A stretch of DNA of 64,000 bases from Methanomassiliicoccaceae archaeon (GCA_040776945.1 JAXGZN010000002.1:928001-992000); one strand, 5' to 3'; shown: positions 1 through 64,000, counted from the first letter of the stretch. Notes: generated by a model not told the origin, from the sequence alone. Numbers and translations are program-made.

Positions 1-2
1 TG

Positions 3-350
3 CTGGAGAGGGCGAAGGCGCACGCCGCCTTCCTGGACGTGAACGTTGCCAAGGTCATCAAGGTGCCGGGGGTCTACGACATGCCCTTGGCCATCAAGAA
101 GCTGTGCGAAGACCCCAGCATCGACGGGGTCGCTACACTGGGATGCGTCATCGAGGGCGAGACCGAGCATGACGATATAGTCATCCAGCATGCCGCCAGA
201 AAGATCATTGACCTCAGCCTGCAGTACGACAAGCCGGTATCCCTTGGCATAACCGGGCCGGGGATGACCCGCCTGCAGGCCGAGGACCGCATCGAGAAAG
301 GGCGGGACGCGGTAGAAGCGGTGGTCAAGCTCCTGAAGAACCTGGAGTGA
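3..350 (+). CDS. ribH: 6,7-dimethyl-8-ribityllumazine synthase (5' end truncated by window)
   Basis: VPGVYDMPL, LGCVIEGETEHD and KPVSLGITGPG match archaeal lumazine synthase; frame is open to the window edge. Confidence 0.85.
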   Translation: MERAKAHAAFLDVNVAKVIKVPGVYDMPLAIKKLCEDPSIDGVATLGCVIEGETEHDDIVIQHAARKIIDLSLQYDKPVSLGITGPGMTRLQAEDRIEKGRDAVEAVVKLLKNLE

Positions 351-407
351 GGCCGCTAAAATAATCTATTTATAATCTGGATTGCCAGGTAGGGTCCGGT
401 GGTTGGT

Positions 408-1295
408 ATGAAGGATAGGACCATCTTCGTCACCGGCGCTACCGGGCGCCAGGGAAGCGCTGCCACCAGGCACCTGCTGGAGGCGGGCTTCAAGGTCAGG
501 GCCCTTACCCGTGATCCTGGGTCCTCGCGCGGGGAGATGCTGAGAGGTCTCGGGGCAGAGCTGGTGGAGGGCGACCTTGATGATCCTGAAGCTGTGCGCA
601 GCGCTCTGCGCGGATGCTATGGGATCTTCGCCGTCCTTACTTGGACCGAGGAGGGCCCGACAGGAGAGACGAGACAGGGACGGACCCTTGCCGACGCGGC
701 CGAGGCCGAGGGCGTTCAGCACTTCCTCTACAGCTCGGTGGGCGGCGCGGACCAAAGGACCGGGATTCCCCATTTCGAGAGCAAGGCCGCTAATGAGCGC
801 TATATGAAAAGGGTCGGACTTCCGCTCAGCGTGCTTAGGCCAGTATACTTTATGGAGAACTTCAACGCGCCGACCGCGCGCCGCATGATATCCGAAGGCA
901 ATCTGGTCATGGCATTGGACCCCGGAAAACGGCTGCAGATGATATCGGTCGAGGACGTCGGGTTTATGGCCGCCATCATCCTGGACAACCCTGAGGATTG
1001 GATAGGGCGAACGATCGAGATCGCCGGTGATTCGCTGACCATGCCTCAGGCGGCGGAGCGGTTCTCTGTTGTTGCCGGCCGGGCGGTGTTCTTCCGCGAG
1101 CGGCCGCTTCAGGACCTTAAGCGCATCGATAACGAGCGCTATCTGATGATGAAGTGGTTGAACGAGCGCGGTTACGATGCCGACATCGAGGCCGTGCGGA
1201 AGATACATCCTTCTCTCATGGACCTAGAGCAATGGCTGTCCAAAGGCTATTGGAGGACCGAGCCGACGAAGGTCGTTCCCATGCGCACGGCCTGA
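408..1295 (+). CDS. NmrA/HSCARG family NAD(P)-binding protein
   Basis: VTGATGRQG Rossmann motif; PHFESK; LRPVYFMEN. Confidence 0.9.
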   Translation: MKDRTIFVTGATGRQGSAATRHLLEAGFKVRALTRDPGSSRGEMLRGLGAELVEGDLDDPEAVRSALRGCYGIFAVLTWTEEGPTGETRQGRTLADAAEAEGVQHFLYSSVGGADQRTGIPHFESKAANERYMKRVGLPLSVLRPVYFMENFNAPTARRMISEGNLVMALDPGKRLQMISVEDVGFMAAIILDNPEDWIGRTIEIAGDSLTMPQAAERFSVVAGRAVFFRERPLQDLKRIDNERYLMMKWLNERGYDADIEAVRKIHPSLMDLEQWLSKGYWRTEPTKVVPMRTA

Positions 1296-1298
1296 GGC

Positions 1299-2498
1299 TC
1301 AGGCCACCTTGTTCATGTAGTCCTCGATGGCGTCAAAGGCCGTTGCCAGCGTCTCCACCGGAGGAAGGAACACCGCCCGAAAGTGCATCTTGCCGTAGAC
1401 CTCGTCGAACCCATGGCCAGGGACCAGGAGCACGTGGCAGTTGTTCAGGATGTCGAGCACGAAGTCCTGGTCGTTGGTCCAGTGCTTCGAATCGATCCGG
1501 GGGAAGATGTAGAACGCGCCCTTGGGGCTTGCGGTCGACAGCCCGGGGATGGAGTTGATCCTCTTCACCGTGTAGTCCCTGCGGACCTTAAGCTTGCTGT
1601 TCATCCTCTCCAGATGGTCCTTGGGACCCTTGAGGGCCTCTATGACCGCCATCTGACATGGGTTGTTGGCACTGATGCGCAGGCGAAGCTGGCGCATCAT
1701 GCCTTCCTTGATCTCCTCCAGCCTCCCGTGGGGATCACGGAAGACCGTATAGCCGAGCCTCCATCCAGGAAGCAGGTCGACCTTGGAGAAGCCGTTGAAC
1801 ATGATGATCGGCACATCCTTGGACAGCGCCGCCGGGGAATGATGCACCCCGTCGAAGGTCATGAGATCGTAGATCTCGTCGGATATGATGAACAGATCAT
1901 GCTCCCCCGCAAGATCGGTTATGTCTTTCAGCACTTTATCGGAGTACAATGCTCCCGTCGGGTTGTTGGGGTTGATCACCACGATGAACTTCGTCTTGGG
2001 AGTGATCTTCTTCCTTATATCGTCCACATCCGGCTGCCAGCCGTTGGACTCGTCCGCTCGGTAGGTCACCGGCGTCCCGCCGAAGAACTTGGTGAACTCG
2101 CTGTATGCTGGGTACCCGGGACCTGGCATTAGCACCTCGTCGCCGATGTCCACCGTCGCAGCGCTGATCATTTGGATGGCCTCGGTGACCCCGTTGGTAA
2201 TGACGCAGTCGTCGATCCCGACGTCCACGTTGTTCTTCTTCTTCTCCTTTCTGAGGATGGCCTCACGCAGTTCGACGTAGCCTTCCGACTCAGCATACCC
2301 GTTGTCGTTTATCTCGACGGCGCGGCACAGAGCGTCGCGCACGTGCTTGGGCGTCTCGAAATCGAACTTGTTGGGGTCCCCGATATGGAGCTTAATGATC
2401 TCCGCGCCGTTCTTCTCCAGCTCCCTGGCTGGCAGAAGGATGTCACGTATGGCGTAGGATACATCCAACGAGCGCTTTGTCGCTTTCATGATGGCCAT
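1299..2498 (-). CDS. Class I/II PLP-dependent aminotransferase (alanine aminotransferase-like)
   Basis: SYAIRD, LHIGDP, INPNNPTG, SDEIY, FSKVDLLPGWRLG. Confidence 0.9.
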   Translation of the reverse strand: MAIMKATKRSLDVSYAIRDILLPARELEKNGAEIIKLHIGDPNKFDFETPKHVRDALCRAVEINDNGYAESEGYVELREAILRKEKKKNNVDVGIDDCVITNGVTEAIQMISAATVDIGDEVLMPGPGYPAYSEFTKFFGGTPVTYRADESNGWQPDVDDIRKKITPKTKFIVVINPNNPTGALYSDKVLKDITDLAGEHDLFIISDEIYDLMTFDGVHHSPAALSKDVPIIMFNGFSKVDLLPGWRLGYTVFRDPHGRLEEIKEGMMRQLRLRISANNPCQMAVIEALKGPKDHLERMNSKLKVRRDYTVKRINSIPGLSTASPKGAFYIFPRIDSKHWTNDQDFVLDILNNCHVLLVPGHGFDEVYGKMHFRAVFLPPVETLATAFDAIEDYMNKVA

Positions 2499-3284
2499 CT
2501 TCTTTTTCCCGCCATGTATTAAGTTTAGGTATAAACTTCCTTCCATCCGCCTTCGCCACTGGTTAGGCGGTTGTTGTTGGTGCCCGGTCATCGTTCGTCG
2601 CTAGGGGACCAATGCCTTCAGTGACCATATGGGCCTATCGGCGGACAATGTCCTATCTAAAGGGCATGAACATGAATCAACGTTACGCAGCCCGGTCCAA
2701 CGTTCCCTGTGGGACCACCATCTCCCGAAGGGTCATGCCGTTTCGATGCCGGGCTCTCCGAGGGACATCAGAGCGGACCAGGGCATGGAGGGGTAGAACG
2801 GGGACCTGTCTGGGACGACCTTGCCCGACAGTGCTCGCCCGGGAACTGGATGCTTGTTTGCCTTCCCATGCCTGTGATGCCTTTCTCAGCAAGCGGTCTT
2901 CGGAGGGTTCCCTCCGGCACGAGCGTGTGATGGCCTCGCTGCTCCCGCCGACCAGCGTCTTGGTCATTATGGGGGCCCCTGAGTTAGGCCCATCCCCCTC
3001 ATGGCCATCTTAGGAACGGGGGGAATGCCCTTTATGGTCCTTCTCTTGAACGATCGCAACGGCATGGGCCGGTGTCCTCGCTGCCGGACGGGGCTTCTTC
3101 CCGTTCGAGCGCATTGTTGGGTTACGATGCGTCCGACACGAGGACATGAAGGAATCTCCAACCAGATAATAATAAGCTTATGGATGGCGCCGTTCCGGGT
3201 CTTGAACCTCGTTCGGCTAAGGAAGGTGCCGCCCTGAGCGGTATTTCGAAAAAGGTTAATTACTTCCATGCCTACACATCGAAC

Positions 3285-5204
3285 GTGTCCCAGGTCCGGC
3301 TTGGAAGGATCCCTCTGAGATGGTGCGATGCTTGCAATCTCCCAATCCTAGACCTGAAGAGGTGCGGGCGCTGCGGCGAGGGGACCCGGCAGATGGAAAT
3401 AACCCCTCCGGGGGACGCTCGCCCGGCCATGGACTACGATGTCGGGCTGGCTCGGGAGATCATTGACCGGCAGTTCGGGTCCGGATGTGGGGAGGCCGTG
3501 CTCAAAGAGGGCCACTTCGTCCTTATGAACAAGGCGCCCGGGCTCGACCGCATGGATGAGGTGATCGTCGACGGCAATGTCGCCGGAACGCTTCGATATG
3601 ACCTCGGCCGAGGGTGGGTGTTCCTGGCCCGGATGCCTGCGGCGAGGGCCATGCAAAGGACCGCTGTCCGCGGGACCATCATGGCCGACGATGGCGCGCT
3701 TAGGCCGATATTGGACGGATCGAACCTGCTCGCTCCCGGCGTTGCCGGCTGCAGCGACGGCATCATGCCGGGGGACGAGGTCATCATCGTTGACAAGCAG
3801 GGAAGAGCTTTCGCCGCAGGATCGTCGAGGATGTCCTCAGCGGAGATGGCGGCCAGGGGCAAGGGAATGGCCGTCAAGGTGCGGTGGCACGAGCCCCCTC
3901 GAGATGATGCCGTCATGAGGGGCAGAGCAGGGTGGCCTGAGGTCTTGGAGGCCAACAGGCCAGAGATGGAGCGAAAGGTCGACGAAGCGGTCAGGTTCAT
4001 GCAGCGCGTTATGCGTGAGCATGATCTGCCGGCGGCGGTCTCCTTCTCCGGAGGGAAGGACTCCCTGGCGACCTTTCTCTTGAGCAAAAGGACAGGGGGA
4101 AAGCTCCCGTTGTTCTACATCGACACCGGCCTGGAGTTCCCGGAAACGGTACGGCATGTACGCGAGGTTGCGGAGCGCCACGGGACCGAACTTATCATGG
4201 AGGAGGCGCCTAGCGAGGCGTTCAGCGAGGGGCTGAAGGTGTTCGGACCTCCTGGAAGGGACTACAGATGGTGCTGCAAGACCAACAAGCTGGGACCGAC
4301 CGTTAGAGCGATCTCCAAGCATTTTCCCAGGGGGGTTCTGTCGTTCATCGGCCAGCGTCGGTATGAGTCCGAATCGCGAGCGTCAAAGCCGAGGGTCTGG
4401 GAGAACCCCTGGACGCCGGGTCAGGTGGGCGCGTCCCCCATCCAGAACTGGACTGCGCTGCATGTCTGGCTCCTGATCATGGGTGATGGGGAGCCGTACA
4501 ACCCTTGGTACGACCGCGGTCTCGACCGCATCGGCTGCTTCATGTGCCCTGCATCGGACCTTGCCGAACTCAGGACCGTCGAGGAATCGTCGGAAGGATA
4601 CCGCGGCTGGTCCGCCATCCTTAGCGAACGGGCCTCTGAGCGCGGCCTTCCTCAGGAATGGATCGATTACGGTCTGTGGCGGTGGAAGGTCGTACCTAAT
4701 TCCATCCGGCAGGAGCTGGAAAGGGCCGGTGTCGAGGTCAGGCCCCAGCAGAACGTGGAGAGGCGAGGCGAAGGGAACCTGAGGCTGGTCCTACAAAAGG
4801 GCGTCTCTCCGTGCATCATGGGTTACTCGATAGAGGGCGCGTTCGATCGCCCTCTTGACCTTAAGCGGGTGGCTAACGTGCTGAACATGGTCGGAGGGAC
4901 GCACATGAACGAGGCGGAGGGCTGGGTCGACGTCGACGGGGTAACCGTCTTTGAGGAAGGTGCGCTCATCGCCAAGGGTCCGAACCCCGATGAACTGAAA
5001 GAAAAAGTAGAAAGGGTGCGGCGAACGGTGGTCAAGGCCGAGGAGTGCGTCGGTTGCGGCGTGTGCACCGGAAGATGCAGCGAGGGTGCACTTAGGCTAG
5101 AGCTCGGAAGGATCCACGTAGAGGTTGGTAAATGCATCCATTGCGGACGCTGCGTGGAGCCGTGTCCGGCCATCACCTTCGGTGACAACGCCTTTGATTT
5201 CTGA
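3285..5204 (+). CDS. PAPS-reductase-family PP-loop protein with N-terminal Zn ribbon, PUA domain and C-terminal 2x[4Fe-4S] ferredoxin
   Basis: CxxC..CxxC N-terminus; PUA-like LLAPGV..GDEV; SGGKDS; WCCKTNK; RIGCFMCP; two C-terminal CxxCxxCxxxC motifs; GTG start inferred. Confidence 0.85.
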   Translation: MSQVRLGRIPLRWCDACNLPILDLKRCGRCGEGTRQMEITPPGDARPAMDYDVGLAREIIDRQFGSGCGEAVLKEGHFVLMNKAPGLDRMDEVIVDGNVAGTLRYDLGRGWVFLARMPAARAMQRTAVRGTIMADDGALRPILDGSNLLAPGVAGCSDGIMPGDEVIIVDKQGRAFAAGSSRMSSAEMAARGKGMAVKVRWHEPPRDDAVMRGRAGWPEVLEANRPEMERKVDEAVRFMQRVMREHDLPAAVSFSGGKDSLATFLLSKRTGGKLPLFYIDTGLEFPETVRHVREVAERHGTELIMEEAPSEAFSEGLKVFGPPGRDYRWCCKTNKLGPTVRAISKHFPRGVLSFIGQRRYESESRASKPRVWENPWTPGQVGASPIQNWTALHVWLLIMGDGEPYNPWYDRGLDRIGCFMCPASDLAELRTVEESSEGYRGWSAILSERASERGLPQEWIDYGLWRWKVVPNSIRQELERAGVEVRPQQNVERRGEGNLRLVLQKGVSPCIMGYSIEGAFDRPLDLKRVANVLNMVGGTHMNEAEGWVDVDGVTVFEEGALIAKGPNPDELKEKVERVRRTVVKAEECVGCGVCTGRCSEGALRLELGRIHVEVGKCIHCGRCVEPCPAITFGDNAFDF

Positions 5205-5262
5205 CCTTCCTAATAAATAGGTGAAGGGAAAGGGTTTCCGGCTTCCTCGATAGCCCCCGCGT

Positions 5263-6492
5263 TCACCGCACGAAGTCTATTCCATCGTCATCAGCGGGCG
5301 CGTGCCTTTGAGGTTGAGGCCTTGCCTGGGACTGACCGCCCAGCTTGGGCTTGGGTATGTCGTTCTCCAGCGCGCCGAGGCGGCTGGTAGGCTGGCCTCC
5401 CTTGCCGTACATGTACTTGGACGAAGCGCCGGTAACGATCAGAAGGATCTTGATGGTGCCCTCGAGCTCGGGGTCGACGGAGCATCCCCAGATGATCCTG
5501 GCGCGTTCATTGACGCTGTTGGTGACGATCTCGGCCGCCCTCTGGGCCTCGCCCACGGACATGTCCGGGCCGCCGACCACGCGGATAAGCGCTCCCTTGG
5601 CCTCCTTCAGGCTTATCTCGCCCAGCAATGGAGATGTGAGCGCTTCATGGACCGCCGCCTTAACGCGGTCGTCCTCCTCGGTGTTGGCCTCTCCAATGCC
5701 GACGAAAGCGACGCCTCCTTCCTTCATGACCGTCTGGATATCAGCATAGTCCAGGTTGACCAAGCCGGGCTTGGTGATGATCTCGGTGAGCCCCTTGATG
5801 GTCTGCATGAGCACCTCGTCCGCTACCTTGAAGGCCGCGTCCACCGGAAGCTTAGGAACGAGTTCCAGAAGCTTGTCGTTGGGGACGACGATGGTGGTAT
5901 CGCAGACAGACCTGAGCTTGTTGAGCCCTATCATGGCGTTCTCCGCCCGTACCGTGCCCTCAGCCTTGAACGGGAAGGTGACCACGCCGATCGTGAGCGC
6001 TCTTATCTGCTCCTTGGCTATGGAAGCGACATAGTGCGCAGAGCCCGTACCGGTGCCGCCGCCCATCCCTGCGGTTACGAAGACGATGTTCGAGCCGGTA
6101 AGGAACTGACGGATGTCGCTGTCGTTCTCCCTAGCAGCGGCCTCGCCGTTCTCCGGGAGCGCTCCTGCGCCCATTCCGCGAGTGGTGCTCTTCCCGATAA
6201 GGATCTTCTTCGGCGCCCGTATGGTCAGAAGGTGCTTGGCATCGGTATTGATGGCACAGACCTGCGCGCCGCTTATGCCTGCATCCACGCAGCGGTTGAT
6301 GGTGTTCGATCCGCCGCCACCGCACCCAATGATCTTGATGCAGACGTCAAGCTTGGCGGCCATCTCCAAGATCTCGCGATCGGCGTCCGATAGCTCCTGC
6401 TGCTGAACAGGCGCAGGAGCCTCTACGGTTTTTGCCGTGAGCTTCTCCTTGTATTCACTGCCCAGTGCGTTCTTTACCAACGAATTTGGCAT
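5263..6492 (-). CDS. ftsZ: Cell division protein FtsZ
   Basis: GCGGGGSN, AINTD, GMGGGTGTG, NLDYAD; archaeal C-terminal GIDFVR. Confidence 0.97.
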   Translation of the reverse strand: MPNSLVKNALGSEYKEKLTAKTVEAPAPVQQQELSDADREILEMAAKLDVCIKIIGCGGGGSNTINRCVDAGISGAQVCAINTDAKHLLTIRAPKKILIGKSTTRGMGAGALPENGEAAARENDSDIRQFLTGSNIVFVTAGMGGGTGTGSAHYVASIAKEQIRALTIGVVTFPFKAEGTVRAENAMIGLNKLRSVCDTTIVVPNDKLLELVPKLPVDAAFKVADEVLMQTIKGLTEIITKPGLVNLDYADIQTVMKEGGVAFVGIGEANTEEDDRVKAAVHEALTSPLLGEISLKEAKGALIRVVGGPDMSVGEAQRAAEIVTNSVNERARIIWGCSVDPELEGTIKILLIVTGASSKYMYGKGGQPTSRLGALENDIPKPKLGGQSQARPQPQRHAPADDDGIDFVR

Positions 6493-6502
6493 TAGTGCAT
6501 CC

Positions 6503-6537
6503 CTCGTCTGACGAGACTGACTCTCTGGCATATAAAT
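6503..6537 (-). promoter_or_regulatory. ftsZ promoter: TATA-like TTTATAT plus 13-bp dyad CTCGTC-N-GACGAG
   Basis: Minus-strand AAAATTTATAT about 40 nt upstream of the ATG; dyad at 6503-6515. Confidence 0.45.
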
Positions 6538-6654
6538 TTTGCTAGTTGCATATGGACAAATTAAAAATTACTGGTCAAATACCTTTAAGCGCCTATCACA
6601 CTGGACGATCAATTGTGTTGAAGGGAAAATGCGTCCGACGTCGGTCCGACGATA

Positions 6655-7779
6655 TCAGCGTCCGATGGTCAGGGCCGGGGCAGGTACAACATGAACACTG
6701 GCCGCTTTCTCAATGTCCTTGAATCCATAGAGATACGCTCCCTCTGCGGTGACCGGTAGGAGCGTTGATGCGAGCAGTATGCACCTAAGATTTATCATGT
6801 ACATCGTGGCGAGTGCCCCAGCATCCCTTTCTACGGCCCTCTTCCTGAGCGCGACCCCATATCCGTGCAGATATCCGTCGATGTACTCGTGAAGAATGAT
6901 GACGGCCTTTGATGGGTCGCCTCCCCTCGCGAGATTGTCGACCGCCCCGGCCACCCCTCGCAGCGTGGATATCTCCTCACGGTCCTGTTCCGAGAGCAGT
7001 CCATCATCCAACTCTGGCCGTGAGCTTATGTTGTCCTTGATCTCCTGGGCAAGAGTCCGCAGGCCTTGGCGAAGCTTCGCTTCCTGGGTCCTTTCCTCGA
7101 TGATGTCCCTGGCCTCATCGAAACTGCGGGCCCTCGTCGCCCTCATGGCCTTGCGAAGAGGTTCTTCCAGCGTGCCGCTGTAGACGCCCATCCTGGAAAG
7201 GTCAGGGGCCATCTTCAGGAGGTCGGACAGATAGTCCTTCAACTGTTCCGAGCTTCGGTACCTGTGCTTGGCTTGGTCAAGACAGAAGCCAATGTCCTTG
7301 ATCGAAGCCATGACCTCTCCGTCCATGAAGGTCTCCTTGGATATCTCGGCCAGAGACACTATGTCCTCCATGGGGATGTCCTTGCGCTGGGACATGGCCA
7401 CGACGAGCATGGTCTGCTCGAACAAGGAAGCGTAAACCACAGCATGCGGACCTACTAGGTCGCCAAGGAAGGTCTGCACCGCCTTGCGGACGTTGCGGCT
7501 GGGATGCACCATCTGTTCCAGAATGGCCGAAAGGGCGTTCCTGTCCTTGGCCAGCTCTGTCAATGTATCCAGTATGGACCTCTTCGCCCGGCCGTTCCTG
7601 CTTTCCAGGTTCCTTAGGAGTAGGACCACCGTCTCCTGGGGCTTGGTCTCTGCCCTTTTCAATAGTTTCCTTCTCACCCTATCAGCGTCCGATCCCTGGT
7701 CGGAAGCAAAGGAGTCGAGCATGCTAGCCTCAAGTCGTTCCTCTTCGTACTTCTTTCCGAAAATACCAATGAACGACAT
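6655..7779 (-). CDS. Hypothetical alpha-helical protein with N-terminal HEAT-like repeats
   Basis: 375-aa ORF with HEAT-like segments (LEQMVHPSRNVRKAVQTFLG). Confidence 0.65.
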   Translation of the reverse strand: MSFIGIFGKKYEEERLEASMLDSFASDQGSDADRVRRKLLKRAETKPQETVVLLLRNLESRNGRAKRSILDTLTELAKDRNALSAILEQMVHPSRNVRKAVQTFLGDLVGPHAVVYASLFEQTMLVVAMSQRKDIPMEDIVSLAEISKETFMDGEVMASIKDIGFCLDQAKHRYRSSEQLKDYLSDLLKMAPDLSRMGVYSGTLEEPLRKAMRATRARSFDEARDIIEERTQEAKLRQGLRTLAQEIKDNISSRPELDDGLLSEQDREEISTLRGVAGAVDNLARGGDPSKAVIILHEYIDGYLHGYGVALRKRAVERDAGALATMYMINLRCILLASTLLPVTAEGAYLYGFKDIEKAASVHVVPAPALTIGR

Positions 7780-8004
7780 CGGCCGCACCGTTGGGCTTTG
7801 GAACGGGACGTGTTGTACAAATAGATTGGCTTCCAGATATTTATTTCTGCAAGACTGCAACGGCCGTGGAAGCGGTCACGCGGGGACGAGATCTAGTTAT
7901 TGGGCCTTCATCCAGTATCGCTGGATGATGCGGTGGGAAATATTTTTATGAAAACCTATATATGGCCGCGGCTCATTAGGCGAAAAATCGGAACGAGGAA
8001 AACC

Positions 8005-8364
8005 ATGAGCGAGCCGTCGCCTGTAAGGAGTGCTTTGGACCAGATCAAGAGCCAGGACCATGTCCTGGACGCTTCACTGGTGTCCCGCGGAGGCATGTAC
8101 ATTATGGGCGGCCCTCTCAAAGGGATCCACCGTGAGACCTTCGCGGCCATGGCCGCCATCATCTTGGGAGCTGCGGAGACCACCTCCACAGAGCTAAAGG
8201 ACAAGCTTTCTCAGGTCACTATAGACCTCACCGAGCAGACGCTCATCCTGATAGGGATCGGCACGAAGTATCTGGTCACCATATTAATGGACCAGGAGGG
8301 CGACAAGGGGAAGGTCGCCGACCTCGCGCGCGAGCTCATGGCGAACGCGGAATCGGTCATCTGA
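8005..8364 (+). CDS. Roadblock/LC7 (MglB-like) domain protein
   Basis: ASLVSRGG..ETFAAMAAIILGAAET pattern; 119 aa. Confidence 0.85.
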   Translation: MSEPSPVRSALDQIKSQDHVLDASLVSRGGMYIMGGPLKGIHRETFAAMAAIILGAAETTSTELKDKLSQVTIDLTEQTLILIGIGTKYLVTILMDQEGDKGKVADLARELMANAESVI

Positions 8365-8420
8365 TCATTGTCCGCCTTGTCCGCCGCTCTCGGCACATCG
8401 GCCTTCTTCGAGATGCTCGA

Positions 8421-9080
8421 TCACATCCGCCTGCATCCGCGGCGGAACCATCTCGCTATGCCGACGGCCCCTGACCAGATCGACCTTGAGGTGCTGTGAC
8501 CAGTACCGAACGCCCGGCACCTCCGTTCCATGATCGCCCTTATAACGTCATCAGAGGAACGGCAACTATCTGGCAGCTCCGTATAGGCCCTCCCGACGGC
8601 GTCCGTTCGATGGGCATCGCTTCCGCCAATGGCAGGAAGGCAAAGCTTCTTGGCCAGGCGTTTGGCCGCCAAGTTGCCAGCTTTCTTGGACCGTCCGTTC
8701 ACGGTCTCTATCGCGTCGAAACCATTTGATCTCACATTGTCCTCGCCCAGGCCTGACCATGCTCTGAACGGATGAGGGGCTATCGCGATCCCTCCGGCAG
8801 CGTGGATGGACTCGATCGTTTCTCGAACGGTCAGGTCTCTGGCCACGGGAGCGGCGATCCCGAGGCCAAGGATGTGTCCGCCGTCCGAGGTGATCTCCAT
8901 GGCCGGCACGATGATGATGTCCGAAGCCAGCGCCGCGGCGGACCTATGGGCCTCGAACACGTTGTGGTCGCATATCGCCACCGCTCCAATGCCCAGCTCC
9001 TTGCACCGGGCCAAGATCTCCTCGACCGTCTGGTGCCCGTCGTCGGAATACGTGGAGTGAACGTGCAGGTCGGCCCTCAT
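8421..9080 (-). CDS. PHP-domain metallophosphoesterase
   Basis: DLHVHS, ICDHN, PHPF, GGSDAH; ATGA overlap with metG stop. Confidence 0.9.
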   Translation of the reverse strand: MRADLHVHSTYSDDGHQTVEEILARCKELGIGAVAICDHNVFEAHRSAAALASDIIIVPAMEITSDGGHILGLGIAAPVARDLTVRETIESIHAAGGIAIAPHPFRAWSGLGEDNVRSNGFDAIETVNGRSKKAGNLAAKRLAKKLCLPAIGGSDAHRTDAVGRAYTELPDSCRSSDDVIRAIMERRCRAFGTGHSTSRSIWSGAVGIARWFRRGCRRM

Positions 9081-11293
9081 CTTACTGTTGCCCCGCTGGG
9101 CAGTCTCGGGTCTGCCGTGACCGGAGCGCCCTTATCAGTATAGAAAATGAGGGCCTCGTCCGCGTCCGGGGAAGGGAGGAAGACCGCCACCTTCGAGCCT
9201 TCGGCGGCCTGGGGGCCGCTGTATTTTACCTCCCGGCCTACGTCGAGCTTGTCCTTGCCGATCGCCGTGCCGACCCTGAGGACAAGCTTCTGGAAGTCCT
9301 TGAACTCGATCTGCTTCTCTCCGGGGACCGTGCCGCTGCTCACCTGGTCGCCCGGTTCTGCGCCTTCAGGAGGCGTTAGGAGCGCGACGACCTCGCCGGC
9401 CTCTGCGGCCAGGAGCATGCCCTGCGATTCTTGACCCCTTAGCTTGGCGGGTTTGAGATTGGACACCACCACGACCTTCCGGCCCTTGAGCTGCTCAGGC
9501 GAGTAGTACGCCTTAAGGCCGGCCACGATCTGAACCTTCCTGCCGATGTCCACCTGCATCAGCAGGAGCGTATCGGCGTTGGGGTGATCGCCGACCTCGA
9601 CGATCCGGCCGACCTTGAGGTTCAAGGCGCCGAAGCCTTTGAACTTCGATCCTTCCTCATCCTTCTCCACGGCGATCTTGGAGAAGAGAGGTTTGGGCTC
9701 GAGCAACCTCTGCCCACTCTCCAACGGGATTCCGGCGGCACGCCATCCTGCGGATTCCAGCGTGCCGTCCTGCCCCAGGAGCTTCCACGCTCCCTTGGCC
9801 GAATTGGGAAGGAACGGATAGCTGAGAACTGCGAGCGCCTTCACCAGCTCGAGGTTGAGATTGAGAGCGGAGCCGCAGGCATCCCGGTCCTTCTTGATCA
9901 AGGCCCAAGGGCCGACCGAATCGAAGTATCGGTTGCCGTATTGGGCCAGGTCCATGATGCTCTTGAGCGCCCTTTTGAACTCGCATGCTTCGAGATCGGC
10001 GGAGATATGCACCTGAGCGTCCTCGATGGCCTTCATCAATGCACTGCGGTCCTCCTTCGTCCCTTTGTATTCGGGCACAGCCCCGAAGTGCTTGTAGGTA
10101 AAGCTGAGCACGCGATGATAGAAGTTGCCAAGCGTCGCCACCAGCTCATTGTTCACCTTGATCTCGAAGTCTGCCCATGAGAAGTCGGCGTCCTTGTTCT
10201 CCGGCATGTTCGCCGCAACGTAGTAGCGGATGGCGTCGACCTCGAACCGCTGCAGCATGGAGGGGATGTCTATGCTGTTGCCGCGGCTCTTGGAGAGCTT
10301 GTCCCCCCGGAATGTGAGGAACTCGTTGGCCGGGACGTCGTACGGCAGGTTCAACCCGCCGTAGCCGGTGAGCATTGCCGGCCAAATGATGGTGTGGAAC
10401 GGGATGTTGTCCTTGCCCAGGAAGTAGAAGCTCCGGACCTCAGGGTCCTGCCAATAGCTCCTCCACTCATCCGGACGGCCGATCGTACTGGCCCACTCCT
10501 TGGACGCGGACAGGTAACCTATGACCGCCTCGAACCAGACGTAGATCACCTTGCCTTCCCAGCCGGGCAGGGGCACCGGAACGCCCCATGACATGTCCCT
10601 GGTTATGGGGCGGTCCTGCAGGCCGGCCTCCAGCCAGTTCTTGGTGAACAGTTTCACCGAGGACTTCCAGTTGTCCTTCCCCGAGACCCAGTCGATAAGG
10701 GGCTGCTGGAACTCGGACAGCCTGAGGAAGTAGTGCTCGGTCTCCCTCATTTGAGGCGCAGTGCTGCAATGCAGGCAGGCGGCCTCCACGAGCTCGCCGC
10801 CCTCGAAGGTCTTTCCGCATCTCTCGCATTGGTCCCCCCGGGCCTTCTCGTTGCCGCAGTACGGGCACTTACCCTCGACATAACGGTCGGGAAGGAACTT
10901 CTCACATTCCGGACAATAGTACTGCTGGGTACCTTTCTTGTAAAGGTGTCCCTTGTCCTTCAAGGTCAAGAACACATCATCGACGACGTTGATGTGATTT
11001 GAGGTATGGGTCTTGGTGAACAGCGAGAACTCTATGCCCAGGCCTTCGATGGCCTTCTTGTTTATTTCATGATACCGCTCGGCGATGGTCTCCGGGGTCA
11101 CCCCTTCCTTGTCCGCCTTGACGGTGATCGGCGTACCATGCTGGTCCGACCCTGACACCATCAGCACCTCGTTCCCGATCATACGGTGGTACTTTGAGAA
11201 TATGTCAGGAGGGAGCAGGGAACCGGCCACATGCCCCAGATGGATAGGGGCGTTTGCGTATGGCCAGGCGACGCACACTAAGACCTTTGCCAT
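9077..11293 (-). CDS. metG: Methionine--tRNA ligase with C-terminal tRNA-binding domain
   Basis: PYAN..HLGH, Zn knuckles, YVWFEA, KLSKS, EMAP-like SQGMLLAA domain. Confidence 0.97.
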   Translation of the reverse strand: MAKVLVCVAWPYANAPIHLGHVAGSLLPPDIFSKYHRMIGNEVLMVSGSDQHGTPITVKADKEGVTPETIAERYHEINKKAIEGLGIEFSLFTKTHTSNHINVVDDVFLTLKDKGHLYKKGTQQYYCPECEKFLPDRYVEGKCPYCGNEKARGDQCERCGKTFEGGELVEAACLHCSTAPQMRETEHYFLRLSEFQQPLIDWVSGKDNWKSSVKLFTKNWLEAGLQDRPITRDMSWGVPVPLPGWEGKVIYVWFEAVIGYLSASKEWASTIGRPDEWRSYWQDPEVRSFYFLGKDNIPFHTIIWPAMLTGYGGLNLPYDVPANEFLTFRGDKLSKSRGNSIDIPSMLQRFEVDAIRYYVAANMPENKDADFSWADFEIKVNNELVATLGNFYHRVLSFTYKHFGAVPEYKGTKEDRSALMKAIEDAQVHISADLEACEFKRALKSIMDLAQYGNRYFDSVGPWALIKKDRDACGSALNLNLELVKALAVLSYPFLPNSAKGAWKLLGQDGTLESAGWRAAGIPLESGQRLLEPKPLFSKIAVEKDEEGSKFKGFGALNLKVGRIVEVGDHPNADTLLLMQVDIGRKVQIVAGLKAYYSPEQLKGRKVVVVSNLKPAKLRGQESQGMLLAAEAGEVVALLTPPEGAEPGDQVSSGTVPGEKQIEFKDFQKLVLRVGTAIGKDKLDVGREVKYSGPQAAEGSKVAVFLPSPDADEALIFYTDKGAPVTADPRLPSGATVR

Positions 11294-11789
11294 TATATCG
11301 GCCAGTGGATTGTGGAGGAAGGATTTAAGCATTGATGGGCACTGGTCAACGACCGGGCCGGCAAGGATTGGCGGTTGCCAGGTCCTTCGATATGCCCTGG
11401 ACAATGGTGTCCGATATCATGACAGATAGTCCCATCGGCCCGCACCTTAGTGAAAGGCCAGGAAGTTGATGTAAGAAGCGATATCCCACAAATGTCCCGG
11501 CAAATCGCACCGGCCCTCCGGACCGCCATGCCTTCTTTCTAATGACCGAACGTTATATCGCCGTGCCGCTATCGGACCATTGCCGGAAGGTCCCTGACCG
11601 GCTGACATCCATGCGTTCCGAGCGTATGCAACGCGCTGCTGCGGCACTTGCGGGGGCCGCCTCACCTCCATGACGTGGCATATCGAAGGGAGCGGCCTTT
11701 CAGGGGCTTGTTCACATCGACCGGAGGGACCTGATCTAAAAAGGAGATGATAATCATCTTTTTATCAGAGAGTCAGTATTGCGAAATCC

Positions 11790-13562
11790 ATGCGCATAGC
11801 CGTACTGCTGAGGGACCACTGCCAGCCTAAGAAGTGCAACGCTGAGTGCAGGAGCTACTGCCCTAAGGTGCGCACCGGCGTGGAGGCGGTGGTCATCGGA
11901 GAGGGCGGGAAGCCGGTGATCTCCGAGGAGCTGTGCGCAGGATGCGGCATCTGCGTGCACAAATGTCCGTTCGAGGCCATCAAGATCATTGGCCTGCCAG
12001 AGGAGCTGAAGTCCGATCTTATGCACCAGTACGGGCTCAACGGGTTCCGGATCTACCGCCTCCCTGTGCCGAAACGCGGCCTCGTGACCGGCATTCTTGG
12101 TCCCAACGGGATCGGCAAGACGACCTCGATAAGATTGCTGTCCGGGGAGGAGACCCCCAACTTCGGAAGCTATGAGAGTCCGCCGAGCAGGGAGGAAGTG
12201 CTTTCCAGGCTCTCCGGAACAGAACTGGGCGACTACTTGGCTAAAGTGTATGCCGGAAACGTGCGGACGGCGCTCAAGCCGCAATACGTGGACAAGCTTC
12301 CAAGGGTGGTCAAGGGAGTGGTGAGGGAACTGCTGTCGAAGGTCGCGGAGCGCATGACCGTAGACCAGGCCGCAGAGCTATTGGAGCTGGAGGAGATCAT
12401 CGACCGGCCACTGGACAAGCTGTCAGGGGGCGAGCTGCAGCGGGTTGCCATTGCCGCCTCTCTGATGAAGGATGCCGACACCTACTTCTTCGATGAGCCG
12501 TCCTCATATCTGGACATCTACCAGCGCATCAGGGTGGCGCGGCTCATCCAGCAGCTAGCCCAAGAGAAGCAGGTAGTGGTCATAGAGCATGACCTGGCCA
12601 TCCTTGATTTCCTCGCGGACAACGCCTACCTGGTCTATGGCTCGGAGGGCGCGTACGGCGTGTTCGCTCAACCGCGCCAGGTGCGCATCGCCATCAACAC
12701 CTACCTGGACGGATACATGCGGGAGGAGAACATCCGCTTCCGGGACACCCAGATACGGTTCGAGTCGCATCCCCCGCGGGACAGCCAGGTCACGGCGCAC
12801 CTGCTTGACTACCCTCGCCTGGAGTGCGACTTCAAGGAGTTCAAGCTTTCCGCGGAGCCGGGCACCATCAAGGTCGGCGAATCGGTCGGCGTGGTGGGCC
12901 CCAATGCCATCGGGAAGACGACTTTCGTCAAGATGCTGGCCGGCATTCAGGAGCCGACCGCGGGGAAGGTGGACAAGAGCGTCAAGGTTTCGTACAAGCC
13001 CCAGTACATCGCCCCGGACTTCGACGGCTCGGTCATGGAGCTTTTCATGGTGACGAATCACGAGTTCTTCCGGTCCGGCTTCTTCGAGAGCGAGATCGCG
13101 CACCCTCTGATGCTGAAAAGGCTCTACGAGAAGAACGTCAACACCTTGTCCGGGGGCGAGCTTCAGAGGGTAGCGATCGCCATCTGCCTGTCACGAGAGG
13201 CCGACATGTATCTGCTGGACGAGCCGTCGGCATACCTGGACTCGAACCAGAGGATGGAGGCGGCCAAGACCGTTCGCAGGGTCATGGAGAAGCGGGGCCG
13301 CAGTGCACTCATCGTCGACCACGACATATACTTCCTGGACATGGTCTCCGACTCCATCATGGTCTTCTCCGGGCAGCCGGGGAAGGAAGGTCGTGCCAAC
13401 GGGCCGTTCGACATGCGGATAGGGATGAACAAGTTCCTCAGAGAGGTCGACGTGACCTTCCGCCGCGACAATGATACCAACCGGCCTCGGATCAACAAGC
13501 CTGGCTCGCGGCTCGACCGCGAGCAAAAGGAGAGGGGCGAATACTACTACTCTGATGCCTAG
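11790..13562 (+). CDS. rli: Ribosome recycling ATPase ABCE1/RLI
   Basis: N-terminal Fe-S cysteines; two ABC cassettes (GPNGIGKT, LSGGELQR); C-terminal GEYYY. Confidence 0.97.
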   Translation: MRIAVLLRDHCQPKKCNAECRSYCPKVRTGVEAVVIGEGGKPVISEELCAGCGICVHKCPFEAIKIIGLPEELKSDLMHQYGLNGFRIYRLPVPKRGLVTGILGPNGIGKTTSIRLLSGEETPNFGSYESPPSREEVLSRLSGTELGDYLAKVYAGNVRTALKPQYVDKLPRVVKGVVRELLSKVAERMTVDQAAELLELEEIIDRPLDKLSGGELQRVAIAASLMKDADTYFFDEPSSYLDIYQRIRVARLIQQLAQEKQVVVIEHDLAILDFLADNAYLVYGSEGAYGVFAQPRQVRIAINTYLDGYMREENIRFRDTQIRFESHPPRDSQVTAHLLDYPRLECDFKEFKLSAEPGTIKVGESVGVVGPNAIGKTTFVKMLAGIQEPTAGKVDKSVKVSYKPQYIAPDFDGSVMELFMVTNHEFFRSGFFESEIAHPLMLKRLYEKNVNTLSGGELQRVAIAICLSREADMYLLDEPSAYLDSNQRMEAAKTVRRVMEKRGRSALIVDHDIYFLDMVSDSIMVFSGQPGKEGRANGPFDMRIGMNKFLREVDVTFRRDNDTNRPRINKPGSRLDREQKERGEYYYSDA

Positions 13563-14215
13563 GGGCCGCACGCCTTTCTCGTGGTCCTCCACCTCAGGAC
13601 ATAGTGGGCGAGCAAGGCCAAGGCGCCGATGACGACAATGTACTCGAGCGGACGGTACAACGTTTCCACGGCCTGCCAGTTCTCTCCCATCACCATCCCG
13701 ATGTAGGCTAGGGCAAGGCACCAGGGCAGCGACCCGATGGTCGACAGAGCGATGAACCGCCGGAACGGCATCCTGGCCACCCCCGCAGGCAGCGAGATGA
13801 ACGTCCTGATCACTGGCAGAAGACGGGACCCCAGGACCGCCCAGTCGCCGTATCTATGGAACCAGTGCTCCGCCAGGTCCAGGTGCCTCTCGTTCAGCTT
13901 TAAGTATCGGCCGTATCGGTTAATTAAAGGACGGCCGCCCCTGAGGCCGATATAGTAAGCTATGATCGAGCCGATCGTGCAGCCGAGCGTGCCGGCCAGA
14001 GCGACGAGAAGCGCATCTAAAAGCGGGTCACCGGTGAGAGCCAGGCGGCCCATTGCCGCGAGCGCACCTCCGAACGGAAGGACCATCTCGCTGGGAACGG
14101 GCAGGCACATGCTTTCCAGCGCCATGAGGACGACTATGCCAGGATATCCGCCGCCCTGAACGAGCTGCATGATGGCCTGGACCATCCATGCCATTAGGCC
14201 CTCCACTATGTCCAT
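13559..14215 (-). CDS. DedA family membrane protein
   Basis: LESMCLPVPSE, RLLPVIRTFISLPAG. Confidence 0.92.
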   Translation of the reverse strand: MDIVEGLMAWMVQAIMQLVQGGGYPGIVVLMALESMCLPVPSEMVLPFGGALAAMGRLALTGDPLLDALLVALAGTLGCTIGSIIAYYIGLRGGRPLINRYGRYLKLNERHLDLAEHWFHRYGDWAVLGSRLLPVIRTFISLPAGVARMPFRRFIALSTIGSLPWCLALAYIGMVMGENWQAVETLYRPLEYIVVIGALALLAHYVLRWRTTRKACGP

Positions 14216-14641
14216 CAGGACGTCGAGACCGAGCGGCGATATATAACTTGTCAGAGGAAGGAGCGCGGGTACGCATGCAATATCGCATCACGGTTCGAAC
14301 TAACGGCGTTCTCAAGAACGCCGCGAAGCTACCCCGGCCGTGATGATATGAGGACCGTGATTGACGATGTGCCTTAGTTCCAAGATAGACTGGACGAGCG
14401 GTTGTTCCATTGTTTCCCGGACCTGCACTGAGGCGCTGCCATCAATGGTGGAACGGACCCGATAGGGACGAACGAGACGGCCACCGTCCACATCCTCCGG
14501 CGACTCTCCCGGCGATCGCCTGGACGCTGATATGTTCCCGTAAAGAGCGCCGACGCGATCGGCCGCCACATCGTCTGAGAAAAGATGGTGTAACGGACGA
14601 TGCCGTTCTTAGACGACATCTCCGTGATCGGGCAATATTGC

Positions 14642-15904
14642 CTAAGCCGGGGCCTTGGCTCCGTTGCCCGCCTTGGCCTTGGCCTTGGCCTTCGCCGGGG
14701 CCTTCACGCCCGCGGCCTTTAGGAGGGCGTCGACCTTGTCGACCTTCTCCCATGTGAACTCCGGCTCGTTGCGCCCGAAGTGACCATAGGCGGATGTCTT
14801 TGAATAGATCGGCCGGCGGAGATTAAGGGCACCCATGATCCCATCGGGAGAGAGGTCGAAGACCTTCACCACGGCCTGGGAGATCTTCTCCTCGGGAACG
14901 ATCGCGGTCCCGCCGGTGTCCACCATGACCGACACCGGCTGCACGACGCCGATGGCGTAGGCGAGTTGTACCTCGACCCTCTTGGCCAGCCCAGCGGCGA
15001 CGATGTTCTTTGCAATATATCTGCACATGTAGGCGGCCGAGCGGTCAACCTTGGTGGGGTCCTTTCCCGAGAACGCGCCGCCTCCATGACGGCCCATGCC
15101 TCCGTACGTATCTACGATTATCTTGCGCCCAGTCACGCCGGAGTCCCCGCAGGGGCCGCCGATGACGAACCTTCCAGTGGGGTTGATGAAGTACTTGGTC
15201 TTGGCATCTATCCATTTCCCGCACACCGGCTTGATGACCTTGTCCTTCATGGCCTTCTCGATGATGGCGTGGACCTTCTCGTCCTCGGTCTCACCGTCGA
15301 TGACCGGCGCGTGCTGGGTGGACACGACCACGGTGTCGATGCGCTTAGGGACCCCGTCCTCGTATTCGACCGTTACCTGTGTCTTGCCGTCCGGCCTGAG
15401 CCATGGGAGCGTTCCGTCCTTCCGTACCTTGGCCAGCTGCATCGCCAGCTTTTGGGCCATGAGTATGGGGAGCGGCATGAGCTCAGGGGTCTCGTCGGTC
15501 GCGTACCCGAACATCAGGCCTTGGTCGCCTGCGCCGGTGGCCAGTTTCTTCCCCTTCTTCTTGCGGCATACGCCCATAGCGATGTCCGCGGACTGATCGT
15601 GCAACGAGGATAGGACGCAGATATGGTCGGAATCGAAGCCATACTCGGGGCGGTCATAGCCGATCTCCCGCACCGCCTTGCGTATCACCTTGTCTGCGTC
15701 CACATGCACGTTCAAGCAAGGGTCGGTCTTCACCTCGCCGGCCACGATGACCATGCCCGTGGTCGCCATGGTCTCGATCGCGATGTGCGCGTTGGGGTCC
15801 TGTGCCAGATATGCGTCTAGGATAGAGTCGGAGATACGGTCGCAAAGCTTGTCGGGGTGACCTTCGGTCACGGACTCCGATGTGAATACGTGGGTTACCA
15901 TCAT
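14642..15904 (-). CDS. metK: S-adenosylmethionine synthetase, bacterial/eukaryotic type
   Basis: [33 protein letters not shown]; Ala/Lys-rich tail. Confidence 0.96.
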
Positions 15905-15969
15905 GACCACTTCTTGAGGCTAAAACACGGGAGGGTATATATATTTTAACGCATCATACCATGCATAGA

Positions 15970-15990
15970 ATTATAACTGATGGTTATAAT
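15970..15990. promoter_or_regulatory. Perfect 8-5-8 inverted repeat ATTATAAC-TGATG-GTTATAAT (candidate operator)
   Basis: Lies in the metK/HTH-CBS divergent region and overlaps the regulator start codon. Confidence 0.6.
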
Positions 15991-16510
15991 GGAGCTATCC
16001 GAGATAAGAAGGCTGAGGCAGAAAGCAGGCATGTCCCAGACCGAGCTGGCCCAGAAGGCCGGAGTGTCCCAGGCCCATATCGCAAAGATAGAGAGCGGGA
16101 AGGTCGATCCAAGGTACTCAACGGTCGACCGCATCCTCCGTTGCCTCAAGGAAGAGCAGAAGGACCACTGCTCCAAATACATGACCGAGACCCTTTTCAG
16201 CGTGCAGGTGGACGATACCGTGGATATGGTCACCGAGATAATGGGCGAGAGGGGCGTATCTCAGCTACTGGTGTTCAGAGGAGAGAGCATCGTAGGCATG
16301 ATAACCGAGGAAGACCTGTTGAGGTTCAAGGGGAACCCTGGGAATACGCCGGCCGGAGAGGTGATGAGCGAACCTCCTCCCACCGTCTCCAGGAGCACCA
16401 GCTCGGACACGGTCAAGGAACTGCTGCTGGAGTTCCCAGCGGTGGTGGTCGTGGACCGGGATAAGGCTGTGGGAATATTGACCAAATCGGACCTCATCAA
16501 GCGGGATTGA
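15989..16510 (+). CDS. XRE/Cro-type HTH + CBS-pair transcriptional regulator
   Basis: SQTELAQKAGVSQAHIAKIESG HTH; two CBS domains (GMITEEDL, GILTKSDL). Confidence 0.9.
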   Translation: MELSEIRRLRQKAGMSQTELAQKAGVSQAHIAKIESGKVDPRYSTVDRILRCLKEEQKDHCSKYMTETLFSVQVDDTVDMVTEIMGERGVSQLLVFRGESIVGMITEEDLLRFKGNPGNTPAGEVMSEPPPTVSRSTSSDTVKELLLEFPAVVVVDRDKAVGILTKSDLIKRD

Positions 16511-16582
16511 GCTAGCGCCTTTTTTGGACGAAGAACCCTGCTCGCATAATGTTAAATGCCGGTTTGGTCTAACCAACCCTCA

Positions 16583-17500
16583 ATGGGTAAGGCGGACGCC
16601 CACGTTCACACCAAGTACTCCGGGCTGCACCGGATGGGAGTGCTTCGGTTCCCCGAGTCGGTATCCGAGCCTAGGGACGTAATCGTCCAAGCGCGTACAG
16701 CAGGGATGGACGTGGTCTGCATCACTGACCACAACTCCATCAAGGGCGCTTTAAAGGCCCGCGAGATCGCAAAAGGCCTGGGCGGAATAGAGGTCATCGT
16801 GGGCGAGGAGATCAGCACCACTGACGGCGAGGTCATTGGGCTTTACCTGGAGGACGAGATACCTCCCAGGCTGTCAGCGGAGGAGACCATCGACCTCATT
16901 AGGGCGCAGGACGGCATAGTCATCGCCCCTCACCCGTTCAGCCTGCACTGTCCTTGCCTCGGAGAGCGCATCGAGGAGCTTGACGTGGACGGCATTGAGG
17001 TGCTCAATGGGGGCCACATTGATAACTTCGCCAATCCGCGCGCGGACAAGGCCGCTCAGGGCGGGAAGTTCGCAAGGATAGGCGGGTCCGACTCCCACTA
17101 TCTAAAGACCATCGGTCTAGCCTACACTAACTTCGTCGGAAGCAATGCGGAGGATCTGAGAAAGGCGATATTGTCCAAGAGGACCGAGGCGGGAGGACGC
17201 GTCATCCCGCTCGACAAGGCCATCGCCTGGAGCGTAGAGGTGGTGCTCGAATCGGACCGATTGATCGTCCGTTCCATGTTCGGCCTGGACCGAGAACCGA
17301 CGGACGATCCGATAAGGACCCTAGTTCACAAGATGAAGCTGGGGCAGAAGATCGGCGCGCTGGTCGGCTCCTTTTTCTACTTCCTTCCGCCGGTCCCTTA
17401 TCTGATAGGCATAGCGAGCAAGAAGGTGCTGTGCCAAAGAGGGGACGAGGAACGGACCGGCGACGGCAGCGGCCTCGGCCACCTTGGGCTCTTCGACTGA
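16583..17500 (+). CDS. PHP-domain protein with hydrophobic C-terminal segment
   Basis: DAHVHT, ITDHN, PHPF, GGSDSH. Confidence 0.85.
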   Translation: MGKADAHVHTKYSGLHRMGVLRFPESVSEPRDVIVQARTAGMDVVCITDHNSIKGALKAREIAKGLGGIEVIVGEEISTTDGEVIGLYLEDEIPPRLSAEETIDLIRAQDGIVIAPHPFSLHCPCLGERIEELDVDGIEVLNGGHIDNFANPRADKAAQGGKFARIGGSDSHYLKTIGLAYTNFVGSNAEDLRKAILSKRTEAGGRVIPLDKAIAWSVEVVLESDRLIVRSMFGLDREPTDDPIRTLVHKMKLGQKIGALVGSFFYFLPPVPYLIGIASKKVLCQRGDEERTGDGSGLGHLGLFD

Positions 17501-18892
17501 TCAATGCCTGTGCTCGTGCTCAGGGTCCTGCAGCCGTCCGAGGGCGGAGATGAGCACCTCGTTAAGCGCGGGGTGAATGATCTGGCTCCTGGCCATTGGC
17601 ATGTATGACATGTCCCCCGCGTTCATGAGATAGACCATCTGCTGCACCAGGAGGTCCGCCTCCTTCCCCACTATATGGGCCCCCAAGATCCTCCGAGTGC
17701 CCTTTTCCACCATCACCTTCACCAGACCAGTATCATCGTTCATGGCACTGCCCTTGGCAACCATCGCGTAGCGGCTTACCCCTATGAGGTACTTGAGGCC
17801 GCCGGCCTTGGCCTGCTCTTCTGTCATCCCCACGCTCCCTACCGTCGGGTAGGTATAGACGGCGTGAGGGATGGCATGCTCGTCCGTCTCTGCCAACTCC
17901 TTGTTGTTCATATTGTGCCAAACCACTTGGCTCTCATAGTTGGCGGTATGACGGAACATGTGCCGACCAGTGATATCTCCCAGGGCCCAGATGTCCGGGG
18001 CGGTCGTCCTCAGGAACGGATCGACCTTGATATATCCGCGTTCGTCCGTTCCCACGCCTGTCGCGCTGACGTTCAGCAGATCGGCGTTGCTGACCATCCC
18101 GGTGCCGATGAACAGTCTTTCGGCCTCCTCGACCACGATGGCTCCGGTCTCCCGGTCCTCTCTTACGACCTCCACCCCTCCAGGAACGGGCCTGACCTCC
18201 TTTACCGACTGGTTGGTGGATATTGATACGTGCCGTCCGAGCATCTTCTTTACAACGAAGCTCATCTCCGGCTCCTCGTCCGGCAGAAGACGGACGTTCC
18301 TTTGGACGATGGAGACCTTGGTCCCCATGGCAGAGAAGAAGTGTCCGAGCTCACAGGATTTGTATCCGCCGCCCAGCATGATGATGCTCTCGGGCAGGGT
18401 GGTGATGTCAAAGATATTCTCCGACAGAAGGTACGGCACCTTGTCCAGCCCCGGTATCGATGGGATGTGGGAACGGGCGCCGGCGGCTATCACTATGCGG
18501 GGAGCGCGGATCTTCTCGCTGCCGACCGCGAGCGTATGATCGCCGACGAACTTGCCTTGGACCTTGTAAAGCTTCATTCGGGGGTCGGCCTCGACCGCCT
18601 CCTCTATGTGGCCGCGGTCTCGGAGCACCACGTCCCAAGTTCTCCTCCGGATGAGGTCGAAGTCCGCGCTCTCGACCTTAGCGTTCACGCCCACCCGGCC
18701 GGCGTCCTCGATCTCCCTGATAATATCGGCGGGATATATCCACATCTTTGACGGTATGCAGCCGCGGTTCAGGCACGTCCCTCCCAGCGGACCGCTCTCC
18801 ACCAGGGCGACCTTCAGTCCGGCATTTACCGCCGGGTCCACGATGTTCAGGCCGGCCCCGGAGCCTATTATGATCATGTCGAACTCTTCCAC
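17501..18892 (-). CDS. Class I pyridine nucleotide-disulfide oxidoreductase (dihydrolipoyl dehydrogenase / mycothione reductase-like)
   Basis: IIIGSGAG, GGTCLNRGCIPSK, C-terminal IHPALNE; GTG start inferred. Confidence 0.88.
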   Translation of the reverse strand: MEEFDMIIIGSGAGLNIVDPAVNAGLKVALVESGPLGGTCLNRGCIPSKMWIYPADIIREIEDAGRVGVNAKVESADFDLIRRRTWDVVLRDRGHIEEAVEADPRMKLYKVQGKFVGDHTLAVGSEKIRAPRIVIAAGARSHIPSIPGLDKVPYLLSENIFDITTLPESIIMLGGGYKSCELGHFFSAMGTKVSIVQRNVRLLPDEEPEMSFVVKKMLGRHVSISTNQSVKEVRPVPGGVEVVREDRETGAIVVEEAERLFIGTGMVSNADLLNVSATGVGTDERGYIKVDPFLRTTAPDIWALGDITGRHMFRHTANYESQVVWHNMNNKELAETDEHAIPHAVYTYPTVGSVGMTEEQAKAGGLKYLIGVSRYAMVAKGSAMNDDTGLVKVMVEKGTRRILGAHIVGKEADLLVQQMVYLMNAGDMSYMPMARSQIIHPALNEVLISALGRLQDPEHEHRH

Positions 18893-19098
18893 TAGAACCC
18901 CACTAACGCTATCTCGAGCGGCCATTATAATTCATCGCCATAAAAACGCATTCTCGGACCTCTATCTCGGAAGCTGCCCCAAGGCCGGAGCGTGGACCTA
19001 ACTGCGCTTATAGACAGTGACCGCTACCACCTGATTCCGACCGATAGCCTATATGGTCCATGACCTTGTCGAGGTTCGGCGCTCCGGCCGACGCGCGC

Positions 19099-20994
19099 CT
19101 ATCCGGACCTCTTGGGCCGGAAGAACAGTGCGCCGATGACCGCTCCCGCCACCGCCACGGCCCCTATCGCCATCAAAAGCAGAGTGGAGGATCCGTCATT
19201 TCCATCGCCGCCGACGGTGAGGGCCACCTCACGAAAGGTCGAGTTTCCGACGCCATCAACGGCCAGCAGGAGGATCTGATGCCCGCCATCGGCAAGGCCC
19301 TCGAGATCGATCGATGCCACGTCGCGGCCCACCCTCTTGGCGCTCGACCCATCGACCATCACTTCGAAGTGGTCGACCATGCCAGAAGGGTCAGTGCAGG
19401 TCCACGCGAACCTGACAGTCTCGCCGCTGGAATAGTTTTCCCTTACGCCCTCGATCTCCAGCGTCACCTTTCTCATCGGGACGTTGTTGAGGTCAAGCGT
19501 TCGAACGCTCTCCATGTTTCCCGCCCTGTCAACTGCGTAGTACTCTATGGGGCCCTCAGCATCGAGCATCTGGGCATGCGTGCTATAGTTCTTCCACTCG
19601 CCTCCTCTGTCACGGAAGTGAGCGTTCTCGACCCCTGACGTGTCATCGGTCGGCATGAGCGAGACAATGCCGTTCTCGTCGACCCGGTAGAGCGTGGCCG
19701 GGGCCACCGTATCGATCCTGATCGTCCGTGACCTTTCCTCCCCGTGGTTGCCGACATTGTCCGCCGCGCCATATGCCAGGACGTGAACGCCGTCGTCCGC
19801 GATGGAGATATCGCTGCTCCAGACGGCCCAGTCCCCATCATCCAGCTTATAGCGGATGCTCCTCACGCCGCTGCCGCGGTCCTCGGCGGACAGGTGGACG
19901 ATCACCGACCTGTTGTACCACCCGCTCTCGGTAGCCGTTCCGCTGAGCGATGCGGTCACGTTCGGCGGGGTCGCGTCAACCTTCGTCGAAGCATCGGGCA
20001 CAGACGGCCGAGGTTCGATCACCCCGCCTCCGGAGGCGACGCTGATGAACTGGTAATCGAGCTCTCCGCCGGTGAGAGACGAGTTGAAACTGATCGCTTC
20101 TCCGCTGGTGAACGCTCCGTCGGGGTGCCCCGGGTCGGTATATAGCGAGTAGCTCCCGGCCCCGCTCGTCCGGTAGAACAGCTCGATTTTCTCCGGGGCC
20201 CCTTGAGAGGCGTCCACTGATATGCTGACATCGAAGGTGCCCGGCGAATAGGCCGGCAGGGTGTTGACATGGGACCACGAAGGGACGCTCGCCTGGGTGA
20301 CAAGGATGTTGTCGATGTACGCACCCTCCTGCCACTCCGTACCGGGAGCATAAGGTCCGCTGATGAAGTCGAAGCTGATGATCTTGGCGTCGGCGGGAAC
20401 CGATGCGGTGGCCTGCTTCCATGAGCCTTCGTTCGCCGAAGGCTGCTTCCAGATCTCGGTGAACGTGCTGCCGTCGACGGACACGGTCACTCGTAGGTGG
20501 TCAAAGCCGCCCGGCGCGGCGCTCGCCATGGTCCTGGACCAGTAGGAGAAGGTCAGCGTTCCGGCGCCCAGCCCCTGGTCCATGTTCAGGGAATGCCTAA
20601 GGTACGAGGACATGTTGGCATCATATCTCTGGACCTCGGTGTTCGACTTCGGCCCGAGCCCCCTGGCCGGGGCGATGCTGTTGCTGCCGATGACGGCGCA
20701 CCAGGCGCTCCAGCTGCCGCCAGATGGAGCTATCCTGTATTGGGAGTGGCACCAGGCGTCCACGCCCGAATTCGGATTATCGTCCCCCCGGGCCCACATC
20801 TCCCGGCCGTCCTGGTCCCATCCAGTGTCACAGTTGAAGTTGGGGTTCTCGAAGTTCTCCCGCAGCACCGTGACCGTGGACGTCCCGGCGGCCGAGGCCG
20901 CGGGAGCGATGATCAGGACTGTGCTCGTCACCAACAATGCGGCTAGTGCCAACACGGCCATCGCCTGCATGCGCTCTCTTCCTCCGGCCCCCAT
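19099..20994 (-). CDS. Secreted/membrane-anchored protein with beta-rich Ig-like repeats
   Basis: Hydrophobic signal segment; repeated D..SGV....Y..D..GN units; C-terminal TM helix with basic tail. Confidence 0.8.
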   Translation of the reverse strand: MGAGGRERMQAMAVLALAALLVTSTVLIIAPAASAAGTSTVTVLRENFENPNFNCDTGWDQDGREMWARGDDNPNSGVDAWCHSQYRIAPSGGSWSAWCAVIGSNSIAPARGLGPKSNTEVQRYDANMSSYLRHSLNMDQGLGAGTLTFSYWSRTMASAAPGGFDHLRVTVSVDGSTFTEIWKQPSANEGSWKQATASVPADAKIISFDFISGPYAPGTEWQEGAYIDNILVTQASVPSWSHVNTLPAYSPGTFDVSISVDASQGAPEKIELFYRTSGAGSYSLYTDPGHPDGAFTSGEAISFNSSLTGGELDYQFISVASGGGVIEPRPSVPDASTKVDATPPNVTASLSGTATESGWYNRSVIVHLSAEDRGSGVRSIRYKLDDGDWAVWSSDISIADDGVHVLAYGAADNVGNHGEERSRTIRIDTVAPATLYRVDENGIVSLMPTDDTSGVENAHFRDRGGEWKNYSTHAQMLDAEGPIEYYAVDRAGNMESVRTLDLNNVPMRKVTLEIEGVRENYSSGETVRFAWTCTDPSGMVDHFEVMVDGSSAKRVGRDVASIDLEGLADGGHQILLLAVDGVGNSTFREVALTVGGDGNDGSSTLLLMAIGAVAVAGAVIGALFFRPKRSG

Positions 20995-21506
20995 GTTCGC
21001 TCTGCCCTCCTTGAAACCAGGACTGACCCTAATCTTAATCTCAGGAGGTTTAATAATATGCATTGAGGGAAGGAGGGCCGCCAACCGCCCTTGGGACCGT
21101 TTTCCCGAGACATGTTGTTCCTGCTTCATCCCACCATGACAGGATGCGTGCGGAGGTGACCCGCTAGCTTATCGTTCGGCGCGGTCGATGAAAAAATATC
21201 CGGCCCGGGGCGTTCTGTCGATAACAGGGTGACCGCCTGCGCACGTTGGAAAGGGGGGGATGGGATTACGCCCCCGACCGGCATAGCTTCTAATTTTCTA
21301 AGCTATAAACAGCTTTGCATTGATAACCATGTAAGAACGAAGATGGAATCGACATCAGCCTCGGACGAAGCATCTTAATGGTCGTGTTTGAGCTCACGAC
21401 CCCTCACCGATGATCGGGGCGATAGGGCGGGTAAGCTGGAAATATGCCAAGAACGGCCTGTCTGAGCGTGAGCTCTTCGCACTCGCCTCCCTGGCCTATG
21501 CCTTCC

Positions 21507-22466
21507 TCAAGATCTTGCCAGAAGGTCCTTGACCCAGAAGAAGTGGATATATCTCACGATCACGTAGAGGATTATCGCCAAGGCAAAGACGACCTCCAGC
21601 CAGGCCAGCCATTGGAAGATGGGTTGGTCGATGCCTTCGGTCAACAGGTATTCGAAGGTCGCGTTGGTGGCGATCGCGCTGATGACCAGGGGGAAGGTGA
21701 AGGCCGAGATGCTCGGATAGAACCTCAGCCTCAACAATCTAGGAAGGTAAGCGATGATCACGAAATAAGATGACAGGGACAGGGCGAACATGATCCCGAC
21801 GAGCCACAGCTCCCTGGTCTCGAAGGACCTTAAGTACCCAGCCAAGCATAGGCTCGCAGGCGCGGCGAAGATTGCCATGCTCGGCATTATCGGCTCAGGA
21901 ACGCCTCTGACCACGACCGCGCGGTATGCGATCAGGGGCAAGAGGACCAGGTAGGATGCGAACCCGAACCAGAACAATAACTGGCCGATGGTGTGGGCAC
22001 CGAAGGTCGGCGCTGTCACCGCCCCGACGGCGATGCCGACGTAGGTGACGAAGTAAGCAGGAAGCAACTTCCTCACCTCGAGCTTGGGCATGAACGCCCA
22101 GGTGAAGTAGGCCATCAGAGCAAAATGAAGTGCGATCATGCTAACCCAGATCGCATAGGCTATTCCGGGGAGACTTGGTTCCATATAGGTCGAAAGGATA
22201 GAGACGCCCATCGGGATCGTGCAGGCGATGCCCGCTACCGCGGGGTCCTTCAGCTCTTCTTTGAACTTCGCCGCATCGTAGAGCAGTCGGGTCGCCAACA
22301 AGGATAGGGCGAACAGGGACAGAAGGCCGAACAGAGCCTTCAGGCCCTCATGGTACTCAGAAATCATGTTGCCGGCCGACGCGAGGCCCAGCATCAGTCC
22401 TGCTAGCGGGATTGGGACCTTGCACGCGGCGCCCCCCAGACCACGGGCCTGTTCGGTCGTTTCCAT
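21507..22466 (-). CDS. TDT/SLAC1 (tellurite-resistance/dicarboxylate) family transporter
   Basis: About 10 TM helices; PAYFVTYVGI, AIFAAPASL, SAFTFPLVISA. Confidence 0.88.
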   Translation of the reverse strand: METTEQARGLGGAACKVPIPLAGLMLGLASAGNMISEYHEGLKALFGLLSLFALSLLATRLLYDAAKFKEELKDPAVAGIACTIPMGVSILSTYMEPSLPGIAYAIWVSMIALHFALMAYFTWAFMPKLEVRKLLPAYFVTYVGIAVGAVTAPTFGAHTIGQLLFWFGFASYLVLLPLIAYRAVVVRGVPEPIMPSMAIFAAPASLCLAGYLRSFETRELWLVGIMFALSLSSYFVIIAYLPRLLRLRFYPSISAFTFPLVISAIATNATFEYLLTEGIDQPIFQWLAWLEVVFALAIILYVIVRYIHFFWVKDLLARS

Positions 22467-22642
22467 CTTATGCTCCGAATAGGTCCGAACGGCCCCTAAT
22501 CCTGTAAAGCTATCGGCGCTCACATGATCTAATGTTCTTTGGTCCACATGGTTGACCTTATGATCATATGTGGAGCGCCGATGGCCGCTGTGGAACAGAT
22601 AGTTAGTGGATGTAAAGGAGCTGTAAGGCCAGAAAAGGAAAG

Positions 22643-22717
22643 CGCACACGGAGGGATTCGAACCCTCGGCTTGCAGCTTAGGAGGCTGCCGCCATATCCA
22701 GGCTAGGCCACGTGTGC
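22643..22717 (-). tRNA. tRNA-Arg(CCT)
   Basis: Acceptor GCACACG/CGTGTGC; anticodon arm GCAGC-CTCCTAA-GCTGC; GGTTCGAATCC; CCA not encoded. Confidence 0.95.
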
Positions 22718-22769
22718 TTGGTTGAGCGAAAGGGGATCGAATAGAAAAGGTTTGGGTTCGGTGACCAGC

Positions 22770-23543
22770 TCACTCTTCCTGCGGGATCTCTTCTGGAGAG
22801 ATCTCCTCGGGGGCGGGCTCCTCCTTGGGAGCCTCGGCGGGCTTCACATACTCCTCGACGAAGCTTACCTTGCCCGCGTTCAGGCCTTCCCGGAGATCAG
22901 CGACGACCCTGTACTTGGCGAGCAGCCACTTCTGGTCGTACTTGCAGACGTCAGGCAGAACGATGCAAACGGAGCTGCCGTCCTTGATGGTGATGCGGAA
23001 GTTCTCGGAGGTCCCGTAGTCCATCTCGAGTATGTCCTTCACCTTCTGCTCGTCGTCCTGGGCCTTGGAGAGCACCTTGAAGTGGTACTTCAGGCTCTTG
23101 CCGGCGAGGCGGCGGTTGAAGTCCACGCGCACCCGTCCAGCGGTGATGGCGGTCACTATGCCGGGGCGGTTCTTTATGTTGACCTCCATGCCGACATGCG
23201 GCTCAATGTCTTGCTTGAGGAACTCGCGGAGAGCGATCAGGTCGACCAGCTTGGGGTCTCGCGGCCCCGCGGCCTTCTCCGGGGGAATGACGATGTCGTA
23301 CTCCTTTCCGACCTCCGTGCCTTCCAAGGCCTCCTCGAGGCCCTGGAATATGCGGCCACCGCCTACCAGGACAGGTATGGGGCGGTACTCGATCTTCTCG
23401 TTGAAGACCCCGGCTTCCTGGGCGGTCTGAGCGTTGGTGGTGTCGAACAGCTCGTTCGAGTCCTCGACCCAGCCGTCGAAGTCTATGCGTACGATATCTC
23501 CCTTTGCTACCTTGTCGGCCTGGTTTGCGGTTTCGCTAGACAT
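22770..23543 (-). CDS. Long-type archaeal FKBP peptidyl-prolyl isomerase (SlyD-like)
   Basis: LFDTT, IPPEKA.G, VDFNRRLAGKSL, archaeal C-terminal domain; RBS AGGTGAT-TTC-ATG. Confidence 0.92.
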   Translation of the reverse strand: MSSETANQADKVAKGDIVRIDFDGWVEDSNELFDTTNAQTAQEAGVFNEKIEYRPIPVLVGGGRIFQGLEEALEGTEVGKEYDIVIPPEKAAGPRDPKLVDLIALREFLKQDIEPHVGMEVNIKNRPGIVTAITAGRVRVDFNRRLAGKSLKYHFKVLSKAQDDEQKVKDILEMDYGTSENFRITIKDGSSVCIVLPDVCKYDQKWLLAKYRVVADLREGLNAGKVSFVEEYVKPAEAPKEEPAPEEISPEEIPQEE

Positions 23544-23735
23544 GAAATCACCTGAAATCTAATGGCTGAATATGGAATGGTGTCATTAATTCGTTATTTT
23601 TATACTTTGTGGTTTTCTGCGTTCCCAGGAACGCTTCCCGAGGCGTCCCTGTGGTCTTCGCTTGCCACATCTGGAAGCATGGACCCTGTTCCTCTCGCAA
23701 CCTATTATATGGGAGAGCATTATTTGAGGTCTCAG

Positions 23736-23809
23736 GCCACCATAGCCTAGCCCGGTAGAGCGGCTGACTTGTAATCAGCAGGTCGCGTGTTCAAATCACG
23801 CTGGTGGCT
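23736..23809 (+). tRNA. tRNA-Thr(TGT)
   Basis: Acceptor GCCACCA/TGGTGGC; anticodon arm GCTGA-CTTGTAA-TCAGC; T arm GCGTG-TTCAAAT-CACGC. Confidence 0.93.
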
Positions 23810-23826
23810 TCCCATATGTGGCGATC

Positions 23827-24636
23827 ATGTTCGAGAAGGAGATGACCGTTAACCGGCGATGGTGGGACGGCGTCACCCCCGTCCACTTCAGGTCCCGGTC
23901 GTACGACGTCGACGGCTTCAGGAGGGGCGCGTCCTCCCTGCTGCCCATGGAGGTCTCCGAACTGGGAGACGTGAGCGGCAAGAGCCTCCTTCACCTACAG
24001 TGCCACTTTGGCCTGGACACGCTGTCGTGGGCGAGGAGAGGTGCCATCGTCACCGGGATCGACTTTTCGCAGGAGGCGATCTCTACTGCCCGGGGCCTTT
24101 CGGACCATCTCGGCGTTCCCGGCAGGTTCATCGAGTCGAACCTCTACTCCCTGCCCGATGTGCTGGATGAAAAATTCGACATAGTATATACTGGCTACGG
24201 GGCCATATGTTGGCTCCCGGACCTGAAGCGATGGGCGGAGATCATCGCGCGCTTTCTGCGGCCGGGCGGCATCTTCTACATCGTGGAAGGTCACCCCATG
24301 ACCAACCTCATAAACGACGAGATCGCCGACCGGGTCGATCTCACTGGCCGGTACTTCAACCATGGACCGGTGAGATATGAATCGCCGAACACGTACACCG
24401 ATTCGGAGGAACCGCTCAGGGAGCGGGTCACATATGCCTGGGAGCATCCATTGTCGGACGTTGTAAACTCCGTGATCTCAGCCGGGCTGCGGATCGAGCG
24501 GCTTAACGAGTCCAGGCTGGGCTTCTTCAAGGCACATCCACTGACGAGGAGGAGGGAAGACGGCCACTGGGAGTTTCCGGACGGCATCAGCGACATGCCT
24601 CTTACCTTCTCGTTGCTCGCCCGCTCACCGGACTAG
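23827..24636 (+). CDS. Class I SAM-dependent methyltransferase
   Basis: LLHLQCHFGLDT, FDIVYTGYG, LRPGG. Confidence 0.9.
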   Translation: MFEKEMTVNRRWWDGVTPVHFRSRSYDVDGFRRGASSLLPMEVSELGDVSGKSLLHLQCHFGLDTLSWARRGAIVTGIDFSQEAISTARGLSDHLGVPGRFIESNLYSLPDVLDEKFDIVYTGYGAICWLPDLKRWAEIIARFLRPGGIFYIVEGHPMTNLINDEIADRVDLTGRYFNHGPVRYESPNTYTDSEEPLRERVTYAWEHPLSDVVNSVISAGLRIERLNESRLGFFKAHPLTRRREDGHWEFPDGISDMPLTFSLLARSPD

Positions 24637-24980
24637 AGCCAGACGGTATCGTCCTCCCGGTAATCGATCTTCATGACCAGGAATCCGAAGTCTTCCTCTA
24701 TCTCCGGCATTCCGTGCACCTCTCCCGGCTCGCACACGATGATGTCTCCCGGGTCCGCGGCGACCTTGATTCCGTCGATGGTTATGGAGCCTCTGCCGAG
24801 GACATAGAATATCTCGGTCTGTGTTCGGTGAAAGTGAGGGGGCACCGCATCACCCTTCCTGAACCGCACCTCCTGCAGAAGGTCCACCACCCTTGGAAGC
24901 GCGCCCTCCGTGGAGAGCTTTCTCTTGCGATACCCATCTCCGTGTTCCCATGCCGCGTCCGCCGCTTTGAATTTTCTCGT
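24633..24980 (-). CDS. Cupin domain protein (start apparently ACG)
   Basis: HFH..QTEIFY and GD......GEVH cupin motifs; RBS AGGTGAT 3 nt before an in-frame ACG. Confidence 0.75.
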   Translation of the reverse strand, partial: TRKFKAADAAWEHGDGYRKRKLSTEGALPRVVDLLQEVRFRKGDAVPPHFHRTQTEIFYVLGRGSITIDGIKVAADPGDIIVCEPGEVHGMPEIEEDFGFLVMKIDYREDDTVWL

Positions 24981-24984
24981 CCGA

Positions 24985-26310
24985 TCACCTTGCCATATCT
25001 CGAAGCGCCGAGCCGAGTATCTCGATGGCCTCATCGATCATTCCCTCATCTACGATGAGCGGAGGGATGAGCCTGATTGCGCTCCGTCCCGCCGGGAGGA
25101 GTATCAGGCCCCTCTTATAGCATAGCTCAATGACCTTGTCCCGTTCCTTTACCGCGTGCTCCTTGGTCTTGAGGCTCTTGACCAGGTCGATGGCCTGCAT
25201 GAGCCCCAGGCCGCGGACGTCGCCAATGATCTGATGACCGTCCTGCAGCTCGAGGAGCCGCTTCCTGAGGTATGCCCCCATGAGGGCCGAGTTCTCAACT
25301 AGTCCGTCCGATCTCAGGACGTCCAAGGTTGCCAGCGCTGAAGCGCACGCCAGCAGGTTTCCCCCGAAGGTATTGGAGTGCGCCCCAGGTTCGAAGTCCA
25401 TGTGCCTCGGGAATATCGTGGCGCCGATGGGCACCCCGGAGCCCAGGGCCTTGGCCGAGCATATGATGTCCGGGACCACATCGTAGTGCTCGATGGCCCA
25501 CATCCTGCCGGTGCGGCCCATCCCGGCCTGCACCTCATCATCGACCAGCAGGATGCCGTAGGCCTTGCATATCCTCGCCAGTTCCTTCACGAACTGCGCT
25601 GGCGGCACAACATACCCGCCCTCACCTAAGACCGGTTCTAGGAACACCGCCGCGACCTCCTCGGGAGGGACGATGGACTGGAAGTACACCTCCTCGATCA
25701 TCTTCGCGCAGTGGGTTCCGCAGGAGTCCCTTTCATGCTTGTACGGGCAGCGATAGCAATCAGGGTACGGGACATGCTGAACCCCGGGAACGGTGGGAAA
25801 GAACCTCCGGCGTTGGACCAGCTTGCTGGAGGTCAAGGATATGGATCCCATGGTCCTGCCATGGAAGCATCCTATGAAACCGATGTACATCTTCCTCCTC
25901 GTATACCAGCGAGCTAGCTTCATGGCCGCCTCGACCGCCTCTGTCCCGCTGTTGGAGAAGAAGACCTTCTTCTCATGGCTGCCGGGGGTCAGGTCTGCGA
26001 GCCGGTGAGCGAGCTTGGCCTGCACCTCGTAGTAAAAGTCCGTACCGGCGAAGTGGAACAGCCTCTCGGCCTGCTCCTGGACCGCCCTGACCACCCTCGG
26101 GTCGCTGTAACCAACGTTCATCACCGATACTCCGGTCGCGAAGTCCAGATAGGTGTTCCCGTCCACGTCGGTGACCTGCGCGCCCTTGGCATGGGCCGCC
26201 ACCACAGGCGATGTCTTGGTGGTCGTCGCCACATACCTTGAATCCTCCATCATCACTTCCCTGGCCTTTGGCCCCGGCGGCTCGATCCTGATGTTGGCGG
26301 TCCTTGCCAC
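24985..26310 (-). CDS. Class III PLP aminotransferase (ornithine/4-aminobutyrate aminotransferase-like)
   Basis: NSGTEA, FHGRT, EPVLGEGG, DEVQAGMGRTG, HSNTFGGN. Confidence 0.9.
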   Translation of the reverse strand: MARTANIRIEPPGPKAREVMMEDSRYVATTTKTSPVVAAHAKGAQVTDVDGNTYLDFATGVSVMNVGYSDPRVVRAVQEQAERLFHFAGTDFYYEVQAKLAHRLADLTPGSHEKKVFFSNSGTEAVEAAMKLARWYTRRKMYIGFIGCFHGRTMGSISLTSSKLVQRRRFFPTVPGVQHVPYPDCYRCPYKHERDSCGTHCAKMIEEVYFQSIVPPEEVAAVFLEPVLGEGGYVVPPAQFVKELARICKAYGILLVDDEVQAGMGRTGRMWAIEHYDVVPDIICSAKALGSGVPIGATIFPRHMDFEPGAHSNTFGGNLLACASALATLDVLRSDGLVENSALMGAYLRKRLLELQDGHQIIGDVRGLGLMQAIDLVKSLKTKEHAVKERDKVIELCYKRGLILLPAGRSAIRLIPPLIVDEGMIDEAIEILGSALRDMAR

Positions 26311-26438
26311 GATATCATCTCCTTAGGCGCTACTATGAGCGCTTAAGATATATCTCAGTTGACGCAAAAATATGAAGGGTTCTCCACGCGTGTAAGGCAA
26401 TTACTTATAGTTGTATGACCAAGGGGGAGCGGACACAG

Positions 26439-27590
26439 ATGGCTAGCAAGGGCTATGGTAATCTTTGGATCATGGCGATAGGCCTCATTGGCATCTTCGT
26501 CCTGGCAACGGTGGTCGCGCCCGAGTTCATCAGCCATGGCAACGCCGGCGGCAAGGATGGTTGGAACTCCGACATGCCTTCGGGAGAGGCGATCTTCCAT
26601 GCCCCCACCACTACCCTATCGGGTTTTGGCCTGAAGGCCAACCAAGCGGTCCCCTTCACAGTATACTCCACTTCGATAGAGAAGACCACCGGAAAGGGAG
26701 GCATCTTCGCCTGGATATTCCGACTAGAGGGCGCTGGCGGCGCAAAGGATGTGGCGGAGCTCAAGTACGGTGACGGGTCGAGCTCGGTGGCCTGGTACAC
26801 GGGTTCCGGGGGCGCCATCGTTGGCGTCGGCCCCCGTTTCGTTCAGGGTCCCGGAGCGGTCTTTCTGGACCAGTCGGCCTCCATGTCGCTCACTTTCAAA
26901 GAGGGCGGCAAATATACGCTCGGCATATGGATGGCCTCATCTTCCCGCGTCTCCGACATCGACCCGAGCAATTACACTTCGGTCAGCCCTATGGCGAAGA
27001 TCTCGCTTAACGTCGAGAAGCCCGTGCAAACCTCGGTCAGCGTGACCCAGTCCATGAGCGTCCCGTCGAACATCACCGAAGGCCAGTGGAGCGACTTCTC
27101 CATAACCAATATGGCCACTGGTACGGGTGGCTGGTCGGAACCTATCGGCCTGTACTTGGCCATCGAAAGAAAGGGCATCAAGGTATCGGACGTTACCATA
27201 AGGGTCAGCGCTGGAAGCGGGTATTCGTTCCCATCCTTCTCACTGAAGGGGGACAAGCTGGTCGCGTTGATAAATACAAGGACCCCCCTGACAGGGAGCG
27301 CTGATCCTGAGTCCGTCAGCTGGACCACCAGCTTCCAGCTTATGTTCGGTTCATCAGGCAACTATACCCTGACCAGCTGGGCCGAGGACCGGAGAAGCGG
27401 CGACGAGCTTACCGTGGTCACCTATGACATCCTGGAGGTGCGGTCAACAGTTGTGGCCCCGCCGGACCCCGAGCCGGAACCTGAGCCTCCCCCTGTACCC
27501 GAACCCCTTGAGAACAGCACCGGCAACAGCTCGGCAGTGGGCCCCATTCTGCCGCCTGCGGTGAACAACGGAAGGAGAACGAACGCTTGA
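26439..27590 (+). CDS. Secreted hypothetical protein, Ser/Thr-rich with Pro/Glu-rich tail
   Basis: N-terminal hydrophobic helix; PPDPEPEPEPPPVPEP. Confidence 0.75.
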   Translation: MASKGYGNLWIMAIGLIGIFVLATVVAPEFISHGNAGGKDGWNSDMPSGEAIFHAPTTTLSGFGLKANQAVPFTVYSTSIEKTTGKGGIFAWIFRLEGAGGAKDVAELKYGDGSSSVAWYTGSGGAIVGVGPRFVQGPGAVFLDQSASMSLTFKEGGKYTLGIWMASSSRVSDIDPSNYTSVSPMAKISLNVEKPVQTSVSVTQSMSVPSNITEGQWSDFSITNMATGTGGWSEPIGLYLAIERKGIKVSDVTIRVSAGSGYSFPSFSLKGDKLVALINTRTPLTGSADPESVSWTTSFQLMFGSSGNYTLTSWAEDRRSGDELTVVTYDILEVRSTVVAPPDPEPEPEPPPVPEPLENSTGNSSAVGPILPPAVNNGRRTNA

Positions 27591-27676
27591 GCATGATCGC
27601 ATCGATCGGCCGGCTTAGGCGCAATTGGCGCTTTTACCCGTTCCATGACCTGAGGTGGGCAGGATGGCTCTTTTTC

Positions 27677-28360
27677 TCAGTCCTCGGCCTCCATCCTCTC
27701 CGCCGACTCGATGCACTTTGAGAGGATGGCATATGCCTGCATCATGTCGTCCTCGCTGACGATAAAGATGGTGTCCGTGAACACGCTCACCGATTCAAGG
27801 ACGTTTATCCCGCCGTCCGCGAGATTGTTCGCGAGGAACGCGAAAACGCCGCTGGTCTCGGCTATGCGCTCGGGCGACCTTACAGATATCTCCACCAGTC
27901 CCATGCGGATCTTGACCACGTTCTCCTGTCCCACCGCGCTCACGACCTCGTTCTTGAGCTTCTCGTCGGCGATGATGGTGATGGCATGGGTGCCCTGGAT
28001 GACCTGCATGATCGATTTGTCGTTGAACAGCTTCTTCAGGACCGATTCCAGACGGTGAAGGACCGTCCAGTCGTTCTTGGCCGTGATGATGGCGATCTTG
28101 GTCTTCAGCTCCAGGCGGGAGTTGCGGAGGACCCTCAGGATCTCCTTCTCGTGGTCCTGCCGTCCCAGTTTGACAGCGTAACGGCGGCAGGCGATCATGA
28201 CTGCCTCCTCGTTAGCGATGGAGAGGTCCCTCATGATCAGCCTGGCTAAGGACGAATAATTGATGAGGTCCTTGGAAATGCAGTCCTTTATGCTCGGATG
28301 GGCATCGATATAGGCGCGAGTGCGCTCGGCGATGCTCTCCCTAGGCATTTCCTTCTTCAT
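27677..28360 (-). CDS. Archaeal ACT-domain protein with N-terminal helical domain
   Basis: LINYSSLAR N-terminus; C-terminal ACT (GVFAFLANNLADGGINV). Confidence 0.85.
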   Translation of the reverse strand: MKKEMPRESIAERTRAYIDAHPSIKDCISKDLINYSSLARLIMRDLSIANEEAVMIACRRYAVKLGRQDHEKEILRVLRNSRLELKTKIAIITAKNDWTVLHRLESVLKKLFNDKSIMQVIQGTHAITIIADEKLKNEVVSAVGQENVVKIRMGLVEISVRSPERIAETSGVFAFLANNLADGGINVLESVSVFTDTIFIVSEDDMMQAYAILSKCIESAERMEAED

Positions 28361-28668
28361 GGAATCGAGCCAATAGCAGAGTAGACTATAATAATTTTGA
28401 GCGAGAAGGACCTTGAACATCACGGTACGCCCATATCTGCGAGCCCTAATGGAGGTTCGTTTCCAGGTTCCGTTCTTCCATGAGATACGCGAACACGCCG
28501 CTAGGCGCGTTTCCCTCCTCTTCGGATTTTTTTTATGTGAGGGGCGGACGGGAACGAACGTCTCACCGCCGATGGACCAGGCCCCTCTGGCCGCCAACTC
28601 CTGTCGTTATCATGTTCAAATATTCTGTGACTTAGATATATCTATAGCCTGGGTGGGTTGAAGGGGCC

Positions 28669-29097
28669 GTGAGCGTCAAGAGCATATTACTGGTAGAGGA
28701 CGATCTTGCCTTCGCCAGGTTCATGATAGGGTCATTTCGGGACGTGGACCCGGGCATCGAGCTTTTCCATGTAAATGGAGGTCACGCCGCGATCTCGGTA
28801 ATGAACGCCGGTTTCCGGCCTGGCCTGATCCTATGCGAGGAGCGCATGCCTGGCATGAGCGGCAGCGAACTCCTCCTGACCGTGCGGAGCGATCCGGACA
28901 TGGAGGCCGTTCCCTTCATAACCTTCACCTCCTCGTTCGCTGACGAAAACCCCGCAGCGGCCGGCAAGATGCCGATGGACATGAAGGTGCCCCGGCCTGC
29001 CAGTTACCGCGAGGCCTTGGCCTTCATCAAGAGGGTCCGCTTTGCAACGGCCCATGAGGTCCACGCTCCCGGCGAGGGGCAGGCGGCAGAGATCTGA
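28669..29097 (+). CDS. Stand-alone receiver domain (atypical)
   Basis: ILLVEDD, MPGMSG, ITFTS; phosphoacceptor Asp replaced by Glu. Confidence 0.8.
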   Translation: MSVKSILLVEDDLAFARFMIGSFRDVDPGIELFHVNGGHAAISVMNAGFRPGLILCEERMPGMSGSELLLTVRSDPDMEAVPFITFTSSFADENPAAAGKMPMDMKVPRPASYREALAFIKRVRFATAHEVHAPGEGQAAEI

Positions 29098-29130
29098 ACA
29101 CGACTGGCCCAGATGGTTCGGGACCGCCGT

Positions 29131-29418
29131 TCACAGTTTGCCCGCAGGCATGAGCACATAGGCAATGAGCGCGGCGTGCAGCGCCAAGAAAGCGTACACC
29201 AGATAGAACCTTGCCTTCCTCGTCTTATGGCGGAAGGCGCGCATGGCCGTAGCGGCGCCGAACGGCGCGGCCAGGGCGAGGAGAAGGAGCGTTCTCTCCG
29301 GTATGCGGCGCCTTTTCCTTCTAGCCGCCCTCTTATCGATGTAGTATGCGACGAAGGAGGCCGAGTTCACCAGCAGATATGTCCAGCCGAGGATGGCAAG
29401 GGCAGAGGGCACGCCCAT
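29131..29418 (-). CDS. DUF1294 membrane protein
   Basis: DKRAA, RRIPERTL, FRHKTRK. Confidence 0.9.
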   Translation of the reverse strand: MGVPSALAILGWTYLLVNSASFVAYYIDKRAARRKRRRIPERTLLLLALAAPFGAATAMRAFRHKTRKARFYLVYAFLALHAALIAYVLMPAGKL

Positions 29419-29419
29419 C

Positions 29420-30598
29420 TCACGCTTCCAAGAACCTCTTGAGGGTCGAGTTGAGCTCCCTCACCGACGGCTCGCTGACGATGAGCGGAGGGACCATGCG
29501 GACCACCCGCCCTCCGCAAACGTTGACCAGTATCCCGCTCTCGAGAGCGGCCTCCTGGAACCTCTTGGCCTCGTCGCCCATCTCCATTCCTATCATCAGC
29601 CCCCGGCCTCTCACGTCCTTAATAGCCCCACCGTGGACGGCCAACGATCTCAGTTCCTGGGACCACCTGCTGCCCAGCTCGGCGGACCGCTCCACCAGCT
29701 TGTCGCGCCTCATGACCTCTATGACCGTCCTGGCAACCGCTGCTGCCAGAGGGTTCCCGCCGAAGGTTGTGCCATGGCTCCCGGGCTTGAACGAGGCGGC
29801 GATCTCCGGGGTACTTAGCAAGGCCCCGATGGGCATGCCGTTACCCAGTGCTTTGGCCAGGGTAACGATGTCCGGGACTACGCCGTAGTGCTGGAAGCCG
29901 AACCATTTCCCAGTGCGGCCCATGCCGGTCTGCACCTCATCGACGATGAGCAGCGCGCCGCGCTCGTCGCAAAGGTCCCGGGCGGCGCGTATGAACTCCT
30001 CGCTCGCCGGGACCACTCCGCCCTCTCCCTGAATGGGCTCGAGGATCACCGCCGCGGTGTTCCTGGTGACTGCGGACTTGAGCTGCTCCGGGCTGTTGTA
30101 ATCGATGAAGTCGAACACCTTGGGCAGAAGCGGCTCGAACCCTGATTGATATTTTGGCTGCCCCGTGGCCGAAAGGGTGACCGACGTCCGGCCGTGGAAG
30201 GAGTTCTTCGTCGATACCACGCGGCCGCGTCCAGTGGCCTTCACCGCCAGCTTGAGGGCGCCCTCGTTCGCCTCGGCCCCGCTGTTGCAGAACAGCGCCT
30301 TCTCCAGGGGGGCGGGTGCCACTCCGGCCAGAGCCTCGGCGGCCAGGGCCTGCTCCCTCACCAGGTACAGGTTGGACACGTGCATCAGGCGCCCGGCCTG
30401 ACGGCATATGGTGCTGACGATATCGGGGTGCGAGTGGCCAAGCGAGTTCACCGCGATCCCGGCCACCAGGTCGATGTACCTCCGTCCGGATAGATCATAA
30501 AGGAACTCTTTCTCGCCGCGCTCGAAGCAAAGGTCCTGCCGTCCGTAGTTCTGGAACAGGAACCTGTGGTCCAGCTCCCTCACCTTGTCTATGTCCAT
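29420..30598 (-). CDS. argD: Acetylornithine aminotransferase
   Basis: GIAVNSLGH, HVSNLY, DEVQTGMGRTG, HGTTFGGNP; in arg operon. Confidence 0.93.
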   Translation of the reverse strand: MDIDKVRELDHRFLFQNYGRQDLCFERGEKEFLYDLSGRRYIDLVAGIAVNSLGHSHPDIVSTICRQAGRLMHVSNLYLVREQALAAEALAGVAPAPLEKALFCNSGAEANEGALKLAVKATGRGRVVSTKNSFHGRTSVTLSATGQPKYQSGFEPLLPKVFDFIDYNSPEQLKSAVTRNTAAVILEPIQGEGGVVPASEEFIRAARDLCDERGALLIVDEVQTGMGRTGKWFGFQHYGVVPDIVTLAKALGNGMPIGALLSTPEIAASFKPGSHGTTFGGNPLAAAVARTVIEVMRRDKLVERSAELGSRWSQELRSLAVHGGAIKDVRGRGLMIGMEMGDEAKRFQEAALESGILVNVCGGRVVRMVPPLIVSEPSVRELNSTLKRFLEA

Positions 30599-30601
30599 GG
30601 T

Positions 30602-31438
30602 TCAACCCGCCGTTATCTTTGTTCCGACGTCCTCCTCCCTCAGCAGTTTCCTGACCAGGGAGCGCGGCTCCTTTCCGTTCAGCATGTACACTGTCCTCGC
30701 TCCATTGAGCAGAGCGGTGCGGCATGCTTCCACCTTGGGGACCATCCCGCCTGTGATCGTACCGTCGGCGATGAGCTCGTCGATCCTTCTCAGCGTGATC
30801 GAGCGGACCACCTGTCCGTCCTTAAGGATCCCGGGAACGTCGGTGACCAGGACCATCTCCGGAGCCCCCGCGGCCCTGGCGACGTGGGCGGCCACCGTGT
30901 CGGCGTTGACGTTGTACCTGGTCCCGTCAGGGGATGCACAGATGGGATATATCACCGGGACCTTTCCTTCGGACATCAGGGCCTCCAAGCGCTTTGGGTC
31001 CACCCCCGACACGTCTCCGACACGTCCTAGGTCCACCGAGGTCTCCTTGCCGCCTTCGCCCGCGACCGTCACCGAAGGCATCTTCGACGCGATCACCGCG
31101 GCGTCGCAGCCGGACAGCCCCACCGCAGCAACGCCTTCGCGGGCGAGAGCGGAGACGATGCGGGAGTTGATCCGCGCGAGCACCTCGTCCGCCACCTCAA
31201 GCGCCGCGGCGTCGGTGACCCGTAGCCCGGAGATCTTCTCAACCCTGAGGCCGCGCCTTTCCATCTCCTCCGATATCTCCGGCCCGCCCCCATGCACCAG
31301 CACCGGGCGTATGCCTGCCGCTATCAGCGAGGCCAGGTCCTCGCCGAACCGCTCCAGGTCGCCCTCTCCGCTGAGGGCGTTGCCGCCGAACTTGATGAGC
31401 ACGCGGCGCTCCGGTCCTCGATTCGACACCATCAGCAT
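30602..31438 (-). CDS. argB: Acetylglutamate kinase
   Basis: IKFGGN, VHGGGP, GLRVTD, NVNAD, GGMVPK. Confidence 0.95.
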   Translation of the reverse strand: MLMVSNRGPERRVLIKFGGNALSGEGDLERFGEDLASLIAAGIRPVLVHGGGPEISEEMERRGLRVEKISGLRVTDAAALEVADEVLARINSRIVSALAREGVAAVGLSGCDAAVIASKMPSVTVAGEGGKETSVDLGRVGDVSGVDPKRLEALMSEGKVPVIYPICASPDGTRYNVNADTVAAHVARAAGAPEMVLVTDVPGILKDGQVVRSITLRRIDELIADGTITGGMVPKVEACRTALLNGARTVYMLNGKEPRSLVRKLLREEDVGTKITAG

Positions 31439-31440
31439 CC

Positions 31441-32667
31441 CTAGGTGGTGTACTCGGCGTTGATCTTCACGTACTCATAGGTGAGGTCGCAGCCCCATGC
31501 CTCGGCCTTGCCGTTCCCCACGCCGAGCTCGAGGTTCATGGATATGTTGTGGTCGGACAGCAGCTTGCGGGCCTTGACCTCGGTTTCCGAACACGGCTTC
31601 ACCTGGGGCACGCCGCCCTCGAAAAGGACGACCTCCTCTCCGTGGCTCCCGATGGTAAGTCGAAGCTTGTTGATGTCGAACTCGCTGCCCGAATTGCCGA
31701 GGGCCGCGAGCACCCGGCCGAAGTTGGGGTCGGCCCCGAATATGGCGGTCTTCACCAAGCTGGAGGATATGATCCACCGCCCGGCGGCCCGCGCCTCGCG
31801 GTCGTTCTTGGCCCCGGTGACCTTGAGCTCGATGAGCTTGGTAGCACCCTCGCCGTCCAGCACTACTTGCTTGGCGAGGGATTGAAGCACGTACAGCACG
31901 CCGCTCCAGTACTCCGGGTTATCATCGACCGGCTTGCCGCCGGCGGCGCCGTTGGCCATGAACACCGATATGTCGTTGGTGCTCTGGTCCCCGTCGACAT
32001 TGATCATGTTGAAGCTCTTGTTGATGCATTCCTGCCACTTCCACTCCGGGGCCTTGGTGAGCACAGCGTCGGAGGTGACGAAGCTGAGGGTGGTGGCGTG
32101 CTTGGTCTTCATGGACGGCGAGATCATCCCGGAGCCCTTGGCCATCCCTGCGATGGTGACCACGGTCCCGTCCTTGAGGGTGACCTGGCAGGCGGCCTCC
32201 TTGATCGTCTTGTCTGTGGTGAGTATTGCCATGTTGGCCCGGTGGTCATGCTCCCGTCCTGTTCCCAGCTCGCCGGCTATGCGCTCGATCCCCGAGACCA
32301 GCTTGTCCATCGGCAGGAAACGGCCGATCACACCGGTGGACGCGACCCCCACAAGGGCCGGATCGAGGCCCAGGACCTTGGCGGCGGTCTCTGACATTGC
32401 GACAGCGTCCCTCATGCCCTGGGGACCGGTGATGGCATTGGCATTGCCGCTGTTCACGATGAACGCCTGCAGCTTCCCGCTGTGCCGCTGTATCATTAGC
32501 TCCACAGGAGCGGCCCTCATCTTGTTCTGCGTATAGGCGCAGGCGGCGATGGCCGGCCTTTCCGAGAATATCATCGCCAGGTCCAGCCTCTCTTTCTTTA
32601 TGCCGCAGTGAATGCCTGTCGCCTTGAAGCCCTTGGGGGTCGTGACCCCGCCGTCGATGGTGTTCAT
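31441..32667 (-). CDS. argJ: Ornithine acetyltransferase / N-acetylglutamate synthase
   Basis: NSGNANA, ASTGVIG, AKGSGMI, DGEGATK, INAEYTT. Confidence 0.95.
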   Translation of the reverse strand: MNTIDGGVTTPKGFKATGIHCGIKKERLDLAMIFSERPAIAACAYTQNKMRAAPVELMIQRHSGKLQAFIVNSGNANAITGPQGMRDAVAMSETAAKVLGLDPALVGVASTGVIGRFLPMDKLVSGIERIAGELGTGREHDHRANMAILTTDKTIKEAACQVTLKDGTVVTIAGMAKGSGMISPSMKTKHATTLSFVTSDAVLTKAPEWKWQECINKSFNMINVDGDQSTNDISVFMANGAAGGKPVDDNPEYWSGVLYVLQSLAKQVVLDGEGATKLIELKVTGAKNDREARAAGRWIISSSLVKTAIFGADPNFGRVLAALGNSGSEFDINKLRLTIGSHGEEVVLFEGGVPQVKPCSETEVKARKLLSDHNISMNLELGVGNGKAEAWGCDLTYEYVKINAEYTT

Positions 32668-32670
32668 CTC

Positions 32671-33690
32671 CTACACTCCTAGTCCGGGGAAATCGAGACC
32701 GACGGTCTCGTCCATTTTGAACATCACGTTCGCGTTCTGGACCGCCTGGCCGGCCGCTCCCTTCACCAGGTTGTCCAGCGATCCCATTGCCACGACCGTG
32801 CCGGCTTCCGCCCTCTCGAGGCCGACCTCTATGAAGTTCGAGCCTACCGTGGAAGGTATCGAGGGCACGGACGCCTGCCGGACGAACCTCCGCCCGGCGT
32901 AGTACGCATCGTAGAGCGCCTGCAATTCGTCCTTGTTCTTATCCTTTTTCAATGTGACATAGCTGGTCGTGAGCATTCCCCGCACTATGGGGAGAAGGTG
33001 CGGCGTGAACACCACTACGTTGCCAGCGTCGGAGACCGCATCGAGGACCATCTTGATCTCCGGCGTGTGGCGGTGGCCAACCACCTTGTACGGAGTGATG
33101 GAAGCGCCGCAGGCGGGATGGTGGGTGGCCTTGCTCGGCTCGGCCCCTGCTCCCGAGGTCCCGCTCTTGGCGTCGATTATGACCTTGCCATCCACAAGCC
33201 CAGAGGCCATCAGCGGAGCCAGGGAAAGGACCGAGCAGGTCGGATAGCAGCCAGGGTTGGCCACAAGATCGGCGCGGGCCACGGCGTCGCGGTAGATCTC
33301 GGTCATTCCATACACCGCCCGCTCCAGGCCGTCCAGGTCCTTGTGGGATTGCCCGTACCACTTCTCATAGACAGCGGGATCGCGCAGCCGGTAGTCGCCG
33401 CTGAGGTCGATGACCTTGATCCCCCTGGATAGAAGTCCGGGGGCGATCTCCATGGAAGCTCCGTGGGGCGTGGCCAGGAACGCGAGGTCGATGTCCGCGT
33501 CCTCGCTCAGCTGAGCCTCGAAGGCCAGGTCCACGAAGCCTTTGAGGGACGGCAACGCCCGGTGGACCGGGATGCCCGCGTTCTGCCTAGATGTCATTAC
33601 TTCCAGAGATATCTCTGGGTGGCGAGAAAGAATCCGCCCGAGCTCGCTCCCGGTGTACCCGGAGCCTCCTACCACGGCCGCCTTAACCAT
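32671..33690 (-). CDS. argC: N-acetyl-gamma-glutamyl-phosphate reductase
   Basis: GGSGYTG, ANPGCYPT, SGTSGAG, DNLVKGAAGQA. Confidence 0.96.
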   Translation of the reverse strand: MVKAAVVGGSGYTGSELGRILSRHPEISLEVMTSRQNAGIPVHRALPSLKGFVDLAFEAQLSEDADIDLAFLATPHGASMEIAPGLLSRGIKVIDLSGDYRLRDPAVYEKWYGQSHKDLDGLERAVYGMTEIYRDAVARADLVANPGCYPTCSVLSLAPLMASGLVDGKVIIDAKSGTSGAGAEPSKATHHPACGASITPYKVVGHRHTPEIKMVLDAVSDAGNVVVFTPHLLPIVRGMLTTSYVTLKKDKNKDELQALYDAYYAGRRFVRQASVPSIPSTVGSNFIEVGLERAEAGTVVAMGSLDNLVKGAAGQAVQNANVMFKMDETVGLDFPGLGV

Positions 33691-33910
33691 TCCAGTTACC
33701 CATTCGCAACGTTTTAGGGCCGTTGATAAAAAGGTCAGGATATTAAGGATGATGACCCAAATGCGACAATAGCGTTCCCAGCTGTTGCTAGAGGGACTAT
33801 CTGGCTGGCCATCTTTCCTGATTGTCCGGCAAGAGACTCCAAGGGGGCCGTTTGTCGGAGTTCGTTCATAAGCCCTATATAATCAAGGCCTGGTGGACGG
33901 CCCGATAGTA

Positions 33911-35212
33911 ATGGTAAGCAGGAAGAAGAAGGACAGCGCCCCCAGGTCAGGCAGGAAGAAGGTCGTCCTAGCGTACTCCGGCGGACTGGACACGTCGGTG
34001 GCCATTCGCTGGCTCCAAGACAATTATGACCTCGACGTGGTGGCCGTCTCCATAGACGTGGGCCAGCCCGGGGACATGGAGAAGAACATCGACCGCGCCA
34101 AGTCCATCGGGGCGGTGGCCGCCTACGCCATCGACGCCCGGGAGGAGTTCGCCGAGAACTACGTCTGGCCGTCGCTCAAGGCCAACGCCCTGTATCAGGG
34201 CATCTATCCGCTGTCCACCGCAATAGCCAGGCCGCTCATCGCCAAGCTGCTGGTGGACGTGGCCCGCAAGGAGGGAGCGGAGTTCATCGCCCATGGGTGC
34301 ACCGCCAAGGGGAATGACCAGGTAAGGTTCGATGTAAGCATCGCCGCCCTCGCTCCCAACCTCGGGATCATCGCGCCGATGCGGGAGTGGGTCATGACCC
34401 GTGAGGAAGAGATCGACTACGCAAAGAAGAACGGGATCCCCGTGCCGGTCAAGAAGGCGTGCCCCTACTCTACGGACGAGAACCTGTGGGGACGCAGCTG
34501 CGAGTGCGGGGTGCTCGAGGACGCCTCCAAGGAGCCTCCTGAGGACTCTCGCGAGTGGACGGTGTCTCCGCAAAAGGCCCCTGACAGGCCGACCTACGTG
34601 GACATCGCCTTCGAGAAGGGTGTGCCTGTGTCCATCGACGGCCGCAGGCTTCCCCCGGTGGAACTTATCATGAGGCTCAACAAGCTCGCGGGGGAGAACG
34701 GCGTTGGACGCATCGACCATATCGAGGACCGCTTGGTCGGCATCAAGTCCCGTGAGACCTATGAGTGTCCGGCGGCGGTTACGCTCATCAAGGCGCACCA
34801 GGCCCTTGAGAGCATGGTCCTGACGAAGGACGTGCTTTCCTACAAGAGGGGGATCGAGCAGCGCTTTTCCGAACTGGCCTACGACGGCCTGTGGTTCTCC
34901 CCTCTCAGGGAGGCATTGGACGCGTTCGTGGAGAGCACGCAGAAGTTCGTCACCGGCATGGTCACGATGAAGCTGTACAAAGGGAATGTGGACGTGGTCG
35001 GCCGCGAATCGCCGTACTCGCTGTACAACGAGGGTCTCGCCACCTACGCCAAGGGAGATGAGTTCGACCACACCTCGGCCAAGGGCTTCATCTATGTTTG
35101 GGGCCTGCCGCTGCGCACGGTGGCGAGCGCTCACAGGTCCAAGATGAAGGTTGTGGACCAGGCGCCGGAGAAGGTCGCGCCCAAGAAGGTCCAGAGGAAA
35201 CGCGCCAAGTAG
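33911..35212 (+). CDS. argG: Argininosuccinate synthase
   Basis: AYSGGLDTS, HGCTAKGNDQVRF, GIKSRE. Confidence 0.97.
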   Translation: MVSRKKKDSAPRSGRKKVVLAYSGGLDTSVAIRWLQDNYDLDVVAVSIDVGQPGDMEKNIDRAKSIGAVAAYAIDAREEFAENYVWPSLKANALYQGIYPLSTAIARPLIAKLLVDVARKEGAEFIAHGCTAKGNDQVRFDVSIAALAPNLGIIAPMREWVMTREEEIDYAKKNGIPVPVKKACPYSTDENLWGRSCECGVLEDASKEPPEDSREWTVSPQKAPDRPTYVDIAFEKGVPVSIDGRRLPPVELIMRLNKLAGENGVGRIDHIEDRLVGIKSRETYECPAAVTLIKAHQALESMVLTKDVLSYKRGIEQRFSELAYDGLWFSPLREALDAFVESTQKFVTGMVTMKLYKGNVDVVGRESPYSLYNEGLATYAKGDEFDHTSAKGFIYVWGLPLRTVASAHRSKMKVVDQAPEKVAPKKVQRKRAK

Positions 35213-35220
35213 GGCGCGGC

Positions 35221-35250
35221 AAAACCCCTTTCAACCATCCCTTTTTTTAA
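35221..35250 (+). terminator. Pyrimidine/T-tract terminator candidate after argG
   Basis: CCCTTTCAACCATCCCTTTTTTT just after the stop. Confidence 0.45.
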
Positions 35251-35298
35251 CCGAGAGACGGTTGGAAGTGGCAGCGTTATAGAGCGTGAGGAACGGCC

Positions 35299-36768
35299 AT
35301 GAACGGAGAGAAGAGAACGCTTTGGTCCGGGAGGTTCAGCGAAGCGGCGGCGGAGAGCACGCTGGCGTTCACATCATCCTTGACGGTGGACCGCCGCCTG
35401 GCGCGCTACGATGTGCTGGGCTCGATGGCCCATGCGCGAATGTTGGGCCGCCAGGGGATAATATCATCAGAGGACAGTGAGACCATCCAGCAGGGGCTGC
35501 GAGAGATAATGGCGATGATCGAGGAGGACCGCCTCCCGGTGCAGGAGCGGCTGGAGGACATTCATTCCAACATCGAGTTCCTGCTCACCGATATGATCGG
35601 AGAAGCAGGCGCCCGCCTGCACACCGCCCGGAGCAGGAACGACCAGGTGGTCACCGACCTCCGCATGTTCATGCGTGACGCGACCCTGGACACGATGGAG
35701 GCTCTTAGGTCTCTGCAGAGGGCGATCATGGATAGGGCCAGCGACAGCCTGGACATCATTCTCCCCGGCTTCACCCACGTCCAACATGCCCAGCCGGTGA
35801 CGGTCGGGCATTGGTTGATGGCCCACTTCTTCCGCCTGCAGAGGGACTCCGAGAGATTGATGGACTCCTACCGCCGGGTGAACATCTCGCCGCTCGGCTC
35901 CGCCGCGCTGGCAGGGACCACGTACAGGATCGACCGGTTGTACACCTCAAGCCTGCTGGGGTTCGAGGCTCCGTGCCCGAACTCCATCGACGGCGTGTCC
36001 GACCGCGATTTCGTGGCGGAGTACCTTTTCGCCGCCGCCCTGATCGCCGTGCACCTATCCTCGCTGTGCGAGGAACTTGTCTACTGGTCGTCCTCCGAGT
36101 TCGGGTTCCTGGTCATGGCCGATGCCTATTCCACCGGCAGCAGCATAATGCCCCAGAAGAAGAACCCGGACGTGGCCGAATTGGTCCGCGGCCGGACAGG
36201 CGCGGCCATTGGGGACCTGGTCAATGTACTGTCAACGATGAAAGGCTTGCCCACCGCCTACAACCGCGACCTGCAGGAGGATAAGCCCGCGGTGTTTTCC
36301 ACCTATGATCGCCTGGTCCCCTGCCTCAACATGGCCGCGGCCATGGTGGCGACCATGGTTTTCAATAAGGAGCGCATGCTCGCCGCCTGCCGGGAGGGTT
36401 TCCTCAACGCGACCGACCTGGCGGACTACCTGGCGATGAGGGGGCTGCCCTTCCGCAGGGCCCACGAGGTGGTCGGGGCGGCGGTCCGGCATGCCATCGA
36501 GCTCGGGAAGCGGCTAGAGGAGCTGGAGCTTGATGAGCTGCGGGGATTCTGCGACCTGATCGAGGAGGACGTGTACTCCGTTCTTCCGATGGAGCGGTGC
36601 GTGGCCCGGCGGACCTCGATCGGGGGGACCTCTCCAGAGGTCACCCCAATGCAACTGAGCCAGGCAATGTCAGTGCTTCGCAGGCAGGGCGATTTCATCG
36701 ACCGCGAGCGCTCGAGGACGGAGAAGGCGTTCAGGTCCCTCATGGAGCAGGGGCCGAGCCAAGGTTGA
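35299..36768 (+). CDS. argH: Argininosuccinate lyase
   Basis: WSGRF, RSRNDQ, GSSIMPQKKNPD. Confidence 0.97.
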   Translation: MNGEKRTLWSGRFSEAAAESTLAFTSSLTVDRRLARYDVLGSMAHARMLGRQGIISSEDSETIQQGLREIMAMIEEDRLPVQERLEDIHSNIEFLLTDMIGEAGARLHTARSRNDQVVTDLRMFMRDATLDTMEALRSLQRAIMDRASDSLDIILPGFTHVQHAQPVTVGHWLMAHFFRLQRDSERLMDSYRRVNISPLGSAALAGTTYRIDRLYTSSLLGFEAPCPNSIDGVSDRDFVAEYLFAAALIAVHLSSLCEELVYWSSSEFGFLVMADAYSTGSSIMPQKKNPDVAELVRGRTGAAIGDLVNVLSTMKGLPTAYNRDLQEDKPAVFSTYDRLVPCLNMAAAMVATMVFNKERMLAACREGFLNATDLADYLAMRGLPFRRAHEVVGAAVRHAIELGKRLEELELDELRGFCDLIEEDVYSVLPMERCVARRTSIGGTSPEVTPMQLSQAMSVLRRQGDFIDRERSRTEKAFRSLMEQGPSQG

Positions 36769-36868
36769 AAAGGTCAGGTCTCCTGCTTTGCACGTGATGT
36801 TGGCGATTTGGAACTGCCTGTGTGCCCATGTTCCGTTCTGGTCGCCTGACCGTCCATTGCCGCCGGCT

Positions 36869-37234
36869 CTAGTCCTTGGGACCTAGGGCGTTCCACTGAA
36901 GGGTGTGCTTGACGCCAGCCTTGGTGAGTATCTTGCTGACCCTCTCGCTCAGCCTGACGACCTCGCTCCCGGCGATGTTGGACTTCAAGTAGAACTGTCG
37001 GCTACCCAGCGGAAAGATGAGCCGCATGCGCCCCTTTCGGTTGTACCCCTCAGGTTTCTGGTTCTTGCGCAGCGCCTGCTGGTTAAGATAGATGAACATC
37101 TGCAGGACATCATTATCGTCCGGCATCTGGTCGGTCTCTTCGAGGAAGGTTGTCAGGATCTCGGGAAAAATTTCAGCCAGATCGCTATATTGGAAGCTCT
37201 CTTCAAAGACGAAATGACCGCTGGTCGCCTTCAT
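36869..37234 (-). CDS. Hypothetical protein
   Basis: 121-aa ORF with genome-typical codon usage and a TATA-like element upstream. Confidence 0.7.
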   Translation of the reverse strand: MKATSGHFVFEESFQYSDLAEIFPEILTTFLEETDQMPDDNDVLQMFIYLNQQALRKNQKPEGYNRKGRMRLIFPLGSRQFYLKSNIAGSEVVRLSERVSKILTKAGVKHTLQWNALGPKD

Positions 37235-37356
37235 TGAACATTTTTGAAGGGGGGATATATATTTATACTTTATCTCCAAGCGGCCATGCCGGACCCGAAG
37301 GGATGGGGGGGATGCCCGAAGCAGGAGTATATATCGGGCAAGTGATTTTCTGTTGT

Positions 37357-38652
37357 ATGCTCGTCGCGCTTACCATCGCTGGCTCGGATTCGATAGGAGG
37401 GGCGGGCATCCAGGCGGACATCAGGGCAATGGCCTCCCAGGGGGTCCACGCCGCAGTGGCCTTGACCGCGGTCACGGCGCAGAACACCACCCGAGTATCT
37501 GGAATATTCCCCCTCCCGGCGGAGGAGGTTGTGGCCCAGCTCGATGCCGTGCTGGAGGACGTCCATGTGTCCGCTGCCAAGACCGGGATGCTGTTCTCGG
37601 CGGGAATAGCCTCGGCGGTCGCTGACCGACTTGACGGCGAAAAATTCCCACTGGTCGTCGACCCGGTCATGGTCGCTGGGGTCGGGGACGCGCTGAACCG
37701 CGATGATCTGATCGGGGCGCTGAGGGACCGCATCTTGCCCATGGCGACCATGCTCACTCCCAATGTTCCGGAGGCGGAGGCCCTGGTAGGATACAGGATC
37801 GATGATCAGACAGACGTCCGGCGGGCCTGCCGCGAGCTTGCTGGCATGGGGGCGGAAGCGGTGCTCCTCAAGGGCGGGCACATGGAGACCAATGACTGCA
37901 CCGACACACTGTTCCACGATGGTAAGTTCCTCTCCATGAGCTTTCCTCGGGTGAACGTGCGCGGCCACGGAGGAGGATGCATCCTATCCTCTTATCTGGC
38001 CGCAAACCTGGCCAAGGGGCATGGGATATGGGAGAGCGCTCTGATGGCCAGAACGGCCATTGACGAGTCGATCTCCGCCCGTTACGTCATCGGTCGGGGA
38101 GTGCCGTTGGTGGAGCCGCTTGGCGCAAAGCTCCGCGACGCCCAGAGATATGAGGTGTTGTCCCGGCTGCGGAACACGGCGCTCAAGGTGGAGAGCGCTC
38201 TCGAGCGCCTTTCCTCCCCGGAAACGCTGGAGATCTACTTCGCTCTTCCCGGGGCGGAGAGCGCGAAGGACGTAGGCTCCGTGGCGGTCATGCCCTCCGA
38301 GAAGGGCGGCGTGGGATGCGGGTCCTTCGGCGCCTCCGAAGCCTCGAACCGTTCGGCCCTGGCGGCCGTGTGCCTGGACGGTAGGATGAGGGCGGGTGCG
38401 AAGGTGAGGCTTACGGACGAGCGTGCCAGAGCGATCAGGGCCTCGGACCTGACGTCCAGGGTGGTGAGGGCTGGCCGACGCCCGCCATCTGTGGCCGGGA
38501 CCGGTGCAGAAAGCGCATTGGTCCATCTGGGCTTCGTCCCAGATGTTGTGATCGACAGGGGTGGAGGGGGGCGAGAAGCGGCCGTTTGGCTCTTCGCCCG
38601 CACGCCCGAGGAGCTACTGGGCAAGCTAATGGTGGCCCTGGGCAGAGGATAG
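37357..38652 (+). CDS. thiD: HMP/HMP-P kinase with C-terminal ThiN-like domain
   Basis: TIAGSDSIGGAGIQAD, AKTGML, VVDPVM, TPNVPEA; C-terminal PDVVIDRGGGGRE. Confidence 0.9.
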   Translation: MLVALTIAGSDSIGGAGIQADIRAMASQGVHAAVALTAVTAQNTTRVSGIFPLPAEEVVAQLDAVLEDVHVSAAKTGMLFSAGIASAVADRLDGEKFPLVVDPVMVAGVGDALNRDDLIGALRDRILPMATMLTPNVPEAEALVGYRIDDQTDVRRACRELAGMGAEAVLLKGGHMETNDCTDTLFHDGKFLSMSFPRVNVRGHGGGCILSSYLAANLAKGHGIWESALMARTAIDESISARYVIGRGVPLVEPLGAKLRDAQRYEVLSRLRNTALKVESALERLSSPETLEIYFALPGAESAKDVGSVAVMPSEKGGVGCGSFGASEASNRSALAAVCLDGRMRAGAKVRLTDERARAIRASDLTSRVVRAGRRPPSVAGTGAESALVHLGFVPDVVIDRGGGGREAAVWLFARTPEELLGKLMVALGRG

Positions 38653-38654
38653 GC

Positions 38655-39821
38655 ATGCGCGTAGCGATGTTCACCGACAGTTTCCTCCCTGCGAGGGACG
38701 GGGTGGTCAACTCCATCCTCACGACCAAGGCCCAGCTCGAGCGGCTTGGCCATGAGGTGTTCATCTTCGCTCCTGAGCCCTGCAACGGCTACCGGGTGGA
38801 CGACGTCTACTATTTCCGATCTCTGACCTACAAGCGCTATCCCGGCTACAGCTTCTCCCCCTTCCCGACCAACAAGTGCGAGATCCTGAACGACCTGGAC
38901 ATCGATGTGATCCACACGCACGGGCTGCTGTTCATGGGCGTTCGCTCCATGTTCGCCGCAAGGACGATGAAACTTCCTGTGGTCGTTTCGTTCCATACCA
39001 TGATCACCGACGCCGCCAAGTACTACGCTCCATTGCCCATCCCCGAGTGGATGACCAATCGCTTGTTCTGGATCTACCTGAAGCAGCTCCTTGAGAGAGC
39101 GGACTCGGTCGTGGCCCCGACCGCGGCCATCAAGTCCGAGCTGCTTACCTATGCGCCAGCTATGCATCGGGTGGAGGTGATCCCTACTGGCGTTGACTGC
39201 GAACGCTTCCACCCAGAGAACGATGGCTCAGCTGTGCGGCGCCGGTATGGTCTGGACGGGGAGAAGGTACTGCTGCATGTCGGGAGGGTGGCCATGGAAA
39301 AGAACCTGGACCTGGTCATAGAAGGCTTCTCGAAGCTGTTGAGGAAGGACCCCATGGTCCGGCTGCTGATCGTTGGTGATGGGCCGGCCAAGAAACATTA
39401 CCAAGAGGCGGTCAGGGACCGGGGTCTTGACGGGAGGGTGGTCTTCACCGGGTTCATCCCTGACGAGGAGCTGCCCCAGGTCTATGCGGCCTGCGATGCC
39501 ACGGTCATCGCGTCGAAGTTCGAAACGCAGGGCCTGGTCGGCCTGGAGGCCATGGCCAGCGGGAAGCCTGTTGCCGGGATCAACTATCGGGCGGTGAAGG
39601 AGCTCATTCGGAAGGGTGAGAACGGATATGTGTTCGAGGACGACCCTGACTCCTGCGCCGAGGCCATGAGGTGCGTGCTGGACCGGTCCGAACAGATGAG
39701 GTGGAGCGCAAGGCGGTATGCCCTAGGCTACTCGGTGCAGCTGAGTGTGGAGAAGCTGCTTGAGCTGTACGAGTATTCCATCGAAAGAAAGAGGATGGTC
39801 CTGGAGGGAAAGGTATTCTAA
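38655..39821 (+). CDS. GT4 glycosyltransferase (monoglycosyl-lipid synthase-like)
   Basis: MRVAMFTDSFLP..DGV, GRVAMEKN, ETQGLVGLEAMASG. Confidence 0.9.
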   Translation: MRVAMFTDSFLPARDGVVNSILTTKAQLERLGHEVFIFAPEPCNGYRVDDVYYFRSLTYKRYPGYSFSPFPTNKCEILNDLDIDVIHTHGLLFMGVRSMFAARTMKLPVVVSFHTMITDAAKYYAPLPIPEWMTNRLFWIYLKQLLERADSVVAPTAAIKSELLTYAPAMHRVEVIPTGVDCERFHPENDGSAVRRRYGLDGEKVLLHVGRVAMEKNLDLVIEGFSKLLRKDPMVRLLIVGDGPAKKHYQEAVRDRGLDGRVVFTGFIPDEELPQVYAACDATVIASKFETQGLVGLEAMASGKPVAGINYRAVKELIRKGENGYVFEDDPDSCAEAMRCVLDRSEQMRWSARRYALGYSVQLSVEKLLELYEYSIERKRMVLEGKVF

Positions 39822-39843
39822 CCCGGACGCGTTACTTCACCGA

Positions 39844-40461
39844 ATGAGCGACGTGGGGTCGACCCTTTGGGGACTTTTCGAACCTCTTGGCCCTTGGGGA
39901 GGGCTAGCGTTCATCTTCCTGCTGTTCTACATCGACGCCATCATAATCCCTACTCTCCCTGAGCTATTCGTCGTGCTGGTCTTCCTGGCCCAGAGCAGCG
40001 GGAGCGGTGATTGGATGGTCCTGTACGGCGCCATCATGCTCCTCACCATCGCCGTCGCAGAGATAGTAGGCGTCCTGACCCTGTACCTTGTTATAAAAAG
40101 GGCCAAGCTGGGCGAGTACCGGGCCAAGATCAGCCGGGCGGTCGAGAGATATAGATGCTTCCTTCTGGTCCCTGACGAGCGGATGATCCTGCTGAACCGC
40201 ATCGCGCCCATATTGCCGTTCCTGGGAGGCTTCATCGCCCTTTCCCGCTGGAACCTCAGGAGATGCATGGCCTATGTCGTTATCGGAGGCGTGCTGAAGT
40301 ACGGCATAATCCTCCTGCTGAGCGGCTTCTTCCTGGCCTACTTCTCCCAGGGGACGGCCCAGGCCGCTACCCTGGCCATGATCGTCGCCATATTGATCGC
40401 CAGTTTTGTGGCCTCCTTCATACGCAAGAGGAAATGTGAGAATGCGAATCGTTCTGCTTAA
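39844..40461 (+). CDS. Membrane protein, DedA/VTT-like
   Basis: DAIIIPTLPE, NRIAPILPF; about 4-5 hydrophobic segments. Confidence 0.7.
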   Translation: MSDVGSTLWGLFEPLGPWGGLAFIFLLFYIDAIIIPTLPELFVVLVFLAQSSGSGDWMVLYGAIMLLTIAVAEIVGVLTLYLVIKRAKLGEYRAKISRAVERYRCFLLVPDERMILLNRIAPILPFLGGFIALSRWNLRRCMAYVVIGGVLKYGIILLLSGFFLAYFSQGTAQAATLAMIVAILIASFVASFIRKRKCENANRSA

Positions 40462-41506
40462 TCCGTACCACTACCCTTACATGGGAGGCATCGAGTACCG
40501 GCTCCATGAGGTGGCCAAGAGGCTCTCGGACAAGCATGAGATGATCGTCCTGACCTCAAGGCTGGCCGACACTCCGGCCGAGGAGGAGCGGGACGGCTAC
40601 CGCATCATACGTCTCCCCTCCAAGTTCTACGGGAGCTACAACCCGCCCTACGTGACCACCCCTGGAGTGCTGGAGGCCCTTGAGGGCTTAGATCCGGACG
40701 TGGTGGACTTCCACTATCGCTGGGCTCCCTCATATACTAAGGCCATACGCCGGTACGGCGGGCGCTGGACGTTCACGTTCCACAACACCTATGGGGAAGG
40801 GGAAGGCCTCGGCCGCTTGGTTAGCATGGTGAACGACTCGCTGTTCTGCCGGCACATCCGAAACCATCGGGTCATCTGCATTACCGAGTTCATCAAGAGA
40901 GACCTGATCGCGCGGAGGTTCCGCCCGGAGATGCTTGACGTAGTGCCTCCAGGCATCGATATGGCAGAGGGCGAGCCCCGGGAGGGGGACCACATCCTCT
41001 TCGTCGGACGACTGGTGGGCACCAAGGGGCTCCCTTACCTTATCAAGGCCATGAGTGATGTCGATGGCAGGCTCGTCATCGTCGGCGACGGACCTGAGCG
41101 GGACCGCCTTCGGTCGCTGGCGCGCTCCGCCGGCGTCGCCGGCAAGGTCGAGTTCACCGGATGGGTGAGCCCGGAGAGGAAGGAGGAACTGCTCTCTAGC
41201 TGCAAGGTGTTCTGCATGCCCTCCCTGTTCGAGTCCTATGGCATGGCGGTGGCCGAGGCCATGACCTGGGGGAGGCCCGTGGTGGCGTCGAGGATCGGCG
41301 GCTTGCCAGAGGTGGTGGGGAACGCGGGAACGCTGGTGCCACCGAGGGACAGCCGCGCCCTGGCAGATGCTCTGACCACCATGCTGAGCGATGATGCGTT
41401 CCGGCACGCCTGTTCCGCCGAGGCTCGGCGGCATATCCTGCGGTTCTCATGGCCTGCCGTGCTCAAGGACCTCGAGGCGGTCTACGCCCGGGTGGCCGAG
41501 GAATAG
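40442..41506 (+). CDS. GT4 glycosyltransferase
   Basis: GGIE, FVGRL..KG, ESYGMAVAEAM. Confidence 0.9.
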   Translation: MRIVLLNPYHYPYMGGIEYRLHEVAKRLSDKHEMIVLTSRLADTPAEEERDGYRIIRLPSKFYGSYNPPYVTTPGVLEALEGLDPDVVDFHYRWAPSYTKAIRRYGGRWTFTFHNTYGEGEGLGRLVSMVNDSLFCRHIRNHRVICITEFIKRDLIARRFRPEMLDVVPPGIDMAEGEPREGDHILFVGRLVGTKGLPYLIKAMSDVDGRLVIVGDGPERDRLRSLARSAGVAGKVEFTGWVSPERKEELLSSCKVFCMPSLFESYGMAVAEAMTWGRPVVASRIGGLPEVVGNAGTLVPPRDSRALADALTTMLSDDAFRHACSAEARRHILRFSWPAVLKDLEAVYARVAEE

Positions 41507-41569
41507 TGCCGCTGCTGGCCTGCAGGGCAACCGGACCGTGGGGGATGGTTATGGAAAAATGAGGAGGTT

Positions 41570-42439
41570 TCAGCCGATGGAGATCAAGGTGACGATGAAG
41601 GTCAGCTCCACGCCCAATATCTGATTGTTGCGGTCGATGATTGCGGTCCCCGCGGTCTCGTCCACGCTCTTCACGTAGAACTTGGTCCTTGCCTCGTCGA
41701 TGCCCTTCACGGACATCGCGCTGGAAGCGTTCAGGTGGTGGCGCAGTACTATGTTCTCCCCGCTGGCGTCATACTCGGCGGTGACGTTCCACCCGTAGCT
41801 CGGATCGCTCGGCGAGCCGAAGGCGTGATAGACGGAGCCGTTGACCGGCTGGTTCTGCACCATGACCTTCGAGCTGTCCACCAGGCCGGTGTACACCGTC
41901 CAACCGTAGTTGGGATCGGTGTACAGGGTGAACTGCGATGGCGCAACGCCGAAATAGCTCCGAAACTCGTCCACGCCCATCTGTTTGTTCGCCGGGATGG
42001 TCTCGGTGAGGTTCATGGCAGTGATCTTGGACTCGTTGGCCTGACCGTAGGCCTGCTCGACCGGAATGACCAGTGTCTTCGTCTCCCCGACCTTCATGCC
42101 CAGAACCCCCTTTTCGAAGCCGGGGATCATCTGCCCCTTGCCCACGGTGAAGTTGAGGGTGCCATAGGTGCTCTCGTCCCCTCGGAAGTTGAAGAACAGG
42201 GACTTCGGATAGGTAGCGTTGTCCACGGCCACCGCATAGAGTGAGGTATCGAAAACCTGGCCGTTCGGCAGCTTACCGATGTAGTCCACTCTCACCATGT
42301 CCCCTGAGGCGACGGTCCTGCCGTCGGTCAAGAACGCGTAAGCCCCGATGGACAAGGCGGCCACAATGACCACGGCGATGATTGCCGCCAGCGTTCCCTT
42401 CCGCCGCAACCGACCGGTTTTCGATGTTTTGGAGCCCAT
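41570..42439 (-). CDS. Membrane-anchored FKBP-type PPIase with long insertion
   Basis: Basic N-terminus + TM helix; VDYIG, VFDTS, MIPGFEKG, AYG. Confidence 0.85.
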   Translation of the reverse strand: MGSKTSKTGRLRRKGTLAAIIAVVIVAALSIGAYAFLTDGRTVASGDMVRVDYIGKLPNGQVFDTSLYAVAVDNATYPKSLFFNFRGDESTYGTLNFTVGKGQMIPGFEKGVLGMKVGETKTLVIPVEQAYGQANESKITAMNLTETIPANKQMGVDEFRSYFGVAPSQFTLYTDPNYGWTVYTGLVDSSKVMVQNQPVNGSVYHAFGSPSDPSYGWNVTAEYDASGENIVLRHHLNASSAMSVKGIDEARTKFYVKSVDETAGTAIIDRNNQILGVELTFIVTLISIG

Positions 42440-42572
42440 TGCAAAAGACCGGCCTATGATTCTGGAAGGGTCATTTAATGGTTGTGGGCAGGCACCGCTC
42501 TCGCGGGACAATGCTGGCATGATGGGCCCCATCTGAGAACCCTAAAATACGGGTCAGGTGTTACGACAGCCG

Positions 42573-44282
42573 ATGAAGACCCTTTATGTTCACTCTGACT
42601 ACCTGGAGTACGCCGTAAAGAAGCGGACGCCCGTGGCAGATCAGATCACCGAGGAAGAGAAGCAGGGCCGCTGGGAAGAGGTCCTTATCGATTTTATCAG
42701 CGTTGAGAAGCAGGACGAGGAGGATATCGAGGGCATGGCCAAGAGGGCCGCGGACGACGTTCTAGAGGTGGCCAAGAAGGTCGGGGCCAAGAGCATCGTC
42801 CTCTATCCCTACGCTCACCTGTCGTCCTCGCTAAGCTCCCCCGACGCGGGCAGGAAGATGCTCAGGACCATGGAGGATATCCTGCGGAAGGAAGGCGCCG
42901 AGGTCCATCGTGTTCCCTTCGGCTGGTACAAAGCGTTTAAGATGAGCTGCAAGGGGCATCCCCTCTCGGAGCTGTCCCGCGAGATCCGGGTGACCGAAAA
43001 GAAGCGGGTCGAGGTCGAGGACTTCGATCCCGCGGCGCTCCTTAAGCAGGTGTCCAAGTCCAAGCTAAGCAAGGGCGACCTCAAGGAGAACGACCACCGC
43101 ATCATCGGACAGAGGCTCGACCTCTTCAGCTTCTATGACGTCGCCCCGGGGATGGTGTTCTGGCACCCCAAGGGGATGGCCATCAGGAACGCGCTGATCG
43201 AGCTCTCGAGGGAGGAGCACCGCAAGGCAGGATACAGGGAGATACGCACGCCCCAGGTGATGAGCGATATCCTATGGAAGGTTTCCGGGCACTGGGGGCA
43301 CTACAAGGACAACATCTTCCTGACGAACTACGACGACAGGCAGTTCGCGGTCAAGCCCATGAACTGTCCCGGCGGCATACTGGTGTTCAAGGGCCGGGAG
43401 AGGAGCTACCGCGAGCTTCCGTTGAGGATGCTGGAGTTCGGCGACGTGCACCGCGTCGAGCTTTCCGGGGTGCTCTCCGGACTGTTCAGGGTGATCCAGT
43501 TCACCCAGGACGACGCGCACATCTACTGCACCGAGGGGTCGCTGGAATCGGAGATCGTGGGCGTGATGGCCCTGGTCGACCGCTTCTACAAGCTCTTCGG
43601 CTTCGAATACCGCATGGAGCTGTCCACCCGGCCGGAGAGCTTCATGGGCGATCCCGCGCTGTGGGACCGGGCGGAAGCGGCGCTGCGCAAGGCGCTCGAA
43701 GACCGCGGCGTCAAGTACGAGGTCAATGCCGGCGACGGCGCGTTCTACGGTCCGAAGATCGACTTCAAGATCAAGGACTCCCTGGGACGGGAGTGGCAGA
43801 CCGCTACCATCCAGCTCGACTTCCAGATGCCGGAAAGATTCCAGCTGGAATACGCCGGGGACGATGGCAGGATGCATCGGCCGATAATGCTCCACCGCAC
43901 CGTGTACGGCTCCCTGGAGAGGTTCATGGGCATCCTCCTGGAGCACCTCAACGGTAACCTGCCGGTTTGGCTGGCCCCGGTTCAGCTCAGGATCATTTCG
44001 TTCAAGGACAGCAACAACCAGGCGGCCGAGGCGGTGCACAAGAGGTTCTTCGATCTAGGATACCGCGTGGAACTGGACCTGAGCTATGGAACTGTGGAAG
44101 GCAAGATAAGGGACGCAGAGCTGCAGAAGATCCCGTACATCATCGTGATCGGGGACAAGGAGGAGCAGAGCAACACCCTTGCCGTCCGGCGGCACGGGAC
44201 CAAGGCACCGAGGTACGGTGTCAAGTTCGAGGACTTCGCCAAGCAGCTCGAGGAGGAGTCGGACCCTCATCGCGCGATATGA
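42573..44282 (+). CDS. thrS: Threonine--tRNA ligase
   Basis: Archaeal editing domain (YPYAHL, PFGWYKAF..CKGHPLSE); KPMNCP, FTQDDAH, GAFYGPKID. Confidence 0.96.
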   Translation: MKTLYVHSDYLEYAVKKRTPVADQITEEEKQGRWEEVLIDFISVEKQDEEDIEGMAKRAADDVLEVAKKVGAKSIVLYPYAHLSSSLSSPDAGRKMLRTMEDILRKEGAEVHRVPFGWYKAFKMSCKGHPLSELSREIRVTEKKRVEVEDFDPAALLKQVSKSKLSKGDLKENDHRIIGQRLDLFSFYDVAPGMVFWHPKGMAIRNALIELSREEHRKAGYREIRTPQVMSDILWKVSGHWGHYKDNIFLTNYDDRQFAVKPMNCPGGILVFKGRERSYRELPLRMLEFGDVHRVELSGVLSGLFRVIQFTQDDAHIYCTEGSLESEIVGVMALVDRFYKLFGFEYRMELSTRPESFMGDPALWDRAEAALRKALEDRGVKYEVNAGDGAFYGPKIDFKIKDSLGREWQTATIQLDFQMPERFQLEYAGDDGRMHRPIMLHRTVYGSLERFMGILLEHLNGNLPVWLAPVQLRIISFKDSNNQAAEAVHKRFFDLGYRVELDLSYGTVEGKIRDAELQKIPYIIVIGDKEEQSNTLAVRRHGTKAPRYGVKFEDFAKQLEEESDPHRAI

Positions 44283-44825
44283 GCGACGCCTTCCTCCAAT
44301 GGCCAGGGCACAGAACGCATTCATTAGAGCGAGGAAGGCATTTCCCCAGCGTAGGTCCAAGCGGTCCTAAACGTTCCAGCAAGGCCTATCTTCGTCGCTA
44401 AGGCCATCTTGAGGTGTTCGGCTTCGGCATGTCGAGTAAGAATCCCTGTCCCCAGGGATGCATATCAGGTCTCCGAGGAGCCTCTCCGCGGCCTCTGGGT
44501 CTTCGGTGGACCGGGGCGGACGATGAGAAAACTGGCCAAGCGGCGGCCTCTGAGCAGTTGTCCAGGGGCCCCGTTGCTGGCATCTATTCGTCGACCTTGC
44601 CGATAAGGGGCCTCGTGGGACCTGCCCTGAGGAACGGCACCGCATCACCGATGCCGGGGTTCCAGCCCTCTCACGCCGCCCGGTCTGCGCAGGGCCGACC
44701 TCTTCCCTCCGCTTGTTCCTGATGCAAATGACCTCATGGCAGGGCATGGGCCGAGCATGCTGTCCGAGGAACGAACGATGCCATGGCGGCCATCGGCATC
44801 CAATGTTGGAGGGAAAGGAAGAGGA

Positions 44826-45941
44826 TCAGCCGGACTGACGGACCAGTTCGGCGATGGCGTTCCCGGCCTGGACGGTGTTCAGCGTTCCGCCCATGTCGGC
44901 GGTAACCTTCTTCTGTTTCATGGCCATCTTGACAGCCCACTCTATCATGTTCCCCAGGTCCTGCCGGCCGAGCTGGTCGATCATCAGCTTCCCGGCAAGG
45001 ATGGCGGCGATGGGATTGGCCTTCCCCTGCCCGGCGATGTCCGGAGCGGAGCCGTGAACCGGCTCGAACATCGACACGCCGCCGGGCGAGATGTTCCCGG
45101 ACGCCGCCACCCCGAGGCCGCCCATGATCTCCGCCCCGATGTCGGTGAGGATGTCCCCGAACATGTTGGGGCAGGCGACCACCCCGAAGCGCTCCGGAGC
45201 GCGCACGAGGGCCATGGCCATGGCGTCCACGAACATGTACTCCACCGGGATTCCGTGCTGCTTGGACCTGCGGTCGAACACGTCCCGCCACAGTCCGTAA
45301 AGCTCGGTGCACACATTGGCCTTGTCCACCGCGGTGACCTTCGGCCTGTTGAGCCGCTTCGCGGTCTCGAAGCAGTAGTCGGCGAACCTCTCGATGCCCC
45401 GGCGGGACATCATGCCGATCTCGAACGCGAACTCCTGTTCCGAACTGGCCTTCGACCGAAGCTCCAGATCGACGGTGTACAGCTCGCGCTTCAGCGACAT
45501 CCTCGCCTCCGCGTCGAGCCCCTTCAGCACCCCTCCGGCGCCCATGTAAAGGTCCTCGGTGTTCTCCCTTAGGAACAGGATGTCGAAGTTCTTCTCTCCC
45601 TTGAGAGGAGTGTACGGATGCCAGGCCTTGGACGGTCGAACGTTCACGTACTGGTCGAAGGTCGTGCGCATCTTGATCAAGATGCCCTTCTCCAGCACTC
45701 CCGGCGCCACCCGGGGGTCGCCGATGGCGCCGAAGTACACCGCCTGGTGCTTGCGCATGAAGGCGATGTCCTCGTCCGTCAACAGCTCGCCGGTCCGGAG
45801 GTAGCGGTCGGAGCCCAGGTCCATATGCTCCAGCTGCAGGGTGACGCCCTCGGCGTCAGCCGCCGCCTGCAGGACCTTGACGCCCTCGGCGATCACCTCC
45901 TTGCCGATGCCGTCCCCCGGGGCCACGGCTATCTTGTACAT
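44826..45941 (-). CDS. leuB: 3-isopropylmalate dehydrogenase
   Basis: PGDGIG, RENTE, NMFGDILTD, EPVHGSAPDIAG; in leu operon. Confidence 0.85.
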   Translation of the reverse strand: MYKIAVAPGDGIGKEVIAEGVKVLQAAADAEGVTLQLEHMDLGSDRYLRTGELLTDEDIAFMRKHQAVYFGAIGDPRVAPGVLEKGILIKMRTTFDQYVNVRPSKAWHPYTPLKGEKNFDILFLRENTEDLYMGAGGVLKGLDAEARMSLKRELYTVDLELRSKASSEQEFAFEIGMMSRRGIERFADYCFETAKRLNRPKVTAVDKANVCTELYGLWRDVFDRRSKQHGIPVEYMFVDAMAMALVRAPERFGVVACPNMFGDILTDIGAEIMGGLGVAASGNISPGGVSMFEPVHGSAPDIAGQGKANPIAAILAGKLMIDQLGRQDLGNMIEWAVKMAMKQKKVTADMGGTLNTVQAGNAIAELVRQSG

Positions 45942-46423
45942 CGCTTGGCCTCCTTGATCCGAGCCATAAGGCCGCCCGAGGCGATCAGCTCCTTGACATA
46001 CTGGGGGTACTCGGGGAACGTCCATTCCTTCCCTCTGGTCTCGTTGCGCACCTTGCCACTGTCTATGTCCACCGATATCACGTCCCCCTCCTCGGCCTCG
46101 ATGCTGCACTCCACCAGTGCCAGGCCGATGTTGATGGAGTTGCGGTAGAATATCCGGGCGAAGCTCTCAGCGATGACCACGTCCACCCCGGCCTGCTTGA
46201 TGGAGCGGGGGGCGTGCTCCCTCGAGGAGCCGCAGCCGAAGTTCTTGCCCGCGACGATGATGTCCCCTTTCTTCACCGACTCGGTCAGGTCCGGGCGGAC
46301 CCTCTCGAAGAGGAAGTCCCCCAGGCAGTTGTTGTTCTGGCTAATCAATCGGTCGGCCGGGATTATCTGGTCAGTGTCCACGTGATCGCCGAACCTCCAC
46401 GCCTTTCCCTTGAACTTTTCCAT
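45929..46423 (-). CDS. leuD: 3-isopropylmalate dehydratase small subunit
   Basis: DTDQIIP, NFGCGSSREHA, SFARIFYRN. Confidence 0.88.
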   Translation of the reverse strand: MEKFKGKAWRFGDHVDTDQIIPADRLISQNNNCLGDFLFERVRPDLTESVKKGDIIVAGKNFGCGSSREHAPRSIKQAGVDVVIAESFARIFYRNSINIGLALVECSIEAEEGDVISVDIDSGKVRNETRGKEWTFPEYPQYVKELIASGGLMARIKEAKRCTR

Positions 46424-46432
46424 GTGACCACC

Positions 46433-47686
46433 TCACTCCGGCGCCGTGATCCGCCCGGCGATCGCGCTCGCCGCCACCACCGCCGGTCCGGCGAGATATA
46501 CGAACGAGTCCTTGTGCCCCATGCGGCCGATGAAGTTGCGGTTGGTCGAGGACACACATCTCTCACCCTTCGCCAACACCCCCATGTGCCCGCCCAGGCA
46601 GGCAGCGCAGGTTGGTCCGGAGACGAACGCCCCGGCCTTGACAAACTCGGCCAGCAGGCCCTCGCTCATCGCCTGCTCGTAGACCTGGGTGGATGCCGGC
46701 ACCACGATCATGCGCACGTCCTTATGCACCTTGCGGCCGCGAAGCACCTTTGCGGCGGCGCGGAGATCCTCGATGCGGCCGTTGGTGCAGGAGCCCAGGA
46801 ACGCCTGGTCGATGGTCACGTCGACCTCGCTGGCGGCCTTGCCGTTGCTCGGCAGGTGGGGGAGCGCCACCATGTAGTCGATGCTCCCGAGGTCGTACTC
46901 CAATTCCTTCCAGTAGGAGGCGTTGGGGTCGGCCGAGACCGGTGTGTACGGCCCGCGCACCCGCCCTCTGAGGAACTCCTCCGTCAGGAGGTCGCACGGG
47001 AATATGCCCGCCTTGCCGCCGGCCTCGATGGCCATGTTGCTGACGGTAAGCCGGTTGGAGACCGGTACTGAAGCGACCCCGGGGCCGGAGAACTCGAACG
47101 CCTTGTAGTTCGCTCCGTCCACGCCGATGTCGGTGATGATCTTGATGATGAGGTCCTTCCCGGAGACCATCCGCTCGAACTTACCTCTCAGCTTGACGTT
47201 GATCGCCTCCGGCACCTTGAACCACAGGCGCCCCTCGGCGAAGCACGCCGCCGCTTCGGTGCTCCCTATGCCGGTGGAGAACGCGTTGATCCCCCCGTAA
47301 GTGCAGGTATGCGAGTCCGCGCCCACGATAAGGCGGCCGGGTGCGGCGAAGCCCTCGTCGACCATGACCTGGTGGCATACCCCTCCGCGGCCGACCTCGA
47401 AGTAGTGCGGGAGAGAGTATCTCTTCACGAACTGCCGCATCTCGGCGGCCTGCTCGGCCGAGGCCACATCCTTGTTCGGCACGAAGTGGTCGGGGATCAG
47501 CACGATCTTGTCCTTGACCGGAGGGCAGCCCAGGGCCTCGAACTCCTGGAAGGCCAGCGGCGCGGTGACGTCGTTGGCCATGACGTAATCGATCTCCGCC
47601 TCGACGATCTGCCCGGCGCGGGCGTCCGTCCCGGAGTGGGCGGACATTATCTTCTCTGAGATGGTCTTCTCACCTGTCATCGTCAT
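46433..47686 (-). CDS. leuC: 3-isopropylmalate dehydratase large subunit
   Basis: DSHTCT, GSCTNGR, CAACLG, TNRNF. Confidence 0.88.
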   Translation of the reverse strand: MTMTGEKTISEKIMSAHSGTDARAGQIVEAEIDYVMANDVTAPLAFQEFEALGCPPVKDKIVLIPDHFVPNKDVASAEQAAEMRQFVKRYSLPHYFEVGRGGVCHQVMVDEGFAAPGRLIVGADSHTCTYGGINAFSTGIGSTEAAACFAEGRLWFKVPEAINVKLRGKFERMVSGKDLIIKIITDIGVDGANYKAFEFSGPGVASVPVSNRLTVSNMAIEAGGKAGIFPCDLLTEEFLRGRVRGPYTPVSADPNASYWKELEYDLGSIDYMVALPHLPSNGKAASEVDVTIDQAFLGSCTNGRIEDLRAAAKVLRGRKVHKDVRMIVVPASTQVYEQAMSEGLLAEFVKAGAFVSGPTCAACLGGHMGVLAKGERCVSSTNRNFIGRMGHKDSFVYLAGPAVVAASAIAGRITAPE

Positions 47687-49281
47687 TGCTCCTTCTTGCG
47701 GCAGTAAAGGCGGTCCAGCGCCTCCATGGTGGCGTCCACGCTCGTCTGCACGATATCGCTTCCGAGCGCCTTTCCGATCGACATCATCTTCCTGCCGCCG
47801 CTCCTGGCCACCCTGACGGAGACCTCGCACAGGGAATCGCTCCCGCCGGTGATGGCGCTGAGGCGATACTCCTCCAGGGATATGTCACTACCCATGACCG
47901 ACTTGATGGCGTTGATGGCCGCATCCACCGGCCCGATGCCGGTCGAGGTCCCGGTCTTCTTCTCCCCGTTCACCTCGATGGAGACGACCGCGGTAGGCGT
48001 GGTGTTGATGCCGGTGAACACCGCGAACTCCTTTAGGCGGACGTTCCTCGCCTCCTGCTGGCCGACGATGTGCGAGGCGAGCGCCACCAGCTCCGCGTCG
48101 TCCACGTCCTTGCCGCTGTCGGCCAGCTTCTTGACCTTTTCGACTATCTGGGCGACCTGCTCGTCCGAGAGGTCGATCCCGTACTCGCCGAGCTTCTCCT
48201 TTACCGAGTGCGCCCCGGTATGCTTGCCGATGACGATGTTTCTCTGCACCCCCACCAGCTCTGGACCGAAGGCCTCGTAGGTTGAGGGGTCTCCGAGCAC
48301 CCCGTGGACGTGGATGCCCGACTCGTGAGCGAAGGCGTTGTTGCCTATGATGGCCTTGTTCGGCGGTATCGGGTATCCGGTGATCCGACTGACCAGCTTG
48401 GAGGTCGGTCCGATCTTGCGGGTGTCCACCGAGGTCTCGATGTCGAAGAAGGCCATGAGAGAGAGGACCGCCTCCTCCAGCGCGGCGTTCCCCGCCCTCT
48501 CTCCCAGTCCGTTGACGGTGACGTGAACCTGCTGCGCGCCCTGCCGCACCGCGGCGATGGAGTTCGCCACCGCGAGGCCGAAATCGTCATGGCAGTGGAT
48601 GGATATCGGCACCTTCGTCACGGTCATGAGCTCCTTCACCAGATACTCCATGGCCGGCGGGGATATCGTTCCCACGGTGTCCGGGACGTTGATCTTGTCG
48701 ACCTTGGCGCCCTGCACCGCGATATGCATCTCCTTTAGGAAATCCAGGTCCGTCCGGGTGGCGTCCTCGCACGAGAACTCGACGGTAAGCCCGTGGGCCT
48801 TGGCGTACTCTATCGAATCGATCGCTCTGGCCTTTACCTGCTCGCGGTCCATCTTCAGCTTGTGCTTGAGGTGGATGTCGGAGGTGGCGATGAAGGTGTG
48901 CACGTAATCGAGTCCGCATCCCAGCAGCACGTCGATGTCCTTCCGGCTGCACCTGGCAAGGCCGCATACGCGGGCCCGGGACACCGTCGAGGCGATCTTC
49001 CTAACCGCCTCCTGCTCGCCGGCCGAGGCGGCCGGGAACCCCGCCTCTATGACGTCCACGCCCAGCTCGTCCAGCGCCTGGGCGATGCGCATCTTATCCT
49101 CTATGGAAAGCGCGATGCCGGGGGTCTGCTCTCCATCGCGGAGGGTGGTGTCCAGGACCATTATCCTTGAGGGCGTGGCCTCTGTCCGCGCCATGGCGTT
49201 GAACTGGCTGGTATACACTCTCTTTCGGTCCAGGGTAGGACGGGGATTTCTGGCTTGCTCTGTCGCTTTCAGGTCGACCAT
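47683..49281 (-). CDS. leuA: 2-isopropylmalate synthase (LeuA/CimA family) with regulatory domain
   Basis: DTTLRDGEQ, HTFIATS, HCHDDFG, HESGIH, C-terminal GIGPVDA. Confidence 0.85.
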   Translation of the reverse strand: MVDLKATEQARNPRPTLDRKRVYTSQFNAMARTEATPSRIMVLDTTLRDGEQTPGIALSIEDKMRIAQALDELGVDVIEAGFPAASAGEQEAVRKIASTVSRARVCGLARCSRKDIDVLLGCGLDYVHTFIATSDIHLKHKLKMDREQVKARAIDSIEYAKAHGLTVEFSCEDATRTDLDFLKEMHIAVQGAKVDKINVPDTVGTISPPAMEYLVKELMTVTKVPISIHCHDDFGLAVANSIAAVRQGAQQVHVTVNGLGERAGNAALEEAVLSLMAFFDIETSVDTRKIGPTSKLVSRITGYPIPPNKAIIGNNAFAHESGIHVHGVLGDPSTYEAFGPELVGVQRNIVIGKHTGAHSVKEKLGEYGIDLSDEQVAQIVEKVKKLADSGKDVDDAELVALASHIVGQQEARNVRLKEFAVFTGINTTPTAVVSIEVNGEKKTGTSTGIGPVDAAINAIKSVMGSDISLEEYRLSAITGGSDSLCEVSVRVARSGGRKMMSIGKALGSDIVQTSVDATMEALDRLYCRKKEQ

Positions 49282-49417
49282 GGGAATCGCCTCGAGAAGC
49301 CCGGGATAAAGCAATGCGTCTAGCGCTCACGCAAAAACAACGCCGCAGTGGCGGCAGTGACGCAGCTCTCCCGAGGATCGTTCACGGTAAGAGCATAAAA
49401 GAACGGGTGATAATAAA
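49282..49417 (-). promoter_or_regulatory. leuA promoter and structured 5' leader (attenuator-like)
   Basis: TTTATTAT at 49417-49410; nested stems; alternative pairing that covers the RBS. Confidence 0.5.
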
Positions 49418-49892
49418 TCCTTCCTTGGTTCTGAGAACGCCCCTGATCCATATGAGCGGTGACCGAGTTGATGGTCGCGTATGATGGCTCGAAGTACAGA
49501 GCGATGATGCAGTCTCCGCTGTCGAACGGCCCGGCGACCGATATGTTATCGCCGCTCTCCACCAGGCCGTCGTGGTCCCTGTCGACACGAGCGACCGTGA
49601 ACTCCCTGCCGTCCTCGAGGGCCAAGGTTGCGCCGCTTCATGTCAGGACCGCGTGAGCCCAGGAGTTCGTCCCGCTAACGGAGAGATATGCGGATACTGC
49701 GGAAGAGTCGGTGGGGTTGGAGATGTACAACGTGAGGTTCACGACGCCCTCCTTGCTTGTATCGACCGATCCAAAACTTGCTGCCGGCGCACATGACGGC
49801 GTCACTCCACGCGTCATAACTAGGAGAACGAGAACGGCGATCACGCCTATGGCCGCGATCGATGTCCCGACGATCGACCGCCGTGTCCTCAT
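49320..49892 (-). pseudogene. Secreted/pilin-like protein interrupted by an in-frame TGA
   Basis: ORFs 49638-49919 and 49320-49625 share one frame, separated by TGA at 49640-49638; N-terminal TM helix; DRDHDGLVESGD motif. Confidence 0.55.
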
Positions 49893-49937
49893 CGGCGTGA
49901 TATCGCCGTCGAAATGCAAATCAAAAGAGCTTGGAGC

Positions 49938-50567
49938 TCATTTCCCGCGCGCGTCGCCCCAGATCATTTTGTGCAGCTGAGGCATGACCCGCACCATCAG
50001 GCGGTCCGCCAGCACCCACTCCGCGAGGGGCTTGAGCACCGTGCCGCCCACCGGGGTGAATATCACCGGGGCGTTGATCTCGTGCTCCCTGAGCACCTTG
50101 CGGGAGAACAGGTAATCAACACGGTCGGCGATGACGAACTTGACCTGGTCCCGGGGAGCGAGGAACTCGAGATTTTCCATTAGGTTCCTGTCGGACATCC
50201 CGGAGCTGGGGCACTTGACGTCCATGGAGATCATGACCTCCTCGGAGTCGGGGATCGACTCGAGAGGCATCGAGCCGTTGGTCTCCACGGTCACGTGGTA
50301 CTCGTTGTCCACGAGAAGCGAGATGAGGCGATGGATGTCCTCCTGCAGCAGGGGCTCCCCGCCGGTGACGCCGACGAATGGCACGCCCTCCCTCTCTACC
50401 CGATCGAAGATCTGGTCGATCGTCATCTCCGTGCCGCCCTGCCTAGCGTACCTCGTGTCGCACCACGCGCAGTCCAGGTTGCATCCCACCGTTCGCACGA
50501 AGGTGGTGGGAGTCCCCATGAGCACTCCTTCGCCCTGGAGCGAGCAGAATATCTCGCTTATCCTCAT
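49938..50567 (-). CDS. queE: 7-carboxy-7-deazaguanine synthase (radical SAM)
   Basis: SLQGEG, CNLDCAWCDT, TGGEP, ETNG, PQLHK. Confidence 0.93.
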   Translation of the reverse strand: MRISEIFCSLQGEGVLMGTPTTFVRTVGCNLDCAWCDTRYARQGGTEMTIDQIFDRVEREGVPFVGVTGGEPLLQEDIHRLISLLVDNEYHVTVETNGSMPLESIPDSEEVMISMDVKCPSSGMSDRNLMENLEFLAPRDQVKFVIADRVDYLFSRKVLREHEINAPVIFTPVGGTVLKPLAEWVLADRLMVRVMPQLHKMIWGDARGK

Positions 50568-51256
50568 CTGGTCGCCTCGTACGGCACGGGGTCCTTCACG
50601 CCAGCCTCCCGGAAGCCCTTGAGGCGAAGGAGGCAGGAGTCGCACCGCCCGCAAGCCCTCTCGCCGCCCTGATAGCATGACCAGGTGAGGTGCAGCGGCG
50701 CCTTCAGCTTCATGGCGAGGGTGACGATCTCTCCCTTGGTCATGTCCAGTATCGGCGCCTCCACCCGGATCGGACGTCCTTCCACGCCTGCCTTTGTGCC
50801 GACGCGAAGTACATGCTGGAATGCTTCGAGGAACTCAGGGCGGCAGTCCGGATAGCCGGAGTAGTCCACGGCGTTGATCCCGATGAATATCGCCTCGGCG
50901 CCCACCGACTCGCACAGGCCGGCGGCGATGCTGAGCATGATGATGTTGCGCGCCGGAACGTAGGTCGCCGGGATCTCCTCCGAGACGTCCTCCAGGGACC
51001 TCCGCTTCGGAACGTCCACGGCATCGGAGATGAGCGCGCTGGTGTTGAGGAAGCTCAGGTCCAAATGGGTCATCACGTGCTTCTTGACCGAGTAGTGCGC
51101 GGCCACCGCTCTTGCGGACTCCAGCTCCCGGGAGTGCTTCTGCCCGTAGCTCATGGTGAGAGGCACGACCTCGTACCCCCTGGAAACGGCATATGCCAGT
51201 GTGGTCGTGGAGTCCAGTCCGCCGGAGAGCAGCACCACGGCCCTCTTCAATCCCAT
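50564..51256 (-). CDS. queC: 7-cyano-7-deazaguanine synthase
   Basis: SGGLDS, YVPARN, GYPDCRP, TWSCY..CGRCDSC. Confidence 0.96.
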   Translation of the reverse strand: MGLKRAVVLLSGGLDSTTTLAYAVSRGYEVVPLTMSYGQKHSRELESARAVAAHYSVKKHVMTHLDLSFLNTSALISDAVDVPKRRSLEDVSEEIPATYVPARNIIMLSIAAGLCESVGAEAIFIGINAVDYSGYPDCRPEFLEAFQHVLRVGTKAGVEGRPIRVEAPILDMTKGEIVTLAMKLKAPLHLTWSCYQGGERACGRCDSCLLRLKGFREAGVKDPVPYEATR

Positions 51257-51723
51257 ACCTCGCGCTTCACCCACGCGGTCTGGCCCCTCTCCTCGTCCAG
51301 TCCGATCTCCACGATGTTCACGTTGGGCGGGAATTTCAGGATCTTGAGAAGCCGGTTGACTATGAACTCAGCGAGCTCCTCCGCGCTGGTCTGCGTGAGG
51401 TCCAAGACCGCCACGTCCTCGTTGGGGAACACATACCGCTTGCTCGCCACCAGCACCTCGACCTCGCGACCCTTCCTGATGGTCACGGTCTTGGACCTCG
51501 ACGGCAGCAGGACGCGGTGATCGAGCTCGGCCACGATCTTCTTCAGGGCCTTCTTCAGGTCAACGAAGTCCATGACCATTCCGTCATCGGCCTTCTCGCC
51601 GTACAGCACGAGATGCAGCGTGTAGCTGTGCCCGTGGAGCCTTCCACACTTGGCGTGCCCAGGAATGAAGTGGGAGGCGGAGAACTTTATGCCCGAGTAC
51701 TCTCCGTCGATCTCGATCCTCAT
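51247..51723 (-). CDS. queD: 6-carboxytetrahydropterin synthase
   Basis: FSASH, CGRLHGHSY, LDH, SAEELA. Confidence 0.92.
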   Translation of the reverse strand: MRIEIDGEYSGIKFSASHFIPGHAKCGRLHGHSYTLHLVLYGEKADDGMVMDFVDLKKALKKIVAELDHRVLLPSRSKTVTIRKGREVEVLVASKRYVFPNEDVAVLDLTQTSAEELAEFIVNRLLKILKFPPNVNIVEIGLDEERGQTAWVKREVWD

Positions 51724-52010
51724 GATTACCGGACACGTATCTCGGTATTAAGCATTTTACACCTTCGCCTTTTTCTGGCAAGGCATATTGGGGTTTCCTG
51801 TCCGTCGGACCTGAGAGGGAGTCTAGATGCGTTATAAGGTATGCACTCGACGGCGGGCGTCTTGAACTCCCCGCTCCGATCAGAGGCCCAAGCGCCTTGG
51901 AAGGCCGGCCTCTTACCGCCCGAATCACTTATGGCCAAGCCCGCATGGTTGTCCCCAGCCGATGGCCATGATGGGGCTCCGGCGTCCCATGGTGGTATGG
52001 GCCGCCCACA

Positions 52011-52772
52011 TTAATGGTTCCTGAGGGCCAGCACCGCGGCCAATGCAATGGAGTCGGCATAGCTGGCCTTGGCCCGCGAGGTGTCGATGTACGGCCTGTC
52101 TATGTTTAGCACCGGGGCCCCCAGCGCCTTCCCCCCTCCTAGAAAATGGAGGGTACGGAACACCAGGTTCCCGGATATCCCGTCGGGGGCGATGATGACG
52201 TCGCATTCCTTGGCGGCGTCCTCTATGAGTATCTGCACGTCCCGCGCGTCTATCCCTTCTCTTAACAAACGCGCAACGACCTCGGCGGAATCGTCGATAG
52301 TGCGGTCCACCGCCGCCATCCGGCCGATGTCCGAACTGCGGCCGCCGCACATCACGCCGACCACTGGATTCTTGATGAGCGGCGACAACGTCCGCACCGA
52401 AAGCCGGGCCAGCTCTATCTTCTCCTCAACGGTCCATCCTTCATCGATGCCTACGGGGGAGAAGAGGAACATCCTTCCGCCCACCGGCTCCAGGAAGGCC
52501 GCGCGCAGCACCTTGTCGACGCCGAACACCGACCGTACGGCGGCCATCGCCTCGTTGGAACCGAGGTCGCCCCGGACCGCGGCATCGATCATCCCTGAGC
52601 GAAGGTCCTCCGCAAGCCGGAGAGGGTCGCGATAGACGGACACGCTCCCATACCCTTTGGCGCTCGCCTCCTCGCTGCTCTCGACGGCCTTGCGTTCGTC
52701 GGTCCCCGCGCCGATCCCTATCCGCATCCTGCTGGACCTGGCGCGGGAGAGCACGAGGTCAGATGTCATCAT
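52011..52772 (-). CDS. mtxX: Methanogenesis marker protein Mmp4/MtxX
   Basis: DAAVRG, PVGIDEG, ILIEDA, APDGISGNLVFR, DTSR. Confidence 0.88.
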   Translation of the reverse strand: MMTSDLVLSRARSSRMRIGIGAGTDERKAVESSEEASAKGYGSVSVYRDPLRLAEDLRSGMIDAAVRGDLGSNEAMAAVRSVFGVDKVLRAAFLEPVGGRMFLFSPVGIDEGWTVEEKIELARLSVRTLSPLIKNPVVGVMCGGRSSDIGRMAAVDRTIDDSAEVVARLLREGIDARDVQILIEDAAKECDVIIAPDGISGNLVFRTLHFLGGGKALGAPVLNIDRPYIDTSRAKASYADSIALAAVLALRNH

Positions 52773-53013
52773 CGGCCGGTCATCGCCACGGCCAAATTAA
52801 TATTTCACGCTGGTCTTGAACGACCTTGAGCAGCCTTTGATGGGCGCTCGTTCCTAGTCCGTGGTCATGGAGGCGGCGGGCATGGCCGCGAGGTTCGTCG
52901 GCGTTACTATGGGCGCTCCTCTTCGTCCGGAGGCCGGTGCCGTGGATTGGTTCCCTGTCGTGGGACGTGAGAGATGGGTGGTCCAACCGTTCCTGACGGC
53001 CGGAAAGGGCCTG

Positions 53014-54000
53014 TCATCCCAATATCATGTCCATTCGGTACTCGGACCACTGCCTCTCCCCAAGAACTATCTCCATCTCTGGAGGTGTCAAGATGGGCTT
53101 CTTGTATCTCAAGTTATCATCGATGGCGACGCGGGGGCATGCCGTAGACACATAGGCGTCGGCCCGATAGGGCAGCAAGCGGTCGGGATGGAGTTCCTCC
53201 AGGAGCACTATCTCCGCGCTCCTTCCATGCGCCTCGGCCTTTCGCTTCAGTTCCTGTGCCAATCCCATCCTCATCTGCCCCGCCTTGGTTGACACAAGCA
53301 CCAGGAAACGCCTCGCTTCCGCCGCCCGGGCGATCGCGGCGAACCTCTGCCGCATGATCTTGTCCTTCAGCTCTCCAATCTCCCGGACCTCGTTCATAAG
53401 CGGATCGATGATGAGGACCGGCAGGTCGAACTCGATGGCCACGCTGAGCGGATGGAAATCGCCGCTCCCGACATACAGTAACTGGTCCACACGGTCAGCT
53501 ATCGAGGTCACTGAGGTTATGTTACAGCCGAGGACCTGCCCCTCGAACCTGATGCGCGGGTCTCCCCTGCCGATGAGAGCCTCCTTCCCATGAGACCCTA
53601 GCCACTCTTTGACGCGGGAGAGCGTTCGGACATGCTGCACCGTGGTCAGAAGGCCGATGCGGTCCTTGAGCTTCGGAAGAGCCTGTTCCAGCAGTCCTTC
53701 GATGGCGACGTCCATGAAGATCTCGACGAAAAGCACGCGGTCATCGCAGGTCATCGAAGGGATGTCAGCATGGCCAAACTGCACCAGGGCATCCGCAAAC
53801 TCGCGGAAGCGGACGGCGTAATCGCAGGCCCCATAGCATGGGTCTCCGATGATGAGGCACGAGGCGCCGGTCCTTGCCTCGATCTCGTGGGAGACATCCT
53901 GAGCGTGAGTCTTCAGGCCTTCAGGCATCTGGACGGCGACCGTGCGGGCGCCGACCTTATCTATCCAGGCGGCGACCTCCTCCAGTCTGAAGTCGTACAT
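53014..54000 (-). CDS. dph2: Diphthamide biosynthesis enzyme Dph2
   Basis: QMPEGLK, CYGACD, GQVLGC, TACPR, LTPPE. Confidence 0.95.
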   Translation of the reverse strand: MYDFRLEEVAAWIDKVGARTVAVQMPEGLKTHAQDVSHEIEARTGASCLIIGDPCYGACDYAVRFREFADALVQFGHADIPSMTCDDRVLFVEIFMDVAIEGLLEQALPKLKDRIGLLTTVQHVRTLSRVKEWLGSHGKEALIGRGDPRIRFEGQVLGCNITSVTSIADRVDQLLYVGSGDFHPLSVAIEFDLPVLIIDPLMNEVREIGELKDKIMRQRFAAIARAAEARRFLVLVSTKAGQMRMGLAQELKRKAEAHGRSAEIVLLEELHPDRLLPYRADAYVSTACPRVAIDDNLRYKKPILTPPEMEIVLGERQWSEYRMDMILG

Positions 54001-54044
54001 GATGCCCCTGCTGAAAAATAAGGAAAAGATGGTGTGGAAGGGGT

Positions 54045-54563
54045 TTACGCCACCAGTTCGGCGCCCTTCTCGATGTCGATATAGCAGGGCGAAGGCAGCT
54101 TCATGGACGCCTTCCACAAGGCCTCCTTGGCCACTTTGAACGCCTGCTGAGTGACCCTGATGGTCATGACAACGTCGCCGGACTGCATCCTGGCTGCGGT
54201 GCCGACGGCCTTACCGAAGGCGGCCCTCATCCCGCCGGACACACGGTCCGCCCCGGCGCCGGTGGCCATCTTGTGCTCGCGGAGCACGATGTGCGGATAG
54301 GGTCTGATCTTAAGGTGATAGGATGCCGAAGTGGTCCCTTTGCTGAGAGCACGATTGGCCGCGATACGGGCCGCCTCAAGAGAGGTGTGTCTGACTTGGC
54401 AGGGCTCTTTGAACTTGAGGTTCATGGTGATGGGGAAGTCCCCATTGATGGTGCCAAGGTCGAAGGTGACGATACGCGGTGCGGGCACTCCGCCCATGTA
54501 CTCCCTGCGGGTATAGGCCTGGCCCCTGATCTGGCGGTACATTCTTCCGGGCTTGCGTGACAT
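54045..54563 (-). CDS. rpl10e: 50S ribosomal protein uL16 (L10e)
   Basis: YTRREYMGGVP, LEAARIAANR, GADRVSGGMRAAFGK. Confidence 0.97.
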   Translation of the reverse strand: MSRKPGRMYRQIRGQAYTRREYMGGVPAPRIVTFDLGTINGDFPITMNLKFKEPCQVRHTSLEAARIAANRALSKGTTSASYHLKIRPYPHIVLREHKMATGAGADRVSGGMRAAFGKAVGTAARMQSGDVVMTIRVTQQAFKVAKEALWKASMKLPSPCYIDIEKGAELVA

Positions 54564-54673
54564 AAAGGCTCACCTGTGAGATTACGATTTGAAGGTTGGG
54601 TTCATTATTGTTTTTGTATTTATAACTGGTGGCCCGCCCCGGACCACCAGCATAAAAAAAGAAAGACCGCCGA

Positions 54674-55027
54674 TCAATTCTTTGTGATCACTGGCTTGTC
54701 GCTGATGAGGGACATGTCCTCGACCTTGCCGTCGATCAGCTCCAGTTTCACCCTTACCTCGCCCCTCTCCATGAAAATGGATGCCTTGCGAAGCATGGAC
54801 TGGTACATCGCGATCCTTTTGCCTGAGGCGGACATCTTCATGTCAGCGCACCTTAGAAGACCAAGGTTCTCGAGCATCCTGATCCGATTATAGCAAGCGG
54901 ATATCGGGATCCCCAGGTTCTCGCTCATGTCCGAGGCGGTCCTCGGCCTATCTATCGACCACACCAGAATACGCGCTGCGTATTCGTCGTTCATCACACC
55001 TGAAGCTGTGAGTGCATCCATTTCCAT
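54674..55027 (-). CDS. Winged-helix transcriptional regulator (ArsR-like)
   Basis: DEYAARIL, IPISACYNRIRMLENLGLL. Confidence 0.85.
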   Translation of the reverse strand: MEMDALTASGVMNDEYAARILVWSIDRPRTASDMSENLGIPISACYNRIRMLENLGLLRCADMKMSASGKRIAMYQSMLRKASIFMERGEVRVKLELIDGKVEDMSLISDKPVITKN

Positions 55028-55122
55028 CCCTGGACGGCGAATCACTATCTAATGATATAATTCATTGCATTGTTCCGGTCGTGATTCTTGTAATATAGAA
55101 CGAGTTATCGGGCGATACAAGG

Positions 55123-55530
55123 ATGAACACCTCCGACTATATGTCCTTAATGACAGAGGCCGAAGGATGCGATGATGAGGTCCGGGCGGAGATAAGGAGA
55201 AGGCTTGAGAGGATCGTCGAGGTCTTCGGGGAGGTCCCCTTGGTATCAAGGACTCTGGCGGATTGTCCAGGCATATTCATACCGTTCAGCGATCTGTCTA
55301 AAAGACTGCTCCTGGAGCCGGAGCATCTGAGCGCCAAAGAGATGGAGATCGCTGCGGTCGCTGCGGGGGTGGCACTGGGGAGCGAGCATTGCCTTAATAT
55401 CCATATTCCGCAGGCCTTGAGGTCGGGAGCTACCTTGGAAGAGCTCGTGGAGGTCATCATGGTCGCCTCCTTCATGTCGATGACCAAGGGGCAGTCCATT
55501 GCCTTCAGGAAGCTTGCAGAGCACAGATAG
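55123..55530 (+). CDS. Carboxymuconolactone decarboxylase/AhpD family protein
   Basis: LSAKEMEIAAVA..SEHCLNIH..A...GAT.EEL. Confidence 0.85.
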   Translation: MNTSDYMSLMTEAEGCDDEVRAEIRRRLERIVEVFGEVPLVSRTLADCPGIFIPFSDLSKRLLLEPEHLSAKEMEIAAVAAGVALGSEHCLNIHIPQALRSGATLEELVEVIMVASFMSMTKGQSIAFRKLAEHR

Positions 55531-55589
55531 GGCCGAGAACAGCGCGGCCGGGCGAGGTTATTTTTACCTCTTGCTCGAAGACTGAACCG

Positions 55590-55943
55590 ATGGGACCGGT
55601 GGAGATCCAACGGATGATCAGGTCGAGAGTGGCCATGCTCACCAACGCCAATCCTGACCTATCGATCGAGGACGACGTGATCGAAGGCGATTGGGGCCTG
55701 CTGACCCTCAAGGAACGAGGGCATCTGGTAGGCTTCGAGTTCCTGGAGACCGAGGATAGTTGGAGGCGCCCGGATGCGGTCATCCAGTACTTCGAGGCTT
55801 CCGACGACGGCTACTATGTTGGAGTGATCGTGCCGGAGGAGTGGTATGATGAGGTGACCGAACGCATCTATACTATGGGAGAGCTGCCCGTTGTGGTCCT
55901 TACCTATGAGGGGCTGGGAGTGGCACCTCTGCGGTTGGGTTGA
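55590..55943 (+). CDS. Hypothetical protein
   Basis: 117-aa acidic ORF with typical codon usage. Confidence 0.7.
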   Translation: MGPVEIQRMIRSRVAMLTNANPDLSIEDDVIEGDWGLLTLKERGHLVGFEFLETEDSWRRPDAVIQYFEASDDGYYVGVIVPEEWYDEVTERIYTMGELPVVVLTYEGLGVAPLRLG

Positions 55944-56122
55944 GAACCTCGCATCGCAAGAGCGGAGGCATAACGGCCAGATTGACGATATATGATCGTC
56001 CTGCGGCGCTTGTTCCGACGATTGGCGGACCATTGATTGGTCCAGCCCTTGGACGCTCTTCCGCACGGGCGAAACCTATTTGATGGCCATCCTCTCTCCT
56101 GCCCTGACGGCAAGGTCGGCAG

Positions 56123-56635
56123 ATGGTAAGGAACAGGATAACCAACAAGGAGGCGAGGGGCATAGCCCGTCGCCGGATGGCCCGGCTCATGGACCTTGCC
56201 GCGGTAGAGGCCAAGGAAGGAAGGCTGGAATGGAGCCGCCGATATGTTCGCTTGGCCATCTCCATCGGCAAGCGGACCAACACCCGCATGCTGAAGGAGC
56301 GATCATACTGCAAGGGGTGCATGGTCGCCCTCGTTCCCGGCCACAATTGCCGTGTTCGGCTGCGATCGTGCCGGATTAGCATCCACTGCCTAGTCTGCGG
56401 CCATGTCAGGCGATTGCCCTATCTGAGGGAGAAGAGAGGTGCGAAGCATGCCGGTGAAGAAGACGAAGAAGGAATTGGTTCGGATGGGGTCGGAGATCGA
56501 TCCCACAGTGCACGTGGGAAAGGAAGGCCTGACCGAGGGGATCGTGCAAGAAGTGAAGGCGCAACTGAAGAGGTCCAAGCTTATCAAGGTCAAGGTCCTT
56601 CCCGCGGCGGGACAGGACAAGGACGAGGTGGCTGA
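56123..56635 (+). CDS. rnp4: Ribonuclease P protein component 4 (Rpp21) with C-terminal extension
   Basis: IARRRM, RRYVRLA, CKGC..LVPG..CLVCG..RR.PY. Confidence 0.88.
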   Translation: MVRNRITNKEARGIARRRMARLMDLAAVEAKEGRLEWSRRYVRLAISIGKRTNTRMLKERSYCKGCMVALVPGHNCRVRLRSCRISIHCLVCGHVRRLPYLREKRGAKHAGEEDEEGIGSDGVGDRSHSARGKGRPDRGDRARSEGATEEVQAYQGQGPSRGGTGQGRGG

Positions 56636-56732
56636 GGAGCTGGCGGCCAGGACCGGGGCCAAGGTCGTGGAGACGCGTGGTTTCACCGTGCTGCTCAGTG
56701 AGGCAAGTCTTTTTGATGAGAAAGCGCATTGA
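56448..56732 (+). CDS. yhbY: YhbY/CRM RNA-binding protein
   Basis: PTVHVGKEGL, LIKVK, VVETRG.TVLL. Confidence 0.9.
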   Translation: MPVKKTKKELVRMGSEIDPTVHVGKEGLTEGIVQEVKAQLKRSKLIKVKVLPAAGQDKDEVAEELAARTGAKVVETRGFTVLLSEASLFDEKAH

Positions 56733-56752
56733 TGCCCCGAAGATGACTGGAC

Positions 56753-58015
56753 ATGCTTGATATCGACCTTATCCGCAATGACCCGGACAGGGTGCGCGCA
56801 TCCTTGAGGGACCGCAATTATCCGGAGCAGCTGTTGGACGAATTTCTGCGCATCGACGGGGAGTGGCGGAAGCTCATAGATGAAGGGAACCATCTCAAGT
56901 ACGAAAGGAACCGGGCCTCCGAGACCGTGCCCAAGTTAAAGGGCGAGGAGAAGCAGAAGGTTATCGGAGAGATGCGCCGGATCTCCGACAGGATCAAGCA
57001 TATCGATACCATGGTCCATGAGCTGGAGGAAGCTAGAACGGAGATCGTTCTTAATTTCCCCAACCTCCCGGACGCCTCGGTGCCGAAGGGGAAGGACCCG
57101 GCCGATAATGTGGTCGTGAGGACGTTCGGCGCTCCGCGGCCCTTCGACTTCGTTCCGAAGAAGCACTACGAGCTCGGAGAGGACCTGGACATAATCGACT
57201 TCGTGCGCGGGGCCAAGGTCACGGGAAGCGGGTTCTTCGTGCTCAAGGGCGACGGCGCTAGGTTGGACCGCGCGCTGACCCAGTATATGCTTGACCTCCA
57301 CCATCGGCAGGGTTATGTAGAGGTCTTCCCGCCGGCCATCGTGAACACGGCCGCCGTCATAGGGACCGGACAATATCCTAAGATGAAGGATGATATGTAC
57401 TGGTGCGAGCGGGACGACCTGTGGCTGAACCCCACGGCCGAGGTTCCAGTGACCAACCTGCACCAGGATGAGATTTTTGAGAAGGGGCAGCTGCCGCTGT
57501 CCTATACCGCATACCTGCCTTCGTTCCGCCGGGAGGCGGGAAGGAGTGCCGATACCCGGGGCATCATACGCGTACATCAGTTTAACAAGGTCGAGCTCGT
57601 CAAGTTCGTATTCCCAGGGACAAGTTCGCATGATCTTGAGGTGCTGAGATCTGACGCGGAGGCCGTGCTGCAGGGACTGGAGCTGCCATACCGCGTGCTC
57701 CTGCTGTGCACCGGGGACATGGGATTCGCCAGCGCCAAGACCTATGACCTGGAGGCGTTCGCACCGGGTCAAGAGCAGTGGCTGGAGGTGTCCTCATGCT
57801 CTTGCTTCACCGACTTCCAAGCCCGTAGGGCCCGTATAAAGTTCCGCCCAGAGGCCCATCTCAAGAGCGAGTTCGTCCACACTCTGAACGGCTCTGGTTT
57901 GGCCCTCCCTCGTACCATGGTCGCGGTCATGGAGAACTATCAGAACAAGGACGGCACCATCACCGTTCCCAAGATCCTCCGTCCATATATGCAAGGGCAA
58001 GAGATCATCGAATAG
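56753..58015 (+). CDS. serS: Serine--tRNA ligase (type 1)
   Basis: MLDIDLIR, PTAEVP, FRREAG, RVHQFNKVE, HTLNGSG. Confidence 0.97.
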   Translation: MLDIDLIRNDPDRVRASLRDRNYPEQLLDEFLRIDGEWRKLIDEGNHLKYERNRASETVPKLKGEEKQKVIGEMRRISDRIKHIDTMVHELEEARTEIVLNFPNLPDASVPKGKDPADNVVVRTFGAPRPFDFVPKKHYELGEDLDIIDFVRGAKVTGSGFFVLKGDGARLDRALTQYMLDLHHRQGYVEVFPPAIVNTAAVIGTGQYPKMKDDMYWCERDDLWLNPTAEVPVTNLHQDEIFEKGQLPLSYTAYLPSFRREAGRSADTRGIIRVHQFNKVELVKFVFPGTSSHDLEVLRSDAEAVLQGLELPYRVLLLCTGDMGFASAKTYDLEAFAPGQEQWLEVSSCSCFTDFQARRARIKFRPEAHLKSEFVHTLNGSGLALPRTMVAVMENYQNKDGTITVPKILRPYMQGQEIIE

Positions 58016-58136
58016 GGCGCCGCCTCAACGCTGGCCATGTCCGCTCGCTCCAGGCCAGATCCGTCCCCTAGTAGGGGAGAGGCACTATCTCAGGATACAA
58101 ATTAAATAAGGTGCCATCGTTCCGCTGAAGGGATGC

Positions 58137-59405
58137 ATGATGAACGGATTGACGATCGAGACGGTGCTGCTTCAGATATTGGTGCTCTTCGTAATGGCCA
58201 AGGTCAGCGGGCTCGTCTGCGAAAGGATCGGCATCCCTCCGGTCATCGGTGAGATACTGGCAGGGACCATTGTAGCTAACACCTTACTCTTCCAATGGCT
58301 CAGCTTGGACCTTGGCATGTCCCTGTTCGAGGTGCTGAGCGAACTGGGCGTCATCTTCCTGCTGTTCGCCGTGGGTCTGGAGACCCCGTTCTCGGAACTG
58401 CGCAAGGTGGGCAGGACCGCAACTCTCGTTGCCTGCCTCGGCGTTGTGGTCCCTTTCATCGCCGGTCTTTCGCTCATCATCGGCCTGGGGCATAGCACCA
58501 ACGAGGCCTTGTTCATCGGAGCGGCCATGGTGGCCACGAGCGTCGGCATCACCGCCCGGGTGATCAAAGACCTGGACCTTACGAGGTCCATCGAGTCCAG
58601 GGTGATCATCGGCGCCGCTGTGATCGACGACGTGCTGGGGATGATCGTCCTAGCCATAGTGGTGGGCATCGCCGAGGGTGGCCGCACAGGGATCATCGAT
58701 ATCGGCCTGGTCACGTTGACCGCTCTGCTCTTCGTGCTGCTGGTGATCTTCTTCGGCTCCATAGTGATCCCTAAGGCAAGGGAGCGTGCGAACGGAAGAA
58801 GGCCGAATGGGCCGATAGACGACAGTACGGTCTGCGTAAGGAAGAGGAAGTTTGCCGTATCTCCGCTGCCCATCGCGATCATCGTATGTTTGGCCCTGTC
58901 CTTCGCTGCGGCACATGTAGGGCTCGCGGCCATAATCGGCGCCTTCCTTGCCGGCATGGTCTTCGCTGAGTTCAAGGACAAGTGGCCATGCGAGGAGGAT
59001 TTTCGGCCTATCAACGCGTTCCTCGTGCCGTTCTTCTTCCTGTTCGTTGGAATGATGGTCGATCTGTCCTCCTTCTCCGAGGTGTTCGTGCTCGCTGTGG
59101 TCATCACCTTGATAGCGGTAGCAACGAAGTACATCGGCTGCGGGCTTGGCTCGATAAAGCTAGGAAAGGGCTCGGCCAACATCATAGGCGTAGGGATGGT
59201 TCCCCGAGGCGAGGTCGGCATCATCGTGGCCACCATCGGCCTCACCATGAAAGTGGTTCCACCAAGCATGTTCTCGGTGGTCGTCTTCATGTCCATGGCC
59301 ACCACCATCGTGGCGCCATTCCTGCTCACCTGGGCGTTCCGCCGCAAGTACGGCATCTGTCCTGAGGACCCGGGAGAGGTCCAGGAACATGGCCTGAGGA
59401 TCTAG
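58137..59405 (+). CDS. CPA2 cation:proton antiporter
   Basis: GVIFLLF.VGLE, ATSVGI, AAVIDD, GMVPRGEV. Confidence 0.92.
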   Translation: MMNGLTIETVLLQILVLFVMAKVSGLVCERIGIPPVIGEILAGTIVANTLLFQWLSLDLGMSLFEVLSELGVIFLLFAVGLETPFSELRKVGRTATLVACLGVVVPFIAGLSLIIGLGHSTNEALFIGAAMVATSVGITARVIKDLDLTRSIESRVIIGAAVIDDVLGMIVLAIVVGIAEGGRTGIIDIGLVTLTALLFVLLVIFFGSIVIPKARERANGRRPNGPIDDSTVCVRKRKFAVSPLPIAIIVCLALSFAAAHVGLAAIIGAFLAGMVFAEFKDKWPCEEDFRPINAFLVPFFFLFVGMMVDLSSFSEVFVLAVVITLIAVATKYIGCGLGSIKLGKGSANIIGVGMVPRGEVGIIVATIGLTMKVVPPSMFSVVVFMSMATTIVAPFLLTWAFRRKYGICPEDPGEVQEHGLRI

Positions 59406-59433
59406 CGCCTCATCCTTCTGGAGGCCACCTCGG

Positions 59434-60762
59434 TCAGCTGACGATGACCTTGTGGCCCTCGGTCTGGAAGACCTCTTGGACACGGGTGATGATGGACGAT
59501 CGGACGGCGGGCTCCTTCTCCACATCCCGAACGAACACGTTTATGTCGTACAGGATGTTGGGTCCCTGGAACTCCAACGCCCGGATGATCGGCCGTGGCT
59601 CCTTGAGCACCCCTTCTATGTTGGAGATGGCCTCCCTTATGTAGCTCTCTACCCTCTCATGAGGTATCTCGAAGGATACCTTCAGCGGTACGCTGATGGC
59701 ATGGTTCGCCACTCTGGAGTAATTATAGATCCTTTCCCGAAGGATCTCGTTGTTTGGCACGTCCACTATCTCTCCTTCCATGGTCTTGACCTTGGTAAAG
59801 ACCAGACCCTTGTCGATGACGTCGCACATCATACCCTCGACTATGCGTATACGGTCCCCGACCTCGAATGGGCTGGTGTCCATGAGCGCAAGGCCGGATA
59901 CGATGTTCTGTAAGGTGGAATATGACAGTGCCATGCCCATGCAGATGAATATGAGGACCACGACGACGATCAGGACGCCTACCGTTTCCATCTCCAACAT
60001 CAGGAAAATGTTGAACACCACGATGAGGGACCCGATTATCATCAGGGCGTAGCGGATGGTCCCGCTCATAAGATCGATGACCTGGGGATTGAACTTCTTC
60101 GATCGGAACTTAATGTCCTCCAGGATCGTGGTCTCTACCTTAATGGCGAGATAGGTCCCCATCACGATGGCCAGAGTGACGATGATGTTAGGCTCGTTGG
60201 CCGTTAGGAATGCGCCGAGGTCTTTGAACACCTCGTCCAGGCTCATGAAGATGGATACGGCGATCAGCAGCACCATCACGATGGACCCGATATAGATGAT
60301 GTAACTGAGCAGCAGGGTCGAGAACTCCATGGCCGATGGCATGGCCTTGTGGCTGCCGGCATTGGCGCGGCTCCGCCTCGCGATCCGGTTCAGCACCAGC
60401 ACCATGAGCTGGGCCACCAGGATTATGATGACTATGGTGAAGACCTTGAAAATGCCTATAGTGGCCCCGGACCAGCTTGGTGCATCGGTCCACCTAAGGA
60501 CTATCGAGGCCACAGCGTAGGTGGATATCGCCAACAAAGAGACGATGAATATGAGGGCCATTCGCCGGGAGCTGTCCAGCACCTCGGAGTCGAAGTAACG
60601 GCCCTCGTGGGCCTTCCATATCTCGAAGTTCTTGCTCAGGTACGACCAAAGGTATAGGGATAGGGTGAACACGCCCACAAGGGCGAGTATGGGCCACCCG
60701 TAGCTGTTCATCCATTGCGCGTCCCCAACCTCTAAGGGCAGGGGGGGCAGGCCAAGGACCAT
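59434..60762 (-). CDS. MscS-family mechanosensitive channel with extended TM region
   Basis: LQNIVSG..PFEVGDRI, VPNNEI, IYNYS. Confidence 0.88.
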   Translation of the reverse strand: MVLGLPPLPLEVGDAQWMNSYGWPILALVGVFTLSLYLWSYLSKNFEIWKAHEGRYFDSEVLDSSRRMALIFIVSLLAISTYAVASIVLRWTDAPSWSGATIGIFKVFTIVIIILVAQLMVLVLNRIARRSRANAGSHKAMPSAMEFSTLLLSYIIYIGSIVMVLLIAVSIFMSLDEVFKDLGAFLTANEPNIIVTLAIVMGTYLAIKVETTILEDIKFRSKKFNPQVIDLMSGTIRYALMIIGSLIVVFNIFLMLEMETVGVLIVVVVLIFICMGMALSYSTLQNIVSGLALMDTSPFEVGDRIRIVEGMMCDVIDKGLVFTKVKTMEGEIVDVPNNEILRERIYNYSRVANHAISVPLKVSFEIPHERVESYIREAISNIEGVLKEPRPIIRALEFQGPNILYDINVFVRDVEKEPAVRSSIITRVQEVFQTEGHKVIVS

Positions 60763-60928
60763 GACCCCGCATATCGGCAGGGTCGATAATGAACTTTCGT
60801 TCGAACGGGCTGGACCGTCCAGCGGGCCGTGCTCTCAGCGTATTGCCAATCCCTGGCGGGGAATAAAGGCCCTTACTTTCGGAAGATGTGCCGATAATGC
60901 ATATCTACTATGTCGTGCTCGGGCAACC

Positions 60929-62071
60929 ATGTACGCAGATCAGTTCGATGCTGCCTGCCGGAGATGCGGGAAGTGCCTAGAGGCATGCCCCCAATATTCA
61001 GAGATCGGGATCATCGACTCACTTATCGACCATCTGCGCTCTGGCACTGAACCTGGGCTCGATATAACCAGGTGCTTCACCTGCGGGATGTGCGAGGAGG
61101 TGTGCCCTGAGGGGCTGAGCCTAAAGCAGCTCATCAAGGACGCTAGGCTGAAAAAGGTCGCTGCCGAGGGCCTTTCCGACCTGAACTTCCTCTGTGACCC
61201 CAGCTTCGACCGGAACATCTTCAAGACCGCGGCCTCATTGGAGGAGCCGCTGTTGTTCGGGCAAGGTAGGGCGGAGACGGTCTACTACCCCGGATGTTAC
61301 TCGAGCTACATTCATAAGAACATGGTCCTGGCCATAACAAAGCTGATGGAGCGGGCAGGGGTGGACCATGCCGTCCTAGATGGTCTCGATAATTGCTGCG
61401 GTCTGACCTCTGCGGGGACCGGAAATCCCGGAGTGGTGAGGGACAATGGGCCAAAATTGGTTGCCAAGCTGAGGGAGATGGGGGCAAAGCGGGTTGTTAC
61501 ATCCTGTCCCGGATGTTACATGGCCTTGTCCAAGGTCTATCCGTCCATGTTCGGTGATCTGGGGTTCGAGGTTGTGCAGGCCTCTCGGTTCCTTGGTGAG
61601 CTCATCGACAAGGGCGCGCTCAAGCTCGGGGACAAGGCGGGGGGGAAGGTGTACTACCACGACCCCTGCCACCTCACGCGTGGCGCTGGCATATATCAAG
61701 AGCCAAGGGATGTCCTGAGCAAGGTCCCTGGAACGATCCTGATGAACCCAGATCCAGATGGCTCCGGATGTTGCGGCTTCGGAGGAGGGGTGAGAGTGAA
61801 CCATCCTGATGAATCTGTAGGTACTGCACGAAAGGAGCATCTCAGGGTCAGGGCGGAGAGCGGGGACATCATCATAACTAATTGCGCAGGTTGCCGGCAG
61901 AACCTGATCGAGGGCAGGCCGGAGGACGGAGCGGAGGTGTTCGACCTTGCGGAATACCTGCTGCTATCGTTGGGTGAGAGGCTGCCGAGGAACGACAGGG
62001 CGATGATAGATCTGGTGAACGAGTCATATTCCAAAGGGAAGAGCGGGTACCGTAGACCTGAGGTGCGCTAG
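60929..62071 (+). CDS. HdrD/GlcF-like Fe-S oxidoreductase (2x[4Fe-4S] + two CCG domains)
   Basis: CRRCGKCLEACP, CFTCGMCEEVCP; PGC..CCG..SCPGC; HDPC..CCG..NCAGC. Confidence 0.88.
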   Translation: MYADQFDAACRRCGKCLEACPQYSEIGIIDSLIDHLRSGTEPGLDITRCFTCGMCEEVCPEGLSLKQLIKDARLKKVAAEGLSDLNFLCDPSFDRNIFKTAASLEEPLLFGQGRAETVYYPGCYSSYIHKNMVLAITKLMERAGVDHAVLDGLDNCCGLTSAGTGNPGVVRDNGPKLVAKLREMGAKRVVTSCPGCYMALSKVYPSMFGDLGFEVVQASRFLGELIDKGALKLGDKAGGKVYYHDPCHLTRGAGIYQEPRDVLSKVPGTILMNPDPDGSGCCGFGGGVRVNHPDESVGTARKEHLRVRAESGDIIITNCAGCRQNLIEGRPEDGAEVFDLAEYLLLSLGERLPRNDRAMIDLVNESYSKGKSGYRRPEVR

Positions 62072-62082
62072 GCCGTCGCCCC

Positions 62083-64000
62083 TCATGCGGCCCGCAAGGA
62101 ACCTTTCAGCAGCCATACGTCGTAGCAGGCCGACGCGGACTGCCCGACCCCCAGGCGGACCTTCTCGCCTACCATTCCAGATGCCACCAGTCCGAAATCG
62201 ACCATCGTGGAGCCGCCGGGTACTACGCTAAGCGTCCCCAGGCTTATCCTGATCGTTCCTAGGACAGACAGTTTGGCCTCCACTACGCCGAGGATTAGGT
62301 CAGGGGTCTGGACCTTCAGGTACGCTCCCATCTGGACAAAGGCATGATCGGCCAGCGTTCTTGTCGGCATCGGTGCTCTGGCACCGGCGGCCAGGGGGTT
62401 CAGCGGATCGTCCATGACCGCCCAGATGGCCTTGATGAACCATTCCATGCAGTCCCGCACCGCCTTTCCATCGTACTCCAGTCCCATTGTCACGCTTCCT
62501 CCGGCCGCACCGGTAATGTCGTCCAGACCCAGCTCCAGATAGAAACGAAGGACGGATATGGTACGCTCGACGGATTCCAGCATGCTGCCCTCCATCTTTT
62601 GCAGCGCTCCGGCCACTATGTCCTTAAGTATGTTCATGTCCAGCGGTCCGGCCATCTGTTCCTCGAAGGATTCTCGGAAGCTCGTCATGATGATGTTGAG
62701 CAGTCCGGTTACGTCCAGTTCGCCCAACAACACTGGTCCGTTCGAGGAGCCGCGCGTTCCCTCCCTTAGCTCCCATTGAGGGGAGCCGTCATAGGTCCTC
62801 TGCCAGGTTCTCTCGTCATCATGGAGGTCCTTCAGCCAGGGCGCTGCATCTATCCTCTTGCCGTTCCTATCGAGCAGGGCAACCGATTCCTGCAGCGGGA
62901 AGTTCCTCACGTCACCGTTGTCCAGGGCCTGGCCGGTGAACTGGTGCACGAAATGACCGTGGGCCTCGATCCTACCGCTCAGGAACTCACTATGCTGCAC
63001 CCCTCGTGAGGAGACCAGTTGGTACCCTGTGAGGTCGATGGCCGAGCTACTGGGATTATATATCTCCACCCACTCTCGCGATCTGTCAGGGCCCTTGGGA
63101 TTGAGCTCGACCTCGTTGATCAGCAGCCCCTCCCGGCCCAGGATGTTGAAGCTCATCTCCATTCCAGCGTCAACATGCCATTTGGTGCCTGGAAGCGGAG
63201 AAGGGATGCTCCTGAGCGCCTTCCCCAGCCCGGGGACGTCGCTCAACGACACTGAGACCTTTTGGACCCTTTGCACTTCTGGTGCGCACATCTCGACCAC
63301 GTATCGGCCCATATACCCTCTCATCTCAACCTGGTGCCCATAGATCTTGACCAGAGGGTCGAAGGTGAGGTCCACGGACCAGTCCTCCGCCTCTAAGGAC
63401 ATGGAGACCGCGATGGTGTGCTCACCATCCTGAAGCCTCAGCACACGGAGGGAGGAACTGAATCTGGCACCAGCGGCGGACCTCGAGATATCGATCCGCA
63501 CACGGTCCTCAGTGCCGGTGAGGGCCGAGTCCCGCGGAGCGATCACCACCGACAGGCAGAGGCCGAGGACATGGAGATCGACGGTGGAGCCGCCCATTAC
63601 TGTCGAGGCTGCGTCGGCCAGTTTCTCGATCGCCTTGCTCAGCAGACCGGTCATTATGCTTTCTATGGACGCCGTCCCCGCGGAAAGGACCTCCTGCAGG
63701 CACCCCAGCACATCAGTGGAGCAGGAGAACAGATCGGGTATAAGGCGGTAAAGGAGAAGGAACACCTGGTCCGAGAGCCCGCCCACAGCCTCCGCCGCCG
63801 ATACGATCATATCATATAGTCCAGTGATCAGCTTTTCAATGTCCCCCCTCAGGGTCGACGTTGGTGTGTATTCTACGCCTTCTAGAGACCATCCGCTGAA
63901 AGCCACGATGTTGAACGAGCCTTGAATGGGAATGGCCTCGGAACATGGAATGCCGACATCATCTCCGGCGTGGAGCGTGATATCGATCGAGCCTGAATAC
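62083..64000 (-). CDS. Large protein with lamin-tail-like domain (5' end beyond window)
   Basis: LLINEVELNP.G.D..EWVEIYNP....IDLTGY, LDN; frame appears open toward the window end. Confidence 0.75.
   Translation of the reverse strand, partial: YSGSIDITLHAGDDVGIPCSEAIPIQGSFNIVAFSGWSLEGVEYTPTSTLRGDIEKLITGLYDMIVSAAEAVGGLSDQVFLLLYRLIPDLFSCSTDVLGCLQEVLSAGTASIESIMTGLLSKAIEKLADAASTVMGGSTVDLHVLGLCLSVVIAPRDSALTGTEDRVRIDISRSAAGARFSSSLRVLRLQDGEHTIAVSMSLEAEDWSVDLTFDPLVKIYGHQVEMRGYMGRYVVEMCAPEVQRVQKVSVSLSDVPGLGKALRSIPSPLPGTKWHVDAGMEMSFNILGREGLLINEVELNPKGPDRSREWVEIYNPSSSAIDLTGYQLVSSRGVQHSEFLSGRIEAHGHFVHQFTGQALDNGDVRNFPLQESVALLDRNGKRIDAAPWLKDLHDDERTWQRTYDGSPQWELREGTRGSSNGPVLLGELDVTGLLNIIMTSFRESFEEQMAGPLDMNILKDIVAGALQKMEGSMLESVERTISVLRFYLELGLDDITGAAGGSVTMGLEYDGKAVRDCMEWFIKAIWAVMDDPLNPLAAGARAPMPTRTLADHAFVQMGAYLKVQTPDLILGVVEAKLSVLGTIRISLGTLSVVPGGSTMVDFGLVASGMVGEKVRLGVGQSASACYDVWLLKGSLRAA

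Follow-up and report, generated by a model that had tools for sequence, protein, structure and literature searches.

The gene examined here lies in a window of 64,000 nucleotides from a Methanomassiliicoccaceae archaeon and encodes a multidomain protein whose features suggest, with a probability of about 0.5, a housekeeping enzyme that uses ATP and an Fe-S cluster to insert sulfur into tRNA or another RNA, rather than a reductase of sulfate assimilation. Under this reading tRNA would be the most likely target, and it has to be kept in mind that a PUA domain does not prove a tRNA substrate. The protein combines, in this order, a four-cysteine zinc ribbon, a pre-PUA/PUA module, a PAPS-reductase fold, a small alpha+beta domain and a 2x[4Fe-4S] ferredoxin. 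The zinc ribbon, the PUA-like domain, the SGGKDS motif, the CC and CxxC cysteines and the C-terminal ferredoxin that had been listed in the original prediction were all found and are all conserved, and these domain features are confirmed as real and beyond chance.

The open reading frame starts with GTG at position 3285 and ends at 5204 on the + strand, giving 639 amino acids plus the stop. The first ATG, at 3180 (ORF 3180-5204, + strand), would prepend 35 residues that are absent from every aligned homologue. Since the homologues begin with M-x-x-V/I-R-L-G, three residues ahead of the conserved VRLG, the GTG was retained as the start. A candidate TATA-box-like element, TTAATTA, lies about 26 nt upstream of it and would suggest a leaderless or short-leader archaeal transcript. 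The whole protein matches the equivalog model NF010368 of NCBIfam (PRK13795.1-3) with 627.9 bits against a cutoff of 588, residues 2-633 being aligned to profile positions 3-633 of 635. This model is labelled "hypothetical protein", while public sources name the protein "PAPS reductase family protein". AlphaFold2 yielded one confident model of the entire chain (mean pLDDT 93.3, pTM 0.92). When the full-length model was searched with Foldseek, matches were obtained domain by domain only and no protein of the same overall build was found. The features are collected in Table 1.

Table 1. Coordinates of the gene and of its features, counted from the first nucleotide of the window.
Feature	Position	Strand	Basis
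Whole gene	3285..5204	+	ORF call, homologue starts, NCBIfam NF010368 match
TTAATTA, candidate TATA-box-like element	3256..3262	+	sequence reading, about 26 nt upstream of GTG
Four-Cys zinc ribbon (C14/C17/C27/C30)	3315..3383	+	motif positions, conservation
Pre-PUA (TGT_C2-like) and PUA, presumed module binding RNA or the tRNA acceptor end	3417..3884	+	Pfam, profiles, Foldseek
Catalytic domain of PAPS-reductase fold (adenine nucleotide alpha-hydrolase)	4035..4553	+	Pfam PF01507, Foldseek
PP-loop SGGKDS, canonical ATP pyrophosphatase signature	4047..4064	+	residues 255-260
Cys330-Cys331 pair, presumed ligands of the catalytic [4Fe-4S] cluster	4272..4277	+	alignment with APS reductases, conservation
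CFMC (Cys418-x-x-Cys421), presumed ligands of the same cluster as C330/C331	4536..4547	+	residues 418-421
Helical extension past the catalytic domain, with conserved W465-R466	4554..4769	+	alignment and AlphaFold2 model
Small alpha+beta domain (two strands, helix, four strands, helix)	4776..5045	+	structure models
Clostridial-type 2x[4Fe-4S] ferredoxin domain	5046..5177	+	Pfam, motifs, Foldseek

Conservation was assessed in an alignment (A1) of the query with 58 representatives, chosen among the 150 listed because each has a single full-length match. The zinc ribbon is formed by CDAC (residues 14-17) and CGRC (27-30; positions 3324-3374), and each of its cysteines occurs in 56-57 of 59 rows; all four are found in 119 of the 150 listed representatives. 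Behind it, Pfam PUA (PF01472) matches residues 130-200 with 63.5 bits (E 1.7e-17; gathering threshold 24.8) and TGT_C2 matches residues 56-106 weakly (E 0.01). The C-terminal part of the ArcS profile (positions 446-573) covers residues 56-200 with an E-value of 2.4e-11, and the model of the universal archaeal PUA protein, TIGR03684, is matched at 4.3e-12. In the same way, Foldseek matches the N-terminal module to PH0734.1 (3d79; E 1.5e-11, TMt 0.75), Ta1423 (1q7h), the ArcTGT-tRNA complex 1j2b, the Cbf5-type NSun6 (5zvd) and MCT-1 (3r90). In ArcTGT, NSun6 and MCT-1, a C2-PUA-type module holds the 3' CCA end of tRNA. Pfam, NCBIfam profiles and Foldseek assign the module to the tRNA-binding PUA type. 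The first 200 residues of the query resemble ArcTGT, ArcS and the MCT-1/Tma20-like proteins (PH0734.1, Ta1423) in both sequence and fold. On the contrary, what follows the module is different, for these proteins carry a transglycosylase domain, an amidotransferase domain or no catalytic domain, and none of them is fused to a PAPS-reductase fold.

The catalytic domain is recognized by Pfam PF01507 (PAPS_reduct) over residues 251-423 (E 1.9e-42), and Foldseek brings up APS reductase 2goy at 2.8e-9, along with CysD (1zun), FAD synthase (8rom) and TtuA (5b4f). In a phmmer search against the PDB, the CC and CxxC of the query fall on the corresponding cysteines of two APS reductases, 2goy and 7lhr. 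S255, G256, G257, S260, C330, C418, C421 and all eight ferredoxin cysteines are invariant (59/59 rows); C331 is kept in 57 of 59, and N, S or T stands in its place in nine of the 150 listed representatives. SGGKDS is intact in 145 of these 150 and the CC..CxxC set is complete in 135, the misses for both and for the zinc cysteines including fragments.

Downstream, residues 490-496 form a low-confidence linker in the AlphaFold2 model. A model of residues 424-639 (pLDDT 88.5) gave no Foldseek match in the PDB at E <= 0.001, and its best non-ferredoxin match was TBP (1ais; E 0.16). For the corresponding alpha/beta domain of BrxP, a Mog1p/PsbP-like assignment has been made (PMC12839542). The ferredoxin carries two CxxCxxCxxxC motifs at residues 588-598 and 617-627 (positions 5046-5165) within a Pfam 4Fe-4S dicluster match (582-629), and superposes on 2[4Fe-4S] ferredoxins with an rmsd of 1.4 A over 43 columns; 12 residues remain between its last cysteine and the C-terminus.

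That the protein is not a canonical APS/PAPS reductase is supported by four profile models falling far below their cutoffs, the lack of the C-terminal cysteine motif, an intact PP-loop and the lack of sulfate genes nearby. The CysH/APS-reductase models reached 65 bits against 154 (NF002537), 56.8 against 235.3 (TIGR02055), 48.9 against 165.1 (TIGR00434) and 33.2 against 254.2 (TIGR02057). The motif [ED]CG[LIVM]H was searched in the protein and was not found, and between the CxxC and the ferredoxin there is no conserved cysteine, the only one, C510, being kept in 34 of 59 rows; motif search and alignment thus agree with the earlier observation that ECGLH is missing. Two control CysH genes that adjoin sulfite reductase or sat genes end in ECGIH or ECGLH. 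At the same columns these controls have SFQAED or SFGIEG, H284, Q361 and S415, whereas the PUA-PAPS family to which the query belongs has SGGKDS, E284, E361 and R415, and BrxP and an SspD-like protein side with the family, not with CysH. The comparison of the predicted structure with the CysH-type fold, which had been put forward as a check, returned APS reductase 2goy as noted above. Assimilatory APS reductase (2goy, 7lhr) is alike in fold and in the alignment of its CC and CxxC cysteines, but it has a degenerate P-loop, a C-terminal ECGLH and sulfate-assimilation neighbours of its own, and has neither PUA nor ferredoxin. The name under which public sources carry the protein would then be the mis-annotation as a sulfate-pathway reductase that had been foreseen.

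By sequence comparison, residues 219-624 have BrxP and an SspD-like protein as their closest relatives of studied function. Among the PADLOC models, BrxP scores highest (7.6e-45, 151 bits), before SspD (8e-10) and DndC, which matches part of the domain only (31.2 bits, E 2.8e-8). With tblastn, residues 220-639 found matches of 96% query coverage in a BREX-4 locus of Methanosphaera and in an Ssp-like locus of Treponema. BLASTP against the Methanosphaera BrxP aligned residues 219-624 with BrxP 98-497 (E 6e-33), the alpha+beta region and the ferredoxin included. According to the published descriptions, brxP is required together with brxC for DNA phosphorothioation in Bacteroides (PMC12914056), BrxP, SspD and DndC need a partner NTPase (PMC12914056), and BrxP and some SspD proteins share the arrangement of PAPS-reductase, alpha/beta and Cys-rich ferredoxin-type domains (PMC12839542). 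The query and these two relatives have SGGKDS, R328-W329-C330, E361-S362, R415 and the CxxC in common, and align through the PAPS-reductase, alpha/beta and CxxCxxCxxxC regions with 25-28% identity over about 400 residues. Nevertheless, they differ around this core. BrxP has its own C-terminal DUF4007 part and BrxC, PglZ and BrxL as neighbours, none of which was seen in the query or among its scanned neighbours, and the Treponema SspD-like gene adjoins DUF4007, a 1201-aa protein and a class V aminotransferase. The query, in turn, has the N-terminal zinc ribbon and PUA, two full ferredoxin motifs and a CC pair where BrxP has C-T. DndC is likewise a PAPS-reductase-family PP-loop protein of DNA phosphorothioation, but its own cysteine dyad is described as absent from BrxP (PMC12839542), and no dndD or dndE lies near the query. 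The link to phosphorothioation appears, from these alignments, better founded than the original prediction knew, as it extends over the full core; of its DndC-type form, the kinship stands and the choice of relative does not, the closest match being BrxP. In a tree, all 31 sampled rows of the PUA-PAPS family form one clade (SH-aLRT 95) with BrxP and the SspD-like protein outside, and FastTree on 152 rows agrees (support 89), both trees carrying long-branch warnings and containing one BrxP and one SspD-like sequence only.

The genomic surroundings point to a housekeeping context. None of the window's 62 other ORFs matches a sulfate-assimilation, cysteine-desulfurase or phosphorothioation-partner family. 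Neighbours were further clustered from the ORFs of 80 loci and of the opening 16 kb of the window. The target ORF had been called in 77 of these sources, and 52 clusters recur within three genes of it; again, none of them is a sulfate-assimilation, cysteine-desulfurase or phosphorothioation-partner gene. The absence of sulfate-assimilation genes that had been noted for the immediate surroundings hence extends to the related loci. DUF4007, BrxC/SspC/DndD, dndE, PglZ and BrxL are also missing from the window and from the recurrent clusters, and neither set contains a gene for a sulfur donor or carrier linked to the target. Six of the 52 clusters are tRNA-related (MetRS, CysRS, Trm1, a THUMP methyltransferase, a TruA-type synthase and an Anticodon_1-domain protein); these six are confined to particular lineages and mostly lie on the other strand, and plain housekeeping synteny may account for them. 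Even the most widespread neighbour cluster is found in no more than 20 of the 77 sources, and no conserved partner gene emerged; synteny being lineage-specific, gene context therefore yields no partner. Riboflavin genes lie upstream in many Thermoplasmatota loci, and a riboflavin/FAD link was considered and rejected as synteny of that group.

A sulfur-inserting reaction on RNA could proceed as follows. By analogy with the C2-PUA of ArcTGT and ArcS and with MCT-1-type modules, the zinc ribbon, pre-PUA and PUA would dock the 3' acceptor end of the RNA. The intact PP-loop, as judged from its motif and superfamily, would then bind ATP and adenylate an oxygen of the RNA with release of PPi. A [4Fe-4S] cluster on C330, C331, C418 and C421 might deliver the sulfur and displace AMP, as proposed by analogy with BrxP/SspD/DndC and TtuA/TtcA, and the C-terminal ferredoxin may supply this cluster with low-potential electrons, for example to reduce a persulfide to sulfide. 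Within this reading the sulfur would more probably enter a base carbonyl, giving a thio-nucleoside, than a phosphate, although taken by itself the base carbonyl is less likely than not. TtuA, TtcA and NcsA are comparable in their proposed action, ATP-dependent adenylation of RNA beside a sulfur-carrying cluster, but they belong to a different PP-loop family, have their cysteines at other positions and are devoid of PUA and ferredoxin. Their family, Pfam ATP_bind_3, has no match in the query at E <= 0.1. The structural comparison with TtuA that had been proposed gave, in 5b4f, likeness at the level of the fold only (E 8.7e-8, TMt 0.44). TtuA-type thiolases hold their cluster with three ligands and have a free iron that carries sulfur, and the cluster of APS reductase is not known to be a sulfur donor. 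The catalytic cluster site of the query has four cysteines as in APS reductase and would therefore leave no obviously free iron. To our knowledge, the known archaeal tRNA thiolations are already assigned to ThiI, NcsA and TtuA, so that no orphan thio-modification is left. As for the RNA sulfur modification initially predicted, the departure from CysH, the tRNA-type PUA and the kinship to phosphorothioation enzymes hold, and the chemistry on RNA with sulfur is what we infer from them. Nowhere in the literature searched, which excludes subscription journals, is the PUA-PAPS family treated as an RNA enzyme, and no paper there tests it.

The current annotation could be right in substance, the protein being a ferredoxin-linked APS/PAPS reductase that makes sulfite for assimilation or another sulfur pathway; the fold and the APS-reductase-type CC...CxxC cluster site are indeed present, and the ferredoxin could stand in for thioredoxin as electron donor. 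APS and PAPS reductase activity of Methanocaldococcus jannaschii enzymes reportedly goes back to Lee 2011 and to the Cho 2013 thesis. Two papers cite this in-vitro activity for M. jannaschii homologues, whose closeness to the query is uncertain, and group archaeal homologues with extra Fe-S domains with them (PMC6286981, PMC10322725). These and the putative archaeal reductases of Yu et al. 2018 resemble the query in joining an archaeal PAPS-reductase fold to added Fe-S domains (PMC6286981); however, the M. jannaschii protein, compared by description only, is described with an N-terminal Fe-S domain and the description mentions no PUA. In addition, such homologues are reported to be widespread in methanogens, many of which have no sulfate-activation genes (PMC6286981), and M. 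infernus has them, yet its genetic potential is considered insufficient for growth on sulfate (PMC10322725). With all four reductase models far below cutoff, no conserved catalytic C-terminal cysteine, a PP-loop that is intact where real CysH is degenerate, a window and recurrent neighbours free of sat, cysC and sulfite-reductase genes, and a conserved tRNA-type PUA module that has no role in sulfate reduction, this reading is improbable. A component of DNA phosphorothioation or defence, orthologous to BrxP, SspD or DndC and acting on DNA, would account for the 151 bits of the BrxP model and for the shared core architecture. It is very improbable, as the neighbours scanned contain no DUF4007, BrxC/SspC/DndD, PglZ or BrxL, the gene sits amid housekeeping genes (FtsZ, MetRS, an aminotransferase) in synteny that is lineage-wide, and the family forms a clade of its own with a PUA module in place of DNA-handling partners. 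A flavin nucleotide enzyme resembling FMN adenylyltransferase deserves equally little credence. On its side are RibB, lumazine synthase and a RibL-like cytidylyltransferase, which lie upstream on the same strand in 20, 14 and 13 of the 77 loci, together with the Foldseek matches to the PAPS domain of human FAD synthase (8rom, TMt 0.74) and to FMNAT (3fwk). These genes are, however, two to nine genes away with an opposite-strand aminotransferase between, they are missing from Methanosarcinaceae loci, and the PUA module, Fe-S site and ferredoxin have no counterpart in FMNAT.

In a modification of RNA without sulfur, the PP-loop would adenylate an RNA base or a carboxylate, to be followed by a nitrogen nucleophile or a reductive step as in TilS or QueC, the Fe-S clusters being structural or supplying electrons. 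The PP-loop and PUA evidence fits this equally well, and a four-Cys-ligated cluster with a dedicated electron-transfer domain would serve redox chemistry no worse than the delivery of sulfur. It is nevertheless unlikely, because the best-scoring studied relatives, from the defence library and the plasmid search, insert sulfur, the functionally named models that score next (CysH, APS reductase, CysD) all act on activated sulfur, and the protein has neither a fused nor a linked amidotransferase or other donor domain. The sulfur insertion preferred here also includes, as a sub-case, phosphorothioation of the RNA backbone by an RNA-directed sibling of BrxP/SspD, which would adenylate a non-bridging oxygen of a phosphate in tRNA or rRNA and put sulfur in its place. 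The closest functionally studied relatives over the 400-residue core are DNA phosphorothioation enzymes; E284, R328-W329, E361 and R415 are common to them and to the PUA-PAPS family, and the alpha/beta and ferredoxin domains are shared with them only. Natural RNA phosphorothioate is itself contested. According to a review, it has been described and its enzymes have been elusive (PMC8341892). Against this sub-case, which seems rather unlikely, stand the separate clade of the family (subject to the long-branch warnings given above), the lack of a linked BrxC/SspC/DndD-type partner and the lack of any report of archaeal RNA phosphorothioate in the literature searched. The more far-reaching proposal that the family is the missing writer of natural RNA phosphorothioate, an archaea-wide housekeeping sibling of BrxP/SspD whose PUA holds tRNA or rRNA, is to be regarded as a long shot.

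If tRNA is indeed modified, the family would represent a new class of RNA-modification enzymes, and its product a modification so far unassigned or overlooked. Papers on the genomes and metagenomes of methanogens, ANME and hyperthermophiles routinely read the protein as a PAPS/APS reductase, and the sulfate-assimilation or sulfate-reduction capacity deduced from it is therefore inflated. For instance, a Pyrodictium genome paper interprets a 'PUA_PAPS' protein in this manner. The full-length core kinship with BrxP/SspD would link DNA phosphorothioation defence in evolution to a core enzyme of RNA-modification type, and might offer a partner-free model protein for sulfur insertion by the BrxP/SspD enzyme class. 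Were the family to write RNA phosphorothioate, the phosphorothioation enzymes of DNA defence and an RNA-modification enzyme would share a common ancestor.

At E <= 1e-30 the PUA-PAPS family counts 357 cluster representatives, and its genome loci number at least 514. Clusters listed by the Atlas for the homologue P0025 are 98-100% archaeal and all belong to the family itself, and the loci represent Thermoplasmatota, Methanosarcinaceae and Asgard lineages; a profile search with A1 added no named model organism. An intein was considered in the long variant P0125 (874 aa) and rejected, its inserts being low-complexity stretches. Relatives that lack the N-terminal module (14 of the 150 listed representatives) were likewise rejected as a separate architecture and are most likely truncated gene calls or fragments, because their tree neighbours are near-identical full-length proteins (P0209/P0142, P0237/P0149).

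The reading frame of the PUA-fused PAPS-reductase-fold protein extends upstream to an ATG at 3180, and starting there would add 35 residues that are absent from every aligned homologue. The five close homologues inspected begin with M-x-x-(V/I)-R-L-G, so that the start is placed at the GTG at 3285, as first proposed, giving a product of 639 aa. The database gene model (P0002, 591 aa) is 100% identical over 92% of the query, but its start at Met49 removes the conserved zinc ribbon (window 3285-3429). A TTAATTA element upstream of the GTG is a possible archaeal TATA box. All the features listed in the original prediction, namely the zinc ribbon, PUA domain, SGGKDS loop, CC and CxxC cysteines and 2x[4Fe-4S] ferredoxin, were recovered by Pfam and motif scans, and no ECGLH-like motif was detected in the protein by motif scan, again as first noted.

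Features of the gene and its product (residue numbers of the 639-aa protein), of a plasmid relative and of the tRNA genes in the window
Feature	Location	Strand	Source
Open reading frame from first ATG	3180-5204	+	
TTAATTA element	about 26 nt upstream of GTG 3285	+	sequence inspection
Zinc-ribbon cysteines	residues 14, 17, 27, 30	+	motif scan
TGT_C2 (weak)	residues 56-106	+	Pfam
PUA	residues 130-200	+	Pfam, E 1.7e-17
PAPS_reduct	residues 251-423	+	Pfam, E 1.9e-42
SGGKDS	residues 255-260	+	motif scan
CC pair	residues 330-331	+	motif scan
CxxC	residues 418-421	+	motif scan
4Fe-4S dicluster domain	residues 582-629	+	Pfam
CxxCxxCxxxC, two copies	residues 588-598, 617-627	+	motif scan
SspD-like ORF, 543 aa (Treponema saccharophilum plasmid pTS1, locus L081)	11659-13290	+	tblastn match
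tRNA Arg-CCT	22642-22717	-	ARAGORN
tRNA Thr-TGT	23735-23812	+	ARAGORN

When 1.84 billion cluster representatives were scanned in full, 3201 proteins passed E <= 1e-3 and 357 passed E <= 1e-30, with the full-length architecture persisting to about 28% identity. In the family alignment A1 (the query and 58 representatives picked from 150 listed for having a single full-length match), S255, G256, G257, S260, C330, C418, C421 and all eight ferredoxin cysteines are invariant in 59/59 rows, as are R328, R358, E361, S362 and W389; C331 is found in 57 rows and the zinc cysteines in 56-57. Among the 150 representatives listed, with fragments among the misses, SGGKDS is present in 145, CC..CxxC in 135, the complete set of four zinc cysteines in 119 and a pair of ferredoxin motifs in 114. 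Scanning one genome per species for the sequence pattern gave at least 514 confirmed loci out of 600 matched stretches, the best 80 belonging to Methanomassiliicoccales and other Thermoplasmatota, Methanosarcinaceae and Asgard lineages labelled Thor-, Borr- and Promethearchaeota. Atlas clusters around one stored homologue are 98-100% archaeal and carry automatic names such as "PUA-PAPS reductase like fusion" or, for one Thermoproteota cluster, "TgtA2". The protein also scores 627.9 bits against NCBIfam NF010368 (PRK13795.1-3; cutoff 588), an equivalog titled only "hypothetical protein". Both the family and the fusion are already catalogued, with no function assigned, and full-text searches of the main articles of non-subscription journals found no paper testing the family or suggesting an RNA role for it.

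Some members depart from this architecture. P0204 (733 aa) has a GTP-eEF1A C-terminal-like domain (E 5.3e-20) in place of the ferredoxin end, and P0247 (939 aa) carries an N-terminal extension of about 300 residues that weakly matches the DNA-primase small subunit (E 4.7e-5). In seven Thermoplasmatales-type loci (L066, L059, L072, L058, L067, L056 and L063) the post-catalytic region is 156-164 residues long vs about 215 in the window, so that the alpha+beta domain or its linker is shorter in that lineage.

AlphaFold2 with A1 gave a single confident model (mean pLDDT 93.3, pTM 0.92) that falls below 50 only at residues 490-496. Foldseek searches of the PDB gave matches to single domains, and none of the hits shared the overall build. 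The N-terminal 160-190 residues matched PH0734.1 (E 1.5e-11, TMt 0.75), then Ta1423, the ArcTGT-tRNA complex 1j2b, NSun6, MCT-1 and APE0525; in parallel, NCBIfam profiles aligned residues 56-200 with the C-terminal region of ArcS (profile positions 446-573) and residues 126-199 with TIGR03684, the universal archaeal PUA protein. In ArcTGT, NSun6 and MCT-1, a C2-PUA-type module grips the 3' CCA or acceptor end of tRNA, and by analogy tRNA is proposed as the substrate. The catalytic domain matched the APS reductase 2goy (E 2.8e-9) as well as PAPS reductases, CysD, human and yeast FAD synthase / FMN adenylyltransferase and TtuA. Residues 424-639, modelled separately (pLDDT 88.5), had no PDB match at E <= 0.001, and good superposition was limited to the ferredoxin part (rmsd 1.4 Å on clostridial ferredoxins).

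Relatives are publicly named "phosphoadenosine phosphosulfate reductase (family protein)". The CC and CxxC of the protein align with the cluster cysteines of the APS reductases 2goy and 7lhr, so that the active centre very likely includes a [4Fe-4S] site. APS or PAPS reductase activity in vitro is reportedly described for possibly related M. jannaschii enzymes by Lee 2011 and in the Cho 2013 thesis. Such activity, cited in PMC6286981 and PMC10322725, is the main evidence supporting the annotation. Nevertheless, the annotation was judged improbable on model scores, the missing C-terminal cysteine, residue differences and gene context. Scores with four CysH/APS-reductase models, whose cutoffs are 154-254, reach just 33-65 bits, and the sole cysteine between CxxC and the ferredoxin is present in just 34 of the 59 A1 rows. 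As controls, two annotated phosphoadenylyl-sulfate reductases were taken from plasmid records, one adjoining sulfite reductase and siroheme genes and the other sat; both terminate in ECGIH or ECGLH, a motif that the archaeal protein lacks. Where the family has SGGKDS, E284, R328-W329, E361 and R415, they have SFQAED/SFGIEG, H, no R-W, Q and S. No family of sulfate activation or sulfite reduction was matched by any of the window's 62 remaining ORFs or by the 52 neighbour clusters recurring within three genes of the target at 77 loci. The lack of sulfate-assimilation genes nearby is borne out, and the suspected mis-annotation is supported. Passages in Yu et al. 2018 (PMC6286981) and Jespersen et al. 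(PMC10322725) agree with this, the former describing homologues with extra Fe-S domains as widespread in methanogens, many without sulfate-activation genes, and the latter finding that in M. infernus, which has such homologues, gene content was not enough for growth on sulfate.

The closest functionally studied relatives are enzymes of DNA phosphorothioation. In a defence-system library the top match was BrxP (E 7.6e-45, 151 bits), with SspD (36.8 bits) and DndC (31 bits) a long way behind; the anticipated link to phosphorothioation enzymes is strengthened, DndC itself being a weak match. A tblastn search of plasmids with residues 220-639 hit 39 records, three at 96% query coverage, of which two are versions of one plasmid. 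The Methanosphaera plasmid match, 785 aa long, is named "PAPS reductase family protein", and after it come a 1186-aa protein, BREX-4 PglZ and BrxL. The Treponema match precedes DUF4007, a 1201-aa protein and a class V aminotransferase in an Ssp-like locus; the ORF is absent from the PLSDB gene table, which is known to be incomplete. By BLASTP, residues 219-624 align with residues 98-497 of the Methanosphaera BrxP (E 6e-33), spanning the PP-loop, R-W-C, CxxC, alpha/beta region and ferredoxin. According to a 2026 comparative study (PMC12839542), BrxP and a subset of SspD join the PAPS reductase to an additional alpha+beta domain and to a ferredoxin-type region rich in Cys, and lack the DndC cysteine dyad; this is exactly the arrangement of the core described here. 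A 2026 experimental study (PMC12914056) shows that DNA phosphorothioate synthesis in Bacteroides requires brxP with brxC. BrxP and SspD depend on DNA-handling partners, whereas the archaeal protein has a presumed RNA-docking module in that place.

Catalytic-core trees were rooted on the two CysH controls, using FastTree on 152 rows (158 minus 6 fragments) and IQ-TREE in quick mode with a mixture model on 36 rows (six named ones, plus one in four of 120 full-length representatives, taken at regular intervals). All family members form one clade in both (support 89 and SH-aLRT 95, respectively), with BrxP, the SspD-like protein and a Methanobacterium plasmid protein outside it, and these together split from CysH at 99. 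Since both trees carry long-branch warnings and include one BrxP and one SspD-like sequence only, a sister relationship is provisional; the safer statement from these sequences is that the family does not appear nested inside BrxP/SspD-like proteins.

Read from this anatomy, the protein is proposed, with moderate confidence, to be a self-contained nucleic-acid sulfur insertase, and every chemical step is inferred. The N-terminal module would dock RNA and the intact ATP-pyrophosphatase loop would adenylate an RNA oxygen at the expense of ATP. Sulfur bound to the cluster at the [4Fe-4S] reaction centre would then attack the adenylated position, with the ferredoxin domain supplying electrons as a two-cluster wire from the centre to the outside. 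C331 is N, S or T in 6 of 10 near-complete representatives without the C-terminal domains (P0200, P0213, P0224, P0227, P0232 and P0259) and in only 3 ferredoxin-bearing ones among the 150 listed, which hints that C331 and the ferredoxin domain may work together. Some representatives without the alpha/beta and ferredoxin part may be truncated contigs, and BrxP also reads C-T at the CC pair. Several points count against sulfur insertion: the four-Cys site resembles that of APS reductase, whereas TtuA-type enzymes carry sulfur on clusters with three Cys; the target has no linked gene for a sulfur donor; and, to our knowledge, the known archaeal thio-modifications all have enzymes already. RNA sulfur insertion as originally interpreted is compatible with all tests run and strengthened by the BrxP/SspD-like kinship, while unproven. 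As to the modified atom, a base is favoured by prior knowledge, thio-bases being well established in tRNA, and a phosphate oxygen by homology, the nearest relatives making phosphorothioates. Natural RNA phosphorothioate is described in a single report and has no enzyme assigned to it (PMC8341892). The boldest surviving reading, an archaeal RNA phosphorothioate writer, is rated improbable.

The window is archaeal housekeeping DNA (FtsZ, MetRS, ThrRS, SerRS, RLI/ABCE1, arginine biosynthesis, diphthamide synthase, RNase P subunit) with two tRNA genes only, as found by ARAGORN. Even the most widely shared neighbour occurs at 20 or fewer of the 77 loci. Of the 52 recurrent clusters, six are tRNA-related (MetRS, CysRS, Trm1, a THUMP methyltransferase, a TruA-type synthase and an Anticodon_1-domain protein) and were given little weight because they are lineage-specific and mostly on the opposite strand. 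The riboflavin genes that lie upstream in Thermoplasmatota were put down to probable synteny and rejected as a functional link. Two genes downstream of the target, a 401-aa protein (6655-7860, minus strand) without Pfam or NCBIfam match is kept in 10 Methanomassiliicoccales sources; one homologue (L017:4598-5740) has a weak match to Anticodon_1, the tRNA-ligase anticodon-binding domain (E 3.3e-6). A contig labelled as the bacterium Dialister hominis (CAVICI010000031.1, locus L028) bears a full-length copy of the gene at 48% identity with CysRS two genes downstream, matching Methanomethylophilaceae loci, and is probably mis-binned archaeal DNA.

Most archaea use a different MAT family, yet the otherwise archaeal window encodes a bacterial/eukaryotic-type S-adenosylmethionine synthetase (14642-15910, minus strand) with Pfam S-AdoMet_synt N, M and C domains and 553.9 bits against NCBIfam metK TIGR01034 (cutoff 309.4). 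Finally, a radical SAM protein (49938-50678, minus strand) is closest to QueE (7-carboxy-7-deazaguanine synthase), its 230.7 bits falling short of the cutoff of 300. Next to it are two small ORFs without assignment (49320-49625 and 49638-49919), and this locus, 45 kb from the target, may be part of the preQ0/archaeosine pathway.
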